The notes beneath the pieces are model-generated. The model did no database searches and had not been told where the DNA came from. It saw nothing but the letters and a program-made list of their open reading frames with translations. The position numbers were made by a program, and so were the translations under genes. From Callorhinchus milii (lineage: Eukaryota): a stretch of 64,000 bases of DNA. Every line of letters starts with the position of its first letter. The stretch's first letter is position 1. This document shows, one piece after another, positions 1 to 64,000 of this stretch. The stretch is from NCBI RefSeq assembly GCF_018977255.1, contig NW_024704749.1, positions 8,990,001 to 9,054,000 of the forward strand, written 5' to 3'.

Positions 1-3000
1 GATAAGCGCATCTTCTGTGCCATTCTCTGCTCCCGCAGTGCTGCGGTGGGTGTCAATCTTGTCGATGCAGATACTGTGGTCGTTTATGACGGTGACTTGA
101 ACCCAACTCTGGATGGGCAGGTGCAGGAATGGTGCGACAGAATAGGAAATTGTAAAGATATCCACATATACAGGTACTTTAAAAAAAAAGGCCTTTTGCA
201 AAGCCAGCAATATATATTCCGCCCTGTTATTTTTTGAGGAATCCACAGTGTTCCAAGATAAAACGAATCAATTTGGAGTTGAGATTTATTTGATTAAATG
301 TCGATCGCCTGTTAACATTCTGTAATTATATCCTGCTCCAGACTCGTCAGTGGCAACTCTATTGAGGAGAAGCTTCTCAAGAATGGCACAAAGAATTTGA
401 TCCGAGATGTGGCTTTGCAAGGAAGCAACTATTCTATGGCTTACTTACAACAGGTGTGTAGCCTGTCACAAGGATGTATTGGTTCTGGGTTGATCTAAGA
501 GCTTTGTTATTTTGCTAGAAACAATTCTAACTTTCAGCAAATAGCATTATTGGCTTGTCTTCCCATCAGAGGATCGGAAATGTCACCCCATGTTCCTATG
601 CTGCCTAGAAATAGGTTGAACTTTGGAAGCCCTTCAGGGGTATTGCTCTTTTAAGAATCTTCTCTTTCGCTTGTGGTACACAGTGAACCACAATAACTGC
701 TACAGAGCCTGTATGGTTATGTGTTTGTTCTTCAGCTGAGATTGGTTTGTACTATGGCTCTTGTGGTGAAACCAGAACTGTTTCATATCCTCTTCTACCT
801 CTTTGACGTTGTGCATGAAGAGCCGAACTATCAATAGTGCCAGCCAGCTTTTGCCACAAATAAAACTATGAACCAAACACTAACCAAAATTGCTCAGAGG
901 ATATTTCAAATAGGAGTAATTGCAAAGTTGTAATCTCATGACTGGGTTTTGTGGGTGATCACTTTAAATGTCGACAGCGTCTTGCTTGTTAATCTTATTA
1001 ATTATCTAGAAAATGACCTGGAAGAACAATTATTATACATGCCACATAAAAAACAAATAATGCATGGAAAATCTGTCATTGTTAGCTTGTGTTGGCTTTC
1101 ATCACATCTAGGATTAACTACATAAGTGAATCTGTAGCTCAGTGGTTAGAGCACTCGCCTCGCAAGCGAGAGACCTGGGTTCGATTCCCGACAAGCGAAA
1201 CTTTGAGCAAGTTTCCTTACTCCACACGCCCAATAATAATCCCTCAAGAAAAAAAAAACCAATAAAAAATAATTGGTCACTTCAATCCACGGCTGTTTGT
1301 GAAGACACTGCTGTGCGCAATTGGCTGCCGCGTTTCGCCCACGAATATACAGTCAACTCACTTTACAGTATATTTCTGTGACGAGCTTTGAGACGTCTAG
1401 AAGACGTGAAAAGTGCTATATCAAATGCAAGGATTATTATTATCTGATGAGATTATTTTGTCTTTCTCTTGCAGCAAACGGTTCGTGACTTATTTGAGGT
1501 AACAGTTTTTGGCGATTCTGCGCTAAAGGTGAAGACTGAGGAGTTTGTGGTGCTGTCCCAAGTGCCGTCCCTGGTAAACCAGATATCACCCAAGGAAACA
1601 AAACCATTCTTGGAGGTATTGAACCTCATTTAATAGCCTGGCTGTTGCTGTTCTCGAGCATGATTTGCTACGTACATGATTTGCCTGCGTTTTCAGCCAC
1701 TTCGCCCTGAAACCCTGGAATACTTGTCCTCTATCCCCCCCATCTTGCCCCTTCCTTCCCCATCTTCAGGTCGTGCCTGAAAATCTTCCTACTCGACCAT
1801 GCCTATGGTCACCTAAATGTCCTCCTCCCCTCGTCTTGATGTTGTGTGCTCTTGTCAAGCGCTCTGGACGCTACCCTGTGTGAGGGGCGCTATGTACAAC
1901 AACAACAACAACAAGATTCCATTTATAGAGCGCCTTTCACGTCGGGAAGACGTCCCAAGGCGCTATATGTAAATGCAAGTTGTTGTTGGTTTCTGCTCCT
2001 GATTGCTTTCCAGGGTCTGTAAAATAACAGATTAAATGTCTGTGGGAAAATAATAGGTTACAAATGCACAAGCTCTTATCTGATTGATATTTCAACTATT
2101 AGGGTATGCGGCTACGTTTAACACAACTAGGTATTCCCTTAATATAAGATCCAAAGTATTTAGCTCACCCAGAAGTCTCTTTCTTTGTGAGCCTTATTTA
2201 ACAGATTAAATATTCGAAACAATTAAAAATGGTTTCAACTGTTTCAAAGGCTTTGAACAGCATTGAACGGGAAAGTGGTGATTGTATCAAATCTGAGCCC
2301 ACCGCAAAATTGGAATCCAGTGAAGCATTTGTTCATTCTAACGCCAAGGAACGATCCTTGAAGTATGAAGGACCTTCACACTTGGATGAATTAGCTGCAC
2401 TCGTTGAACAGGTATTTTTTTTTCTCATTATCTTTTGCTATGAATTTAAGAGTTTTGATCTACAACCCAACTGAGTTCTCCGCAGAGTAATAAACTCTTA
2501 TCGCAGGATCTCTAGTTTGCAGCAAAGTTGGATTTTTCCTCTTTGTGCTTGCAGTGTTTCAACACGGCCTCTCAAGTGGAACTCAATGTGTTTAAATTAA
2601 TTTATTTGACTTTGTTAGTTGAATTATGTTACTGACATAAGTAATTACTCATACAGCTTACACCAGTGGAAAAATATGCCATGAATTATCTGGAGCTGAC
2701 TCAAGCATTCATTACTCCAGAAGAACAGAGACCTCCTGAGGTAAGTAAGATAAAGTCCTACCCAGCTATTAATTTAGTCATTAATAAATGAATTTCCATA
2801 AGCGCCTTTCCCATCAGAAAGACATCCCAAAGCGCTTGAATCTCAATCTCATTTAGTACAGATATCTGGCTCTTTGCTGTATAAAATATTCTTGAGTCTT
2901 CTTACTGTAAGGTCTTCTGCTTTTCCTGTGGATTTACAAGCAACACCAAAAAATAGATGCCAACTTGACAGTTTGTGTATTGATGATGAGATCTGTTCGG

Positions 3001-6000
3001 TTTAGGTTCAGGTGACAGCAGCTCAGCAGGCCTGGGAGTTTTCTCAGCTGCAGAATATAAAGAAGGAAAAGCAAAGAGAATTAGAAGAGGACGAAAATGG
3101 CCTACTGTTCACCTATACCCGTGAGGACGCATACAATAAGGTGCCTATTACACTGAATATGTCAAAGATTATTTTCAGTTTAAACCAGTGGAGCTTGTTC
3201 CCGTCCCTATTCCCCCTGCGTTGTCTTGGCTCCTGTACTTAATGTGGCTGTTTCACTCTTAACAATCACAAACTGCCAAAAATCATATATGTTCTGATGA
3301 TCGCGGGTTGCTCAAACACTTGTACAGCACTTTGAATGTCACTTTTTGTAGTTCATCTGTTGAAAAAGTGGCTCTAAGCCACCCGATTGATGCAACTCTG
3401 GCACAGACTTGGTTAAACAAGAGGAGAATACGTTTATTACAAGATTTGGGATTAATAAGCAATCATGTTGGTGGAAAATAAAACGTCGTACATTATAATT
3501 CTTGTTTCTTTTTCTACATAAAGGAATATGTGAATGAAGGTGCAGATGGACAGAATGAAACAATGCCTGTGAGTTTTGGCGCAAATACACTTTTAAAAAT
3601 AAATGCAAGGATGTATAGAATTACTTGGGTTCTATATTAACTTCTGTCTGTGGTAGATTTGGACTCCTCCAACTCCGCCTCAGGATGACAATGACATCTA
3701 TATGGATCCAGTCATGTGCCTAATGTACGAGACAACAGCTATTGCAGAATCTAAACTTCCTCCGGTGTATGTCCGCAAGGAACACAAGAGACTAAAGCTG
3801 GACGCCTCTGGTGAGTAACATTTCCTTTAACTTAGGGGTTTTACAGCCAGAACTGCTTTACTCAATGATAAAACCATGAACCTAAAAATGATTCGTTCAC
3901 TTTATAATAATAATAATAATCCTTGCATTTGATATAGCGCTTTTCACGTCGGGAGGACGTCCCAAAGCGCTTCACAGAACACACTGTAAAGTGAATTGAC
4001 TGTATATTTGTGGGCGAACGCGGCAGCCAATTGCGCACAGCAATGTCCCACAAACAGTCGTAGATTGAAAATGACCAGTTTTTATTATTGTTTTGGGTTT
4101 TGGAGGGATTATTATTAGGCTCTGTGTGGAGTAAGGAAACTTGCCCAAGGTTTTGCCCTGACCTGCCTGGAATTGAACTCAGGTCTCTCGCTTGCAAAGC
4201 GAGTGCTCTAACCACTGAGCTATAGGACTCCACACTTAGTGTGGTTTCTCAAGAATAGCTGCCGTAATTAGAACAGACGTTTGCAACAACTACTCTGTTA
4301 AAGCGCCCTTCAACGTAATACTTCCTTGCTGTAGATCTACATGCATTAATTGACATCTCCAATGCATGAGGCATGAGGCAACAGCTACTGTGCCTCAGTC
4401 TACTGCTCAATACACCCAGGCTCCAGCTCTGACCGTCCAGCTTTCTGAACTAAAAAAAAATAGCTGACGTCTGATCTTTGAGTCGCGTGATGGGGCGGGG
4501 CGGGGGAGAGTTGGGGGTGGGCTGACTGTCACTGAATAGTATCGGACATCTTGGTTTCATTTGCAAAAAAAGAGAAAATTATACTAAAAATAATATTTTG
4601 GGTACTCAGATGACGTGACTTGCGAACCTGCAAAAAGTGAGACGAGGTGTATTTATTCTGTCAATGTAGCTGCTGGGAAGAAGTTCAAGAAAGCTCGACA
4701 TGGCGAGGCAGTGTCCCCTCCACGCTCACTGTTTGACAGGGCAGCACCCTGTATACTGAAGATGCGGCGGGAGGCGAAGGATCAGAAGAAGAACATGTTC
4801 CTGAAACAGCAGGCGCCGTTTGCAAAGCCTCTGCCATCGTTCAGCAAGCAAACTGTGGATGGAGGGCAGGACAGCCCCGAGTGGCTGATCAGTGAGGACT
4901 GGGCATTATTGCAGGTAATTCATCAACACACGTTATCCTTCAAGAACCTTCTCAAGACCCTCCTCTTCGACTTCTTTGGGCCTTCAGTCACCCTCTTATC
5001 TCCTACCCTCCTTCCCCCGCCCTCCACCCCACCTGATCCCAACCACCAACTCGGGTGTGGATCCTTGACTATCCAACGCCTTGGGACACCCTCTTGACGT
5101 GAAAGGCGCTATACGGATGTAATTTGTTGTTATTGTTGATGCAGAAAAAAGTGGATATATCATTGAATTTAACGTTGTAATTGAAATGTCTGCTGCTGCT
5201 GTTGTTGTCAGGCTGTAAAGCAGTTACTGGAGTTGCCTCTGAGCCTCGCCATCATCTCCCCCGCACACACACCCAACTGGGACCTCGTCAGTGATGTTGT
5301 GAACTCCTGCAGTCACATCTATCGCTCACCTAAACAATGTCGGAACCGATATGAGAATGTCATCATCCCAAGAGAAGAAGGAAAGGTACATGACCCTGGA
5401 ACTAGCTACAGATGCATTCATTGTCCAGTACATTCTGAGATAACTGTAATGTTTTATTGACTCCCACCTTAATTTAGAATTTTTCACAATTTATATCGCT
5501 TATATGTTTTGACTTTCGACATTGAGCAAATCAGTGGAGCATTTCCTATCTATTTATTTATTTGCAGTTGATATATGATGCTAATCCAAAGAAGAAAACA
5601 AAAAGCATTTACAAGGTAATTGCAAATGTATTCATTGTTGACCCTCAAATAACCATTTACTTGAATAAGGTACAAATCATAAACTTAAAGGGTATCTTTT
5701 TTTCTCAGACTAAAAACAGTCGTCCACTGCGAACTAGCCAGATCTACGCACAGGACGAGAGCGCAATGCATACGCAACGTTTCACAAGCCATTTCGAGCT
5801 GGTGAAGCTTATCGCTGGCAAAAGAAGTCCACCGATCAAACCTATGTAAGTGTTCTTCACGCTACGGTGAAAATGTTTGGTACTTTGAAGACAGTAAGCC
5901 CCACGGTGCGCCCCACACAAAGCTTATTGGAACATGTCACAAACCCCCTAAAATGACAACTTCCCGGTCAAATGTAACAACTCCACCAACACATTGCATT

Positions 6001-9000
6001 TACACAGCGCCTTTCATCTCGGGAGGACGTCCCAAGGCGCTGGACAGTAGAGGGTTTGCACCTGAGCTGGGGGCTGGATTTGAAAGGGGTTGGGGATCTG
6101 AAAGCACCTTGGAGAGGAAAGGGAGGTTGGAGATGGGATGGTAGATAAGGAGGAGAGAAGGATCAAGGCTAGCTTTTTTGAAGATGCGGGTTATGGCAGC
6201 TGCTTTTAAGCGGATGGGAACTGTGCCCGTAGGCAGAGAAAGATTAGCAATGTTCAAATACAGTTCAAATATGCTGCTTTGCGAGTGAATGTTGCAGATA
6301 GGTGCAAGAGATCCTCCCATCAATCCTCCCATCAGTCCACGTACTTAAATTGATATGTTCCATCATTTCTGTTGGATCTTCAAACAAACTTGTTCTGTTT
6401 TCTAGGCTCGGTATGAATCCTTTCCAGAAAAATCCAAAGAATGCGTCAGTGTTAGCTGAGAGGTCTGTAACCAGTGCATTTTATTGGTACTGTCGATTTC
6501 ATCATTGATTTGATTTTGTTCTGCCCGTTACCTGAAAACCAAAGTAACCAACTGTTGGAATGTTTTCACTGTTTTCTAGTGGAATCAATTATGATAAGCC
6601 ATTGACTCCAATCCAGGTGGCATCACTTCGAGCTGAACGTATTGCAAAGGAAAAAAAGGTTTGAGTTTGAAAGTTTCTTGCATTTGTGGGAATTCTTTGA
6701 CAACCAACAGATTGAATCGGTTTTATGCCACTTTCGTCTGAATTATTCGTTGGTCATATGTACATGTTTTGTGTGTGAAGGTTTAATCTGGCTATTGCTG
6801 TCTTTGAGCCACTTTACGATTAAGTCATCAGCTGCAGATAATCATCGTATAATGTACACTTAGTTGTACTCTGAATGTTAGTGAATAATGTAGATCTTGT
6901 GGTTCAAAAATAATTCAAGTGACTTACTCGATTGTTGCAGCAAGGTGTGTGTGTGTAAGTTCTTCGGAAACTTATTTTGATTTGGAAACTCAAGTGAAAG
7001 TATGTCAGTTGCACTAAATGTGGCAATTATAATAATAATGATTATAACTTACAAATGAGAGCAGAACATTGAACATTCTTTTGGGCATGAAAGTAACATG
7101 CACTTACCCTTGTCCTGAGCCATTCAACTCCACACCGAGACAATGGTTTGTGTGTCATCCGAATAAGCCACAATGTACAAGTTCACGTTCGGGGAACGAT
7201 TCCTTATGTGAGGCCACATTGAAATTAAATTTGCTTTCAAAGTTTTGTGGATGCATTGAAATGTTTTCTAATTTGTTTGATTCAAGGCTTTGGCAGAGCA
7301 ACAGAGAGCGCAGCAGCTCGCTCAGCAACAAGCTCAGCAGAACACACAGCCAGCCGTGCAACAGCAGCAGCCCCAGCAGCAAGCACAGCCGCAGGCAGTA
7401 GTGCAGCCTGCTGCAGCTACTGTTGCAAACACTGCGGTGCTGGTACAAACTTTTTTACTTGACTTCTCTGCTAGGATTTTACCTGGGTGCTGGGAGAAAG
7501 AATTTTTTTTATATATAGTTGTACGTTAGCTAAATTGGATAAATAATCTTTGCAATCAGGGATCCAACAGCACAGTAAAACTCGCATGAGTCTCATCTAT
7601 ATAAATCGTACGATTGCCTAAGTCATACGTGTACTCAAGTTCCCATTCAGTTTCCTACCAAAAACCACTTAGATTTCTCTGCACTAGTCGTATTTTATAA
7701 AGAAACTCTTAACTCATAACGCCGCTCTCCTGTCCTCCATTAGGCTGCCTTGAATAGCGGGAAATTAAGTTCTAACCTGTCGAACCGTGCACACTTACCG
7801 GCTGCATTGAATTAAGCTTGTGCAGTGTAGATTATTGATTAAAATCGGATTTTAAAGAACTTGTGCAAGCTTCTCCCAGCGCCTCCCCTTTCCTTACTTG
7901 AATTGATTTACATTAATTCGTCAGCGTTTTAAGTAATATATGATGGTTTACCTTGTGCTAAGTCGCAGTTTGTCTTTTGTACTAAACCAAATTATGTTTA
8001 TTGTGATCTTAAAGCAGACTGGAGCCATTAAGACAGCAGCTGGTACAGCAAACATACAGACTGGTAAGCAACACAATTCAAAAGATTTTATTTAGCAGAT
8101 CAATATAATTACTTTTCTGTACACTTACACCAATTTTGTATTCCAGCTACAGTGAGCGGCAATGTTATAGTCAATACAGCCACAGGAATACAACAAAGTA
8201 CCTTTCAGCCTATTAACAAACGAATCACACAGCCAGTTATTCCCGGGACACTAACAGTAAGTAAAATAATATGTGACAGTAACTATACCATATTTAATGT
8301 AATATCTACAAGCAAATTTTCTGAAATACAGGACAGGTTAGTTAGTGGCTCAGAAATAGTAAAATTGTTTGTCAGAGTACACGTTATTCATTTTTTTATG
8401 TATAAAAAGAACTACATAGAACCTCAGCAATGTACGACATAGTAGTTTGAAGTCTCTACCGAAAAGAGGAAGAAACTTTGTTTCCTGACCGAAAGGAAAG
8501 TCAGTTTCCTGACCGACAGGTCAGGGTGTCCTGACCGACAATCCCCCAATTAAATTTGGTCATTCATTTGGTGGCTGTCTGTGGGACACTGCTGTGCGCA
8601 ATTGGGCTTCCGGGTTTGCCTGGAAATACACAGTCAATCCACTTCACCATATATCCTGTGAAGCACTTTGAGACTTCTCAATGACGTGATAAAGCTCATC
8701 CAATGCAAGGATTATTATATAACCAGCAGCACTTTTGGACTTTGAATGCAGAGAGAGGACATAGCTGCAATAAAATATTATTAAATCACTGCTTAAAGTT
8801 GTTGGAAATCTCAGTTTAACTCCGAAATACTAAAATATGACTTTTGACAAACTCCCGGGTGTAGAAATAGTGTGTTGCATTAATATTGCTGCTGTTTATC
8901 CAGACTGCAGGAGGTACAGCTGCCCAGGTAGTGCATGGACAGCAGAGAACTGTTCCCACATCTGCTGCTACAGAAGTTGTGGCCATAGCAACCAACCAGG

Positions 9001-12000
9001 GGGTCCGAGCTGCCATAACTCCAGTTACAGCAGCTGTGGTATCCACGAGCCTGTCTCCCGCACAGTCCCAGACCAGGTCACTGGTGACACAAGTTACACC
9101 AGGTAAAGTGCCATGTTTTCTCAGGTGATGAGTTACAACTAATATTCTGTCCTGCCATGTGACATTGTATTGTACATTTAGTCAAAGCCCTTTAGTTCAG
9201 CGGTACTTGTCATAATCTCCACTTGCTTGCTGTCTGCTGGAATACACTGCATCTCGACCCACCACAATGTCTTCCTGTCGGGAGGCTATTCCAGCACATC
9301 AATACCTGTCCTCAATCAGTTGAGTTAAGAGTAGCTGAGGGGTGGGTGATGCACATCGACAGCTCCCCAGGTCACCTACGCCCACTTTACAGACAGGACT
9401 GTTAGTATCTAAAGCAAATAAGATGAATATGTGGTTCTCGAATCCTGAGGTGAACCCGGGGAAATAGCTTGACTTCCGTTGGAGGGATTTATGATAATAA
9501 TCCATCATAGGCTCGGCTACAAATAGTCACTGCACATTACGGGAACTTCGCAAAGCACTTTAAAATATTCTCGACGTTACAAGAGTTATACCAAAAAAGC
9601 AAGGAGTTATTTTATGTTGTTACATTATTTTCCGTTCACCACAATTCTCAGGTTTGGCCCTTTGTTCCTCATGAAATAAAGCAAAAGGTGCCTGATACTA
9701 GGTCATTCAAGCAATAGGAAATAGCTAGACATTTCAAATATTGATCAGAGTCCTAATGTTGTGTAGAACTTACTAAGATTCTCATTCAACTTTACTTAAG
9801 TGTCTTTCGAATCTCATGTTCACACTGTTGCCGCTTGTTCCAGTCACAGCCAACAGCGTCCAGCTCACCACGGGAAAGTCTATCGCTCAGGCACAAATCC
9901 AGCTCTTCAGACAACAAACGCCTCAGGTGCAGGTTCAGCAAATCCAGTCCCAATCCCAGACCCCGCTAAAGACGATGCAGAAATTACAGCCGGTAAGATA
10001 TTTTACCCACAAGATATACCGTCAATTCACTTTATTCCACCAGGCGCTTTGGCACATCTCGAAGACGCGATAAGGCTCTGTATCAAGTGCGAGAATTGTT
10101 ATATATTATTAAACCTGTCAGCTTTCGAGTACAGTGATTCTAAAGATTCCATATGCTACCAAACCCAATTGTCAATTATTACCAAAATCAACTTTTGTAA
10201 CTTTCATTTAACAACAATGAGTGTGAACTCATCAATGATTCATTGTCAGTCAGTGGTATCCATCCTCAACCTAGCTACCCTACCATTTTATAAAAAGGTG
10301 GTAAGTTGCACAAAGGATCTCCTTGACGACAGTTATGCTGAATTGCTAAGGATAGCAATCTTTCTGTCGCTGTCTTCATGGTGGGAAGTAGCCAAAAAAG
10401 ATATACTGCTCTTAGCAATCGTATTTCAGTGATCGCCTGAGTGATAATTGCCATCGCTATTTCTGTTATAAATGTTTCTGTAAACCAGTCTCATTCCATT
10501 TTATTTTTGTCTCAGGAACAGTTGTTGAAATTCAAACAGAAGCAGCAGCAGCAACAAGTAACTCAGAGAGGCCCAATGCAGACCGGCACAGTAGCAAACA
10601 TCCCAGTTGCTCGGATCGTAAGTTGCATCAATATGATTACCTTTGTCAAGCACTAGACCAAAAAGTGATATGATAATACACACCCCAATAAGGAATCATT
10701 CACATGCAAGCTAGTAACAACAATGTGCACAGCAAAGAGAAAACTGATGATCTGGACTATTGGGAGAATGGAGATGCTGTGCTCCAAGCTGGAGCCTTGA
10801 GCAGGAACACTGATGTTTGTTGCACCGTGTGTATTTAGATGCATTAATTGGAGGTCAGTTCTGAGTAGATGCCACTGGCTTTCACTTGTGTAATAATATA
10901 ATAGTAAAGGATGCGTGGTGAGGCTGGGCGTTGTTGCAGAATCGTCTGATGCAGAGTCTTGTACTGCCCTTGAAAAGAAGCTGGAAGGTGTTCAAGTTCC
11001 TTATTCAAGGTGGGATTTGTGCTCCAGGTCCAAAATCCGCATAAGGATCGAAAGGGTTCTCCCCACCCTGTCGTACATGCACGCTGGGAAGATGGGCGAA
11101 CACTGGCTCTTGTCCTGGATGTGTGATTCCTTTCTCCGCAGGCTCGCGTTCCTACATCGCAGCTTCAAACTCAGACACAGCCAGCCTCGACCACACAAGT
11201 GACACTCGCCAAGCCCTCCGTCGTGCCTGTACCTGCAGGCGTCGTACCGTCTGGAGTAACAACGCTCCCGGTTACTGTCGCTGGGATTAGTGTGGCTATT
11301 GCTCAGCCCCAGAAAGGAACACCTGGTAAATACCACTTGCATAGAAGGTTTGGAATGCTTCGTCCATGACACCTCATTTGCTCGGGCAAAGTCTGTCAGC
11401 TGCTGTGGTTCGCCGCATTAATGGGGGGGGGTCTGTGATTGAAATTGGGAGACTTGTTACTGTGGATACGTTGGCTGGACATCATCCTCTAATTCTCTCT
11501 CACAGTTAGGGAGAAACTGCTTGTGTTATTCACACAGAAACCACACGTGTTGAAGGGAGAAAATGGTTCATTTTTTTTGCTCATGTCATTTGCTTGATCA
11601 GAAGTTGAAAGATAACTGATTGAAGTCTACCGTTGCTGAAGTGAAGCTCTTGAGCCGGATTGATGCACATTGATGCACCATCACGCTGTTGGCCCAGGGA
11701 TGATATCTCCTGATTGTTTTCCAGGTGTACCGGCAGGGGTGAAGACCCATAACTTTCCATCCAAGCAAGTGCAGCACCTTCTCATGGTGAAGCAGCAGCA
11801 AACAGCCGGGTCCCAGCCGGGACAAGCAGCCAGAGCCACCCAGCAGAAGGTAATCCCTTGAGAGAAGTGCTTGTTACACTTGTCTTATTAAGCTGCTCTT
11901 TCTTGATTTCGAGTCCTGCAGCTCGGTGGTTAGAGCACTCGCCTCGTAAGCGAGAGGACCTGGGTTGGATTCTGGGCCGGGGCAAAACACTGGGCAAGTT

Positions 12001-14589
12001 TCCTTACTTTCACACACCTCTGTTTACCGCGCAGCAAGTAGGAACCCGGTTGTTAGTCGATTTGCGGATCGCTTTTCTGAGGGTAATAATGCCTTCCAAA
12101 AAAATAATAATTTGATCACTCAATCCACGATTGTTTGTGGGACGCTGCTGTGCGTAATTGGCTGCCGCGTTTCGCCCACAAAATATACAGTCACTACACT
12201 TTACAGTATATTCTGTAAAGCACGTTGAGACATCTCGAAGACGTGATAAGGCACTATATCAAATATAAGGATTATTATTATTTATATTTTAAAATGTTTT
12301 ACTTTTTACTTCTTCCCCTCTTGTTTCCATTTAGAAAAATGCCTTGCTTTAAGATGCCAAGTTTGCAACTGTACAGTTGCAGATTTCATTATGACTGGAA
12401 CTAAGTCTTACAAGTGGTGCTGAGATTTTCTCTTTCTTTGCTTGGGTAGTGGGGACGCGGTTAGGTGACAAGATGTTGACAATCTCACTTACCCATTTAT
12501 ATTCACACTATCTGTGAAAGGATCCAACGGCAGATGCTGAGGTCAGAGCTCTCAAACTGTAGAGTGAAAGAGTTTGATGAAGGAGCTACACATGTTTTTC
12601 TTACTTGCCGACTATTTCAGATAACTGGCCAACCCCAACAACAGCAGAAAGTCACTTACGCACCACCTACTCAGCTCCAGCAAGGCCTCAAGCCGCAGTT
12701 CCTGAGCGTTGCACAGCCACAAAAGCAGAGTGGATCACAACCGATGCAGACGCAGATTCAGGTAAAATATGTTGCGAAAGTTATGTGCTAGCTTTGTCGA
12801 GACTGGTTTTCTTTTCTTATCTATGTGTATAAAATGTAGGCGAGTTGAAGGAGTATAAGATTAAAAACTTTAAAAATGGAGATACGATACCCGAGTTTGG
12901 GAAAACAACGGGGAAATAGGATTAGAGTAGATAGCTCCAGTGATAAGAGATGGTGAATATCATGTGTATATCAAATACTTCAACACGTGAACCCGACAAA
13001 ATTATTCCGCTGTGAAAGTTGAATGCTTTGTTGCCTTTGATTTGAGCAGTGAATGTCACGTCCTGTCACAATTCTAGAGTCACGGATGATGTAGATGGAA
13101 CAAAAACATTCACAACACTCGGAAGGGATCCTCATACTTATAATTTAATTATCTTCCCTGGACACAGATGCACAGGTCCATTAAGGGCACAGACTTAAAT
13201 ATCAATTTCATTTTGTTTGTTTTTTAATTGACTAAAGGTTCAGAGTTAACATAAACTTACCTTGTTCAATAGGTTACAAAGCTTCCACAGATGGTACAAC
13301 AAGCTGCTGTGGGAAATATCCAGCAGATGGTATCCACGGCACAACAGGTAAATTTCATCTGGTTTCTGGCACACGAAAACAATAGATGTTTGCGGATAGG
13401 GGGTGCAGTCTGTTGTAGTCTAAGCTGTGTGTCAGCCTGGCGCAGTGGTAGCACTCTCACCTTTGAATCAGAAGGTTGTGGGTTCAAGCCTCCAATGTCA
13501 GGACTTGAAATCACATACATTATTGAGTCCTGTAGCTCTGGTTAGAGCACTTACCTCGTGAGCGAGAGGACCTGGGTTCGATTCCCGGGAGGGCGAAACA
13601 TTAGGCAGGTTTCCTTATTCCACATGCCTCTGTTTACCTAGCAGTAAGTAGGAACCCAGTTGTTGGTCGATTGGTAGATTGCTTTTTCTTAAAAAAATAA
13701 TAAATTGGTCACTCACTTCACGACTGTTTGTGGGACGCTGCTGTGTGCAATTGGCTGCCGTGTTTCGCTCACAAAATATATAGTCAATTCACTTTACAGT
13801 ATATTCTGTGAAGCGCTTTGAGACGTCTCGAAGGCGTGATATGGTGCTGTATCAAATACAAGGATAATATTATTATTTTGAATGCAGTGCTGGGGGGATG
13901 TTGGGTGGTCAGAGGTGCCGTCCTTCAGATGAGGTCCCGTCTGACTGCGGACGTTAAAGATTCAATGACACTATTCAAAAAAAAGAAGAGTTTCTCTCTC
14001 CCGGTGTCCTGGTCAACAAATCCCCCAAATAAAATTGGTCACTCACCCCATGGCTGTTTGGGGGACACTGCTGCGCGCAGCTGGCTGTCACATTTCTCCC
14101 ACAAAATACAGCGACTCCACTTTATAGTATATCCTGTGAAACACTTTGAGATGTCTCAATGACATGATAAGGGGCTTTATGAAATGCAAGGATTATTATT
14201 ATTTATTGTTAAATAGCTGTGAAGTAAATAATCAAGTTTATGGATCAATGTTCTGAATTGGTTGACTCTATATCCCGAAGTACAGTACAATATATGGTTA
14301 GTTTATACCAAATGTGCCACCTTCTGTGTTTGTGTAGGGCCCTACGTTGCCCCAAGGAACCACAGGGCAACAAGTTCAAGTGATTCCGACAACTGCAACT
14401 GCTCAGGTTGTGCAACAGCAACTCATTCAGCACCAGGTCGTAACAGCAGCCTCGCCTCAGATCCAGACACCACCTCCTCAAAGCCCCGCTCAAACAGCAA
14501 CACCCTCTGAAGTCCAAGGTCAGCAGGCAAAAGTGCAAGTGCGTACTACCCCTGCAGTGAGACTGAAAGCTCCAACAAAACCGAACTGA
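1..14589 (+). CDS. EP400: E1A-binding protein p400 (SWR1/Domino-family chromatin remodeller), 3' part; 5' end lies outside the window
   Basis: 25 GT-AG exons that join in phase: 1-173, 342-453, 1475-1615, 2250-2411, 2657-2740, 3006-3140, 3524-3568, 3657-3810, 4670-4914, 5212-5385, 5568-5615, 5709-5845, 6406-6462, 6580-6658, 7287-7442, 8018-8063, 8147-8256, 8904-9102, 9844-9992, 10516-10617, 11142-11325, 11725-11849, 12621-12761, 13273-13347, 14338-14589 (TGA). Translation gives helicase-C motifs (DADTVVVYD..WCDRIG..DIHIYRLVSGNSIEEKLL), WTPPTPPQDDNDIY, the SANT-like PEWLISEDWALLQ..PNWDLVSDVVNSCS..CRNRYE segment, GMNPFQKNPK and the C-terminus VRLKAPTKPN, all matching recalled human EP400. Confidence 0.97.
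1128..1443 (+). mobile_element. tRNA(Ala)-derived SINE, short form
   Basis: Head GTAGCTCAGTGGTTAGAGCACTCGCCTCGCAAGCGAG..GGTTCGATTCCC (A and B boxes), Deu-like core GCTGTGCGCAATTGGCTGCCGCGTTTCGCCCAC, tail AAATGCAAGGATTATTATT. Many copies in the window. Confidence 0.9.
3904..4231 (-). mobile_element. tRNA(Ala)-derived SINE, short form
   Basis: Full-length antisense copy, nearly identical to 25712-26025. Confidence 0.9.
11911..12282 (+). mobile_element. tRNA-derived SINE, long form
   Basis: Same head, core and tail, plus an internal segment TCTGTTTACC..AGTAGGAACCCGGTTGTTAGTCGA. Confidence 0.88.
13430..14202 (+). mobile_element. Older Deu-domain SINE (SacSINE1-like) split by a younger SINE at 13525-13877
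   Basis: Head GTCAGCCTGGCGCAGTGGTAGCACTCTCACCTTTGAATCAGAAGGTTGTGGGTTCAAGCC at 13430-13522; body resumes near 13880 (GAGGTGCCGTCCTTCAGATGAG..CCGGTGTCCTGG) and ends in the same ATT tail. Confidence 0.75.
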
Positions 14590-15175
14590 GCTTGTTGAGA
14601 GAAACTGGGAGCCCACCACTAAAAGAATGTGCTTGCAGCATTAGCTGGACTGTGCTAGAAACTAATTTGTTTTCACTCCATTGTGTAATAGCCAATGTAT
14701 AGGAAAAGCTGTCTATAAACTTAGTGTATATCATTTGATGAATTTTGGTGTGAATGTAACATGTTGATGCACAGCAGAAACTCTGTAAATCTTTAAAAAA
14801 AATCTAAGGTTAAACCCTAATCTCTTGTACATAGTATTTTCCTCCAGCGCATTTTTAATGGGCTGTTATATTTGTTAAATTCAGAAAGTAGATGTTCTAG
14901 ACAACATGAGTTCAGTATCTCTAAATGCATATTGTAGTTAGGTAAATGTTAAGTACTGAACTGTCTGCGAGTACTTTTTTCGGTAAAAAGAAAGAAGTCA
15001 ACTAGTCTTTCAAAATAAGTTGTTCGACGTTCCTTACCCGGAAAGAAATGTGGATGTTTATTAACAGAATTTTGATACAAGGTTTTGTATTTTTGTTACA
15101 TTCTCTTCATTGTGCATTCATGGTTCAGGTTTTGTTTTAAAGTAGTAATGTTTATTAATCTGTATGTATATGCAC

Positions 15176-15181
15176 ATTAAA
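15176..15181 (+). terminator. Candidate EP400 polyadenylation signal (ATTAAA)
   Basis: ATTAAA about 590 nt after the stop codon, ending an AT-rich 3' UTR and followed by T-rich sequence. Confidence 0.45.
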
Positions 15182-15769
15182 CATGAAAACTATGCTACAA
15201 CGTCATTTCTTCTTCTCATTTTTGAGTTTACATGTTAAAAAGTATTTTTTGCAGAACCTCTTCGTATTCTTGAATATGTCTTGTATTACGATCAGCAAAG
15301 TCATATGGAGCTGGTCATCCAACTCCCAAGATCTTTGCAGGTTTTATTTGTAGATTTTTTTCCCCCGATCTTTGGTATTTTGTTTTACGCGATGTCATTC
15401 CATGATAGAGTAATGGAGCTGGGACATCAAAAGGCTCAAATTGAGACCAAAGAGAAGCTTGAGCTTCCAGGAAAAATGATTGCACCATAAATATCAAACA
15501 ATATTGTCAGAAATTGCTACTGCATTATTACAATATATCGGACCATGAGTTGTATCCACAAGCCCTGCCACGACATTGTAATGAATCAAAACCTGCTCTG
15601 AATAAGTGTTCATCGAGTATCTTTTGCGATGGGGTGGGCTTTTCTGGGAGAAATGTTCTCAATGAGGTTTACAAATTGGGGGGGGGGTCCTGTTACACTG
15701 CAGGTACATGGAGCTGCATCAAGGTCCCATCAACTGTTTTCCTGTCGTTAGGACACCGCTGTTGGAGTT

Positions 15770-16143
15770 CTCTTTGACCGTGCCTTCAGCTCCCCTCTCG
15801 ACTCTCTTCCCCCTCCTCGCTCCCTCCCTTCCCTCCCCTCACCCTGACCATTTCCCCCCTCCTTGCTCCCTCCCTTCCCTCCCCTCACCCTGACCATTTT
15901 CCCCCTCCTCGCTCCCTCCCTTCCCTCCCCTCACCCTGACCATTTCCCCCCTCCTCGCTCCCTCCCTTCCCTCCCCTCACCCTGACCATTTCCCCCCTCC
16001 TCGCTCCCTCCCTCCCCTCCCCTCCCCCTGACCATTTCCCCCCAATGCTCGGGTCATGACCCAACTGTGCAGCGCCTTGGGACGTCCTCCCGACGTGAAA
16101 GGCGCTTTATAAATGGAATCTTGTTGTTGTTGTTGTTGTTGTT
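15770..16143 (+). mobile_element. L2 LINE 3' end containing five 46-bp tandem units
   Basis: FDRAFSSPLDS-coding end, 46-bp units, stem-loop GCGCCTTGGGACGTCCTCCCGACGTGAAAGGCGC and (TTG)n tail. Confidence 0.85.
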
Positions 16144-16265
16144 GAGATTAAATAACGCAGGTCGCGTTCGACGGCAATCTTACCTGTCGTTAAAAATATT
16201 TTTAAAGCGTAAGCGTGCGGCCTTCGCTTCATGTAATGTACATATTGTTATCCCGGGTGTCTTTT

Positions 16266-16303
<38 letters not shown>

Positions 16304-16506
16304 TGTGCCATTCGTTGCTTCGCTGGTGCTGAGAATCGTTCCATTTGGATGTATTTCGCCCACGGAAAACACAGTCACTACACTTGACGGTGTATCCCGC
16401 CCAAGCGCTTCGGGACGCCTCGATGACGAGGCGCTGCAGCAAGCGTCAGGATGGCGGTGATGATGGTGGTGATGATGGTGAGAGCAGAGCAGCTGCTGAT
16501 CACAGG

Positions 16507-16588
16507 CACTTCCGGCCTCTGAGCCGGTGACGGAGGGTCGGGTCGTGACGTCAGTTCCGCAACGGCACGTGACCGGCAACATGGCGGC
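16507..16588 (+). promoter_or_regulatory. NOC4L CpG-rich proximal promoter
   Basis: ETS/GABP CACTTCCGG 16507-16515, CRE TGACGTCA 16546-16553, E-box CACGTG 16566-16571, and YY1-like AACATGGCGGC 16578-16588 overlapping the ATG. Confidence 0.7.
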
Positions 16589-19500
16589 GCCGAGTAAACT
16601 GCAGCGGCGGCTTCACGCGCTGTCGGCGTCGGTGCTCCACAACTGCCACAACTGCAACTCGGTGCTGGACATCCTGTGGCCTCTGAGGGTACCTGTCCCC
16701 CCCCCACCCCCGGGCCTCCCCGCCCACACCCCCCCCACCCCGGGCCTCCCCCCCCACCCCCACTCCCCCCCCCCCCACCCGGGCCTCCCCCCCACACCCC
16801 CCCACCCCGGGCCTCCCCCCCCCCACCCCGGGCCTCCCCCCCCACCCCACCCCCTCCCCCCCCCCACCCCGGGCCTGTCTCCCCCTCCCCCCCACACCCC
16901 CCCACCCCGGGCCTCCCCCCCCCACCCCGGGCCTGTCTCCCCCTCCCCCCCACTCCCCCCCCCCACCCCCGGGCCTCCCCCCCACACCCCCCCCACCCCG
17001 GGCCTCCCCACCCCCCACCCACCCCGGGCTCCACCCCCCCCAACCCCCCAGGCCTCCCCCCCACCTCAGGCCTGTCTCCCCCTCCCCCCCACACCCCCCC
17101 ACCCCGGGCCTCCCCACCCCCCCCCACCCCGGGCCTCCACCCCCCAACCCCCCAGGCCTCCCCCCACCTCAGGCCTGTCTCCCCTCCCCCCCACTCCCCC
17201 CCCCCCGGGCCTCCCCCCCACCCCACCCCCACTCCCCCCCCCCCCCCACCCACCCCGGGCCTCCCCCCCCCCCACCCCCGGGCCTCCCCCCCCACCCCCC
17301 ACCCCACTCCCCCCCCCCACCCCGGGCCTGTTCCCCCTCCCCCCACCCCCACCCCCACCCCGGGCCTCCCCCTCCCACCCCCACCCCCCCCACCCCCCGC
17401 CTGTCTCCCCCACTCCGCCTTTCTCATCTCTCCTCCCCACCCCCCGGCATGTCTTTCCTCTCCCCTCCCCCACCTGTGTCTCCCCCGTGCCCCCTCCTCC
17501 TGTATCTCCCCCCCCGCTGTGTCTCCCCCCCCTCCTCCTGTATCTCCCCCCCCCGCCTGTGTCTCCCCCCCCCCTCCTCCTGTATCTCCCCCCCCCCGCC
17601 TGTGTCTCCCCCCCCCCCTCCTCCTGTATCTCCCCCCCCCGCCTGTGTCTCCCCCCCCCCTCCTCCTGTATCTCCCCCCCCCGCCTGTATCTCCCCCCCC
17701 CCCTCCTCCTGTATCTCCCCCCCCCCCGCCTGTGTCTCCCCCCCCCCCGCCTGTGTCTCCCCCCCCCCCTCCTCCTGTATCTCCCCCCCCCCTCCTGTGT
17801 CTCCCCCCGTGCCCCCCCCCCCTCCCCCCCGGCCTATCCAGTGTAGAGCGAAAATCATAACGGGGGTCTTATCTCAGCAGAAATCTTCAGATAGAAAAAG
17901 TGCAGTTGTTCTTTTTTAAAAAAACAAAAAGGCCAAAAAAACACCGGTTTAGACGACCGCAAAATGTACAGTCGCCGATCCCATTGAGGGGTGGGGGGGG
18001 GGGGGAGGGGTGTCGTGTTGTTCAAGCACTTGTGTCACCTTTTGACGTATTAATTATTGGGTTATTAAATTGTTGTCATCAATACAGTCGGTCTGGTTCA
18101 CAACCGCTCAAGTCTATGTCTTGCATTCCCGTTAGGCCGAGAAGGAAGAAGCCGTTCTTGCCGCTGCAGGAACATGTCACGGGCTGTTCTGCACCCTATT
18201 GGAACGAGGGGCACTTTTTGTCGGTCAGTTGCCCGACGAGGAAACAGCTCTGACAGGTAATGAGCGGACGGATAGCTTTGCAGTCGATTTTACGAGTGCA
18301 ACTCGTCAGAGTGGAGCAGAGGGTGACGCGCAAAGGGTGGGGAGAGCAATTGTGTGGTCTCTGAGCCAGAGACCGCGTATCTTGTTGGGCTCCTGTGCAC
18401 ATTTCCTGAAGTAGATTCCTCCCTTCAACGAAGAGCCTGTGGCTCTACCAGTAATTTGTCAGCGCAGCAAGTGTTTATCAATGTTTTATCAGCAGGTTAT
18501 TCAAATTGGTTACCGTTAACACCGACCGGGGTTGGAAGGCTTATTTTTTCTGCTTGAATTCTGCGGTGTCGAGTTAAGGCCGTGATTTATTTTTTTTGTT
18601 GATTGACATTAGCACTCCTTCGAGTGCACTTGAATGACTGTGGGTGGAATATTGCTGTTCGCAATTTGGCAGCTGCATTCGCCCACAGATACAGTCGACG
18701 CACTTCACAGAAATGTCACGAAGCACTTGGTTACAGACGAGATATCAAATGCAAAGGATTATTATCATGTCGGAGCTATATTTTCACTTGTGTTTTTTAA
18801 TGTCTCCTGAATAAGAATTNNNNNNNNNNNNNNNNNNNNNNNNNTTCTCTCCCACCATCATGTGCTATTTGGTGCAATAGTGTTAACCCTAGCTCAACTT
18901 TCGTTAGCCTCACTCTTGGCAAGGGATGAAGTGTTTGGATGCCGTCATCACACATACTATTTTGGAGGAGAGATAGTTGAATATTTGCTGATGTGTAAAT
19001 ACTAAAGGTGCAAATGCTATTTCAGAGAATATCCAAACTTCTATAAAAAGCTCTACAGCTTGCTGAACCCATGTGTGTTCCACGTGAAGTACAGAGCAAG
19101 ATTCTTCCATCTAGCGGGTCTGTTTTTATCTTCCAGGTTAGTATTTCTTCATTTTATTTCCATCATTAACTGTAACAGCAGGTCTGATATTCATAAAGTA
19201 CAATATTCCAAATACACAAGTGGATAACGCTTGCTTTACAGAAAAGTACAATCATATGATAAAGTTTACCAACTAAGCAACAGTATTTCTTTTGCAATAC
19301 TAATTTCTGATACATCGCATCCTGCAATAATTTACTCACATACGTAGCGTTAGACTCGCCATTCAGTGGTGCAATGCTTACAAATACTGTAACAATAAGA
19401 TCCATTGATAATCTCTAGGATGCACTGACCTGTGGCTAAGCACCTTGGAGGCAGAGTTGGGTTCATAGAGTCTCTTTGCTGGCTTAAGACGCTGTGGCTG

Positions 19501-22500
19501 AGTAAGCCTAGTACACGGCATTGCACTTGAACCTGAAGAACATCAAGGTAGCTATTCTGCAAAGGTCTTCCCACCAAGCTTAAGGCAGGTGTCTGCCAGA
19601 TAGCTGATGAGGAAACTCTTGAAGCTTGGAGGGATAGCTGATGGTACCATATGTTCGTACATCCAGTGCCTGGAATTGACCTTGATTGATCTGCATCTCC
19701 AACTGGTGGAACCATCGATGACTCACACATTAGACAGGCAGATAGATGGTTGAAGAAATCATTTGAAAAATTTGGATGGATAGTTTGATTACTGACGCCT
19801 GACTGAAACTCTGTGTGTTATTGTCTTCTATCAGACTGATCCGAGCACTGACTATATCTGAGTTCAGTCACGTCCTCTCTGAGTTCAGTCACGTCCTCTC
19901 TGAGTTCAGTCACGTACTCCACGACTTCAGACACCTATGCCCCAGGTTGCAGGATGACATTGTCTTGCCTGTAATGAGGAAGGTGAAGGATAAAGGACGG
20001 TTAGTTTTAAAGGTCAAACCCTGCAGACATAGACAAACCTAATTGTGAAGGGAGCCTTCAATAGCTTTTCTGCTTTCAGGAAGGTTTTGCAGAAGACCTT
20101 GGTATTTCCTTTGAGCCAGTTTACAACAATAAATATCACTATGCTGATCATTTATGCATTTGGTTGGTGAAAATTGGTAAAAATTGGTAAATGTCAATAT
20201 TCATTTGTGACGTTCCATAAACCAAACCAGTTTTCATCCACAAAATTTGATTTTTACCCATTTTTGTCATTGTATAGTTACGAAACTGCTCAAATTCTGG
20301 TTCAAGTCACTTGGACACAGTGTGTATGAAGTGGCAACTTGGAATTAAGCCATTTTGTAGTTGAAAACTATTTAAGAAGATGCTCTTTGCTACTTTGCTC
20401 TTTCCAACGCTTCCATTGTGCAGCCCATGTTAACCCACCTCTGGCTCTCGGAGGTAACTGTTGCAACTTTGGAAAAAAAAACAGAGCTCCCAAAAAAAGG
20501 CTGCTTCCTTCATTCACCTCCAAGCCAATATGATGCAGTTTAGCCACAAATAGTGCAGATCATTGCTTGCAAAAAGGTCTTTCTAAATCTGTCGATGCTG
20601 AGAACTGTAGAAATATCTACATCCCAAACCAGATCAAGCAAATCAAATTCTCCTGGGTTTGCTGGCGTTCAAGCTTGTTTATGCAGCACATCATTTAACT
20701 TGGTTCAATGCTTTAAAACCGATTAATATCTGAAAACGTCAAGGCTGCTTTTATCTGAAGGTGTAATTTGCCCTGTAGTGGCCCGTTCAACCACAATAAC
20801 GTTTCTTGGTAACCGCTGTCTTGTATGTAGGAGGATCTCGTCTCTTCAGACGTGGTTAGTGTAAGAGGAGGCGGCTTTTGGTAAGATTTGTGGAAATGCA
20901 GGCAGCGGAGTTTAAAAGGAGAGCAGGCTTTTTTTAGTTCCTACGAAGATGAATGAAAAAAGCAGCTTAATCTGCAGTTTTGTAGCCTATTTAAGGATTT
21001 CTTTTTTAAGGTTACCAGATTAATTGTTCTATTTCTTTTCTGTACAGCCATTTACCAGTGTACTTGGTAGCAGCTTTTGCCAAGAGACTGTCTCGCCTGG
21101 CTCTGACTGCACCCCCTCACACTCTATTGATGATCATTTCATTTATCTGTAACCTTATTCGCCAGCATCCTGCCTGCAGGGTTCTCATTAATCGACCCGA
21201 TGGACCTACAGGTATTGTACATTTTTTTCTTACAATTAACAACTTGGTTAGTACAAATTAGTGTGTTTACCATTTAACTTTCCTTCCCCTTTCCCTATCT
21301 TCCCGGAACTACGAGGACAGATGAGGAACCCTCCTCAGGCCTATGTCAATATTACTGATGGTGCAGTGTTAGTAATATTTGCGAAACCTCCCCCCTCTGA
21401 TTGTATCGTGTGCTTTATGGTGACCATGTTGCTACTACTCAATAACCCGCTGAGCACAGCACGTAGGTAGAAACTGTTGATCCAAATTAAGATGTGAATG
21501 TCACTTTAAACTTTATTCTGCATTAAAATTGTAAGTATTTTTTGTTTTCAGAACTTTGTGATGATCCTTTCATAATGGAGGAGGAGCCTTCCCAATGCCG
21601 AGCCCTGGAAAGTTCCCTTTGGGAATTGCAGGTTTGTTTTGCTTCCCGGGGAGCGAGTTTCATTTTTCTCATGGGCTTTCTCCCGCCCTTGAGTTTAGAA
21701 GGTTGAAGCGTGGTTTGATAGAGATATTTAAGATGATAAAGGGATTCAATAGGGTAGATCCAGAGAAGCTATTTCCTCTGGTGGGGGAATCCAAAACAAG
21801 GGAGCAGAGTTTTAAAATTAGAACCAGGCCATTTAAGAGTGAAATCAGGAAGGATTTTTTTTTACTCAAAGGGTGGTAGAAATCTGGAATTCTCTCCCCC
21901 AAAAGGCCGTGGCCCCTGAATCCTATCCTCACCTTCAAGAATGAGGTTGGTAGATTTCTGGTAGGTCAGGGTATTCAGGGATATGGGGAGAAAGTGGGAA
22001 ATTGGAATTGAAAGGATTAGTTGAGGTACAGATCAGCCATGATCTAATTAAATGGCGGAACAGACTCAAAGGGCTGAATGGCCTCCTCCTGTTCCTATGT
22101 TCCTCCCTGTAATTTTGGGGATGTTTTTCCTAATTGTTTGTCCAGGAGACAATCCAGAGTGTTCCCATTTGAGGAAAAGATTATCCAAGAAAATGAACCG
22201 GATTTTAAGCCAGTTTATGTTGGACAAAGAAAAAAAAAAGAAGCAGGTAGTGGAGGTAGGAAAGTTTGCAGAAATTAAGCGAAATGACAAATTGGCGAGG
22301 GGGGGGGGGGGGGCGGTGACGGGTGGGGGATGACTGAGAGTGAAAGCCAGCAAACAGATTCATTGCCTTTGAAGCTATGAGCACGATGCTAGGAAATCTC
22401 TACAAAAAGGTGGAATACGTCTGAGAATGTTCAGCTGATGGAATCTCTATGGTAGAGCTCAGCAACAGGAATGGATGTAAGACTGCTTACCATGGTTTTG

Positions 22501-23566
22501 AGGGACTTGGAAACCCTGTTTGTAACTGCTGATATCCATCACAGGAAAAACACACAAGAGCGTATGTATAATGTCTCTCTTTCTCTTCTGTTCAGACACT
22601 GCAAAAACATTACCATCCTGACGTTGCCAATGCTGCCAATGCAATAACTAAACCTTTGTCACACCAGGAACAGGACCTTTCATCACTACTGGAGCTCACT
22701 GCTTCTGAGGTATTATACACCATTCTTCTGCGCGATAATGAGAAGCTTGTCACAGTGATGCATTGCCATAATTAACAAAGAAAGGCTCTTGTTTTATTCA
22801 CTGGGAAATACTTCAAGGCACAACAAAGTCATGACGGGATGAGTGGCCTAGACTGATTACTGCAGTGCTGGAATAGAATGAGACGCACTCAGAATCGCTC
22901 GCACACTTTTTTGGGTGTTGAACATTAAAAGAGATGCCGATTCGGAGCATGTGTATAAACCGAATTACAGTTCATTCAAAATGTGGGATTTTAATGTCCC
23001 GACATTCATAGCTTTGTTTAAACCGCGTGGAATTAAAATAGGCTGTTCCTGCTCAAAATCTTAAACTGCTTCCTCAAAATCTAATTTCTTCGATTGGCAT
23101 TCTAGCTAAATATATTCCTTGTGACTACATTTATGGTATATTAATAGGATTGGAAGGACTTGTGGAGGAAGGAGAATTTGACAGCTGTGTGATGAATGAC
23201 CAGTTTATTAGCCAGACTGGAAGAAACTGCTTCCTCTTTTCAAGTAGTAACAACTTATTCTCAGCGTTGTGCTCACCATTACAAAGAAGATATATTTTGG
23301 TAATTCCTCTGTTAGTATATATACATATATATTGTATAATGAGCACAGTTTTGCAATTGGATATAAAGCGAAAATATCCCAAATGCTATGAGTAAAATTG
23401 CTAATAATTGATGCTATTTGCAGTGTTCTTAATGGTTTTTTTTTTACAGTTATTTCATAAAGAGACAAAAAAGAAAACAAAACGGGGTCCCTTGGAGTAC
23501 AAGCCGGCCGAAGGGATACTGAGACAGAGAGATGATGTGGTTGCCCAGTACTGGGCTTTAGAATAA
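16581..23566 (+). CDS. NOC4L: Nucleolar complex protein 4 homolog (40S biogenesis); middle exons missing from the assembly
   Basis: Visible exons: 16581-16688 (MAAPSKLQRRL..NSVLDIL), 18136-18256 (..TCHGLFCTLLERGALFVGQLP), [gap], 19026-19136 (EYPNFYKKLYSLLNPCVFHVKYRARFFHLAGLFLSSS), 21048-21211 (HLPVYLVAAFAKRLSRLALTAPP), 21552-21631 (CRALESSLWELQ), 22596-22709 (TLQKHYHPDV..LLELTASE), 23450-23566 (..PLEYKPAEGIL..YWALE*). Matches the recalled human NOC4L CBF/Mak21 domain. Confidence 0.95.
16690..17832. repeat. C-rich low-complexity minisatellite in NOC4L intron 1
   Basis: About 1.1 kb of C runs. Units resembling CCCGGGCCTCCCCCC to about 17400, then CCTGTGTCTCCCCCCC / CCTCCTCCTGTATCTCCCCCC. Confidence 0.9.
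18820..18844. other. Assembly gap (25 N)
   Basis: Run of N between NOC4L exon 2 and the EYPNFY exon. Confidence 0.99.
19857..19919. repeat. 21-bp tandem repeat, 3 copies
   Basis: TCTGAGTTCAGTCACGTCCTC three times, the last copy with one substitution. Confidence 0.9.
21685..22105 (+). mobile_element. CR1-clade LINE 3' fragment
   Basis: Translates to LEFRRLKRGLIEIFKMIKGFNRVDPEKLFPLVGESKTR; typical tail GGGCTGAATGGCCTCCTCCTGTTCCTATG. Confidence 0.85.
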
Positions 23567-23636
23567 TAAACGACTGTTGTAAGTTTCTTTAAAAGTAGGA
23601 ATCCAATGTATTGTGTACATTTTCTACAGTGCCTTT

Positions 23637-23642
23637 AATAAA
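23637..23642 (+). terminator. NOC4L polyadenylation signal (AATAAA)
   Basis: AATAAA 70 nt after the stop; a second AATAAA (23565-23570) overlaps the TAA stop. Confidence 0.55.
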
Positions 23643-25711
23643 ATGTTTTACACAAATTATTGCACCAGTCTTTTTAAAAATCCTACAACCGATTGTCCAT
23701 TTATTATAATAATAATAATAATCTTTGCATTTGATATTGCGCCTTATCACTTCTTCGAGATGTTTCAAAGCGCTTCACAGGATACACTGGAAAGAATAGT
23801 GACTGTATTTTGTGGACGAAATGAAATTTACGTGTGGACTGCTCAGGTTGTACTTGGTATTCGGATTCATTGGGTAAGGAAAGTGTTTTATTTCGAGGGG
23901 CGGGGGTTAAGAGATGGTCTGATATTACACCTGTTTTGTATACAAGGTTAACAGCATAAGAAGAAAAACTCTAACGATTCCAAAGATGCTTCTTGCCTTT
24001 TTGCTCAGACTATATGCAGTGCAGGAAAGCCATTTTGTGCTGTGAAGATTGGTATGTTCCTGCACTTAAATTTGCACAAGAAATGTGTCTCAAGGGAATT
24101 TTGGAGCGATCAATTGATGAATAAACCAAGTCGATGTTTTTGCCTTACAAGCTTACCTCCGCTCTTAAATTAGAGTTGCATTCCTCCTTGCTATTTTATT
24201 ATCTCATTAATTAATAAAAAGAGTTTCGGTTTATTCACCAGGTACATTTTTATTGAGGTTTTTGTGTTTCACAAACTCAAGGGGGCCTCTCGTTAATTAC
24301 CGGAGATTTGTGCGTGTTTATTAATCGGAATCGGAGTTGCATACCAACTTTGAATCACGAGTCTTTTTCATTGTGAGAGTTCCTAGCTTCTCTCGCCTCT
24401 CCTCATGCTTCAAGTCCACAATTCCAGGATAGTCGAGTCGTCCTGCTGCGAAGTGCTTTGAGATATCCTGATGAGGCAATAAGGTAATTTGTCTACACTG
24501 TTGGCCAGACCGGAAAAAACTACTTCCTCTGTGCATGTAGTAACTGTTTAACCATAGCCCTGTGCTCACCAAGATGTATTTTGGTAACTCCGCAGATCAG
24601 TAGTATATAATGAGCACAGTTTTGCAAACTTCTTGTCCAAAACTCTTGCATGGGTCCAAATCCCTGACTGTCCAGCGCTTTGGGACATCCTCCCGACGTG
24701 AAAGGCGCCGGGTACATGTAATTTGTTGCATATAAGTGAAAATATGAAATACTGCAATTTACAGTGTACAGTGCCTATAAAGCTGAAATATCTCGAAGGA
24801 TATCAGAGTTCCTGGAAAATGTCGAAAATGTATATTTGTAGGTGAATGCAGAAGTTAATTTGTGCACAGCAATGTCTCACAAACAATCCCAAAGCGAATG
24901 ACTTTTTTTCAGGAGAATCATTGGCACAATGACCAGGAATTATTTTTTACATAATTTCAAATCCTGGGAATTTATACATCCACCTGAACAGGCAAATACC
25001 TCAGCCAGTTTAGCAGCTCTTCCAAAGGACAGTGTGTTTTGACAATGCAGTGATTCCCCCAACACTGACAACCTTATAATAATAACAATAATAATCCTTG
25101 CATTTGATATAGCGTCTTATCACGTCTTTGAGATGTCCTAAACCTTCCAACCCAGAAGCAAAAGTGTCACCAGTAACCAGGCAATGCTATGCCCACTTAT
25201 ATATTTAGTTGATGAAACATCATACTGTACCTTTTTACTTTATTTGGCCCTGAGTCGGCTTCAAGATGACAACTATGTTGATGAGTTTCCATATGTGACA
25301 GATACCCAGCTGACCCAAAAAGAGCTTGTACGAAAAGGGAGCATCACATGCCTTTTATTAAATCTAACGAGCGCTCGAAGTTTGCTGCCATCATCTTTTT
25401 TTCTCCTCCCTTTTATCTGCAGTGGACATTCGTAACTTGTGCAAGTTTCCAAATTCCATCAATTACCAATAATGAGCTGAACCTCGAGGATCAGAGAAGT
25501 CGAAGTTGAAAATGAAGTCTTTTGTTAAGCTTTTCCAACGGAACTAGCAGCGCATTCATAACTTGAGTTTATCCGCAAAACGTGGGCGGCTTGGAAAGTT
25601 GCACAGGCTACGCGTAGCCACAAAAGCAAATAAAAGGGGGTAAAAAATTATGGCAGCAAAGTTCAAGCGCGCATTAGATTTAATAAAAGGCATGTGATCC
25701 TTTTTATGTGT

Positions 25712-26025
25712 GGAGTCCTGTAGCTCAGTGGTTAGAGCACTCACTTTGCAAGCGAGAGACCTGAGTTCAATTCCAGGCAGAGGGCGAAACCTTGGGCAAG
25801 TTTTCTTACTCCACACAGAGCCTAATAGTAATCCCTCCAAAACCAAAAACAATAATAAATTGGTCATTTTTAATCTACGACTGTTTGTGGGACATTGCTG
25901 TGCGCAATTGGCTGCCGCGTTCGCCCACAAATATACAGGCAATTCACTTTACAGTGAAGCGCTTTGGGACGTCCTCCCGACGTGAAAAGCGCTATATCAA
26001 ATGCAAGGATTATTATTATTATTAT
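25712..26025 (+). mobile_element. tRNA(Ala)-derived SINE, short form
   Basis: Full length with A/B boxes, Deu-like core and (ATT)n tail. Confidence 0.9.
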
Positions 26026-26598
26026 GTCCAGGCCCTTTTTTGGTCAGCGAGACTTTAAGGCCTTTAAAGTTTGTATCCTCAAAATCGTATTTCTGTTATG
26101 AGAGATTTACTTCGTGCGGTTTGTGAAATACCACATGTTGAGCGGGCATTTCATGGGTTGGCATTTTATCTAATTTAGTTGTGGTAACTCTCAACCCCCC
26201 ACCCGACGCCGGGCCAGGTTCCACCACCGTCACGTGGTGCTGCAGGACGTGATAGAATTGCAAGTTGTTGTTAGTATAATTGTAAGAGATGTGGGTTGTT
26301 ATTGTGGGTTACTTCCATTTTTGTAGAGTGCATTTGCCGTTAATGTGAACATTTTCTTTTCTCCTTCTCCACCTGATAACACGAGGCACCAGTGAAGGCA
26401 GTTCTATTGACATTGGGAGTCAATCCTGAACATTACATTTTCACAACTTTAATATCAAAGTCAGTGAGTGGTGGACAGTAATGAAACCGTCCAAAATGTT
26501 TCAATTAGGATTTAAATACTTTAAATATTTTCCTAATTATTTTTACGGCATTGGATAACAAACCTTAAAGAGTATGGGAGATGAGTTGTTTTTTTATT

Positions 26599-26974
26599 TG
26601 GTCAGCCGTGTGTGTTAACACATGTAGAAAAACCCATCACCGTGCTTTTGAGAGAACTCAAACCAAACTGGGAATTCCACGCATCCCACCTACACACGGA
26701 AATCCCAGAGTTAGATTGTCAGAATGGAATCCTCCCTGGAGGGACGCATCCCACTTACCCAATTCCGTAAAGTATTAGGCGCAGGTTGGCAAGAGCCAAG
26801 GCTCGCGTGAGCCCAGAGTGTGCGTTGGGGTAACTGCTGGAGTCTAACCAGCTGCGAGGTTTCCCACTTGTCCAGCTAGGACCACCCTACCCAATAAGGC
26901 TTTAGCTTGCAGGGGTAACAGGAGCTGAGTGGGTTGATTCCCCCAGGGACTGGTCTGTCCTGCCAAGTACTGCC
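26599..26974. repeat. Unclassified interspersed repeat, copy 1 (copy 2 inverted at 55126-55535)
   Basis: The reverse complement aligns with 55126-55535, e.g. GAGTGTGCGTTGGGGTAACTGCTGGAGTCTAACCAGCT is shared exactly. Confidence 0.85.
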
Positions 26975-27349
26975 AAAGAAACCCCGCTTACCTCCTTCCC
27001 AAAGGAGGATCATCACTAGTTGGTCGTTCGGCATCCAACAAGTGTGGGTTCGAGCCCTCACCGGGTGGATGGTAGGTACCAGGAACTCTCTGCAAGCTGC
27101 AATCAGGGGTGTGGGGTCTCCAAGGCTCACATGGAATGTTTATTAGCCTTTGGTAGAAGTGAATTTATTTGAGTTTACAACAAAGAGTCAACAATGTGAT
27201 ATTCCTAAAATCATTTGGTTCCTTAATTAAGGAATGAGGTTAAAATGCATTTGAAATAACCATCCAGATGAGTTGGACATTCTCCTCACTGCAGGCACAA
27301 GTTGCTGATCAATTTGCCCAGGGGAACAATCAGGGAATTTTGCATTAAT

Positions 27350-27880
27350 TACATTGGAATACATTAACAATAGCAACAAACGCAGGCCGATCAGCCCAAC
27401 TGGTCTATGCCGGTGTTTATGCTCCAAATGAATCTCCTCCTGCCCTTCCTCAACTAAGCCTTCAAGCATAACCTTCTATTCCTTTCTCCCTCATGTACCT
27501 CTCCAGCTTTCCCTTAAATACATCTGTGCTATTTGCCACAACAACTCCTTGTGGTAGCAAGTTCCACATTCCCACTACCCTCTGTGTGAAGAAATTTCTT
27601 CTAACTTCCCTATTTGATCTATTTGTGGCTATTTTATATTGATGGACCCTGGTTTTGGTTTCCCCACAAGTGGAAGCATATTCCCTATGTTGACCCTCTC
27701 AAAACCTTTCATCATTTTAAAGACCTCTATCAGGTCACCCCTTACTCTCCCCTTTTCAAGAGAAAAGAGTCCAAGTATGTTCAGCCTTTCCTGATAGGTA
27801 TAACCCCTCAGTTCTGGGATCATCCTTGTGAATCTCCTTTGCACCCTCTCCAGTGCCTCTACATCCCTTCTATAATGTAC
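27350..27880 (-). mobile_element. CR1-clade LINE 3' fragment
   Basis: Minus strand gives YRRDVEALERVQRRFTRMIPELRGYTYQERLNILGLFSLEKGRVRGDLIEVFKMMKGF. Confidence 0.9.
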
Positions 27881-27895
27881 CTGCAAAGTACTCAA

Positions 27896-28205
27896 TAAAA
27901 TGCAAAATACTGCAGATGCTGGAAATCTGGAACAAAAACGGAGATCACTGGGAACACTCAGCAGGTCAGGCAGCATCTATGGAGAGAGGACAGTCAGTCA
28001 ACGTTAGGGTTCCATGACCCTTCATCAGAACTGGGGGATGTTGGGAGAGAGAGGTTTTAAGAACTAACATAGAGGGGAGGTGGGGCAAGAAAGACAAAGG
28101 AGAAAATGGGGTGGAGGACAGGGGTCATCCACCCCATTTGGTAGTTACTACCCCACCCCATCCCATTTTCTGATTGAGGGTCACGGACCCCAAAAGTTGA
28201 CTCTC
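27896..28205. mobile_element. Shark-type Penelope-like terminal repeat remnant with inverted ends
   Basis: TGCAGATGCTGGAAATCTG..CACTCAGCAGGTCAGGCAGCATCTATGGAGAGAG recurs at 62925-63015 and 63678-63860. The Penelope assignment is from recall. Confidence 0.55.
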
Positions 28206-30076
28206 TTTCTTTAAGCAGCAACACTTAACGCACGCTTTAAAACCACAAGTTTTCTTATTGATCTGCTGGAAGTGTAACCGGCCAATGAGAAAGTGATTAA
28301 TCTGCTGCCATTGGAGAAAGAAGGTTAATTTGTGAAAGTGCGTTAAAATAGGTGAGTTCTTTTAGCTTTTTTTCACTGCTAACTAATTCTAGGTGCTTTT
28401 TATTGATTTTTGGTGACTGGGGACCAGATCAGCCGTAGTATTTCTATGACTAATTGTGGAGGTTTTGCTATTTTTGATGAGCAATCTCTGATTTTCGTAC
28501 GTAATGGTCACCTCCACGGACAAGTGGTTGTTTAACTATTAACATGATTCACACTAACCACCCAAACCAAATCTCATCTCTTGCATGATTCCCACCTAAT
28601 CGAAAAACAGCAGAAAAAGCAGCAGGAGTGTTTAAAACACAGTGACACCTCCAAAAAAAAATAAGGTTTCCTTTCTTTATTTCCAAAAAAAAAAACTCGT
28701 TTCTTAAATATGGTTGGAGTTTGAGAGCGAGTGGGATGGTCCCTTCGCAGGTAACCATTGAGAATTGATTTGCCAAAAAAAGAAAGAAAACACTTTAATT
28801 CAACTGCATGTATATAAAAAAAAGCAAAGATAAAATCACCCCGCACGATTCTGTGACTTGTTTGTACATTAGCCACTCTTTTTTACGTGATGTACAACAA
28901 GTCGTTGACTAACCTCTACTGTTTGCAAATTATTCTGGGGCTGTAATTCCAGGCAAAATACCTTCAATATCGCACGTAGCTTGTGAACAGCAGAGTGAGA
29001 CTAAGAGAAGGTAGTATTATCCCACACACATAAGCTAAGCAACGGTTACTTGGTGGTTTTGACATGTGCTTGGTGAGATGTTTCTCACTTTGTTTCACAC
29101 ACACTCTCTCTCTGCTTATTTGCTTTCTAACTCAACATCCCGACTGACTCCCACTCATTAAACTTTCTAAAGGGCTTTGAAACTTCCTCGCAAAACACAA
29201 GGGATCGAAACTCCACGTGAGTGTAAATGCTTGTTGCTGCTCCTCTTTTTTTCTTTCTTTCTCTCTCGATGCCTTTTTGGGGGGGGGGGGGGGGTGCGTT
29301 GTTGAGTAAAAGAAGGTTTATTTCACTGAAAAAAAACAAGTTCTGAGTTTCTGGCGATGAAGAATGCGACGAGAAGCGTTTATTGCGTTTTTTTTGCCCC
29401 AAAATGATGGGAATTCTGCATTTGGGGGGGGATTTGGAAGAAGCCAGAACTCGTTTCCCAATAAGTTCCATTCTGCGCTTCCACTATCTCTCTTGAACTT
29501 TAACTATCTATTAATGACAAGAATCTAAACGGAGACAGGACTATTTTTATGTATGTTTGTGTGCGTGTATGTTGTGTGGGTGTGTAGGGTATATAAATGT
29601 AATTTTGTATTATATCCTAATAATATGTGTTTTATATATTTTTTAAATCTGTCTCTATTTCTAAGAAGTTTGGTCACTCAAACTGCGACTGTTTGTGGGA
29701 CGCTGCTGTGCGCAATTAACTGCCACGTTTCGCCCACAAAAAATATGCAGTCAATATGTTCTCGGATGCGCTTTCAAATGTCTCGAAGACGTGAAAAGGC
29801 ACTGAATCAAGTGCGAGGATTAATATTGTTATTATTCTAAAAAAATTTTTTTTTACAGTGCATTCGTATACTCTTATTCCTGCTTGTCTAGTGGCCAGTG
29901 GTGACCATTTCGAGTTGACTTGCGGACAACTTCACCAGGTAACTCTGTACCCAGGACACTAATCTGGGTGCATGGTTTTACTTTCTTGCTCTCATTTCTG
30001 TGTTGCTGACATTTTTCTTCGCTTTGATTGATTTGGTGTTGGTGGTGGAGAAGGCGACAGTAACTGAACTGTCTGA

Positions 30077-30365
30077 ATGTGTGTGGGTGAGAGTGCTGTC
30101 CTGTGGTTGTGTGTGTGTCCTGTGTGTGTATGTGTGCGTGTTTGTATGAGGGCCCTGTGTGTGTGTGTGTGTGTGTGCGCGCGAGGGTGTGGTTGTGTGT
30201 GTGTGTGCATGAGGGCACTGTGTGTGTGCGTGTGTGTGTGCGTGTGTGTGTGTGAGGGTGCGGTCACGTGTGTGTGTGTGTGTATGAGAGCGGCGTGTGT
30301 GTGCGTTAGTGTGCGGACCTGCGTGTGTGTGTGTGCGTGTGTGTGTGTGCGCGCAAGTGTGCGCT
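30077..30365. repeat. Compound (TG)n microsatellite
   Basis: Long interrupted TG dinucleotide tracts. Confidence 0.9.
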
Positions 30366-30894
30366 CATGACATACCAGCCACCTTGAAGTTGTTGAGATC
30401 TGAGTCAAAATTCACTGATATGATTTGGACATAATTACTTTAAAGGAGTCCGAGATCTCTCTCTTGGCTAATGACTTAAATGTAAAACAACAAGAACAGA
30501 ACAAGGCCATTCGGGGTATCGAGTTTCTAAAACCCAGATATTCTATTCGTCCATCTTTTCTCTGTTTTCTCAATATTAAGTACAGCCTTTTTTACGTGAT
30601 TCAGATCAACGGCTTTCTGGGGCTTTCTGTTCCATAGTCTTTCAACTCTTTCTGTAAGTCGTTCTCTGGTTGCCACTATCACTTGTGTAACTCTCACTGA
30701 GTTCCTGAACTGGAGCAAAGAGTTGTTCCTTAATAACTTCGGAACAAAGGAGGAGGAGAGCGTAGGCACGATCGAATAGGAAGGTCTTCAGCTCAATCAG
30801 ACTCCCCCCACCCCCCCACCCCCGCCCTTCATCTGTACAATTTGCTTATTAACATTGTTTTTTTTCATGAAGGTACTCTATATAGGTTCCGAGA

Positions 30895-31857
30895 ATGTTA
30901 ACTACTCCAGCCTCCTACGAAAATTATTCAGACTATCTGTTGGAGATGGACGATGATTCGATTGCTGTCCTGCCGCTCGTGATTTACTCTGTGACCTTTT
31001 TGGTCGGAATCTCTGGAAACGCTCTGGTCATCTGGATCGCAACGCAGGAAGTAAGAAAGACAATCACCATGATATGGCTTTTGAATCTGTCAGTGGCTGA
31101 CTTCATGTTCACCGCCCTCTTGCCTTTTTCCATTGTGTATCAAGTAGAAAAGTTCCATTGGCCGTTTGGAAGTTTTATGTGCAAATTCATTAGTTTCGGC
31201 GTCCATCTGAACATGTTCACAAGTGTGTTCATACTGACCGTAACCAGCATTGATAGATGCCTTTCTGTTGTATTTCCAGTTTGGTGTCAGAATAATCGAA
31301 GTGTAAATTCGGCAATTATCGTGTCATTAGTTGTGTGGGTACTGGCTGCTGTAGTAAGCGTTCCTTTCTACCTTATCCGTGACACAGAAGAGGACCTGAT
31401 AATGGGGACGACGTATTGCCTTTACAAACAGGATCTGCTTAACCTCCGTAGCTTAATACTGGCAAGATTTACGTTGGGTTTCGCTCTTCCTTTTATTACA
31501 ATTGCCATTTGCTACACTGTCATCACCTTAAAGATCAAACGTAGGTGGAGAAGGGTGTCAACCAAACAGTGCAAAATAATCACTATGATCATCTTAGCTT
31601 TTCTATTTTGTTGGATACCATTTCATATTTTGAGTATAATCCACATGTTATCAGACGTTGACATTAAAACCTGGCTGCCGCTGGCTACCAGCTTTGCATA
31701 TGTTTATAGCTGCATCAATCCGATTCTCTACCTTTTCGCTGGTAATGGATTTGTGCTTCAATTCAAGAAAAGAATCCAAGCAGCACTGAGGGCAATACAC
31801 GATGAAATGAGCCACAGTAGTTCCAGGTCTGAGTCCAGGGGGGGTCAAGGGATCTGA
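30895..31857 (+). CDS. Intronless class A GPCR of the chemoattractant receptor family (chemerin receptor CMKLR1-like; relatives GPR1, C3AR1, FPRs), 320 aa
   Basis: Seven hydrophobic segments. Motifs GNALVIW, WLLNLSVADF, HWPFGSFMCK, LNMFTSVFILTVTSIDRCLSVVFPVWCQNNR, RFTLGFALPF, CWIPFH, SCINPILY. Acidic, Tyr-rich N-terminus with an NYS sequon. Exact orthology cannot be assigned by eye. Confidence 0.92.
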   Translation: MLTTPASYENYSDYLLEMDDDSIAVLPLVIYSVTFLVGISGNALVIWIATQEVRKTITMIWLLNLSVADFMFTALLPFSIVYQVEKFHWPFGSFMCKFISFGVHLNMFTSVFILTVTSIDRCLSVVFPVWCQNNRSVNSAIIVSLVVWVLAAVVSVPFYLIRDTEEDLIMGTTYCLYKQDLLNLRSLILARFTLGFALPFITIAICYTVITLKIKRRWRRVSTKQCKIITMIILAFLFCWIPFHILSIIHMLSDVDIKTWLPLATSFAYVYSCINPILYLFAGNGFVLQFKKRIQAALRAIHDEMSHSSSRSESRGGQGI

Positions 31858-33200
31858 AAAAGGTTTTGAATGAAATTAGCCAAACTTTTGTATCTGCTTT
31901 TTACAAACTGATTTGAGTTTAGATGAACAAATTATTTACTCCACACGCCTGTTTGCCGAGTAGTAATTAGGAAGCCGGTTGTTAGTTGACTGGCGGATTG
32001 CTTTTCTAGGGGTAATAATCGCAATATAAAAAAAAATGGGTCACTCAATCCATGGCTGTGTGTGGGACACTGCTGCGTGCGATTAGCTGCCGCGTTTCGC
32101 CCACAAAATATATAATCACTTCACTTTACGGTATATTCTGTGAGGCGCTTTTGAGATGCCTCGAAGGTGTGATAAGATGCTATAACTCATTTTTTTCTTG
32201 TCACGAAGTATGTACGTTATTCGTATGGTGAGAACAAAAAATGCAGTTGAGTATATTGTCATTTTAATTCAATGCTGACGTAAACATGTTTAGGAAATTA
32301 AATATGTTGAAATGTACTTTTGATTCATGTCTGTCTTCATTCTCTACAAAGGTAAAGTGGCATTTTCAATAGAATATGGCAGCTGGTAATCACTTTATAA
32401 CGAAGCTATACAATCTGTAGACTACCTTTTGAAGTTTATGTTCGTGGTAACCAATACGAACGTCAAAGATCTGCCTCGATATCCGGAGGAATGTTTCTAA
32501 AACTTTGTTTTTGCAAATGCTGATGAACCTCATGTCGTTGCGATCTGCGTTCACACATGCACAGAACATCACCGTGTCGGTCTTCTTGCTTTGTTGATGA
32601 ACTGCTCTGTTATAAAGTTTGATTGCCTTGCTGTGGAACTGCTAAGGTGCCTGCTGCTATAAAACATAGCTCGTCTGAACTTGAAAGAGTTGGGAGCAAA
32701 TACCTGGTAACCTTTGAACATCGAGATCATTCTAAGTGAGAAAAAGTATAACCACAATTGGAACTTTGAAGTTGAGTGGTATGCAACAGTCTTCTCACCG
32801 CTTCGGTTTGCAGTCGAAGCAATTAACTTGTATGGGGTGGGCGGGGGGGGGTGGGTTCACAGCGAATTTGCCAGAGGGTAGACCGGTATGGGACAATTAG
32901 CGTGATTAATTAATTTAATTAATTAAGGATTAGTTAATCCTTCACAAAAAACCCCAGAACATTTTCGAACGATAGGCGTGATCGGTAAGACCAAATTATC
33001 ATCTGTTTTAATCTATTAAACCAAGTGGATGGGGGGTGGAGGGGGGTGGGGGTGGGGGTGGGTGGTGCTTGGGCTGGTGGAGGAGACGGGGTTGGGGGAG
33101 CAGGGGGCAGGGCCAAGTGGGTGAGTGACGACACGGAGGCGGGATCTCGGTGGGGTCCCGGGAGGGGGTTCTGAGCTCAGTGCTGGAGAGAAGGGCTGAA

Positions 33201-33406
33201 ATGGGGCTGGAAATGTATCTGGATCTGAACTCGCAGCCCTGTCGCTCTGTGTTTCTCTTCGCCAAAAAGAACAAGATCCCTTTCGAGTTCAAACACGTCT
33301 CCCTGTTCACAGGTGAGGAAGCCTTCTGCATTGCATGTCTCACCCCCCCCCCACCCACCTTTTACTACTTAAAGAGATCGTGTGGCTTTCTGAACAGGAA
33401 TTAAGT

Positions 33407-33440
<34 letters not shown>

Positions 33441-36400
33441 TTTTTTTTGTTGGCCAAATGGAGCGTTTCCTTCCTGAGTTTGTAAAGCCGAATGGGTTTT
33501 GTTTTCACATGTAATCACGGGCCACATTGTGCGCAACCCATCGCAAGAGAAGGCAAACACAAGCAAACAAAGGAACGCACAGTCACTACACTTTGCGGCG
33601 CATCCTTGTGAGGCGCTTGGAGACGTCCCGACGACGTGATAAGGCGCTGTATCAAATGCCAGGATTATTGTTATTATTATGATGACTACTCTGTCGGTCG
33701 GCACAACCATGTTGCATATCCAAACCAGATAAGCTATCCTTGTCGTGGAATTTCCTGTCTCTGGAATGGAATGCACTCTCCCCCTCTCCCTTCGCTCTCT
33801 CTCTCCCCCTCCCTCTCTCTCTCTCCCCCTCCCTGCCTCTCGAGAGGGATGCACTCTGCTTGGGTAATTCCAGAGATTTGCCTGGTTACGAAGAGTGAGC
33901 GAGTGTGGTGATCCGCGCCTGCATTTCAGAGTGATAGCGTATCTGTCTGCGTATCGTGCTTTCGTTTCACAACCCTTGACTTTTGTACCTGTTTGTTTGC
34001 TTGTTCTGCTTTGCACGTTGGGCAATAGGTCAACAGCACAGCGAGGAGTATGCAAAGATTAATCCAAAGAGACAAGTGCCAGCAATAAAGGATGGCGACT
34101 TCACCTTGTCCGAAAGGTAAACAACACGCAAACTAGACTCGCTCTTTGTTCATCGATAAGTCCAAAAGAAAGAGAAGCTCCTCCTTGCTTTACAAAGAAC
34201 AAGAGTGCAGACCTGTTAGGGTTCAACAGCTTGATTTTGACGTGAACTGTACCGAAAACATTGTTGTGGAGTCCTGTAGCTCAGTGGTTAGAGCACTCGC
34301 TTTGCAAGCGAGAGACCTGGGTTCGATTCCCGACCGGGCGAAACCCTGGGCAAGTTTCCTTACTCCACGCGCCTAATAATAATCCCTCAAAAAAAAAATT
34401 GGTCACTTTATCCACGACTGTTTGTGGGGACTCTGCTGTGCGCAATTGGCTGCCGCGTTTCGCCCACAATCACACAGTCAGTTCGCTTTACAGTATATTC
34501 TGTGAAGCGCTTCGAGACGTCTACGAAGACTTGAAAAGCGCTGCATCAAATGCAAGGATTATTATTAACGATATTATTATTGCATCAGGTTGCTGCAGTG
34601 TAACAGCAGCTCGGTCGAGGAATTCCATCACCTGTTGCTATCAGACAGCCCGACCTGATCGGGGTTTGGAAATTTATTTTATCTGCTGATTGTGAAGCGA
34701 TTGAGAAGTTTCAGCGTTACAGTGTTTGCATAACCATCTGGTTACTGATGGTGGTCAGACCAGAATCTTAATATCCTGTCAGCCTGGCACAGTGGTGGCA
34801 TTCTCGCCTCTGAGTCGGAAGTTTGTGGTTTCAAGCCCCAACTTCAGCTGCTACCCATATCAAGCTACGCAGTTACTCACGGAGCACGCACGGAACCCGG
34901 GCACTTTATCTGATTCATCTCTTCCTCCTTCATCTACTTTGTCCTTCCCCTCTGAAGGAATTTTCCTAATTCCCTGCACTTCACCCTTCCTCTCTCTTTC
35001 CCCCTCTCTCTCTCTCTCTCTCTCTCTCTCGCTTCACTGGAGGACACTTCCTATCTGTCCCCAGGGAGCTTTCTCTCAGTCTTTGCAAAGTGCCACGTAA
35101 TTGCTGTTGGGAGTCTGATTCAATAATGGGGGGGGGGGGGGGGGTGGGGGGGGAAGGTATTTGGTCTTGTGTTGCTGCTGGGAACAAGTTATTATTATAA
35201 ATCAATTTATAATATATATTTAAATCAATTATACTTCGATTTAAAGTAGTTCCCTTGCAGTGTGGCCATTCTGAAGTATCTGGCTCGAAAATACCAAACC
35301 CCGGATCACTGGTACCCGAATGACCTCCAGAAACGTGCTCGTGTCGATGAGTACCTGGCTTGGCAGCACTCCACTGTACGCCCCCACGGTTCTAAAGTCT
35401 TCATGTTTAAGGTTAGACGATTTCCTCTTCATATTTGCAAAGCTTATCTTCAGATGTAGGTTGAGCACATCGTAACAACTAACCCCCAAACCGGTGTTGC
35501 ACATTGGTAAGTAGAGAAGAGTTTGCAGTCAACAAAACTGAGCAAGGCTGTTGACTACCAACCGGGTTCCTAATTATTCCTGGGCAAACGGAGGCATGTG
35601 GAGTAAGAAAACCTGCCTAAGGTTTCGCCCCACTCGGGAATCAAACTCGGGTCCTCTCGCTTGCGAGGCGAAAGCTCTAACCACTATACTATGGTGGTGG
35701 TGTTGGGGAGGTGGGGGGGAATATAAGACCTGTGAGCGCACATATCAGTTTCAAAGGCCACAGATATCTTTTGCCAAATAGAACAATTGATGGAGAAGAT
35801 AAAGAAGACATCTTAGATTCCCCACATTCATATATTCATTTCCCAGTGTGACTAATCCAAGCTAACAGGGAAATCTAGCATCTGGACATCAGTCGTTGTC
35901 TTGTTGCGCCATTCTGATTTGCTCCCAGCGCAGCACCGTGCATGCTGTCTGTGTTCTTTCTCTGCAGTTATTGCTCCCGGCATTAACAGGGGAACCAATT
36001 CCTGAAGTTAAAGTGCAAGCGGCTCTGGAAGACTTACGTGGAAGCCTGAAGACCTTCGAAGAGATTTACCTTCAGGATAAACCCTACATTGCCGGAGATG
36101 CTCTTACCATCGCTGACCTGGTTGCAATCGTGGAGCTCATGCAGGTCAGTCACTCTATGTCTTGGTTCCATTTTAGACAGTAAAACTCTTTATTTATTAG
36201 TAAAAGTCACTGCTTAACTTTTACTGTTAGATTAGGCGTATAAACTTGATTATCCAATCTATCAAGGTGCATTTGGAACTCCATGATGTTCAGTTGATAA
36301 AGGTAATCCATAAACATCAATGTCTGTATTATGTGACTATTATAATAATAATAATCCTTACATTTGATACAGCGCCGTATCACGTCTTCGAGACGTCTCA

Positions 36401-37005
36401 AAGCGCTTCACAGAATATACTGTAAAGTGAATTGACTGTATATTATGTGTGAGTGAAGGCTATCCATGTTTTGAATAAACTTTTGAGTAAAGTTTGTGAA
36501 CCACAGCAATTTAAAAAAAGTGCTAGGCTTTTATATAGTGAGGATAAATGTTATATCAGCGATAGGAAACTAATCCCAGATTGTCACAGACAGAATCATA
36601 GAGCGTCACAGCACAGAAGGAGGCCATTCGGCCCATTGTGCCTATGCCGGCTCTTCGGAAGAGTTATCCCATTAGTCCCACTCCCCGACTCTTTCCCCCA
36701 TCTTGTCGTGCTGGATGTTTGAAGTGAATTGGGAAGCATTTTTTGCTGTTCGTAGGAGGGTTGCACTGTGGCGCTTTGTTAAGACTATATACGCTTTTCC
36801 CCAGCCTGCTCTCAGTGGATTTGACCCGTTCGAAGGTTCAGTAAGACTCGCTGCTTGGCGTGATCGCGTGAAGAACGAAATTGGTGTCGAACTATTCAAC
36901 GAAGCTCATGCACCCCTTCTGCAAGTCAAAGAAATGGCTATCTCCATGCCGAAGAACCCTGCAACAGAAGCCATTAAACAAAACCTGCTGAAAAGATACA
37001 ATTAA
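33201..37005 (+). CDS. GSTT1: Glutathione S-transferase theta class (GSTT1/GSTT3-like), 242 aa
   Basis: Five in-phase exons: 33201-33312, 34029-34116, 35261-35411, 35968-36144, 36805-37005 (112/88/151/177/201 nt). MGLEMYLDLNSQPCRSVFLFAKKNKIPF with catalytic Ser11, INPKRQVPAIKDGDFTLSESVAILKYL, WYPNDLQKRARVDEYLAWQH, TIADLVAIVELMQP. Paralog identity within the theta class is uncertain. Confidence 0.95.
34268..34566 (+). mobile_element. tRNA(Ala)-derived SINE, short form, in GSTT intron 2
   Basis: Full-length head (TGC anticodon-like loop), core and tail. Confidence 0.9.
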
Positions 37006-38837
37006 GATGGTGCCGTTAGAATTCAAAACTTTATTTTTCTGCAACGGTTTGTACAAACCTTCTTAAATGCTCCGTGCCTTCAATACAACGTGTGCTGGGT
37101 ATTTCTTTGCCTCTGTCCTGTATGCACCCCCCCCCCCGCCCTTTCTCTGTCTCTCTCACACTCGCTCGCTCCCTCCCTCCCTCAAGCACAGTATAATTTC
37201 ACTCTTTGCATGGAGCTTCCCTGCCATCCTGTGGCCAACCTGTGGTAATGTGACCGGATAAAACGTACATCTGCATCGGTCCCTCTGGTGGAAATGGGTA
37301 TTTTTGTCAATATAAAACGTGATCATGAGAATAATCCTTGCATTTGATCGTCCAACTGAACAGCCGGTTTCACGTGAGGTCCCGTAGCCAGATGAGGACC
37401 TGGGTTCGATTCCCGGGCACAGGGCGAAATGTTAGGCGAGTTTCCTTCCTCCGCCTGCCTCTGTTTACCGAGCAGTGAGTAGGAGCACGGTTGTTGGTCG
37501 AAATGGTGCATCACTTTTACAGGGCTAATAATCCCATCAACAAATAGACATCTTTCTGATGTGATAAAGTGTTATGCTAAATGCAAGGTTTATTAATATT
37601 ATTAGAGGGGCCGAGACTAACAGAGAGAGAGGGAGTAAAGAGAGAGACAGAAACTGGGGGCGAAAGCGAGCCTGATAGAGAGAGAGTGAGAAATAAAACT
37701 AAACAGATTGATGCTGCTTGTACTAATGCCTAATAATAACGTACTAACGGCTTTTGGCTATTTTTACCCATTCACACTACACCCCCCCCCGCCCCCCACC
37801 CCTCGGTCCCACAGTTCAGGGGCAAAGCTCTGATTGCCCAATGCCTTGGGACGTACTCCTCATTTGAAAGACGCCGTACAAATGTCAGTTTGTATTGTGC
37901 TTGTGTTACCCTCTGAACAAAGAAAAATGTTTTGCTATCTGCCCTTAATTAAACTCTACAACACTAAATCTAGAATCTCTTGTTTTATTGTCTTGGCGGA
38001 TCCTGAATTATTGATCTACGTTTACTCTCTCAATTGCAAAAATGTCTTGTCTCATCTCCCTAAGTACCTTGGGCTATAGTTTATCTTGGATTTCGCAGCA
38101 GTTTGGCAGGGAGAGTGCTTCGAGATGTTTCAACAGCGTGATAAAATGTCCTATCAAATGCACCGATTATCATTATTCTAAATATACCCTCTCCCACACC
38201 GTTCAATTAAATCCGCCTGTAACTCACTCCTCGCACTTGTTATTTCAATGTTATTCTGCATCACTATATCCTCGATTAGATCAACCTGTGCCTCAACTTC
38301 CATTATTCTGGGTATGCCTTTACCCCAACCTATGGGATAGGTTCCACACTCACTCCTTTCACCGCACTGGAACAGTTTTAAAGTGAAATGCTCATCTGGT
38401 GACCTTGTCCGGTTATTCTCCAGAGTTGCCGTTGCCTGTTTGTAGTTCGCTTGTTAACTAGAGTGTTCGGGCCGGTTTCTACTGCTGACGTGTTCCTGCC
38501 TTTGCGATGACTAAACATTTACCTGACCCTGAGAGAGAATTGTGGCAGGACACCTGTACAAGGGGACAACCCAATGCGGGTTACAGGTAACCCCAGGTAC
38601 CGTGGACACATTCTGGGTGCCTCTGGGGTGCAGTGTGTCCTGAACCGCCCCACCTGATCCACTAAACGACCTAATTCTAGGTATTTTGCCCGCTTCGGTT
38701 ACTGCAGACACTGAGGTGAGCACCTGATACCGATGAGCCCTGGTCTGACCCGGCTCCCCCCGCAGCGGTGGTCTGGTCGGGGCTGGTTATAAGGTAACCC
38801 TCGCTCGTGCTCGCGAGTATGTTGGGGTGGTGAAGAG

Positions 38838-41415
38838 ATGGCTTTGGTGCTGTGGTGCCTGGCGCTGATCCACTGCGGGATCGCAGGACAGAATGCGACT
38901 GAGGAGCAAACCCAGATAGCTCGCGGAAAACTAATCGTGAGTATATTGTGAAGTGAATTGGTCGGATATTTGTGGGCGAAACGCAGCAGCCGATTGCACA
39001 CCACAGTGTCTCACAAACAGCCGTGGATTGTATCTGTCTCACAAGTGTGAGTGTGAGACAGGTACAGTTAGAGACGATGATCTGGGATGAGATTACTGAG
39101 CACTTGGGCCAAACATAAATTAGCACAGATTTGTATAAGACAGATTGTGTTGAAGCAGCCTTCTGGAATTCTTTAAAATTCTTTCAACCGGGTTAAACCG
39201 AGGTCTGTCTATGTAAAAAAAAATTACTGCTGCTTGTCCAGCAGAACGACAATTATTATTATGCGTAACTGAAATAAGATTGACTCGCCTCTGGGTTCCT
39301 GCGCTATTTATACTTTGTTTTAATCGATCCCCCAGTGCCTTCGCCGCTTTCTCCCTTTCCTCCTTCAAGGCCGGTCTCAAGACCTTTCTCTTTGACCGAG
39401 CCTTCAGCTCCCCTCTCGACTCTCTACCCCCTCCTCGCTCCCTCCCTTCCCTGCCCTCACCCTGACCATTTGCCCCCTGCTCGGGTCCCGACCCAACTGT
39501 ACAGCGCCTTGGGACGTCCTCCCTTGTTGTTGTTGTTGTTGTTTGAACAGGGTGTGGCAGTTGCTCCAGCCTCCACTCTTCTGACTTTTCCACATCTCTC
39601 TGATTTCTCCCCTTGGCTATAAACCATGGGAGTCTCTGTCTCAGGCTCTGAAGGTCTCGCTCATGCTGTTTTTCAGGCTCCAAGTTTGGTCGGATGACCG
39701 ATCAAGAAGCAGCCGGAGCTGTACCAATTCCTAATGGAACGCCTGGCGCTATAGTATCCTCCCTGTGACTGAGCAGCTGGGACACACAGCCCGTGACGGG
39801 GGGGGCGGAGGTGGGTGACACAGTGTATGGTTGGTGCCCGATATGGGGTGGCATAAAGAATGAGGGCACGGGGTGTGGGGATCAGAAGGTGTGGGGGTGA
39901 GGGGACACAGTGTACGCCACTCTGTAAGGAAACCCAATCTGGGGACTCCAACCCCACGTGAAGGACGCTATATAAATGCAAGTTGTTGTTGTTGTTGTTG
40001 ATTGCTGTGCGCTTAAACTCCGTGAGGAAGCTGAGGACCGCCCGAAATGTCCAATACATGTGACCACTTTCGAGCGCACACTGGGCCCTGTGTGCGGGGG
40101 CTGTTTAGAGCCAACCCCGATCCTCACACCAAACACAACCCCAAAAATTAACTCCCAAATCCTAAAGGCACTAATAACATCTGAACTCGAAAAATAACCT
40201 AAATGTTATCCCAACCCCTAATATGGCCCTAATATCAGTACCAAACCCTAAACACAACATTAATATCAGCACAAACCCTAAACACTGTACTAACATCAAG
40301 TCCTTGTCTGCTCAGAGCCAACCTTCCCCTCGGCTGTGAGCAGTTACCCCTCTCCCTGGGCTATCTATCTATTTGCTTAACTTCACCTTCAGCCACAACA
40401 TGGAGTATGAGTCCCGGGAAGACGAGGAGCCACGGTTTGTTTTCTACAATGTGGAGCAGGAGGTGGTGAAGGTCAGTGTCCAGTCACATCAACAGCACAA
40501 CTGCCACCACACGTCCTGAGCAGCTCAGCCACCAGCTCCAGCAAGCAATNNNNNNNNNNNNNNNNNNNNNNNNNNNNNNNNNNNNNNNNNNNNNNNNNNN
40601 NNNNNNNNNNNNNNNNNNNNNNNNNNNNNNNNNNNNNNNNNNNNNNNNNNNNNNNNNNNNNNNNNNNNNNNNNNNNNNAAATACGAATGCGTGTGTGTAA
40701 ATATGTGCGTAAATGAGTGTAAATGTGTGTGTGTGTGTGTGTATAACTATGTTTTTAAATACACGTGTGTGTGTGTGTGTAAATGGGTATGGGGTTAAAT
40801 ACAGTTTACATTTATACAATGCCTTTTGTGTTGAGAGGAAATCTCAAAGGCTTCCCAGTGTTGTTGTTGGCCGAGGACCTGAGCTGGAGGACAAAAGCCA
40901 AAGGGGGCAGCGAGGGGATAGGTAATCGCGGTAAATGTGTGCGTCGGTGAGTCTATGTGTGTCTTTGTCTGTGTGTGTGCGTGTGTGTGTATTTATGTGA
41001 CTATGCGCGCGTGTGTGTGTGTCGAACTCATCCACCCCCATCTGTTGTTTAAGAGGCACCTCCTTCCCCGTCCCTTATTTCGCCCACAAATACACAGTCG
41101 CTACACTTTACGGTAGAGCCCGCGGAGCGCTTTGAGACGTCTCGAAGACCCGATAAGGCGCGGTATCAAATGCGAGGATTATTATTATTATGATTATTAT
41201 GATTATTAAGCAGTGATTTGCTGTGTGGTGTGTGTGTGTGTGTAAGAAACAAGTCCACCTTCCTCTCACAGGAAGAGCTGGTGCAGGGAATGAAGTTGGA
41301 AGAGATGTCTGCTCTGCTCGAGTCGCTGGGATTCTACAGGAAATCAGCCAAGGGCGAGGAGGTTCCTGAAGAATTCCGGCATTTCCCACTCCGAGCTGCT
41401 CGGGATGAGCTGTAG
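38838..41415 (+). CDS. SELENOE: Selenoprotein E / Fep15 (SELENOM/Sep15 family), 132 aa, Sec at residue 40
   Basis: Exons 38838-38936, 39677-39753, 40393-40471, 41272-41415 join in phase to give MALVLWCLALIHCGIAGQNATEEQTQIARGKLIAPSLVG-U-PIKKQPELYQFLMERLALYHNMEYESREDEEPRFVFYNVEQEVVKEELVQGMKLEEMSALLESLGFYRKSAKGEEVPEEFRHFPLRAARDEL*. In-frame TGA at 39695-39697, hydrophobic signal peptide, RDEL terminus, SECIS downstream. Closely resembles recalled teleost Fep15 (APSVVGU..FLMERWALYHNLEY..LGFYKRSQKGEEVPEEF..RDEL). Confidence 0.93.
39330..39543 (+). mobile_element. L2 LINE 3' fragment in SELENOE intron 1
   Basis: SLSSFKAGLKTFLFDRAFSSPLDS coding end, one 46-bp unit and (TTG)n tail. Confidence 0.85.
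39695..39697 (+). other. SELENOE: Selenocysteine codon (TGA)
   Basis: In frame within exon 2 (GTC GGA TGA CCG ATC), at the position of U in the SELENOM CGGU motif; homology continues after it. Confidence 0.9.
39754..40392 (+). other. Probable U12-type (minor spliceosome) GT-AG intron
   Basis: Donor GTATCCTC (U12 consensus GTATCCTT); branch-like TTTGCTTAAC at 40372-40381 about 12 nt before the AG; short pyrimidine tract. Confidence 0.8.
40550..40678. other. Assembly gap (129 N) in SELENOE intron 3
   Basis: Run of N. The flanking exons join in phase, so no coding exon needs to be hidden here. Confidence 0.99.
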
Positions 41416-41441
41416 CCACGGTCACCTACGGACAGAGAATG

Positions 41442-41522
41442 GCTGGCAGGAAAGCGAGGATGATGTTAGTGTCTGAAAGGCGGTGACTCCCTGGCATTGG
41501 CGGAGAAGTTGCTTCCTGCAGC
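41442..41522 (+). promoter_or_regulatory. SECIS element (form 2) in the SELENOE 3' UTR
   Basis: Helix I GCAGGAA(A)GCGA / TTGCTTCCTGC; core ATGAT 41460-41464 / GGAG 41502-41505; helix II GTTAGTGTCTG / CTGGCATTGGC; apical AAA 41476-41478 plus mini-hairpin GGCG-GTGA-CTCC. Confidence 0.9.
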
Positions 41523-41534
41523 TGAGGTTCTCGT

Positions 41535-41540
41535 AATAAA
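41535..41540 (+). terminator. SELENOE polyadenylation signal (AATAAA)
   Basis: Canonical AATAAA 12 nt after the SECIS. Confidence 0.7.
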
Positions 41541-44500
41541 TTGACTACTGCTAACATCTGTGTGCGCTGATCTTAGTTTTCTTTGGCTCTTGGTAAGTCC
41601 AAGGACACCATCACCAAACCCCCCCCGCCCCCCCACAAAACACACACACACACACGATCCTGTTTGCCTGTTCTTTTCGGGGCCCTGCCACATTCCCGCT
41701 GAGAACGGGTTTAAATGCTTTGCAGATGATTCCGACCAGCCAGGGAACGTTCAGTGTCGATTACGGTAAAATGGGAAGCACATGTGGGGAGATGATCGCT
41801 GGGACTCTTTCGTGGGGGCCAGGCACCCTTCGCTGACTTGCGTCCGTCCCTCCCTGTTTTACCTTCCCGAAACTTCTCCTGGGTGTCGAACGCCTCCACC
41901 GGGTTTCCTCTCAGCCCTCTCCGACGCTCAATGAAGATAGCTCTTTAGTGTCGAGACCCGAAGCTCTCATCCCACCCCCCCCACCCCCACCCCCGTCACT
42001 CACCCCTACTCACCCCCCAAATAACCCGCGTTCGACAATGCAGTGCTGTGCGTTATTATCACCACTCTCCACCCCCTCCTGATCCCGACCGCCAGCAGAT
42101 CTCTGACGGTCCAGCGCCCTGGGACGTGCTCCCGACGCGAAAGGCGCTATACCGATGTAATCTTGTTGTTGTTCTTGTCGTTGAACTCGAGAGATTCATT
42201 CTTCGGGCCCTTCATCATCATCATCATCATCATCATCAACATCCCGGTGCAGTAATCAGCTGAGATCCAGAGTCGAGCCACCAGAGCAATTCTCCCAACA
42301 CACCACAGGATGACACTCTTCCCCCAGCTTTAACTCATCCTTTTCTCACCAGCGCACACTCTCTCTCGCTCGCTCGCTCGCTCGCTCTCTCTCGTGGCTG
42401 CCACTCAGAAGCCAGACACATTCATCAAGCGGAGAGAGAGTGGCTGCAGTATCCACAGACACTGGGTTAAAATCAGGCTGTTGAGGAAAGACAGTTTGCT
42501 GTTTACATAGAGTTAGCCTGTTAACACATGTACCCCCCAGTGACTCCTCAAGCCTTACACCAGCAGAGTTGACGGCTATTTTTTTTCTTAACCGGGTCAT
42601 TTGTCTAAATTATGTCACAGGCAATGAGGGAAGTGCTTAAGAAGCTCAAATGAAGGGTTTAGCTTTAACTGTGACACTTGTCTATCTCATTCTTCCTCAA
42701 AATAACTGCCCACTCCCACCCCACCCTCCCCCCCCCCCCCCACTCGGACCGCTGAGAAACTCTGTATCCACCTTTAACCCCTTCAGGGGCTCAGCGTGTG
42801 AAACTCACGCACACTCACTCCCCTCACTCGCGCTCGCTCACACTCAGACTCCCTTACGCGAGATAAGGCGCTACATCAAATGCAAGGATTAATTAAATAA
42901 TTCAATAAATAAATAGGCCAAAGGGAACTTCTTCAACCAAACCCCGTCTTGTGGTCTTGCCTGTGGCTGCCCCCAGCAGGCACTGGAGCTGAGTTGCGAT
43001 CGCAGGCAAAGGCAGAGTTGTCAGTCACTACTGCAGCTTCCCGATCCGCTCAGTTACAGACGTCAGTTTCAGTGCCGTTATTGAGGGCCTAACACGAGTT
43101 GGTAAAGTGAATCGGCGAAGAAAGGCAGGAGCTGCATTGGGAGCTGCCGTGTTTCAGATGAGGCCTCCGCCCTGAGGTCTTGTGTGCCTGTTTATCAGGT
43201 GGACGTCACAGACCGTTTGAACACCGAAGATTGGACTCGTCACTGTTCAGGAGGTGGACTACAGGGAGGGTAAGGGGTAGGAGGGGTGGCCGATCGCGTG
43301 ATCGTAGAGGAGGGTCTCGAGATGTGGTTCAGGCTACAATGCTGCGGTCGTGATGTTACTCCAAGTACAATTGTCTACGTGGCAGAAATTGGACGTGAAG
43401 ACAAGACACCCGGAAGGTGTAAGAGTCGGTCCGATCTCTCTAGTCGCTCCTCTCTCACTTGGGGTCCAATCTCTTAAGTTCCTCCTCTCTGGTTCGGCGA
43501 GGTACTCAGTGGAAGGGCACGAACCGACTGGAAAGAGTCTTTGGTGTGATGTATGTAACCGCCCCGTCACTCTTGATCATTCACTCACGGTGACAAGAGT
43601 AGTCCAGGAAAACCACATTATTTGTACTATTACGAAAATGTTAATAATTTTTAAATTGTTCCTAATCTGACAAGGAAATTGGATTTATAGTAATTGTGTT
43701 TGACTTTTTCTGAGGGCGATGACAAGGTATAAAGCCTGTGTAATTATTCAATGTACATTTGAATGGCCCTGGGTGATTATCGAATCACTACACCAAAACC
43801 CTCCGAAACCTTAAAAGGGAAACACAATCTACGGGATAGCGATCAGTAAGAAAAGAAACAAGTTTTGAGCAAGTTTGACTTTTTAAAAAAAAAAAGGGCT
43901 GTTGCTTTGTTTGTTGACACTCGAACCGCGACTGTTTGCGGGGACGCTGCTGTGCGCAATTGGCCGCCATGTTTCGCCCCCACTATATATATATATATAT
44001 ATACAGGGAATTCACCTTACAGCATATTCTGCGAAGCGCTTTGGGACAGCTCGAAGACGTGATGAGGCGCTGTATCAAAGGCAAGGATTGTTATTGTTAT
44101 TATTGTATATTAACGCCAAATTATTGCTGTCAGTTGAAGTCAATTGACATCTCGCTGTGACCAAAACGTGCAAATTGTCAGCACCTGAGACAAAGAATGA
44201 GCTCAGCGGCTAATGCACAAGTCCTTACTTGTCCTGAGCAAAGTTGGAACAAATTAAAGATCTGGCCCTAATTTAACTCAGTCAATCACAGGCTCCACAA
44301 TTGTTGCTCAGGCCTCAGCAAACGGGTCCTAGAGCTCCAGCAAAAGCGAGGCTCCTTTTACACAGCAACACAACAAGAGGTGACCCACCCCACGGACATC
44401 TCTGAGACGATGGGGCTTTTCAACCAGGTTAGTAGAAATAAGTTATTTTCCCCGGTCACCAGAGAGCACAAATTTAAGGTAATTACAAAAAAAATCAAAG

Positions 44501-45352
44501 GGGAATGTTATAAAATGTCTCTACAAATACAATAGTTACATTGGTGGAATCCGGCAGGTATTGTTGTTGGGCAAAGAATTTGATTTAAGGAGAATTAGAT
44601 AGATTCTTGAATAAAAAGCAAATATTAAGCGCTATGAGGAGCGAGCAGATGAAAGACCAGTGCAGAAAATGGTGGACCAAGTCGGCTGTGTTGGTGCTGT
44701 AAACTTTCTATGATTCCATGAATGGGAATTGGTTTGGACAGTTGGGCTTCCGCACAATGTGTGTGAAAAAGATTCTGTTACAATCCAAATGAATGGTGCA
44801 GGGCATTGCACTGCTGTACAATGGGAAGTGAACGGGAAGAGTTTGGGGTCCATTGGGATTCCATACAATAGGAATAGATGGATCTGCTGGATCTGTGGGA
44901 GTGTTCGCTGATGAATACATTGAGGGTTTATCAGTAAGATGCCAGAGAGCAGCGACTGTGGGAAGAACGGTGTTACGGGAGGATGCAGCACGTTGAGAGA
45001 GAGAGAGAGAGAGAGAGACAGCTTACGTGGCTGTGTTTGGTTGTTGCTCTCCTCGAGCGGCAGAATGGTGTATCGAAAGTTTATCCCGTATTTATTTCCA
45101 GAAATTGTAAAATGACAGCTATCGCTACATGTCAGTTTGAGGCGGCGGATGAGCTAAATTGTCACTTAGAGACATTGTGTGCGAAATTCATTTCAGGACG
45201 CCAGAGGTGATTTCCACACACAGTGTCTGTGTGTGACAATCACATTTATTACCTCGTCAAACTGCCATTTACTCTGTCTGCAAATCAGTCGCTCCGCACT
45301 GCAAATCGACTTCTTTAACATACCGCACAATCGCGTTCTTGCCAGACGCTCG

Positions 45353-45425
45353 GCGCGGGGGAGCAGGGCCCGGGGGAGCAGGGCCCGGGGGAGTAGGGCC
45401 CGAGGGAGCAGGGCGCGGGGGAGCA
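45353..45425. repeat. GC-rich 15-bp minisatellite, about 5 copies
   Basis: Units resembling GCCCGGGGGAGCAGG. Confidence 0.85.
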
Positions 45426-46769
45426 CGATGGCAGGGCCAGATTAGGGCATTGGCGGGCCCTAAGACAGATGGCGCTCTCTCGCGTGACTTTTGTAGCTGC
45501 GAACACGTCGAACTCCACAATCGAAACTCAGCGTGTACGTGTCAAATCGCGCTCAACGGACACGGTTGCTGGTGCGTTGGTTAATCCGACCCTTTACCCA
45601 AACCCATCTTGTGATCTTTAATTACCTCCACACCCTCGCACCAACCAACCACCCACTCACCCATTGGTGGGCGATTTCATCTCCTTTACCCCGACTCCTT
45701 GGAACTCGCTTCCAAAATCTCTCTCCTCCGTTGTCTGCACTTCACTCTGCGTTACTAAAATTCTGCCTATTTTACTGAGCCTTCAGTCATCTCTTCCCGC
45801 TCCTCATCTGCCGCCAAGCTCAGGTCCCAACTCCATTTGTGTAAAGTACTTAAGAGATGCTATCCTATGCGAGAGGTGAAATCGACATTGGCGTAGGCTC
45901 TGGGATTAGTCCAGGCTCACAGATTGTGCGTCTGTGAACGAGTGACAAAGCTGACAGAACGCAGAGTCTCAGCGTCGTTGGGGATGGCTTGTCCTCTTCT
46001 CAGCGTGTATAACACAGCCCCGAGTCTCCTGACAGAATGTTCCAGAGGTCAGCGCCGAAGCTCGGTCTGTTAAATGAGTTTGGCCTCAATCAATTATCAC
46101 TTGATCGCACATAAATAGAATACATTATCCGGAATTAAATGTCAAAGATCACAGGCATGAATAAGGCACCTGATGAGGACTCGTGTGTCCCCTGGGTGCA
46201 CCTCCAGGCCCCGGCCCACAGCCAAAACCCTTTTCGAACTATTCGGGACATGCTCTGTGGGTGGACCACGCTGGCTTCCTTTGCTTCAGCCCTTCACTAT
46301 CAATGCCAGGTACACTCACATCCGGTGTTGTGTCACATCAGAAGGATGACTGAGCATTATCAGGGACTGATATTAATTGGTATGGCTCTCGGCTCCGAAT
46401 CAGACGTTTCAAGCCCTATGTTGGGTCTTCGAGATTTCCCTATCTCTCCAACCTGATTCTTTCCTTCTCCGACCCGATTCCCTCCTTTTCCAACCTGCTC
46501 AGACCCGTGCCACGTACGACAGCTTTGAGAGCACCTCACACCAGGTTTTTCGGGATTCCACACATCAAGACTCTATTTCCGCAATCGTACAGTCCTAAAC
46601 TTTAAGACAAAATCGTGTTACGAGATGAGACTGTATGAAGTTCCGGGTCTCATGGCCCTCCCAACATGAGTTATTTTTAATTTAACACCCGAATTAAAAT
46701 TGTTATTATCATTTATCTTTAAAATCAAATAGATTTAAAGCAATCCAGACATTAGAAATGATTAATATA

Positions 46770-47320
46770 ACCATATTAAACTGATATTATCTAACTGACT
46801 GTATCAAATGGATGTTCTCTCAATCTGACTGTATCTAACTGATTGCAGAAGGTGAAGTGCATCTAAATGGAGTGCATCAATCCAACTCCAGGAAGCACCT
46901 TTATCTAACTCACTGTGTAACCAACCTTGTCCAATGGACTTCACAAAAGCTGCCTGAATCAATCTGATTTATATAATCTAATCACATCATTCTGCCTGTA
47001 TCTAATGGATGTATCTAACTAGTTATATCAATCTCGCTGTGTCTGATTGATTCAGACCAAGTGTAACAAGCTGACTGTACCCAACCTGTTGTATTGATCC
47101 GATTGTATCTAACCGATCGTATCTAACCAAGTGCATCAACTGCGCGGAGTCCAAGTGATTGTATCAATCTGACTGAGTCTAATCAGTTGTACCTAATCGA
47201 TTGCATCTAACCAACTATATCAATTGAACCTAACTGATGGTATCCAACCTGACGATCTAACTGATTGTACCCAACCGAATGTAACTAACTGACTGTTAAC
47301 TAACCATCATCTAATCTACG
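46770..47320. repeat. Degenerate tandem repeat of about 14 bp
   Basis: Recurring GTATCTAACTGA(C/T)T-like units over about 550 bp. Confidence 0.7.
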
Positions 47321-49626
47321 TGGAGATTACGATTCGTAGAATTATACGGCACAAAAGGAGGCCATTCGGCCCATCGTGTCTGCGCCGGCTGTTTGAAAAG
47401 AGCTAATCCAAATCAATCCCGTTCGCCCGCTGTCTCCCCGTTGACCTACAAACTTGTCCTCTCCAAATAATTAATCCAACTGTCTAACAAACTTACACGA
47501 ACCACTGAATCCCTGAGACGTGTCCTGAGAGAATGTTTAGCTGTAGTTTGCTAGGAACGGATTCTCTGTTCTAAACCCTACGAGTACCAGGAACCCTGAT
47601 CAATTGTAGAAAAAAAAACAACTTTCCTATCATATGTCATCTGTAATTCTCTATAATTTCTAATGTGGATCGCCCAGAGCAGAACTAGACGATCGTATTG
47701 AAATATTGGCGGCTGCTGCTTAAACCACAGCAATCTCTCGACAAATTCCGTTTGTAATCTCATTACACACTTTATTTTGACGTAGGAATGCACTTGCAGT
47801 GCTGGAAAGACACACTGGGACAGACCGTGTGTTGCCTCGCAATCACACACACACACACACACACACAGCGGTTCTTCAACTACACACCATGGGCAAGGAC
47901 ACACGTTTGATCCTGGTTCACTGAATGAAAATGGCAACCGCTCACGCAACCATGGTGTTCAGCTTACGGCAGTGTGAGCTGCCTTTCACATCGGGAGGAC
48001 ATCTCAAAGCACTTTATTGTAACGTAACGTGACTGTGCCTTTTCATAGGCAAACGCAGCAGCCAAATTTATCCCACGAACAAACAGCCATGAAATGCACG
48101 ATCAGTTTCATTTGCAGGATTGTGGGTCAGGACACCAGGACTCCCTTTACTCTGTTTGGTTGGCGCCGTGGGATCTTTAAGTTCCGATTGCTGACTCTGG
48201 CCTCTATGGCACCCTGGTCCCATTTGGAGACTGAAAGCCAACTGTGAAGGATTTCTATTGGAGAGGGAACAGAAAAGATCTTCCTGGAGGGTTTTTCTGG
48301 GTTGTGCAAGAGGGGCAAGCATCTGTCACGATTGTCAATAGGAGATTTTAACACAGAAACAGACATTTTCACCAATGTGTCCCATTGCTCCCTGTTTTTT
48401 TTTCCCTTAATCTCACTTTCTAGCTTCATATAATATTATAAATAACACGCACAGACACCCACACACCCACCCAACCCTCTACCAAAAGTCTGAAACAACC
48501 AATTTGAAACGAAGGGGCAACGTTTTCTTATAAGATCTTTGATAATTTAACAGCTGGGTTCAATTACTGAACAGGAAGAAATATTACCCCGAAGATTGTC
48601 GTTGTAAATTCGTCCTGAGCAGAATAATTGGCTGCCGCATTTCGACCACAAAATATACGGTCAATTCACTTCACAGTGTATTCTGTGAAGCGCTTTGAGA
48701 CGTCTCAAAGATGTGATAAAGCCCTATATCAAATGCAAGGATTATTATAGCAATGTTGCCTCAGTTACAACCACACAATTACATTTGTATAGCGCCTTTC
48801 ACATCGGGGGGATGTCCCAAGGCACTGGTCAGACAAGAGTTACGTACGGACCTGAGCTGAGGGTGGGGGTGGGAGAGGCTGGAGGGCAGGAGGGGAAGTG
48901 GGGAGATCGAAAGCACGGTCGAAGAGGAGGGTCTTCAAGGTGGTTAGGGAGGGGGCAAGACGAAGGGACTACGGGATGGAGTTCCAGAGGGCGATGCAGT
49001 CGTTTCTGGTCCAGAATGTATGGAAATGTAAAATGCACACACAGTACGTAAAGTAAAATGTGCTGAGAAAGAGCGGTGGGGGCTGGAGAACGAGGGACGT
49101 ATCAAGAGAGAGAGCGACGAGGAGGGAGGGGTGGGGGGGCATGTGAGGCATGGGTGAAGCACGGGCTCCTGGTATGCTCTGCCCCCCCCCCCCCCCCCCA
49201 CCCCACCCCTGCCCCAGGTACCTTCCCCCTGTTCCGGTGACGCTGACCGGCAGCTGAAAGCATCAGCAACAAAAGGGTTAACTTTTGTTTCAGTCGTTAG
49301 GTGACGCATTTGGTCTTGATCTTAACCAAAAGTGACAAATTTCCCCACAAATTTCCATCAAGGTACTCTGCCAATTAGAACCACATTTATTAAAAATTAA
49401 TCTGAAACCTAATTAGGACGCTTAGCAATAATTAGCGCTTCTGTTTAGCTCGGCAAAGGAGGGGACCGTGGAGCTCAAAGTAAATTTGACTCACCTTGGC
49501 TGATTAATCAGCGTCTCCTCTCGAGCTCTCCGGCATTAACCCTTCGCTGGCAGCTCAGTTAAAATGACCGCACACCTGAGAATATTTTGCACGAGATTCC
49601 CAGCAGTGGTTTCCGGGATTCATGGT

Positions 49627-50360
49627 CAACAACAACAACAACAACAAGATTCCATTTATAGAGCGCCTTTCACGTCAGGAGGACGTCCCAAGGCGCTGCA
49701 CAGTTGGGTCATGACCCGAGCAGGGGGGAAATGGTCAGGGTGAGGGGAGGGAAGGGAGGGAGCGAGGAGGGGGAATGGTCAGGGTGAGGGGAGGGAAGGG
49801 AGGGAGCGAGGAGGAGGAAGAGAGTCGAGAGGGGAGCTGAAGGCACGGTCAAAGAGAAAGGTTTTGAGACCGGCCTTGAAGGAGGAAAGGGAGGAAGCAA
49901 GGCGAAGGCACTGGGGGATGGAGTTCCAGAGCCTCGGGGCTGAGAGGCTGAAGGCCCGACCACCGATAGTAGGGCGGTTGGGGCGGGGGACGTGGAGCAG
50001 ACCGGAGCCAGAGGAACGGAGGGTACGGGCAGGTACTTGGGGGGATAGTAGGTCGGAGAGGTAGGAGGGAGCAAGGCCGTGAATGGCCTTGCAGGTGAGG
50101 ATGAGGATCTTGAAATCAATCCTCTGGGGGATGGGGAGCCAGTGGAGGCGAGCGAGGGTGGGAGTGATGTGGTCCCGAAGCCTGGTGCGGGACAGTACAC
50201 GAGCTGCAGAGTTCTGAATGACCTGCAGCTTGTGGAGGGAGGTGGCGGGAAGGCCGGCGAGGAGAGAGTTCCCATAGTCCAGCCTTGAGGTGACAAAGGC
50301 GTGAACCAGGGTTTCAGCAGCGTGAGGGGTGAGGTAGTGCCGTAATCTGGCGATATTCCG
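49627..50360 (-). mobile_element. 5'-truncated L2 LINE with uninterrupted ORF2 C-terminus
   Basis: Minus-strand frame RNIARLRHYLTPHAAETLVHAFVTSRLDYGNSLLAGLP..LQVIQNSAARVL..HITPTLARLHWLPI..GGRAFSLSAPRLWNSIP..FKAGLKTFLF, then 3' stem-loop and (TTG)n tail. Confidence 0.93.
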
Positions 50361-50603
50361 CCAAACAATCTGGCGGTTGTTTTGAGAGTCTGCTCTACTT
50401 CTCCGACAGTCAGTTGTTCCCCACTGAGCCTCGTTAAAGAATTTATGTTGCTGTAATCTTTGTCAGACGTCAGTTGCATGGCGTCTATTGTTCACTTTAG
50501 CCACGCAGTCACTCATCCCCAGGTCACGCATGCACGCGCACACACACGCGCGCGCGCGCGCGCACTCCCCCACCGTGTCGCGCGCACGCACTCCCCCACC
50601 GTG

Positions 50604-50634
<31 letters not shown>

Positions 50635-51156
50635 CTCCCCCATGTCACACACAATCTCCCCGTGTCACACGCCATCACTCGCCCTGTTTTGTACACTGTT
50701 ATTCTCTGCTCTGTCACACATCGTGACTCTTGCTCATGTTTGCGACACACACTCACCTGTGTCAAAATGCTGTACTTTCTCTCCGTCCATTTCCCTTGTG
50801 TTGGACACTCTCCCGGTAGGACCTTTTGATGCTTCTGTTCACAAACGACGTTATGTTGTTGGCAGATTCGCTTGAGATCCTCAACGTCTAGAACCACCTT
50901 ATGGTGATACTTACAAGGAAGTATTTGATCTTGTTGTTGTTGTTGTTGTACAATTCCCTAAGGCATCCCATTTAAAGGTGTGGTTCAGGTCAGATAGGGG
51001 AGGGAACGATGAGGTTGATTAATGGTGGGGAGGAGTGGGGTGCAGGTGGAATCATATGGGGGGGGGGTGGCAGGGGGAGGTGATGGAGGAGGTTTTTCTA
51101 CAGCTGTAAGAACCTGGATAAAACGGTTGTGGTGATGTGCGGCATTTGACCTGGGC

Positions 51157-51187
<31 letters not shown>

Positions 51188-54100
51188 CACAAATTCCATT
51201 CCAGATACAGGGAAATTTCCGTGCATACATAGCAAACGTATGTGGAACTCTTAGTCTGGTTTGGTGGTCAGTTTCCACACGTGTCAGACATCCTGCTGAC
51301 CAAAGTAAACCCACGACAATACTGCACTCAGTGTTAGGTTCTGTCAAATTGTGGATCTCCTGACTAATATCCCATTGCTCCATATTCACTCCTCCTGCTC
51401 CTAACTACAGTTAGAAGATTACCCGAGAGAATAACTGATTATCTCATTGCTAATTTAATATGAGTCAGACGTCAGGGTTTCAATTAACTTTCAACCATTT
51501 AGGGAGCCTCAGAGTACCGCAATTCCCAGCATTTTCAAACCCAAACCTGTGTTGTCATTAAACAAGCAGAGTAATTTACTTTTAAACCGATTTGTTCCAT
51601 TGTGTTATCCTTTTATATAATAAACACTCGCTTCCTTCCTTTGGAATAAAGACACCTTCTAACATGATAACAAGCGGCAAATCTTGAGTGTGATCTCCTT
51701 TATTGCTATACTTTTTTTTACATATATATATGCACTTTGCCCACAAAATATACAGTCAATTCACTTTACAGTGTATCCTGTGAAGCGCTTTGAGAAGCCT
51801 CGAAGACATGATAAGTCGCTGTATCAAACGCAAGGGTTATTGTTATTATATTCCCCTGGCTGCTGCATTTGGAGTTGAGGTACAGATCAGCCTTGATCTT
51901 ACAGAATGGCGGAACAGGCTCGAGGGGCTGAATGGCCTCCTCCCGTTCCTATGTTTCTAATCCACAGGCCACACACGCCAGCCTGCGACAGCAACCACAA
52001 CAGCAAATTACATTCACACAGCGCCTTTCAAGTCGGGAGGACGTCCCAAGTCGCTGGACAGTCAGGGATTTGGACCTGAGCACTTCGACCAAGACCAAAT
52101 TCAACCTCACTTAGAGGCTTTTCCACCCCCAGTATGGGACTTGAACTCAGCCTCAGCAGGAAGTGTGTCTTTCGCCGTCCGGCGTGGAGGGCGCTATATA
52201 AATCCAAGTGGTTGTTGTTGTTTCTCTCCCGCCAGGGTTGTCCAGCAATTGAGTAGGTGACTCTCCTCTCTCCCGATGCAGAGACTCTCTGGTTCCAGTG
52301 GTCGTGAAGAGCGTCACTGACCCCCCCACCCCTCCCCCTTAACCACAGCCACGTTTGGTTCCATCCCGAAATGAGTCCACTTTAACACGGATTTTCTGCT
52401 AAACTCCCCGGTTTTAAAAAGTGAGTTGTGGGATCTGCCGGTGCTATGATTTAATTCCAATAGTCTGCTCCTTTTATTAGATTTTTTTCAGTTGGTAAAA
52501 CACAGTCATTCCACATGAAAAGAATGTGAATCATAAATCACTCTTAATTGTGAAGAGGCAGAGGGGGTAATGAGAGGTGGAATAAAGCTGCCATCCACAG
52601 AATTGCGATAATTAATCCTTGCAGCATTAGAACTGCCATTTGTTAGACAGGTTCTCAGTCCCACCCAAAGCCAATGTGTGTCCCGGAAAAGTCCTTAGTC
52701 TCACCTATAATCAGTGTCCTCATCCCCACCAACAATAGGCTGCTGAGTCTTGCTCACCAACGACACAGTCAACCCCCTTTACAGTGTATTCCGCGAAGCT
52801 CTTTGGGACGCCTCGAAGATGTGATCAGGCGCTGTATCAAACGCAAGGGCTACTATTATTATTATTTGCCCGTGGTCAGTCGGTTGCACAACATCCGGCC
52901 GCTGCGACGTCTGAATGCCATGACATAATTATTGGCCACATTTCATAACTGGAGATAACAAGGAACAGATCCTAAAACGGCCATCGATTGCATCGCACGT
53001 TTACTTCGGCACAAATCCTTTCCTATCCGAGTGTCAAAGGCTGTTGGGGAAGCATTACCTTTGTGATAAGGCACCTGGAAGTATTATTATTATTATTTTT
53101 ATTATTATTTCCGTGCTGTGAGCGCACCCAGCCCCAGACTCAGCTCTTCTCTTAACCGGCAGCCTCTGATCACTTTGTCGTTATCTGCAGTTTCTAAACA
53201 CCGGCTGGAACAGTGTCTGAAAACCTGAGCCACTGAAATGTTGGGCAAATGTTTCCTTACTCCACACGCCTCTGTTTGCCTAGCAGTAAGTAGGAACCCG
53301 GTCGCTAGTCGATTGGTGGATCGCTTTTCCGGGGGTAATAATTCCTTCAACAAAATCATAATAGTAATTTGCTGCCTCAATCCACGAGTGGGAAGCTGCT
53401 GTGTGCAATTGGCTGCCGGGTTTTGCCCACCAAATATGCAGTCAATTCACTTTATAGTGTATTCTGTGACGTGATGAGGCGCTATATCAAATGTAAGGAT
53501 TATTATTATTGTAATTATTATTGCTGGGAGCCAGGTTAATGGTGCTCAGGGGCTATTAATTCTAGCTTCCTAACCTCTCAAAGGAGAGATCAGCAAAGTA
53601 CATGTTGCCCACAGAAAGATGCTCCTCCTGCCCTGGAAACTGCGCTTGTTGTATGATCTCTTTGTGAAACCTCTTAAGCAAATGGAAGTTGAGTTGTTAC
53701 ACACGTTGCAGGCGTTCAGTGGAGGCACATTCACACTCACTCACTGAATCACAGTGCTTCTCTTTAGCGTTACTGTACTTTCCATGTCCTGGTCACAAAC
53801 CAACAAACCTGCCTGTCTCTATTAGACAATATGAAGCTATACTTGGCAAATGAGGCGTAGCATACAGGCTGTGCTTGAGTAGCTTTGCAGCTGAGGGTTA
53901 GGTGTTGGAGAGGGAAGCTGGCAGACTTCACAGAGCCCTCATTCACTGTTGCTGCCCCGTTCATTTCCTGAGTGGCTCAGGCAGAAGCTTCACCGTGTGA
54001 TATCACCGAAACCTGGGCCGTGATCTGGAGGTGTTCGAGCGCTGAGCCAATGGACGTAAGCACACAGCAACCTCATCCACACACAGCTTGCTCTCTGAGC

Positions 54101-55125
54101 TCCTTGCCTTTCACGTTGGGTGAACGTCTCAACGCACTTGGTAGAATATTACAACAGCAACAACAACAACTTGTATTTATATAAAGCCCTTTTAAGAGTA
54201 TTACTTTATTGTGCAGTGACTGCGCCTTTCGTGGGCGAACGCTGCTGCAAATTTGCGCCCAGCACCATCCGAAAACCAGCAGCGAGGTGAACGAACGTTT
54301 TTGTTTTTAAAAGGAAGAGAAATTCTTAAAAAGCGATTGGGTAAATATTTGAGGAACAGTAATGTTTAAAGCGTACGGCGAAAAGATCAAGGGAAAGGGG
54401 GAAGGTAGTTCCAGGGGAGAAGGGGGAAATTCGAAGCAGTTTATGATATGAACGGGAAATAGCAGGTGAGTTGGCATTAAAGAGTGGAGGATTCCAGTGT
54501 GGAAGTGGCAGGAGTAAAGATATGTGGCAGGAAAGCAGGGGAATGGGATTGCAGCAGACAGTCCCAGTGCTGGAGCGAGCACCAGCATAGACACGGACGG
54601 CCAAATGACATCCTCCTGTGCCGCAAACTTAAAATGATTCCCCGAATGTAACCGTGCACTCACAAACCCACACACACACACACACTGCACCCACGCAAAT
54701 TAACATATTCAGAATAGAAGCTGCGCCTGCCTCATGAATTATTGATGTGAATATTATATTACATTACACCACAGCTCACTTCAATAAAACCTCCCGATTT
54801 GTGCAGCTCGCCAACGCGCTGCATTGCAATCGCGCAGCTCGACTCGACTCACAGCATTCCGACACAGCGAGAGTCACTGTTTGACTCTGTTGCCTCTTCA
54901 CGCGCGCGCGCGGGCGCACGCACGCACGCGGTGCCAGCCATTGCTTGCCTCTACAGCCCCCTCATATTCCTTGGGGGTTGGGGGGGGGTGCAGAGAAGCG
55001 AGGTCTCCTTGGAGCTGAACTGGCTCCAACCGTGACTTGCTTGGCAATGGTATATGCGTGGAATCGAGCCAGCACTCTGTACTCCAGGGCACTGCTGATG
55101 ACAGCACAGCCCAGCCTGGCTCATC

Positions 55126-55535
55126 GGCAGGACTTGGAAGGGCAGACCAGTCACTGGGAGGCAGGGAATCCTTCCACACGGCTCCTGTTAACGCTGCAAG
55201 CCAAAGCCCTAATGGGTAGAGTGGTCCTAGCTGGATAAGTGTTGGGAAAGCTTGCCAGACAGATCTACCGATGGCGAGTTGGATGGTAATAGCTGGTTAG
55301 ACTCCAGCAGTTACCCCAACGCACACTCTTGGGCTCCCCCGAGCCTTACCTCTTGCCAACCTGTGCCTAATACTTTCTGGAATTCGGTTAAGCAGTTGAG
55401 AGAGAGGATCCCATTCCAACAATCTATCTGTGGGATTTCCACGTGTAGGTGGGATGCATGGAATTCTCAGTTTGGATTGGAGACATTTACGCAACGGTGA
55501 TGGGTTTCTGCATGTGTCAGACACTCGGCTGACCA
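55126..55535. repeat. Unclassified interspersed repeat, copy 2
   Basis: Inverted homolog of 26599-26974, with an extra segment of about 35 bp. Confidence 0.85.
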
Positions 55536-57164
55536 GAAAAATATACATACACTCGGTCACTGTCTGCCCCTCACACACAGAGGCAGCATTGCCTGCCTAG
55601 GAACGAGGACGGGATTAGGGATGGGTTCAAAGTGTGTTGAACCACAGAGCCCATTTTTGTGGGGGGGGGGGCGAGGCTGGCGACGTGCGAGGCGAAGGCA
55701 TTCCATACCAAGCAAGTCTGTAGGCCAAAGACTTGGCTGCAAGTTGCAGGAGTCGCTCTACAATCCTAGCGTTGCAATCAGGGACCGCCCTATTTCTGGA
55801 TGTCTTCACAATCTGCAGAGATTCCCTTACTGCGAGCACGACACAGGCCGTGCACCGGGACAGCAGGTAGTGATGGCTGCTTCTCTCAGAATTTCTGCTA
55901 ATTGGCCTCCAATGTACACCGCAACCCCTTGCCAGGCTGGAGAGCGTCCTTCACTGCTGCTCCGTAAAGCAACTAGGAACACACGACACTGGCTGTAACA
56001 ACCATAAGATTACAAACAGACACCCCCGCCCACTGCCTGACAAAATGTTACAGGAGAGAGTTACAGGCTGGAGTCTGATGGAGGGGATGGGGGTAATTGC
56101 ATATATCTGCGAGCGCAGCGCTGCGGCCTCTGGTTAGCAAATCCTAGATGAAAAACGGGAGAGAGTTCCACAAAGCAGAGAGCAGAAGGAAGAATAATTA
56201 GTTATGTAAATAGTGTGGTTTTCCAGCTCGTAATTAGCCGCGAAAGCGAAACATTCGCGTGTGTCACAGGACTCATTTCCGTATGCAAATGAAGAGCGAG
56301 GATTGTAAACGGTGATACTGAGTGCCATTGTGAGTTATTAACTGAGCTGAAGAGCATCTCGTTTGACATTCGGAGGGAGAACGCAGACGGCAGCGACGGA
56401 ATGAAGAGGCATTGCGATAGAAGGGAACAGCCAATTCTGTCGACCATCTGAGCCTCAGCACCCACCAGAAATAGCACGAAACACTGATACCCACCACCCC
56501 CACCCCACCACTCCCACCCCCACCCCCGGGGGAGGGGATTAAAGAGAGACAGGAACGTCAGCGCAGTTCTCTTTCACAGGTGTTGTTAAGGAGTGTCAAT
56601 TATCCCGACAACAATGGCTAGGTATCGGTTAGCTCTAAATAAATCTCCTTCACCACCCCACCCACCCCCCCCCCAACCCCCGCCCCAATCAGAGTGTGCT
56701 AAACGTGAGAGTTGCCGGCGAACTCGGGTTTAGAGGGAACGCACACACTCACGGTCTCAAATGATGCCTCGTCGCAGACTGTCGGACCGTTTCGTCTTGA
56801 AGTTTAAGACGGTGCTAAATTGTGGAAGATAATGATAATAGCAATAATAATAATAATCCTTGCATTTGATATAGCGCCTTATCACGCCTTTGAGACGTCT
56901 CAAAGCGCTTCGCAGGATATACTGTAAAGTGTAACCTGTAAAGTACACGGTCAATATGCTGGATATACTGTAAAGTGAATTGTGTGTTTTGTGGGAGAAA
57001 CGCGGCAGCCGAGATTCTTACATTCTGCCCTAATTTGGAAGTCAGTTTTCTGCGCTTCTTAAAAAGCAAGCGTTTTCCAAACCTGAAGACTGAATTTCAG
57101 AAATTTTAACAATTCTTCACATTTATAAACGCTGGGGATCAAACCCTTACATTTCGGTATCGTG

Positions 57165-57568
57165 CCTTTCATTTCCAAAAGTGCTTTACGGGATATACCG
57201 TAAAGTGCAGTGACGCTGTGTTTTGTAGACTAAGGCGGTAGCCAAATTGTGCACAGCAATGTCCCGCAAAACAGTCATGGAGTGGATGACTAATTTTATC
57301 TGGGGAGGTTGTCGGACAGGACACCAGGAGAGAGAAGCTTCCCTTCTCCTTTCGAGTAGCGCTGCAGGATCTTTAAGTTCCGCCTGAACAGGCAGACGGG
57401 ATCTCAGTTGAACCTTTCATCTGAAGGACGGCACCTTTGATAATACGGTACACACCACCAGCGCTGCATTGGAGCAATCAGCCTGGACTGTAAAGGTCCT
57501 AACGTGAGTCTTGAACCCGTAACCTTCGGATTCACAGGCGAGAGTATTATTGACTGGGCCAGGCTGAC
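57165..57568 (-). mobile_element. Old Deu-domain SINE (SacSINE1-like)
   Basis: Antisense match to the head and body of the split element at 13430-14202 (TCATCTGAAGGACGGCACC..TTGAACCC..AACCTTC..CCAGGCTGAC). Confidence 0.75.
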
Positions 57569-58882
57569 GTTATTCAGATTATTGATTCCACACAGAGACG
57601 GGAGAAAACTGGGAGATGCCAGCCACAAAAAGAACAAGCTATTTTTACATCCAATCTTTAAAAAGCAGACTGAGGGAATCTTCTCTTTGAACTCTGGCAG
57701 AGAGCTGACTGTGGCCTGTATGAGATCAGTTACGAGCTGCTAATGATCTCTGTGTGTGTTTGATTGCTGAATATCGTGTCTCTCTCTCTCTGCCAGCGCA
57801 CTTCAGTGTTGCTCAGATGTCAGCCCGAGCTTTCAGAAGTGCAAGCAATGTGGAAGTGAGCGGGGTTGTGCGGATGCTGGGGGAGCATTGGAGTTGCCGG
57901 ATTGGGAATTAGAATTTGTCAATTAGGTGGCAGAGACTTTTTCATGCTCAGAGTGGAAGCCACCAGAAGACGGTATAATGAGCGGCCGCCCGGCTCCAGA
58001 CAAGCCGTATAATCCAGGCAAAATATTCTTGTTCTCTGCCCTTCAAATCCGCCGAGGGCAGGCAGGCAGATCGCTACCTGATCGCTGACTGTTCAGCCGT
58101 TTGATTTGAGAAACAATGAGAGGGTTTTTGCCAGATCTGAGCAAGTTAAGCGAAAAAAAAAAATCCTCGCTCCACACAGCGCCACGTTGGCTGCGTAGGC
58201 AACGATGGCGGCCTCAACACCAGCCCAGGATTGATGCTCTGCTATAAATATTAATGTCCCTGCTCTTAGTTATTTAATAAGATCCCTTTTGTTTCTCTAA
58301 TGAGACTGACAGTGCCGTGTGCAGCCTGCGCTCCGACAGCCCCAGCTCACAAGCCACGGTTCTTTAAGCGAATTAAACACAACCAATAAACCATCTCGGT
58401 TCGCGTACAATAAGGAGCCAGGACAATAGTAACTTCCTCTTTAGGATAACAGCCTGCACTGCACATCTGTCCCACTGCTGCTAAATCAGTCACTCGCTTT
58501 TACTAATAGTATCAAATGTGCGCCTTCCTCCTCTAAATGGCACAATTTTACCTTAAAGCTTCTTTTTTTTTTAAAAAAAAGGTTCCTTTAACAATTCGCT
58601 TATTGAGGCTCAAAGACAGGAAAGATCCACTGTCTCAAGTTATTACATTTAACACATTTATACGCTTCAAGTTTTTTTTTTAAAAAAAGCCGTCTCTCCA
58701 AATGGGGAATCTCCATGACAATAAGGACCGCGTGAAATTACTAAATATTCATAGGCTGAGGGTTACTCACTGCGTAACTGTTACAGACTTGCTGTTTATT
58801 CATAGTGGAGGAATAATAAAATGTGTTGGAAGACTCGAATTATCCTCCAGAGTTTTCAAGTCAAGTTTCTTTTTCATTCCAG

Positions 58883-59246
58883 TAATAATCCTTGCATTTG
58901 ATACTGCTCCTCATCACGTCTTCGAGACGTCTCAAAGCGCTTCACAGAATATACTCTAAAGTGTAGTGACTGTATATTTTGTGGGCGAAACCCGGCAGCC
59001 AATTGCGCACGGCAGCGTCCCCACAAACAGTCGTGGATTGAGTGACGAAATTATTGTTGCTATTATTTTTTTAAGGGATTATTACCCCCAGAAAAGTGAT
59101 ACGCCAATCGACTAACAACCAGGTTCCTACTTACTGCGAGGTAAACAGGCGTGTGGAATAAGGAAACTTGCCCAATGTTTCGCCCCGCCCGGGAATCAAA
59201 CCCAGGTCCTCTCACGAGTGACCTAACCCCTGAGCTACAGCTCTCC
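58883..59246 (-). mobile_element. tRNA-derived SINE, long form
   Basis: Antisense near-full-length copy. Further partial copies near 8555-8720, 29670-29836, 31935-32183, 35585-35686, 36340-36445, 37380-37602, 41075-41208, 43915-44105, 48625-48748, 51735-51850, 53237-53522, 56835-57010. Confidence 0.88.
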
Positions 59247-61854
59247 ATCATGGTAGAGCAGTACAAACATGGAGCACTCGCAATAACTCATTCATTTCGC
59301 TCACTCACTCACTCGTTCGCATGTCACACAACCTGCCTGTTATTGAGTGACAGACAACAACAACAATTTGCATTTAAGTCGAGCCCTTAACATGCCGAGC
59401 AGTGGTGCAGCCTGACACCGAGCTCCCCACGTGGCGGAGGTGGAAGGAAAGTAGTCTTGGTCAGGGCCCGGATGTGGGGTAGGAAGGGCAGGTGCGGAGT
59501 GAACCGTGATGCCTGGGTTGCCCACAGGCCCAGTGAGTTTGAGGGACAGGCCGGGGAGGTCTAAGGAAGTTGGAGCTGCAGGAAGAAGCTGTTGAAGGAA
59601 CTTTGCCTTTCATGTCTGCCAAGTGAGAGGACACAACATCGGTGGGTCATGGCTGGAGGAGGAAGAGTAGATTTTGGGAGAGAATGCCATTTGTGACTTT
59701 GACGAGCGCTATCTCTGTGCTGCAGGCAGGGCAGACACCGGAGTAACCTCTCCTGTTACTGAGTGACAGGCTACTTACTATCCCCTATTAGTGACGTTAC
59801 TCACAGGCAGTGTTCACTCTGCAGGAAAAATAGTCTGAGAGAAGCAATGTGCCCAGCGAGTGTCCGCCTAACCCAATGAGCCCCAGTAGGTGGTCCCATC
59901 GCTCATTAGTGCCGTTAGTTCTTGACCCAAACCAGAGTGTGATACACAATAAACACAATAAATTACTCTGGCAGAAAGAGAGAGAGAGAGAGGTAATTAA
60001 ATAATTATCAGGCACTGGAATAGGAGGGAGTGGGTGTTCAGAATTACCATATTAGACAACACAGTGCAGCTTGAATTGTGGCTGAATACCAGAATTATTC
60101 ATTCATTCTTCCTGTCAGTGGCGGTGCTAATGTACACTTTAGTGGACAGCCATCAATTTTTAGCAAAGCAATTAGGAAGGGTATGAGCTCTCTCCTCTCA
60201 GCCTGACACAGTGTCCAGGCTTCGGTTGCCGCACTCGCCCGCTCTCTTTTAGTCCACGCTCTCCCAGAGTGAAAGGTTTTACCGGATCTCAAAGGTTAAA
60301 TGTGGTTCACACTATGCTCTGCGTACAGTCTTGCAGAGGACAGTGAGTGTTACCGTGTACGGTGCGTGTTGCAGTGTAAAGTGCGTGTAACTGTATATAA
60401 CAGTGTGCGGCAAATTTGATTGCGTGTGTGTATAAGCGCAGGGCAAGCTTGTGCTTACGTAGCAAGGAAAGTTTGGGGACCTCATCAGACAGAAGTTGCG
60501 CGCTCTTCAGCTCTTTGGGTGGGGGGTGGAGGGGGGGGGGGGTGGAGGGGGGGGGGGCGTCCTCTCGATGTGAAAGGCGCTATAAGAAAGCAATTTGTTG
60601 TTGTTATTACCGCTTGCCCCCCCACCACCCCATTACCGCCCTGCACCCCTCCTTGATTCAAGACATTGTTAGAAAATTATTGATCTGAAGCGAGCGGCAA
60701 ATGCAGAAGCAAGTTGTAATTGCCTGCGCTGTCCTGGTGTAGCACGGTGGCCCGGGGGAAATTTACCGTGCCGCTAAAGACTTTCTACGATGCTTCAACC
60801 TCAGAAGTATTGAATTTCTGCTGCCTGCGGATTGTCGAGATGTTTTCTGAAAGAGAATTGTATTTTTTTTTTCCAAATGTCAATGGAGTGATCCGGGCAG
60901 CATCAGAGGTCATGTCATTATCTCAGCTGCACTGACACACGTCTGTGTCGGTGTCTGCGACGGTTGTCTGTGTCCGCGTGTTGCTGCACGTGTGACGGTA
61001 AGAGAGCGAGGGTGCACGGGCGTAACCGTGGCAGACGCAATCAGACGCAGTGAGGCAGAGCCGTTCGGACCAAGGCAACAGAAACACAGACGGTTATGCG
61101 CAGACAGTCAGTCGCAGATAGTCGCAGACAAATATAATTGGGCACAGACACATATGGACAGCCACAATCAGACAGAGATAAGATCATAAGATCACAAGAT
61201 TGGTTTGGATGGAAAAAGTCCTTTCAGCCCGTGTAAAATTATCATCATCTCATAATAATAATAATAATACTACAAATTCTCGCATTTGATATCACAACAG
61301 CCATGTCAGGAGGACGTCTCAAAGCACTCCACAAGATACACTGTGAAGTGGAGTGATTGGGCGTTTTGTGGGTGAATGCGGCAGCCAATTTGCACTGGGT
61401 CTGCGATCCAGGTTATTAATATACACGGCGCACAGGAGAGGTCCTTAGACCGGGAGAGATTCCCTGTACGGACCCTGACAGCGGATGGTATTGGAATAGA
61501 CTGAACCCTGGTCGAGGGCTGTGTGGCAGAACTTCACGTTCTCCGTTGCTTCTTCGCGATGGTACAGCTGTCCCAGTGGATGCCCAGAGATTTCAGGAGC
61601 AAGTGAGTGAGTCAGAGAAACTTCCCACCCTATACAGCGGTGTGGGCATATCAGCTGACGCCTTGCTCCCAGCTCCATCCCTGGGTCTACTCACAGTCAG
61701 GCACCGTCAATACCCCGTAGAAGCGCTTCGTTAAATCATTGGCACATAATGAGCAGCAATTACTAGTGAATTAGACACTAGTAACTCCTTATAACTCCTC
61801 CTCATCATGTTCCACTGGGGGGCTCCCTCTCTAATCTATTTGTCTTTGATTTCT

Positions 61855-62387
61855 ACAACAACAAAATTACATGTGTACAGCGCCTTTCACGTCGAGAGGA
61901 CGTCCCAGGGCGCAGGACAGACAGAGCTTCGGACCCGAGCTGGGGGTCGGGATCGGGGAGGAAGCGGGGAGATCGAAACATGGTCAAAAAGGGGTGGGTC
62001 TTGAGATGGGTCTTGAAGGTGGCAAGGGAGGGGGCGAGGCGGAGGGACTGTGAGATGGAGTTCCAGAGGATGGGGGCAGAGTAGCAGAAGGCCCGCCAAT
62101 AGTGGCGCGGGCGAGGCGGGGGACGTGAAGCAGGCCGGAGCCTACAGAGCGGAGGGAGTGTACAGGGTGGCAGGGATTAGGAGGTCGCAGAGGTAGGGGG
62201 GAGCAAGACCATGGAGGGCTTTGAAGGTGAGGACCAGGATCTTGAACTGTATCCTCTTGTGATGGGAAGCCAGCGGAGTCGGGCGAGGATGGGGGTGATA
62301 GGGTCGCGGAGCCTATTGCGGGAGAGGACATGGGCTGCAGAGTTCTGAATGATCTGCTGCCTATGGAGGGAGGAGTTGGGGAATTCT
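61855..62387 (-). mobile_element. L2 LINE 3' fragment (decayed)
   Basis: IQNSAAHVLSRNRLRDPITPILARLRWLPI..GSGLLHVPRLARATIGG with frameshifts. Other L2 tails near 1690-1990, 4940-5140, 5990-6290, 24660-24730, 39900-40003, 48775-48990. Confidence 0.85.
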
Positions 62388-62699
62388 ATGTGTATGTTTG
62401 CCACCAGCACCTACCTACACACAGCTAATGGAGGAGGTGATAGGTGTCCATGATTCAATGGCTCAGCACTGAGAATCTGTGTTTGTGTGCGCGTGTGTCC
62501 CCCCCAATGCAATGCACCTTTGCTATCCCGTGGAACAAGAAGGTAGACAGCAAGAGAACTGGTCTGAACCAAACAGTGGGAGGTGACCGTAGGCACGGTT
62601 GAACAGGAAGGTCTACGCGACCTGAAGATGGGGAAGGAAGAAGGCGAGGCACAGGGATAGAGGGAGAGTGTTCCTGAGTTTTGGGTTGTTTGGGTCTGA

Positions 62700-62925
62700 G
62701 TTGTTCGAATTTGGAACGAGTTGTTCGAATTTGGAATGATCTGCCTGAAAGGGCAGTGAAGTCCCATTCGATAACAGCTTTTAAGAGAGAACTGGATAGC
62801 TATCTGGGGAAGACGGGTTCGCAGGGTTATGGTGAAAGTGACTTGCTCTGTCAAAGAGCCGGCACAGACTCGATGGGCCGAATGGCCTCCTTCTGTGCCG
62901 TAACATTCTATGAATCTATGAATCT
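62700..62925 (+). mobile_element. CR1-clade LINE 3' fragment
   Basis: RVVRIWNDLPERAV..AFKRELDSYL and tail GGGCCGAATGGCCTCCTTCTGTGCCGTAACATTCTATGAATCTATGA. Similar tails near 36590-36700, 44450-44720, 47330-47480, 51870-51960, 54320-54640. Confidence 0.85.
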
Positions 62926-63705
62926 AAAACTGGGAACACTCAGCGGGTCAGGCAGCATCTACGGAGAGAGGAAAGTGAGTTAAAGTTTCAGGTCGATGAG
63001 CTCGTGTCAGAACCAGGGCAGCGCTGCATTGAAGTGTCAGCCTAGACCATGAGCTCAAAGTCTCAAGTTGGGGTTTGAACCCACAACCTTCTCACTCAGG
63101 ACAACAGTGCTGCCAACTGAACCACGCCTTGGTTGTACGCAGGAGAAGGGGGACATTGGACGATTGGGAAACAGTGACAGAGATCTGTGAGCAGGAAGAT
63201 GCAAGCACTTATCAACAGTATGTTAATAAATCCAGGTATTAGTAACGTGGAGTTTAAATCTCATTATTGTTGGCTTTAAACCCAAATAATATGTGTTTGT
63301 GGTAGCAGTAGGAGGTTAATGAACAGCCTGTGCTTCAAACCATTGCTAATAGATTTCTAATAGACCTTTGCTGTTAAGTACATAGCAGACAGCATGTTTA
63401 ATGTTTAATACATAACGTGATTAGTTCACGGTTCTGGTTTATTTAGTGTGCCGCTGCTGAGGAGAAGAAAGGGTTCATTTTTATTCTCCTAATGAAGTCA
63501 CACCGCTCAAATGTCAAAAGAAAGAGAAAGACGGACCGATAAAAGAGAAGTCAAGGAGTGGCCTCTCTCACTCATTCATTCACTCACTCGCTTGCTCAAT
63601 CTCGCGCTCACTCACTTACTTACTGGGAAGCACTTTGAGACGTCCTCCTAAAGTGAAAGGAATTACATCAAGTGCACCTGCGGATGCTGGAAATCTGAAA
63701 CAAAA

Positions 63706-63860
63706 AGCAGAAGTCGCCGGGAGCACTCAGCAGGTCAAGCAGCGTCTATGGAGAGAGGAAAGTGAGTCAATGTTTTGGATCCACCACCTGAAACGTTGAC
63801 TCACTTTCCTTTCTCCATAGATGCTGCCTGACCCGCTGAGTGTTCCCGGCGACTTCTGCT
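63706..63860. repeat. 70-bp inverted repeat of the Penelope-like terminal family
   Basis: Arms 63706-63775 and 63791-63860 are near-exact reverse complements with a 15-nt spacer. Confidence 0.9.
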
Positions 63861-64000
63861 CTCGGACTCAAAAGGAAACTGTTTTCTTCGGGCTAAGTGC
63901 ACGTTCACAGCCACACGCTGGGACCAAAATATTATCTCACCAGAAAAAAATCACACACACACCACTTCCAATGAGAGTGGATAGGGAGTCGCTTTGTGTC

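Follow-up and report, generated by a model that had tools for sequence, protein, structure and literature searches.

SELENOE of Callorhinchus milii contains a predicted U12-type intron at a position very likely shared with SELENOM

We have analysed a stretch of 64,000 nucleotides from Callorhinchus milii (contig NW_024704749.1, positions 8,990,001 to 9,054,000), hereafter the window, in which coordinates are counted from its first letter. The 3' part of the EP400 gene occupies approximately positions 4600-18000 (+), with the segment 5212-5388 matching human p400 at an E-value of 2e-30. Further downstream lies a single-exon gene for a 320-aa GPCR (30895-31857, +), whose best PDB match was chemerin-like receptor 1 (E 2.3e-61), closely followed by the C5a and C3a receptors. 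The segment 33201-37005 (+) contains a glutathione S-transferase gene of five exons, all four introns of which are of the U2 type, and we take it to be of the theta class (GSTT). The Rfam scan gave five tRNA matches (at 1133, 4158, 13526, 25718 and 34270), those at 25718 and 34270 looking like the heads of a tRNA-derived SINE that is repeated across the window, and it detected no minor snRNA genes in the 64 kb. A GC-rich, strongly skewed low-complexity tract was seen at 16500-17900 (GC content of 0.69 in 16001-18000), as well as an assembly gap at 18820-18844.

The gene under study, SELENOE (Fep15), consists of four exons with a 132-residue frame that contains a single in-frame TGA (codon 40) and ends in RDEL. 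Coding exon 1 (38838..38936, +; 99 nt, phase 0), whose end is in register with the exon ends of homologues, encodes a hydrophobic N-terminus that is likely a signal peptide. It is followed by the U2-type intron 1 (38937..39676, +), with the donor ATC/GTGAGT (7/9; the slash marks the exon end). Exon 2, the Sec exon (39677..39753, +; 77 nt), ends with the TA of a split Tyr codon and carries the TGA (39695..39697, +), predicted to encode Sec and aligned with a Cys in frog homologues. Exon 3 (40393..40471, +; 79 nt) opens with the last base of this Tyr codon, followed by HN. The U2-type intron 3 (40472..41271, +; AAG/GTCAGT, 8/9), which contains a 129-N assembly gap (40550-40678), precedes the coding part of exon 4 (41272..41415, +), which ends with the ER-retention-like RDEL and a TAG. 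This terminus and the hydrophobic N-terminus point to a predicted ER location. In the 3' UTR, a predicted SECIS hairpin (41446..41520, +) has its AUGA (41460), AAA (41476) and GA (41503) elements in register, and an AATAAA polyadenylation signal is present at 41535..41540 (+). The stability of the hairpin had a z-score of -2.53, with 3 of 200 shuffles being equally stable. Against Rfam SECIS_1 it reached 16.9 bits (E 0.96), short of the 35 set as the gathering score, and it was left unmatched in the Rfam scan of the window.

The protein search with exon 4 retrieved 20 proteins at E <=0.001, the best being the horn shark "selenoprotein e" (73%). In a tree of 23 rows, the window protein grouped with 13 SELENOE proteins (support 100/99); this tree is unrooted, does not include SELENOF and came with a warning of long branches, so that it addresses neither the root nor a SELENOM sisterhood. 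The window protein was 51-65% identical to the 13 SELENOE proteins versus 30-35% to six fish SELENOM proteins. SELENOE homologues carry PF08806. The single exons of the window gene gave no Sep15_SelM match in Pfam, exon 3 gave no relevant match in the PDB search, and exon 4 had no homologue when searched against longer proteins. SELENOE is reported to have Sec in fishes and Cys in Anura and to be lost in amniotes (PMC13134290), a pattern that fits the alignment of the TGA with the frog Cys. By these features alone the host would be placed among the jawed fishes, the tree giving no closer position. The Sec of fishes and Cys of frogs, the lack of a second Cys before the Sec and the RDEL end are all as given for SELENOE/Fep15 in two surveys (PMC3316567; PMC13134290).

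Intron 2 (39754..40392, +) is 639 nt long, of the GT-AG kind and in phase 2, splitting the Tyr codon (TA/C) of LALY/HN at the exon 2/exon 3 joint. Its ends were placed by protein homology, the horn shark selenoprotein e reading LALYHN. An alternative donor (an in-frame GT at 39721) and an alternative acceptor (an AC at 40386) were both rejected on account of residues lost or added relative to the homologue alignment. The 5' splice site GTATCCTCC (39754..39762, +) is preceded by an exonic ATA (ATA/GTATCCTCC) and matched the U12 consensus RTATCCT(T) at 7 of 8 positions, departing from it at +8 (C); its agreement with the U2 consensus was limited to 4 of 9. A U12-type branch motif, TTTGCTTAAC, is predicted from the sequence at 40372..40381 (+), in which TTGCTTAAC agrees with TTCCTTRAC at 8 of 9 positions, with the sole mismatch being a G where C is expected. 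The distance from the second branch A to the 3' end of the intron, whose AG lies at 40391..40392 (+), is 12 nt, and the spacer between the last C of the motif and the AG is 9 nt. Pyrimidines made up 15 of the 20 bases before the AG, a span that overlaps the branch motif (11-16 in six U2 controls). The initial annotation had proposed this same intron, with the branch about 12 nt from the AG and the Tyr codon split, and its coordinates proved exact. Inside the intron we have also observed G-runs at 39797-39816, a high-copy repeat remnant ending in (GTT)n (39951..40000, +) and degenerate AAACCCTAA-like repeats at 40140-40280, the latter unreported by Tandem Repeats Finder at score 30.

The two motifs are not enriched when counted separately: the window contains 5 GTATCCT against 5.73 expected, and 18 CTTAAC-N6-22-AG against 30.3 expected. 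The consensus patterns behind these counts, three in all, are general knowledge. Among GT sites, 5 of 7446 read GTATCCT, and 31 of 3669 YAG sites had a comparable branch motif at 9-16 nt, the intron 2 site being included in both numerators. The product of the two frequencies gives a joint chance of ~6e-6 for finding both motifs at the ends of a homology-fixed intron. When each GTATCCT was followed for up to 5 kb downstream, CTT[AG]AC plus YAG was found for the intron 2 donor only, out of the five sites. The element that exceeds chance is the motif pair at the two ends of a homology-fixed intron, not the motif counts. As controls we have used six introns, two of SELENOE and four of GSTT, whose donors matched the U2 consensus at 7-8 of 9 positions, compared with 2-4 of 8 for that of U12. 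The initial annotation had likewise given ordinary U2-type donors for the other introns that it mapped.

Turunen et al. (PMC3584512) characterise U12-type introns by the 5' site, the branch sequence, a branch distance of 11-13 nt and a 3' end that shows no distinct pyrimidine tract. Intron 2 has the U12-compatible GT...AG termini (GT-AG or AT-AC), the conserved 5' site and branch sequence of GT-AG introns of this class, and a distance within the 11-13 nt optimum. Its 3' end is fairly pyrimidine-rich, so that the lack of a distinct tract is not clear-cut, and both of its motifs are rarer variants. The minor-intron table that Olthof 2019 gives for human and mouse (PMC6717393) has 722 occurrences of GTATCCTT, 62 of GTATCCTC and 8 of GCTTAAC. 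The mouse Nedd1 donor ATA/GTATCCTTT has a score of 92.05 in this table, and other rows sharing this exonic triplet have similar scores whether they read CCTCC or CCTTT (PMC6717393); by these neighbouring rows, we infer that the intron 2 donor would score ~92. Branch 12-mers differing by one base from that of intron 2 score 78.6 and 83.2, with a cut-off of 65 (PMC6717393). The assignment of intron 2 to the U12 class, as claimed in the initial annotation, is thus supported by its sequence signals and by near-identical catalogued sites.

The counterpart in SELENOM, which the initial annotation had named, is indeed present in three published tables (PMC6717393, PMC6800510, PMC11347168). They list one U12 intron for human SELENOM (hg38 chr22:31105287-31105657, 371 nt) and one for mouse SelM (mm10 chr11:3516521-3516841, 321 nt). 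The human intron was retained in RNU4ATAC patients, with dPSI values of 0.03 (FDR 0.02) and 0.28 (FDR 4e-6) (PMC6800510), and after U12 or U6atac morpholinos (PMC11347168). Of the 9 human conditions, only 2 gave a positive response of the SELENOM intron, as did 1 of the 6 in mouse (PMC11347168), and siRNPC3 raised its value from 0.027 to 0.114 (p = 0.053; PMC12332006). Dependence on U12 is demonstrated for SELENOM and predicted from sequence for SELENOE.

We have also looked for SELENOE in sequencing runs and published data sets. Contigs over 38780-40545 came from 4 of 12 runs, in which repeats made up most of the depth. They left 40314-40431 without cover, and one X1 contig spans the intron 1/exon 2 border unspliced; neither observation is informative on splicing, and the same applies to the absence of the exon 2-3 joint among the 15 joints listed of 61 (4 runs). 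An X2 contig (39496-39980) has the donor unchanged, and X2 may be the source sample; this run has 6 extra letters after 39797. The zebrafish rnpc3-responsive sheet has neither a selenoe nor a selenom row, and selenoe was not found among the rows listed in the PMC12332006 supplement. The files searched of the PMC4066798 supplement gave no match, and the rows listed in the PMC13134290 supplement made no mention of U12 or Fep15. A U12 intron in SELENOE was not found described in our literature search, which returned mostly search listings. Selenoe may already be included in MIDB, in IAOD or in the data set of a 2026 zebrafish preprint (10.64898/2026.08.20.745718), which reports 743 U12 introns and 78 genes with such introns that lack a human orthologue.

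Removal of intron 2 by the minor spliceosome would proceed with U11 recognising GTATCCT and U12 base-pairing with the GCTTAAC branch motif. The AG 12 nt downstream would then be joined to the exonic TA, restoring the Tyr codon and opening the frame across the Sep15/SelM domain as far as the RDEL terminus, while the UGA at codon 40 would be decoded as Sec via the 3' SECIS. If the intron were kept, the exonic TA and the following G would form an in-frame TAG, 19 codons past the UGA. Two predicted U2-like cryptic donors with 7/9 matches lie within it, GAG/GTGGGT (39811..39816, +; 57 nt into the intron) and another at 39889 (+), whose use would also keep the TAG. The stop is in fact preserved by all seven U2-like donors (>=6/9) inside the intron, and skipping of exon 2 or exon 3 causes a frameshift. 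Hence, every product of retention or of cryptic U2 donor use would be truncated, and such products would likely be degraded by NMD. Full-length SELENOE would accordingly seem to need both minor splicing and SECIS-directed Sec insertion, a double need that is common to SELENOM too.

The initial annotation had stressed the adjacency of the intron to the Sec exon, for which a special significance is not supported. Among 12 fish SELENOM models with VKAF, six switch or skip exactly before VKAF. These breaks indicate that SELENOM has an additional intron between the Sec codon and Y/HN that is absent in SELENOE, in which the U12 intron consequently comes directly after the Sec exon. The adjacency thus appears to be a by-product of one intron lost in SELENOE or gained in SELENOM.

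[quoted passage not shown] We regard this as unlikely, a regulatory purpose of the placement being possible but unsupported. The immediate TAG met upon retention and with all seven cryptic donors would suit such a gate, but TA/G arises automatically wherever a GT intron interrupts a Tyr codon in phase 2, and does so in SELENOM likewise. The UGA lies 56 nt from the U12 donor, close to the NMD limit of 50-55 nt; however, the next exon junction, 135 nt past the UGA, would make NMD independent of intron 2. A rate-limiting role has been proposed for U12 introns (PMC3584512), and the SELENOM intron reached a dPSI of 0.28 in one patient data set (PMC6800510), yet SELENOM retains its intron without adjacency to the Sec exon. 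Moreover, a survey of >3000 genomes found neutral processes to account for much of minor-intron evolution (Larue and Roy, PMC10639083). It would be a long shot, in our opinion, to extend this into one scheme, with SELENOE arising at the base of the jawed vertebrates from a SELENOM copy duplicated locally, loss of the U2 intron by the Sec codon that brought the U12 donor near the UGA, and slow splicing, stop-trapped donors and selenium-dependent NMD acting as one gate. Our literature search did not find the selenoprotein hierarchy described as linked to the minor spliceosome.

The U12-like signals might otherwise be relics of a hybrid or partly converted intron, which the major spliceosome would splice wholly or partly via the pyrimidine-rich 3' end. 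Minor-to-major conversion is a recognised route, conversion being assumed to run almost only in this direction (Larue and Roy, PMC10639083), and the 15 pyrimidines before the AG, the single branch mismatch and the C at +8 would be in line with it. We find this quite improbable, as the donor falls below the six controls in its match to the U2 consensus, identical donor and branch variants occur among catalogued minor introns (PMC6717393), and all seven better U2-like donors inside the intron lead to a stop. The gene models of homologues would favour the hybrid reading in that predictors pair the orthologous acceptor with other donors.

Our junction survey, on the side of the minor-intron reading, covered 129 proteins, of which 65 had the exon 3 start motif and 64 were kept after dropping the SelM-like P0107. 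Homologous upstream sequence with [AG]LY-HN, like that of the window gene, was present in 52 of these 64 SELENOE-type proteins. Eleven (from teleosts, bichir and Xenopus) are mis-built models in which unrelated sequence switches into HN exactly at the junction, with S, F, N or C as the preceding residue, which is compatible with a phase-2 acceptor; the remaining one was ambiguous at the junction. The intron 2 acceptor is thus conserved across SELENOE homologues. This does not imply U12-type orthologous donors, because a predictor may leave the exon out on account of the UGA alone. Many public SELENOE models, those of the frog Cys homologues included, either have a wrong structure near the Sec exon or go under the name "selenoprotein M" or "M-like" (P0009, P0013, P0017, P0018, P0020, P0067-P0072, P0016-P0042).

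The reading of intron 2 as a minor intron can be carried further by comparing its site with that of SELENOM. The catalogued SELENOM donors are CTA/GTATCCTTC in human and GTA/GTATCCTTT in mouse (PMC6717393), and an exon end in TA is common to these and to the window SELENOE. Mouse SelM (PDB 2A2P) has QLYHN at the intron 2 site in a gap-free alignment, its GTA being consistent with a Leu-Tyr pair split after TA. Human SELENOM presumably has Phe-Tyr at the equivalent site, with which CTA is consistent. Further junctions visible in the fish SELENOM models come after Glu and would not supply a TA-ending donor, since no Glu codon ends in TA. The exonic TA and the gap-free alignment make it very likely that the SELENOM U12 intron is at the same codon as SELENOE intron 2. 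The FY/HN equivalence given in the initial annotation is, by this indirect evidence, likewise very likely. Besides the TA exon end, both introns have GT-AG termini, an xTA/GTATCCT donor and a TTAAC branch core, and both hosts are selenoproteins of the Sep15/SelM family, with an ER location that is predicted for SELENOE, whose sequences run gap-free across LY/HN. The SELENOE intron differs in its 639 nt, its repeat remnant, the C at +8 and the branch G, and it comes directly after the Sec exon, whereas fish SELENOM models have the extra intron before VKAF.

That the U12 intron is genuine but not homologous to that of SELENOM, lying at another SELENOM junction or having been gained independently, is very improbable: the shared position does depend on three exonic bases and an alignment, and 0 of 13 fish SELENOM models, a sample chosen by high score, break at Y/HN, but the TA exon end in all three donors, the Glu codons at the other junctions and the near one-way minor-to-major conversion (PMC10639083) make a fresh gain at the same codon hard to accept.

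With the intron taken as shared, the ancestry of SELENOE can be addressed, and the tree leaves this to other evidence. An origin of Fep15/SELENOE from SelM is said to have been proposed by Novoselov in 2006. The SELENOE profile, searched against the PDB at E up to 10, matched only SelM 2A2P (E 2.3e-12); a Sep15 structure is also present in the PDB. SELENOF is not known to have a U2 intron at the same codon. SELENOF had 0 matches in the human and mouse minor-intron tables of Olthof 2019 (PMC6717393), and its absence from the older table is weak, as the symbol SEP15 may be lost there to date conversion. The shared U12 intron would favour a descent of SELENOE with the SELENOM lineage rather than with SELENOF, without giving direction, date or mechanism. 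As to the origin by SELENOM duplication suggested in the initial annotation, common descent with SELENOM is supported, and direction and date do not follow. We take the EP400, CMKLR1-like and GSTT neighbours to correspond to human 12q23-24 and 22q11, derived with SELENOM (chr22) from one ancestral chromosome. Such a neighbour set would suggest that SELENOE arose by local duplication and not as a whole-genome ohnologue. For Mariotti 2012 (PMC3316567), the closest SELENOE homologue is Sep15, in which introns are partly conserved. In the 2026 survey (PMC13134290), SELENOE is described as "distantly related to SELENOF". Both surveys, in their accessible parts, are silent on the U12 intron and favour Sep15/SELENOF, in contrast to the window data, which favour SELENOM. 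Fep15 is dated to the vertebrate era, and SelM is present in invertebrates (Jiang 2012, PMC3473315).

Overall, we consider it highly probable that intron 2 of this fish SELENOE gene, with its 639 nt and GT-AG ends, carries U12-type signals at the donor and the branch, by which the minor spliceosome is predicted to remove it, and that it likely goes back to the common ancestor of SELENOE and SELENOM. It is very likely an ordinary inherited feature, a paralogous copy of the catalogued SELENOM intron, and no new kind of system, as published tables already record this dependence for SELENOM. Because gains of U12 introns are rare, sharing at the same codon is a good marker of ancestry, and the tie to SELENOM would be a modest correction to the wording of the two surveys (2012 and 2026; PMC3316567, PMC13134290). 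Intron 2 would also explain why many SELENOE gene models are mis-built, and with it SELENOE joins the genes that are likely to be hit when the minor spliceosome is defective in fish models.

What the first reader, a model, noticed from the sequence alone, without database searches (positions are those of the whole stretch)
38838..41540. Hidden selenoprotein gene (SELENOE/Fep15) with every Sec-recoding signal present
Seen: four exons splice in phase into a 132-aa protein only if the TGA at 39695 is read as an amino acid; the product has a signal peptide, an NAT sequon and C-terminal RDEL, and a SECIS plus AATAAA follow. The ORF track shows only the last exon. Established: SELENOE/Fep15 is a SELENOM-derived ER selenoprotein of unknown function, described in teleosts, absent from mammals and, as I recall, also reported in elephant shark. 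Seen: the SELENOM CxxU motif is LVGU here and the predicted mature chain has no Cys, so Sec has no intramolecular resolving partner. Inference: an intact cartilaginous-fish copy dates the SELENOM/SELENOE split before the jawed-vertebrate radiation, and standard annotation would probably truncate or miss it. The family is known; its function is not.
Basis: partly seen in the sequence, partly recalled or inferred. Interest (0 to 1): 0.92.

Follow-up and report, generated by a model that had tools for sequence, protein, structure and literature searches.

The report
Shark selenoprotein E gene, already known
This is an intact copy of selenoprotein E (formerly Fep15), a small endoplasmic-reticulum selenoprotein, in a shark or ray genome; the gene and its presence in cartilaginous fish are already in print, so the find is correct but ordinary.

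Summary
Four + strand exons (38838-38936, 39677-39753, 40393-40471, 41272-41415) join in phase into 132 codons plus TAG, with one in-frame TGA at 39695.

- **Identity:** every exon piece matches SELENOE/Fep15-type proteins in collinear order. The best match is RefSeq 'selenoprotein e' of the shark Heterodontus francisci.
- **Sec codon:** the TGA falls where frog homologues carry Cys. Contigs of four public runs read TGA there.
- **SECIS:** a form-2 SECIS-shaped hairpin starts 44 nt after the stop. It is weak in Rfam (16.9 bits, cutoff 35). It was the only such site in 128 kb in my own structural scan.
- **N gap:** it lies in intron 3, one contig bridges it collinearly, and no protein columns are missing across it.
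- **Host:** a neighbouring receptor gene places the window in an elasmobranch.
- **Not shown:** no spliced RNA was seen, so expression is untested.
- **Novelty:** low. Fep15 was reported as a selenoprotein in elephant shark in 2012 and mapped to the gnathostome root in 2026. Its poor annotation is documented.
- **Earlier scan notes:** the SECIS and intron 2 on this window, and another hidden selenoprotein gene on another piece of this genome.

The parts
38838..38936 (+). Exon 1: start codon, hydrophobic leader (residues 1-16 or so), NAT sequon, conserved IARGKLI
   Evidence: Residues 23-33 match frog homologue P0016 residues 31-41 (7 of 11 identical).
38937..39676 (+). Intron 1 (GT-AG), with a highly repeated element at about 39306-39507 ending in a (TTG)n run
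   Evidence: Summed contig depths of about 0.9-1.1 million in the two bins covering 39306-39507, in runs X2-X4 (table 2).
39677..39753 (+). Exon 2, the Sec exon: APSLVG, then TGA, then PIKKQPELYQFLMERLAL plus two bases of a split Tyr codon
   Evidence: APSLVG aligns to frog APSVVG. The post-TGA piece is 11 of 13 identical to Heterodontus selenoprotein e.
39695..39697 (+). In-frame TGA read as selenocysteine
   Evidence: It sits in the column of the Cys in frog homologues, which in turn aligns to the Sec position (Cys in the construct) of mouse SelM 2a2p. No other letter at this place in contigs of 4 of 4 runs that span it (tables 3 and 8).
39754..40392 (+). Intron 2, with U12-type-like signals: donor GTATCCT, and TGCTTAAC ending 12 nt before the acceptor
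   Evidence: GTATCCT occurs 5 times and TGCTTAAC 4 times in the window on both strands. No RNA evidence. The consensus motifs are recalled.
40393..40471 (+). Exon 3: completes the Tyr codon, then HNMEYESREDEEPRFVFYNVEQEVVK
   Evidence: 12 of 25 identical and 21 of 25 similar to Heterodontus selenoprotein e.
40472..41271 (+). Intron 3 (GT-AG), holding the assembly gap 40550-40678 and simple repeats
   Evidence: A contig of run X3 bridges the gap collinearly (record 22). No alignment column is missing between exons 3 and 4.
41272..41415 (+). Exon 4: the conserved C-terminal part, LGFYRKSAKGEEVPEEF ... ARDEL, then stop TAG
   Evidence: 20 hits at E 0.001 or better, best 73% identical; mouse SelM at E 2.2e-4.
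41442..41522 (+). SECIS-shaped hairpin (form 2): helix I, ATGA at 41460-41463, 10-bp helix II, AAA at 41476-41478, mini-stem, GA at 41503-41504
   Evidence: Unconstrained MFE fold gives this shape, -30.8 kcal/mol, z -2.26. Rfam SECIS_1 end-to-end at 16.9 bits against a cutoff of 35, E 0.63 in 145 nt. It is the single hit of my structural scan in 128 kb.
41535..41540 (+). AATAAA poly(A) signal
   Evidence: A 280-letter contig of run X1 ends at 41550 (record 8). This is suggestive only.

Best explanation
This is the SELENOE (Fep15) orthologue of an elasmobranch: a four-exon gene for a 132-residue protein of the Sep15/SelM thioredoxin-like family.

Inferred mechanism, from family knowledge:
- The mRNA's UGA in exon 2 is recoded to selenocysteine by the SECIS hairpin in the 3' UTR, 323 nt downstream in the spliced message, through the usual SBP2/eEFSec route.
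- The hydrophobic leader sends the chain into the ER.
- The NAT sequon may be glycosylated.
- The C-terminal RDEL keeps the protein in the ER through KDEL receptors.
- The single Sec sits where SelM has the U of CxxU, but Leu replaces the Cys. The redox step therefore cannot be an internal selenenylsulfide. It must use an outside thiol (a substrate, a partner protein or glutathione), as in one-cysteine redox enzymes.

Shown here: gene structure, homology, placement of the codon, the hairpin, and the letters TGA in reads.

Inferred only: transcription, splicing, Sec insertion, ER residence and chemistry.
For: Structure and phase.

Homology, exon by exon and in collinear order:
- Exon 1 to frog P0016 31-41.
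- The piece before the TGA to frog APSVVG.
- The piece after the TGA to Heterodontus P0001 2-14, 85% identical.
- Exon 3 to P0001 16-40.
- Exon 4 to P0001 44-88, 73% identical, 63.8 bits.

Family identity:
- All 20 hits of exon 4 at E 0.001 or better, among 1.84 billion representatives, carry the family's C-terminal motif at the aligned place: PRDEL in 18, PKDEL in 1, PRDEF in 1.
- Mouse SelM scores only 24.9 bits.
- RefSeq names the two closest shark proteins 'selenoprotein e'.
- All 23 of 23 nearly invariant family columns covered by exons 3-4 are kept.

Sec codon:
- The TGA sits in the frog Cys column, which aligns to the redox residue of SelM.
- Contigs from 4 of 4 runs, from 2 studies, read TGA.

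SECIS shape and uniqueness.

Host: the 12 best named hits of the neighbouring receptor are all elasmobranchs, at 50-63% identity.

[quoted passage not shown] SELENOE was found as a selenoprotein only in fishes and arose at the root of Gnathostomata.
Against: - No RNA evidence. None of the 5 holders is on record as RNA.
- The 15 joints shown are all repeat-related and none is an exon junction. 57 further joints were not shown.
- Rfam's SECIS_1 score is under half its gathering score. It appears only when 145 nt are searched, not in 4.5 kb at E up to 1.
- My structural scan's thresholds were set after seeing the candidate.
- Pfam found nothing on the separate exon pieces. The joined protein was not searched, by rule.
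- No orthologous DNA could be fetched, so there is no covariation or dN/dS test.
- Of the 10 of the 20 exon-4 hits whose names I looked up, 6 carry 'selenoprotein M', 'M-like' or 'SELM' in at least one source. The SELENOE label therefore rests on RefSeq's shark names, the frog Cys form described in the papers, and the missing Cys of the motif.
- No tree with curated Fep15, SELENOM and SELENOF sequences was built.
Confidence: 0.93

Rival explanations
1. It is a SELENOM gene or a lineage-specific SELENOM paralogue, not SELENOE.
For: Exon 4 matches mouse SelM 2a2p (E 2.2e-4). The family profile matches SelM at E 1.1e-14. Of the 10 relatives whose names I looked up, 6 are labelled 'selenoprotein M', 'M-like' or 'SELM' in at least one source.
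Against: SelM scores 24.9 bits, against 47-64 bits for the PRDEL-type proteins. The Cys of SelM's CxxU is Leu here and Val in frogs. The closest proteins are RefSeq 'selenoprotein e'. The frog Cys form matches what the papers describe for Fep15/SELENOE.
Confidence: 0.04
2. It is a decaying or silent copy: the TGA is a true stop and the rest is a relic.
For: No transcript evidence was obtained. The Rfam SECIS score is below threshold.
Against: All four exons are open with standard splice signals. All 23 of 23 nearly invariant columns downstream of the TGA are kept. The TGA is exactly at the Sec/Cys column. A SECIS-shaped hairpin and AATAAA follow at the expected places.
Confidence: 0.03
3. The TGA is an assembly or sequencing error for a Cys codon, so this would be a Cys form as in frogs.
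For: Cys forms of this family exist in frogs.
Against: Contigs of 4 of 4 runs that span the place show no other letter at 39695-39697. One of these runs may be the assembly's own source. A SECIS-shaped element is present.
Confidence: 0.01

Closest known systems
Selenoprotein E (SELENOE, formerly Fep15) of sharks, e.g. RefSeq XP_067911661.1 of Heterodontus francisci and the Chiloscyllium plagiosum entry
   Same: Collinear match over exons 2b, 3 and 4: 85%, 48% and 73% identity. The C-terminal xRDEL is shared. The Pfam Sep15_SelM domain is found on the homologues. In Heterodontus, the homologue of this window's neighbouring receptor gene lies on a contig of the same length (83,741,193) as its selenoprotein e gene.
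   Different: The database entries are 88-aa forms that start after the Sec. The window shows the full gene. The window copy is more diverged from the two galeomorph sharks than they are from each other (73% against 92%). It ends ARDEL, not PRDEL.
Frog Cys homologues of SELENOE (labelled 'selenoprotein M-like', e.g. Spea bombifrons, Leptodactylus fuscus)
   Same: Same length class (138-144 aa), the same leader, an N-x-S/T sequon at residues 17-24 in 11 of 13, IARG..APSVVG, HN.EY, GFY, PRDEL. The only Cys beyond the leader is at the redox column in 13 of 13.
   Different: Cys instead of Sec at the redox column. No SECIS would be needed there (not checked, as no DNA was available).
Selenoprotein M (mouse, PDB 2a2p)
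   Same: Thioredoxin-like Sep15/SelM domain. The family profile aligns over positions 33-135 at E 1.1e-14. The Sec position is shared. The GFYRKSA motif is shared.
   Different: SelM has CxxU. Here the Cys is Leu. The score is much lower than to SELENOE-type proteins (24.9 against 47-64 bits).
Selenoprotein F (Sep15)
   Same: The papers place Fep15/SELENOE in one homologous family with SELENOF, with partly shared intron positions.
   Different: No Sep15 chain of the PDB matched the family profile at E up to 10. That SELENOF has a CxU motif and a UGGT-binding domain comes from an abstract listing and from recall.

Membership tests
SELENOE / Fep15 | Closest sequence relatives are SELENOE proteins | tested here: met
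   Exon 4: 20 of 20 hits at E 0.001 or better are PRDEL-type proteins, and the best is RefSeq 'selenoprotein e'. Exons 1, 2b and 3 match the same proteins collinearly. No tree with curated references was built.
SELENOE / Fep15 | In-frame UGA at the family's redox position | tested here: met
   TGA 39695 sits in the column of the frog Cys, which aligns to the redox residue of SelM. The letters are confirmed in 4 of 4 runs.
SELENOE / Fep15 | Sec alone in the redox motif, with no partner Cys (hallmark recalled from the abstract of Novoselov 2006, which could not be opened here) | tested here: met
   The motif is LVG-TGA. There is no Cys in exons 2-4. The same holds in 13 of 13 frog homologues.
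SELENOE / Fep15 | SECIS element in the 3' UTR | tested here: met
   The shape is met: ATGA / 10-bp helix / AAA / GA / helix I. It is the only such site in 128 kb. Caveat: Rfam SECIS_1 scores 16.9 bits against a cutoff of 35. No SECISearch3 run and no orthologue covariation.
SELENOE / Fep15 | ER targeting: N-terminal signal peptide and ER residence | tested here: inconclusive
   A hydrophobic leader and a C-terminal RDEL are present. No signal-peptide predictor or localisation test was available.
SELENOE / Fep15 | Sec is actually inserted (75Se labelling, dependence on SECIS and SBP2) | not testable with these tools
   No experiment was possible. No RNA run was found.
Sep15/SelM redox domain (Pfam PF08806) | Significant match to the domain model | tested here: inconclusive
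   The separate exon pieces gave 0 relevant families. The joined protein was not searched, by rule. Homologues P0001, P0024 and P0037 pass the cutoff, and P0016 falls just below it (24.7 against 26 bits).
SELENOM | CxxU redox motif | tested here: not met
   Leu stands at the position of the Cys.
U12-type (minor spliceosome) intron, for intron 2 | Donor /GTATCCT, and a TCCTTAAC-like branch site about 10-15 nt before the acceptor (consensus recalled) | tested here: met
   GTATCCT is at 39754 and TGCTTAAC at 40374-40381, ending 12 nt before the exon. There is no RNA or orthologue support.

The most novel reading that the evidence does not exclude
Intron 2, directly after the Sec exon, is a genuine minor-spliceosome (U12-type) intron that is conserved across SELENOE genes. 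Its slow removal would gate how much Sec-decoding mRNA is made, coupling minor splicing to expression of this ER selenoprotein. My two literature searches (listings only) showed no paper linking U12 or minor introns to the Sep15/SelM/SELENOE family.
Probability: 0.08. Interest if true: 0.45.

Novelty: already known. Interest (0 to 1): 0.15.

Why it matters
It matters little for biology. The gene family, its Sec-only motif, its presence in cartilaginous fish and its origin near the root of jawed vertebrates are all published.

It has some practical value as an annotation fix:
- No protein from this window's SELENOE turned up in the protein collections, although the neighbouring receptor's did.
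- The shark entries that do exist are truncated or mis-spliced.
- This is the kind of error quantified in PMC12822975.

The function of SELENOE is still unknown, but this copy adds no new handle on it.

Tried and rejected
Searches that led nowhere:
- Rfam over 38000-42500 at E up to 1 found no SECIS, only a chance snoRNA-like hit. The SECIS_1 match appeared only in a 145-nt search and is sub-threshold.
- Pfam on exon pieces 1, 3 and 4 gave nothing relevant.
- The search for homologous proteins on the exon 4 part of the 65-aa ORF found no candidate. This blank reflects the word index and length window, not absence.
- A bacterial promoter/terminator scan was irrelevant to a vertebrate gene. I discard it.

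RNA evidence:
- The one run search listed no RNA holder.
- The one read-laying run showed genomic contigs only, with no exon junctions among the joints shown.
- Contig record 8 of run X1 spans 41271-41550, from one base before exon 4 to 10 nt past AATAAA. This is tempting as a last-exon transcript piece. I do not count it, because contigs cannot show RNA ends and the run also covers intron 1.

A tree against SELENOM and SELENOF was not built. No reference sequences of those families were available as tool outputs.

The original Fep15 paper (Novoselov 2006) is not held. What I say of it is recalled from its abstract.

Supplementary Table T3 of PMC13134290, the list of the nine cartilaginous fish genomes, could not be seen. 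It would tell whether this very species was already analysed.

Rejected readings: SELENOM, pseudogene, and an assembly error at the TGA (see rival explanations).
Full report
**What is there.** On the + strand, four exons with standard boundaries join in phase.
- Exon 1 is 38838-38936 (ATG; donor GTGAGT).
- Exon 2 is 39677-39753 (acceptor tttttcag; donor GTATCC).
- Exon 3 is 40393-40471 (acceptor ccttcag; donor GTCAGT).
- Exon 4 is 41272-41415 (acceptor ctcacag; stop TAG).
- The lengths are 99, 77, 79 and 144 nt. That gives 399 nt, or 132 codons plus the stop, with one split Tyr codon (TA|C) between exons 2 and 3.
- The only internal stop is TGA at 39695-39697.
- The N-terminus is strongly hydrophobic over residues 1-8 or so. 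A NAT sequon follows at residues 19-21. The chain ends ARDEL.
- The only Cys are residues 7 and 13, in the leader.

**The assembly gap.** The run of N at 40550-40678 lies inside intron 3. Two tests say it does not touch the coding model.
- One 1112-letter contig of run X3 lies on 39993-40548 and on 40794-41148, same strand and collinear. It has 199 of its own letters between them, against 245 window places (table 8, record 22). The two sides are therefore continuous, and the gap is probably shorter than written.
- In an alignment with 17 homologues, exon 3 (26 residues) and exon 4 (47 residues) fill the family's columns without a missing one.

**What it is.**
- Exon 4 (47 aa), scored against 1.84 billion representative proteins, gave 20 hits at E 0.001 or better and 8 at 1e-10 or better.
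- All 20 carry the same C-terminal motif at the aligned place: PRDEL in 18, PKDEL in 1 and PRDEF in 1.
- The best hit (73% identity, 63.8 bits) is RefSeq XP_067911661.1, 'selenoprotein e' of the horn shark Heterodontus francisci.
- A second search from that protein found 'selenoprotein e' of Chiloscyllium plagiosum, a C. punctatum entry, a sturgeon entry and a series of frog 'selenoprotein M-like' proteins of 138-144 aa.
- The other pieces match the same proteins in order. Exon 1 residues 23-33 match frog P0016 31-41. APSLVG matches frog APSVVG. The post-TGA piece matches P0001 2-14 at 11 of 13 identical. Exon 3 matches P0001 16-40. The post-TGA piece gave no BLASTP alignment to frog P0016.
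- All 23 of 23 nearly invariant family columns that exons 3-4 cover are kept.
- The separate pieces do not reach Pfam. Homologues P0001, P0024 and P0037 pass the Sep15_SelM cutoff, and P0016 falls just under it.

**The TGA.**
- It sits exactly where the frog proteins have Cys (APSVVG-C).
- A profile of the family aligns that Cys to the redox residue of mouse SelM (PDB 2a2p, E 1.1e-14). SelM's first Cys of CxxU falls on Val in frogs and Leu here.
- Contigs of four public runs from two studies span the codon and show no other letter (tables 3 and 8). One of them may be the assembly's own source.
- An assembly error for a Cys codon is thus unlikely.

**The SECIS.**
- Forty-four nt after the stop, ATGA (41460) opens a 10-bp helix. 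AAA follows 12 nt after the ATGA, then a mini-stem, then GA (41503) directly after the helix's 3' strand. A long lower helix closes the element.
- The unconstrained fold of 41442-41522 gives this shape (-30.8 kcal/mol, z -2.26, 8 of 200 shuffles as good). The 130-nt fold gives it too.
- Rfam's SECIS_1 aligns end to end but scores 16.9 bits against a cutoff of 35. It appears only in a 145-nt search, not in 4.5 kb at E up to 1.
- As a control I wrote a simple structural pattern: ATGA, at least 9 of 10 pairs stacked on the core, AA 10-13 nt on, GA, and a lower helix of 4 or more pairs. It hit 1 site in the whole window on both strands, out of 480 ATGA, and that site is this one. It hit 0 sites in each of 20 shuffled windows. 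With 8 of 10 pairs there are 3 sites.
- The thresholds were chosen after seeing the candidate, so this is support and not a clean test.
- AATAAA follows at 41535.
- The UGA-to-SECIS distance in the spliced message is 323 nt.

**Host.**
- A single-exon receptor gene at 30895-31857 (+) resembles chemerin, C5a and C3a receptors.
- Its 12 best named relatives are all sharks or rays, at 50-63% identity, with Heptranchias perlo best. The next hit is a teleost at 42%.
- The window is therefore elasmobranch.
- In Heterodontus, the receptor homologue and selenoprotein e are both on a contig of 83,741,193 bases. This hints at conserved linkage.

**Expression.**
- It was not shown. None of the 5 holders is on record as RNA.
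- Runs X2-X4 cover the introns and are genomic.
- None of the 15 joints shown is an exon junction, and 57 were not shown.
- A 280-letter contig of run X1 spans 41271-41550, close to the limits of exon 4 plus the 3' UTR. I do not count it.

**Comparison with what is known.**
- Mariotti et al. [quoted passage not shown] They place it in the ancestral vertebrate selenoproteome.
- The 2026 BMC Genomics study (PMC13134290, passages read) analysed nine cartilaginous fish. It found SELENOE as a selenoprotein only in fishes and maps its origin to the root of Gnathostomata. It calls the protein functionally uncharacterised and distantly related to SELENOF.
- The 2026 PLoS Comput Biol paper (PMC12822975, passages read) reports that SELENOE is among the worst annotated families in Ensembl, with under 1% well annotated.
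- What I saw agrees. The two RefSeq shark entries are 88-aa forms that begin after the Sec, and the C. punctatum entry skips the Sec segment.
- The lack of a partner Cys is a family trait. In 13 of 13 frog homologues the only Cys past the leader is at the redox column.
- That Fep15 'has only Sec' and enters the ER through its signal peptide is recalled from the abstract of Novoselov 2006, which is not held.
- Whether SELENOE is nearer to SELENOM or to SELENOF is open. My profile hit SelM and no Sep15 chain, while the papers group it with SELENOF.

**Verdict.** The thing is a known gene in a clade where it is already reported, so novelty is 'already known' and interest is low.
- The side feature worth a look is intron 2. 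Its donor GTATCCT, and a TGCTTAAC ending 12 nt before the acceptor, look like a U12-type intron. Another note of this scan already flags it.
- The scan also noted the SECIS on this window and a different hidden selenoprotein gene on another piece of this genome.

Noticed in passing
window 39754-40392: Intron 2 has U12-type-like signals: donor GTATCCT, and TGCTTAAC at 40374-40381 ending 12 nt before the acceptor, with a weak pyrimidine tract. GTATCCT occurs 5 times and TGCTTAAC 4 times in the window on both strands. Two paper searches (listings only) showed nothing linking minor introns to this family.
   Followed up: partly
window 30895-31857 (+): An intact single-exon 320-aa GPCR of the chemerin/C5a/C3a/formyl-peptide receptor group. 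The window's own protein is in the collection. The 12 best named relatives are all elasmobranchs. The Heterodontus homologue lies on a contig of the same length as its selenoprotein e gene.
   Followed up: partly
window 38902-39002, 39306-39507, 39912-40012, 41124-41224: Intronic stretches with summed contig depths of thousands to a million (table 2), some of them next to (TTG)n or (ATT)n runs. These look like high-copy interspersed repeats, probably SINE or LINE tails. The many 'joints' connect such repeats and are not splicing.
   Followed up: no
window 40548-40794: A contig of run X3 has 199 letters where the window has 245 places, including the 129 N (record 22). The gap is probably shorter than written. 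No gap letters were read.
   Followed up: partly
window 41271-41550: A 280-letter contig of run X1 (kind guessed as RNA) begins one base before exon 4 and ends 10 nt after AATAAA (record 8). This could be a trace of the mature 3' exon, or coincidence.
   Followed up: no
window 38819-38833: A four-codon upstream ORF (ATG TTG GGG TGG TGA) lies just before the start codon.
   Followed up: no
window 16378-17919: A G+C-rich low-complexity stretch gives long Pro-rich and Gly-rich ORFs on both strands, up to 439 aa. It is most likely simple repeat and not coding.
   Followed up: no
window 39797, 39887, 41067, 41071: Intronic differences between runs: a GGGGGT insertion in X2, A>G in X2-X4, C>T in X3-X4, and a C insertion in X2-X4 (tables 3-4). 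These are probably ordinary polymorphisms. None lies in an exon or in the SECIS.
   Followed up: no

Follow-up and report, generated by a model that had tools for sequence, protein, structure and literature searches.

In the 64,000-nucleotide stretch of Callorhinchus milii DNA analysed here (the window), the hairpin at 41442-41522 is, on sequence evidence, very probably a type II (form 2) SECIS element, likely directing selenocysteine (Sec) insertion at codon 40 of the SELENOE gene. It is the SECIS core, the helix lengths and the apical adenines, together with a place in the 3′ UTR of a UGA-bearing SELENOE gene, that make this role likely. An earlier, sequence-only reading had proposed a form 2 SECIS serving SELENOE, and the proposal is supported by the gene model, the SECIS pattern, the Rfam alignment, the transcript footprint and the position of the element in homologues. 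As such elements go it is ordinary and belongs to a well-known kind, and Sec use by SELENOE in cartilaginous fish has already been reported. The result supports annotating the gene as a UGA-read-through selenoprotein and leaves the known picture of Sec insertion unchanged.

Table 1. Features of the SELENOE gene and its predicted SECIS element, in window positions.
Feature	Position	Strand	Basis
SELENOE coding exon 1	38838..38936	+	ATG; GT donor, phase 0; matches homologue N-termini
SELENOE coding exon 2, carrying the in-frame TGA	39677..39753	+	21/25 identical to homologue P0043, TGA read as C
In-frame TGA, codon 40, predicted selenocysteine	39695..39697	+	falls on the Cys of frog homologue P0016 and of P0043
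SELENOE coding exon 3	40393..40471	+	12-15/26 identical to each of 12 homologues
Coding part of last exon, RDEL-TAG end	41272..41415	+	73% identity over 45 residues to Heterodontus 'selenoprotein e'
3′ UTR, about 135 nt	41416..41550	+	end of the run X5 contig (RNA status guessed)
Type II SECIS element, whole (predicted)	41442..41522	+	pattern match, shuffles, folding, Rfam alignment
Helix I, 5′ arm, with two single-base bulges	41442..41457	+	pairs with 41509-41522; most probabilities 0.96-1.00; bulge registers ambiguous
5′ core AUGAU (conserved A + UGAN)	41460..41464	+	sequence; aligned to AUGAc of the Rfam model
Helix II, 5′ arm, first pair G-C	41465..41475	+	pairs with 41491-41501 (folding)
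Unpaired AAA, 11 nt above the core	41476..41478	+	A41476/A41477 unpaired, probability 1.00/0.99
Apical helix III and loop, GUGA-capped or in shifted register	41479..41490	+	folding; Rfam alignment
3′ core GGAG	41502..41505	+	K-G-A fit the consensus; last base G, not W
AATAAA polyadenylation signal	41535..41540	+	sequence; X5 contig ends 10 nt downstream

Read from the sequence, the SELENOE (Fep15) gene consists of four exons with GT-AG junctions and a 133-codon frame, the sole internal stop of which is the TGA of codon 40 (39695-39697) and which terminates with RDEL followed by TAG (41413-41415). The exon 1 product has a hydrophobic N-terminus with a predicted signal peptide, as judged by eye. 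All four exon peptides are collinear with the frog homologue P0016, the TGA lying on its Cys. When exon 4 was used in a HMMER search, 20 proteins were recovered, the best match being the Heterodontus 'selenoprotein e' (73%), and the remaining named matches came from fish and frogs and were labelled 'selenoprotein M-like' or hypothetical. No homologue emerged among the 33 candidates of a word-based search in which exon 4 was compared with longer proteins. The Pfam domain Sep15_SelM (PF08806) is present in all three homologues scanned, above the cut-off in two of them, and gave no match to the four single-exon SELENOE peptides scanned separately. An assembly gap (N) at 40550-40678 falls in intron 3; because it is confined to the intron and the alignment runs from exon 3 straight into exon 4, no exon is missing from the model. 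The identity of the gene as SELENOE/Fep15 follows from its closest homologues, which are SELENOE proteins, from the Sec/Cys motif and from the C-terminal RDEL.

A pseudogene with a nonsense TGA, in which the hairpin would be a relic, is extremely unlikely. Nothing speaks for it directly, although expression hangs on one contig for which the RNA status was guessed. Against it, the single internal stop coincides exactly with the Sec/Cys position, the gene keeps an intact frame and intact splice sites, conservation extends through the exons downstream, and, according to the available parts of the published accounts, Sec-containing SELENOE is known in cartilaginous fish (PMC3316567), Fep15 having Sec in the elephant shark and Cys in frogs (PMC3316567; PMC13134290).

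Annotation of this family is poor: SELENOE is well annotated in <1% of Ensembl cases, according to the available part of PMC12822975, and the shark and teleost SELENOE records P0001, P0044, P0046, P0048, P0049 and P0055 are mis-annotated, with a Met start placed after the UGA or with the UGA region skipped. The teleost homologue P0043 (Metynnis hypsauchen) has Cys at the SELENOE Sec position. Published accounts, in the portion of PMC13134290 available, give Cys forms of SELENOE for frogs only, and the P0043 Cys reflects either a change from Sec to Cys that has gone unreported or a substitution introduced in the database.

The transcript footprint was taken from run contigs compared over 41246-41615 in four runs; the SELENOE stretch is present in five of the 24 sequencing runs listed, none of which is recorded as RNA. 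The X5 contig, from a single study and with its RNA status guessed, covers 41271-41550, starting at the splice acceptor and stopping 10 nt beyond the AATAAA. Both of its ends are on independently predicted exon limits, which fits a mature mRNA, and it is probably RNA. The contigs of runs X3 and X4 extend into the intron and past 41550. The fourth run, X7, which comes from another organism, gave no contig over the interval, a result that carries no weight. The element is identical in all three runs that cover it, and the sole difference, at 41561, is outside the UTR. The sequence-only reading had placed the AATAAA about 125 nt into a 3′ UTR made up mostly of SECIS. From the end of the TAG (41415) there are 119 nt to the start of the signal and 125 to its end, and the element, which starts 26 nt past the TAG, accounts for 81 of the ~135 UTR bases, as that reading had it.

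Partition-function folding of the UTR located the AUGAU/GGAG core of the sequence-only reading at 41460-41464 and 41502-41505, its G-U-rich helix II of 11 positions with one U-U mismatch at 41465-41475/41491-41501, and its unpaired AAA at 41476-41478; AUGAU is the sole AUGA in the UTR. The 11 positions of helix II are GC, UG, UG, AU, GU, UA, GC, UG, CG, UU and GC, which amounts to four wobble pairs and the U-U mismatch, with pair probabilities of 0.95-0.98 for the lower nine and of just 0.21 for the top G-C. Helix I, drawn previously as GCAGGAA/UUCCUGC, is present at 41446-52/41513-19 but is longer than that. Two further stems rule out a helix of 7 bp only: GCU/AGC on the outer side, with pair probabilities of 0.96-1.00, and GCGA/UUGC on the inner side, at 41454-57/41509-12 (0.96-0.98). 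With the inner stem the internal loop is reduced to 3x3 nt, versus 8x7 in the earlier drawing, and the extended fold reaches -30.4 kcal/mol versus -21.4 for that drawing, a gain of ~9 kcal/mol. At the apex, the GUGA (GNRA) loop proposed earlier was found at 41483-41486, but the mini-stem that it caps is only one of two near-equal registers, with a probability of ~0.25 (-30.4 kcal/mol) versus ~0.49 (-30.8 kcal/mol) for a shifted register. Both registers are type II and both leave A41476-A41477 unpaired, and the Rfam SECIS_1 alignment takes the one with the GUGA loop. G41479 is paired with a probability of 0.98, and folds with the apical helix are 2.4-2.8 kcal/mol better than those without it.

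To place the hairpin against SECIS patterns, the strict and default SECISearch patterns were re-implemented from the PMC3753652 supplement, in a version separate from the SECISearch program itself. The strict pattern has three matches across both strands of the 64-kb window, among which the element ranks first in stability, with an upper-stem energy of -10.6 kcal/mol against -1.4 and -5.6 for the other two. Among 20,000 dinucleotide shuffles of the 135-nt UTR, 51 matched the strict pattern and three did so as stably. Shuffling of the whole window (100 shuffles) gave a mean of 3.6 strict matches versus the three observed, and 14 of the 100 contained one as stable. The pattern is therefore at chance level across the window, and its significance derives from the position of the match in a short UTR that needs a SECIS. 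Folding energy alone is modest (z -2.26, 8/200 shuffles as stable). It is from this chance-level count and this low z that one could argue for a chance hairpin, with the true SECIS located further downstream in a longer UTR. We consider that very unlikely: every other strict or default match lies at a distance of >9 kb and has a less stable upper stem, a second element would not fit before the contig end at 41550, and the homologue UTRs described below put a SECIS at an equal distance from the stop.

Rfam also aligns the element, though weakly, to its SECIS model. On the 86-nt stretch around the element, SECIS_1 (RF00031) was the best of three matches and was aligned over its full length (model 1-64), with AUGA, AAA and GA in register. 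The score was 16.9 bits against a gathering cut-off of 35, with an E value of 0.37 over 4227 families, so that the Rfam check suggested by the sequence-only reading gave nothing at the cut-off and a full-length alignment below it. At the gathering cut-offs, the 64-kb window gave only five tRNA-like matches and no SECIS, and with E up to 10 the 401 nt of 41300-41700 gave four unrelated chance matches and no SECIS. Checked by hand against the SECISearch3 filter limits, taken from the available part of the PMC3753652 supplement, the element has a GA/GA core, no bending, an energy below -4, an apical part of 15 nt (limits 8-30) and a stem of 11 (limits 7-15), and so passes every item checked. Scored by hand without the Covels term it reaches 3 points, which would correspond to at least grade B. 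A credible vertebrate SECIS may thus score far under the Rfam cut-off. In the Fep15 family, the Infernal model is reported to recover the zebrafish SECIS at 20 bits or more, whereas neither the default nor the loose SECISearch pattern finds it (PMC3753652 supplement, available part), and these misses indicate that atypical fits occur in the family. In the literature that could be read, searches turned up neither a printed SECIS sequence of SELENOE for comparison nor an account of this particular element, and SELENOE terms had no match in the supplement text of PMC13134290.

The core deserves separate consideration. The consensus is UGAN on the 5′ strand and KGAW on the 3′ strand (PMC3753652, available part; PMC2647825), and the invariable part is UGA/GA only (PMC2647825). 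The sequence-only reading had GGAG departing from UGAN, which is the consensus of the other strand; measured against KGAW, only the last G (41505) is off. Nor is GGAG off-consensus at its first base, since G41502 falls within K. The mismatch at W is not disqualifying, because UGA/GA alone is invariable.

The core can also be set against the preferences of SBP2 known from SELEX. In the available text of PMC1874613, the pair atop the tandem was mostly U-U or U-C and once G-U among seven RNAs, a G-C pair there nearly abolished binding, and selection favoured a purine-pyrimidine next pair, A and U before the tandem, and large internal loops. The C. milii element agrees with those preferences in having A and U ahead of the tandem and a G-C pair above the quartet. 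The fifth pair, in the numbering of that paper, is U-G where purine-pyrimidine predominates, and the small predicted internal loop (3x3) runs against the preference for large ones. A literature search found no published case of a U-G quartet mutation. The strengths of human SECIS elements span several thousand-fold, and the signature of weak elements is a G-C pair together with a U three bases before the AUGA (Latreche 2009, PMC2761289, available part); here the base in question is A41457.

These features bear on a sub-case of the main reading, in which the SECIS is functional but weak or drifting, with reduced SBP2 binding and termination at the UGA by most ribosomes. The low Rfam score of 16.9 bits points that way, and so do the small internal loop, the many G-U pairs of helix II and the U-G pairs around the tandem, as well as the SELEX preference for U-U or U-C atop the tandem, the better binding of larger loops (PMC1874613, in the part available) and the wide range of strengths among human elements (PMC2761289, likewise). 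Set against them are the G atop the tandem, which lies within KGAW, the A at 41457 where the published weak signature wants U, the last 3′ core G, which is also implied in homologues, and the frame beyond the UGA, which is intact and conserved. On balance we regard a weak or drifting element as unlikely, while giving it appreciable weight. Three departures are likely to be variation that is tolerated: the wealth of G-U pairs in helix II, the U-G atop the tandem, and G as the final base of the 3′ core.

Homologue UTRs provide a comparison for both position and core. Two scans for orthologous DNA in metagenome contigs gave 598 and 457 pattern matches, none of which was confirmed. Four homologue protein records run past RDEL, and three of them continue with W, which suggests that the gene caller read through a TGA stop and translated the UTR. 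These tails were tested for SECIS elements by codon-consistent back-translation with 300 shuffles each; P0052-P0054, which belong to the P0003 cluster, were not counted apart. A SECIS-compatible arrangement was found in three of the four tails, namely those that continue with W, with 0, 1 and 0 of 300 shuffles reaching the score and with the core purine 38, 46 and 37 nt past the stop, versus 44 in C. milii. The P0011 tail gave no SECIS signal by the same procedure (218/300 shuffles as good). For P0019 the implied 3′ core is UGAG in each of the three best placements; for P0010 it is UGAG again, with an alternative that scores almost as well, and for P0003 it is CGAC. One clear and one probable case of three thus imply G as the final core base. 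Being degenerate sequence from records that resemble bony-fish SELENOE, the tails support the position of the putative element and offer a lead on its core.

It is conceivable, but in our judgement rather improbable, that the SELENOE SECIS represents a gene-specific K-GA-G sub-type common to cartilaginous and bony fishes that, together with a hairpin around the UGA, tunes Sec insertion. If true, the sub-type would offer a natural experiment on the role that the base facing the flipped-out U plays in SBP2 binding. A 9-bp hairpin predicted at 39685-39706 (+) carries the Sec UGA in its 4-nt loop; its z is -3.26, with 0/200 shuffles as stable, and 134 of 5000 synonymous recodings were as stable. 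A second predicted hairpin, at 39708-39750 (+), begins 10 nt past the UGA (76/5000 synonymous recodings as stable). The exon 2 hairpins could be an SRE-like recoding aid or could have arisen by chance.

If the element works as the established pathway would have it, a kink-turn bound by SBP2 would form at the tandem G.A/A.G pairs (41462-63/41503-04), with U41461 as its presumptive flipped-out base. SBP2 and eEFSec would then bring Sec-tRNA to the UGA 323 spliced nt upstream. The predicted product is a thioredoxin-like precursor of 132 residues belonging to the Sep15/SelM family, which would begin with a signal peptide and end in RDEL. We take the RDEL end to be an ER-retention signal, and the signal peptide was judged from sequence.

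Upstream of SELENOE, the window contains a single-exon chemerin/C3a-receptor-like GPCR gene (7tm_1) at 30886-31857 (+), which over 30895-31857 is 52-63% identical to shark, 50-55% to ray and ~40% to teleost proteins. These values place the host among the cartilaginous fishes, probably outside sharks and rays, and not among the teleosts. In Heterodontus and in Rhincodon, the best match of the GPCR and selenoprotein e are on contigs of equal length, which suggests that the linkage between the two genes is conserved. Five near-identical tRNA-like heads (1133-1193, 4158-4229, 13526-13596, 25718-25780 and 34270-34341) are above the Rfam tRNA cut-off, have poor acceptor stems and are probably copies of a tRNA-derived SINE. 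Repeats recognized by eye at 49779-50462 (-) and 39322-39545 (+) comprise a LINE fragment that resembles reverse transcriptase and related pieces ending in (TTG)n tails, one of the LINE-related pieces lying in SELENOE intron 1. A second assembly gap (N) is at 18820-18844. The block at 16001-18000 (GC 0.69, GC skew -0.51) differs from the rest of the window and is probably a simple repeat.

Compared with SELENOE/Fep15 of sharks, exon 4 of the chimaera protein has diverged (33/47 identical), and the frog homologues P0016 and P0037 have Ala or Ser after the Sec/Cys position where the C. milii protein has Pro. Relative to known type II SECIS elements (RF00031; PMC3753652, PMC2647825), the element differs in the last 3′ core base, which is G and not W, in its predicted 3x3 internal loop, in the four wobbles and the U-U of helix II, and in its score of 16.9 bits versus 35. 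Like them, it is located in the 3′ UTR of an mRNA (the RNA contig being a guess) with an in-frame UGA at the Sec/Cys position, at a distance from that UGA well above the minimum of ~51-111 nt (PMC3753652, available part). It has the UGA/GA core (41460-63, 41503-04) with an unpaired purine, A, ahead of the UGA, and helix I beneath the internal loop. Helix II starts with a G-C pair and has 11 positions including one mismatch, where 11-16 bp are described (PMC2647825), and above it are the unpaired apical AA(R), here AAA, and the additional apical helix III that characterizes type II elements.
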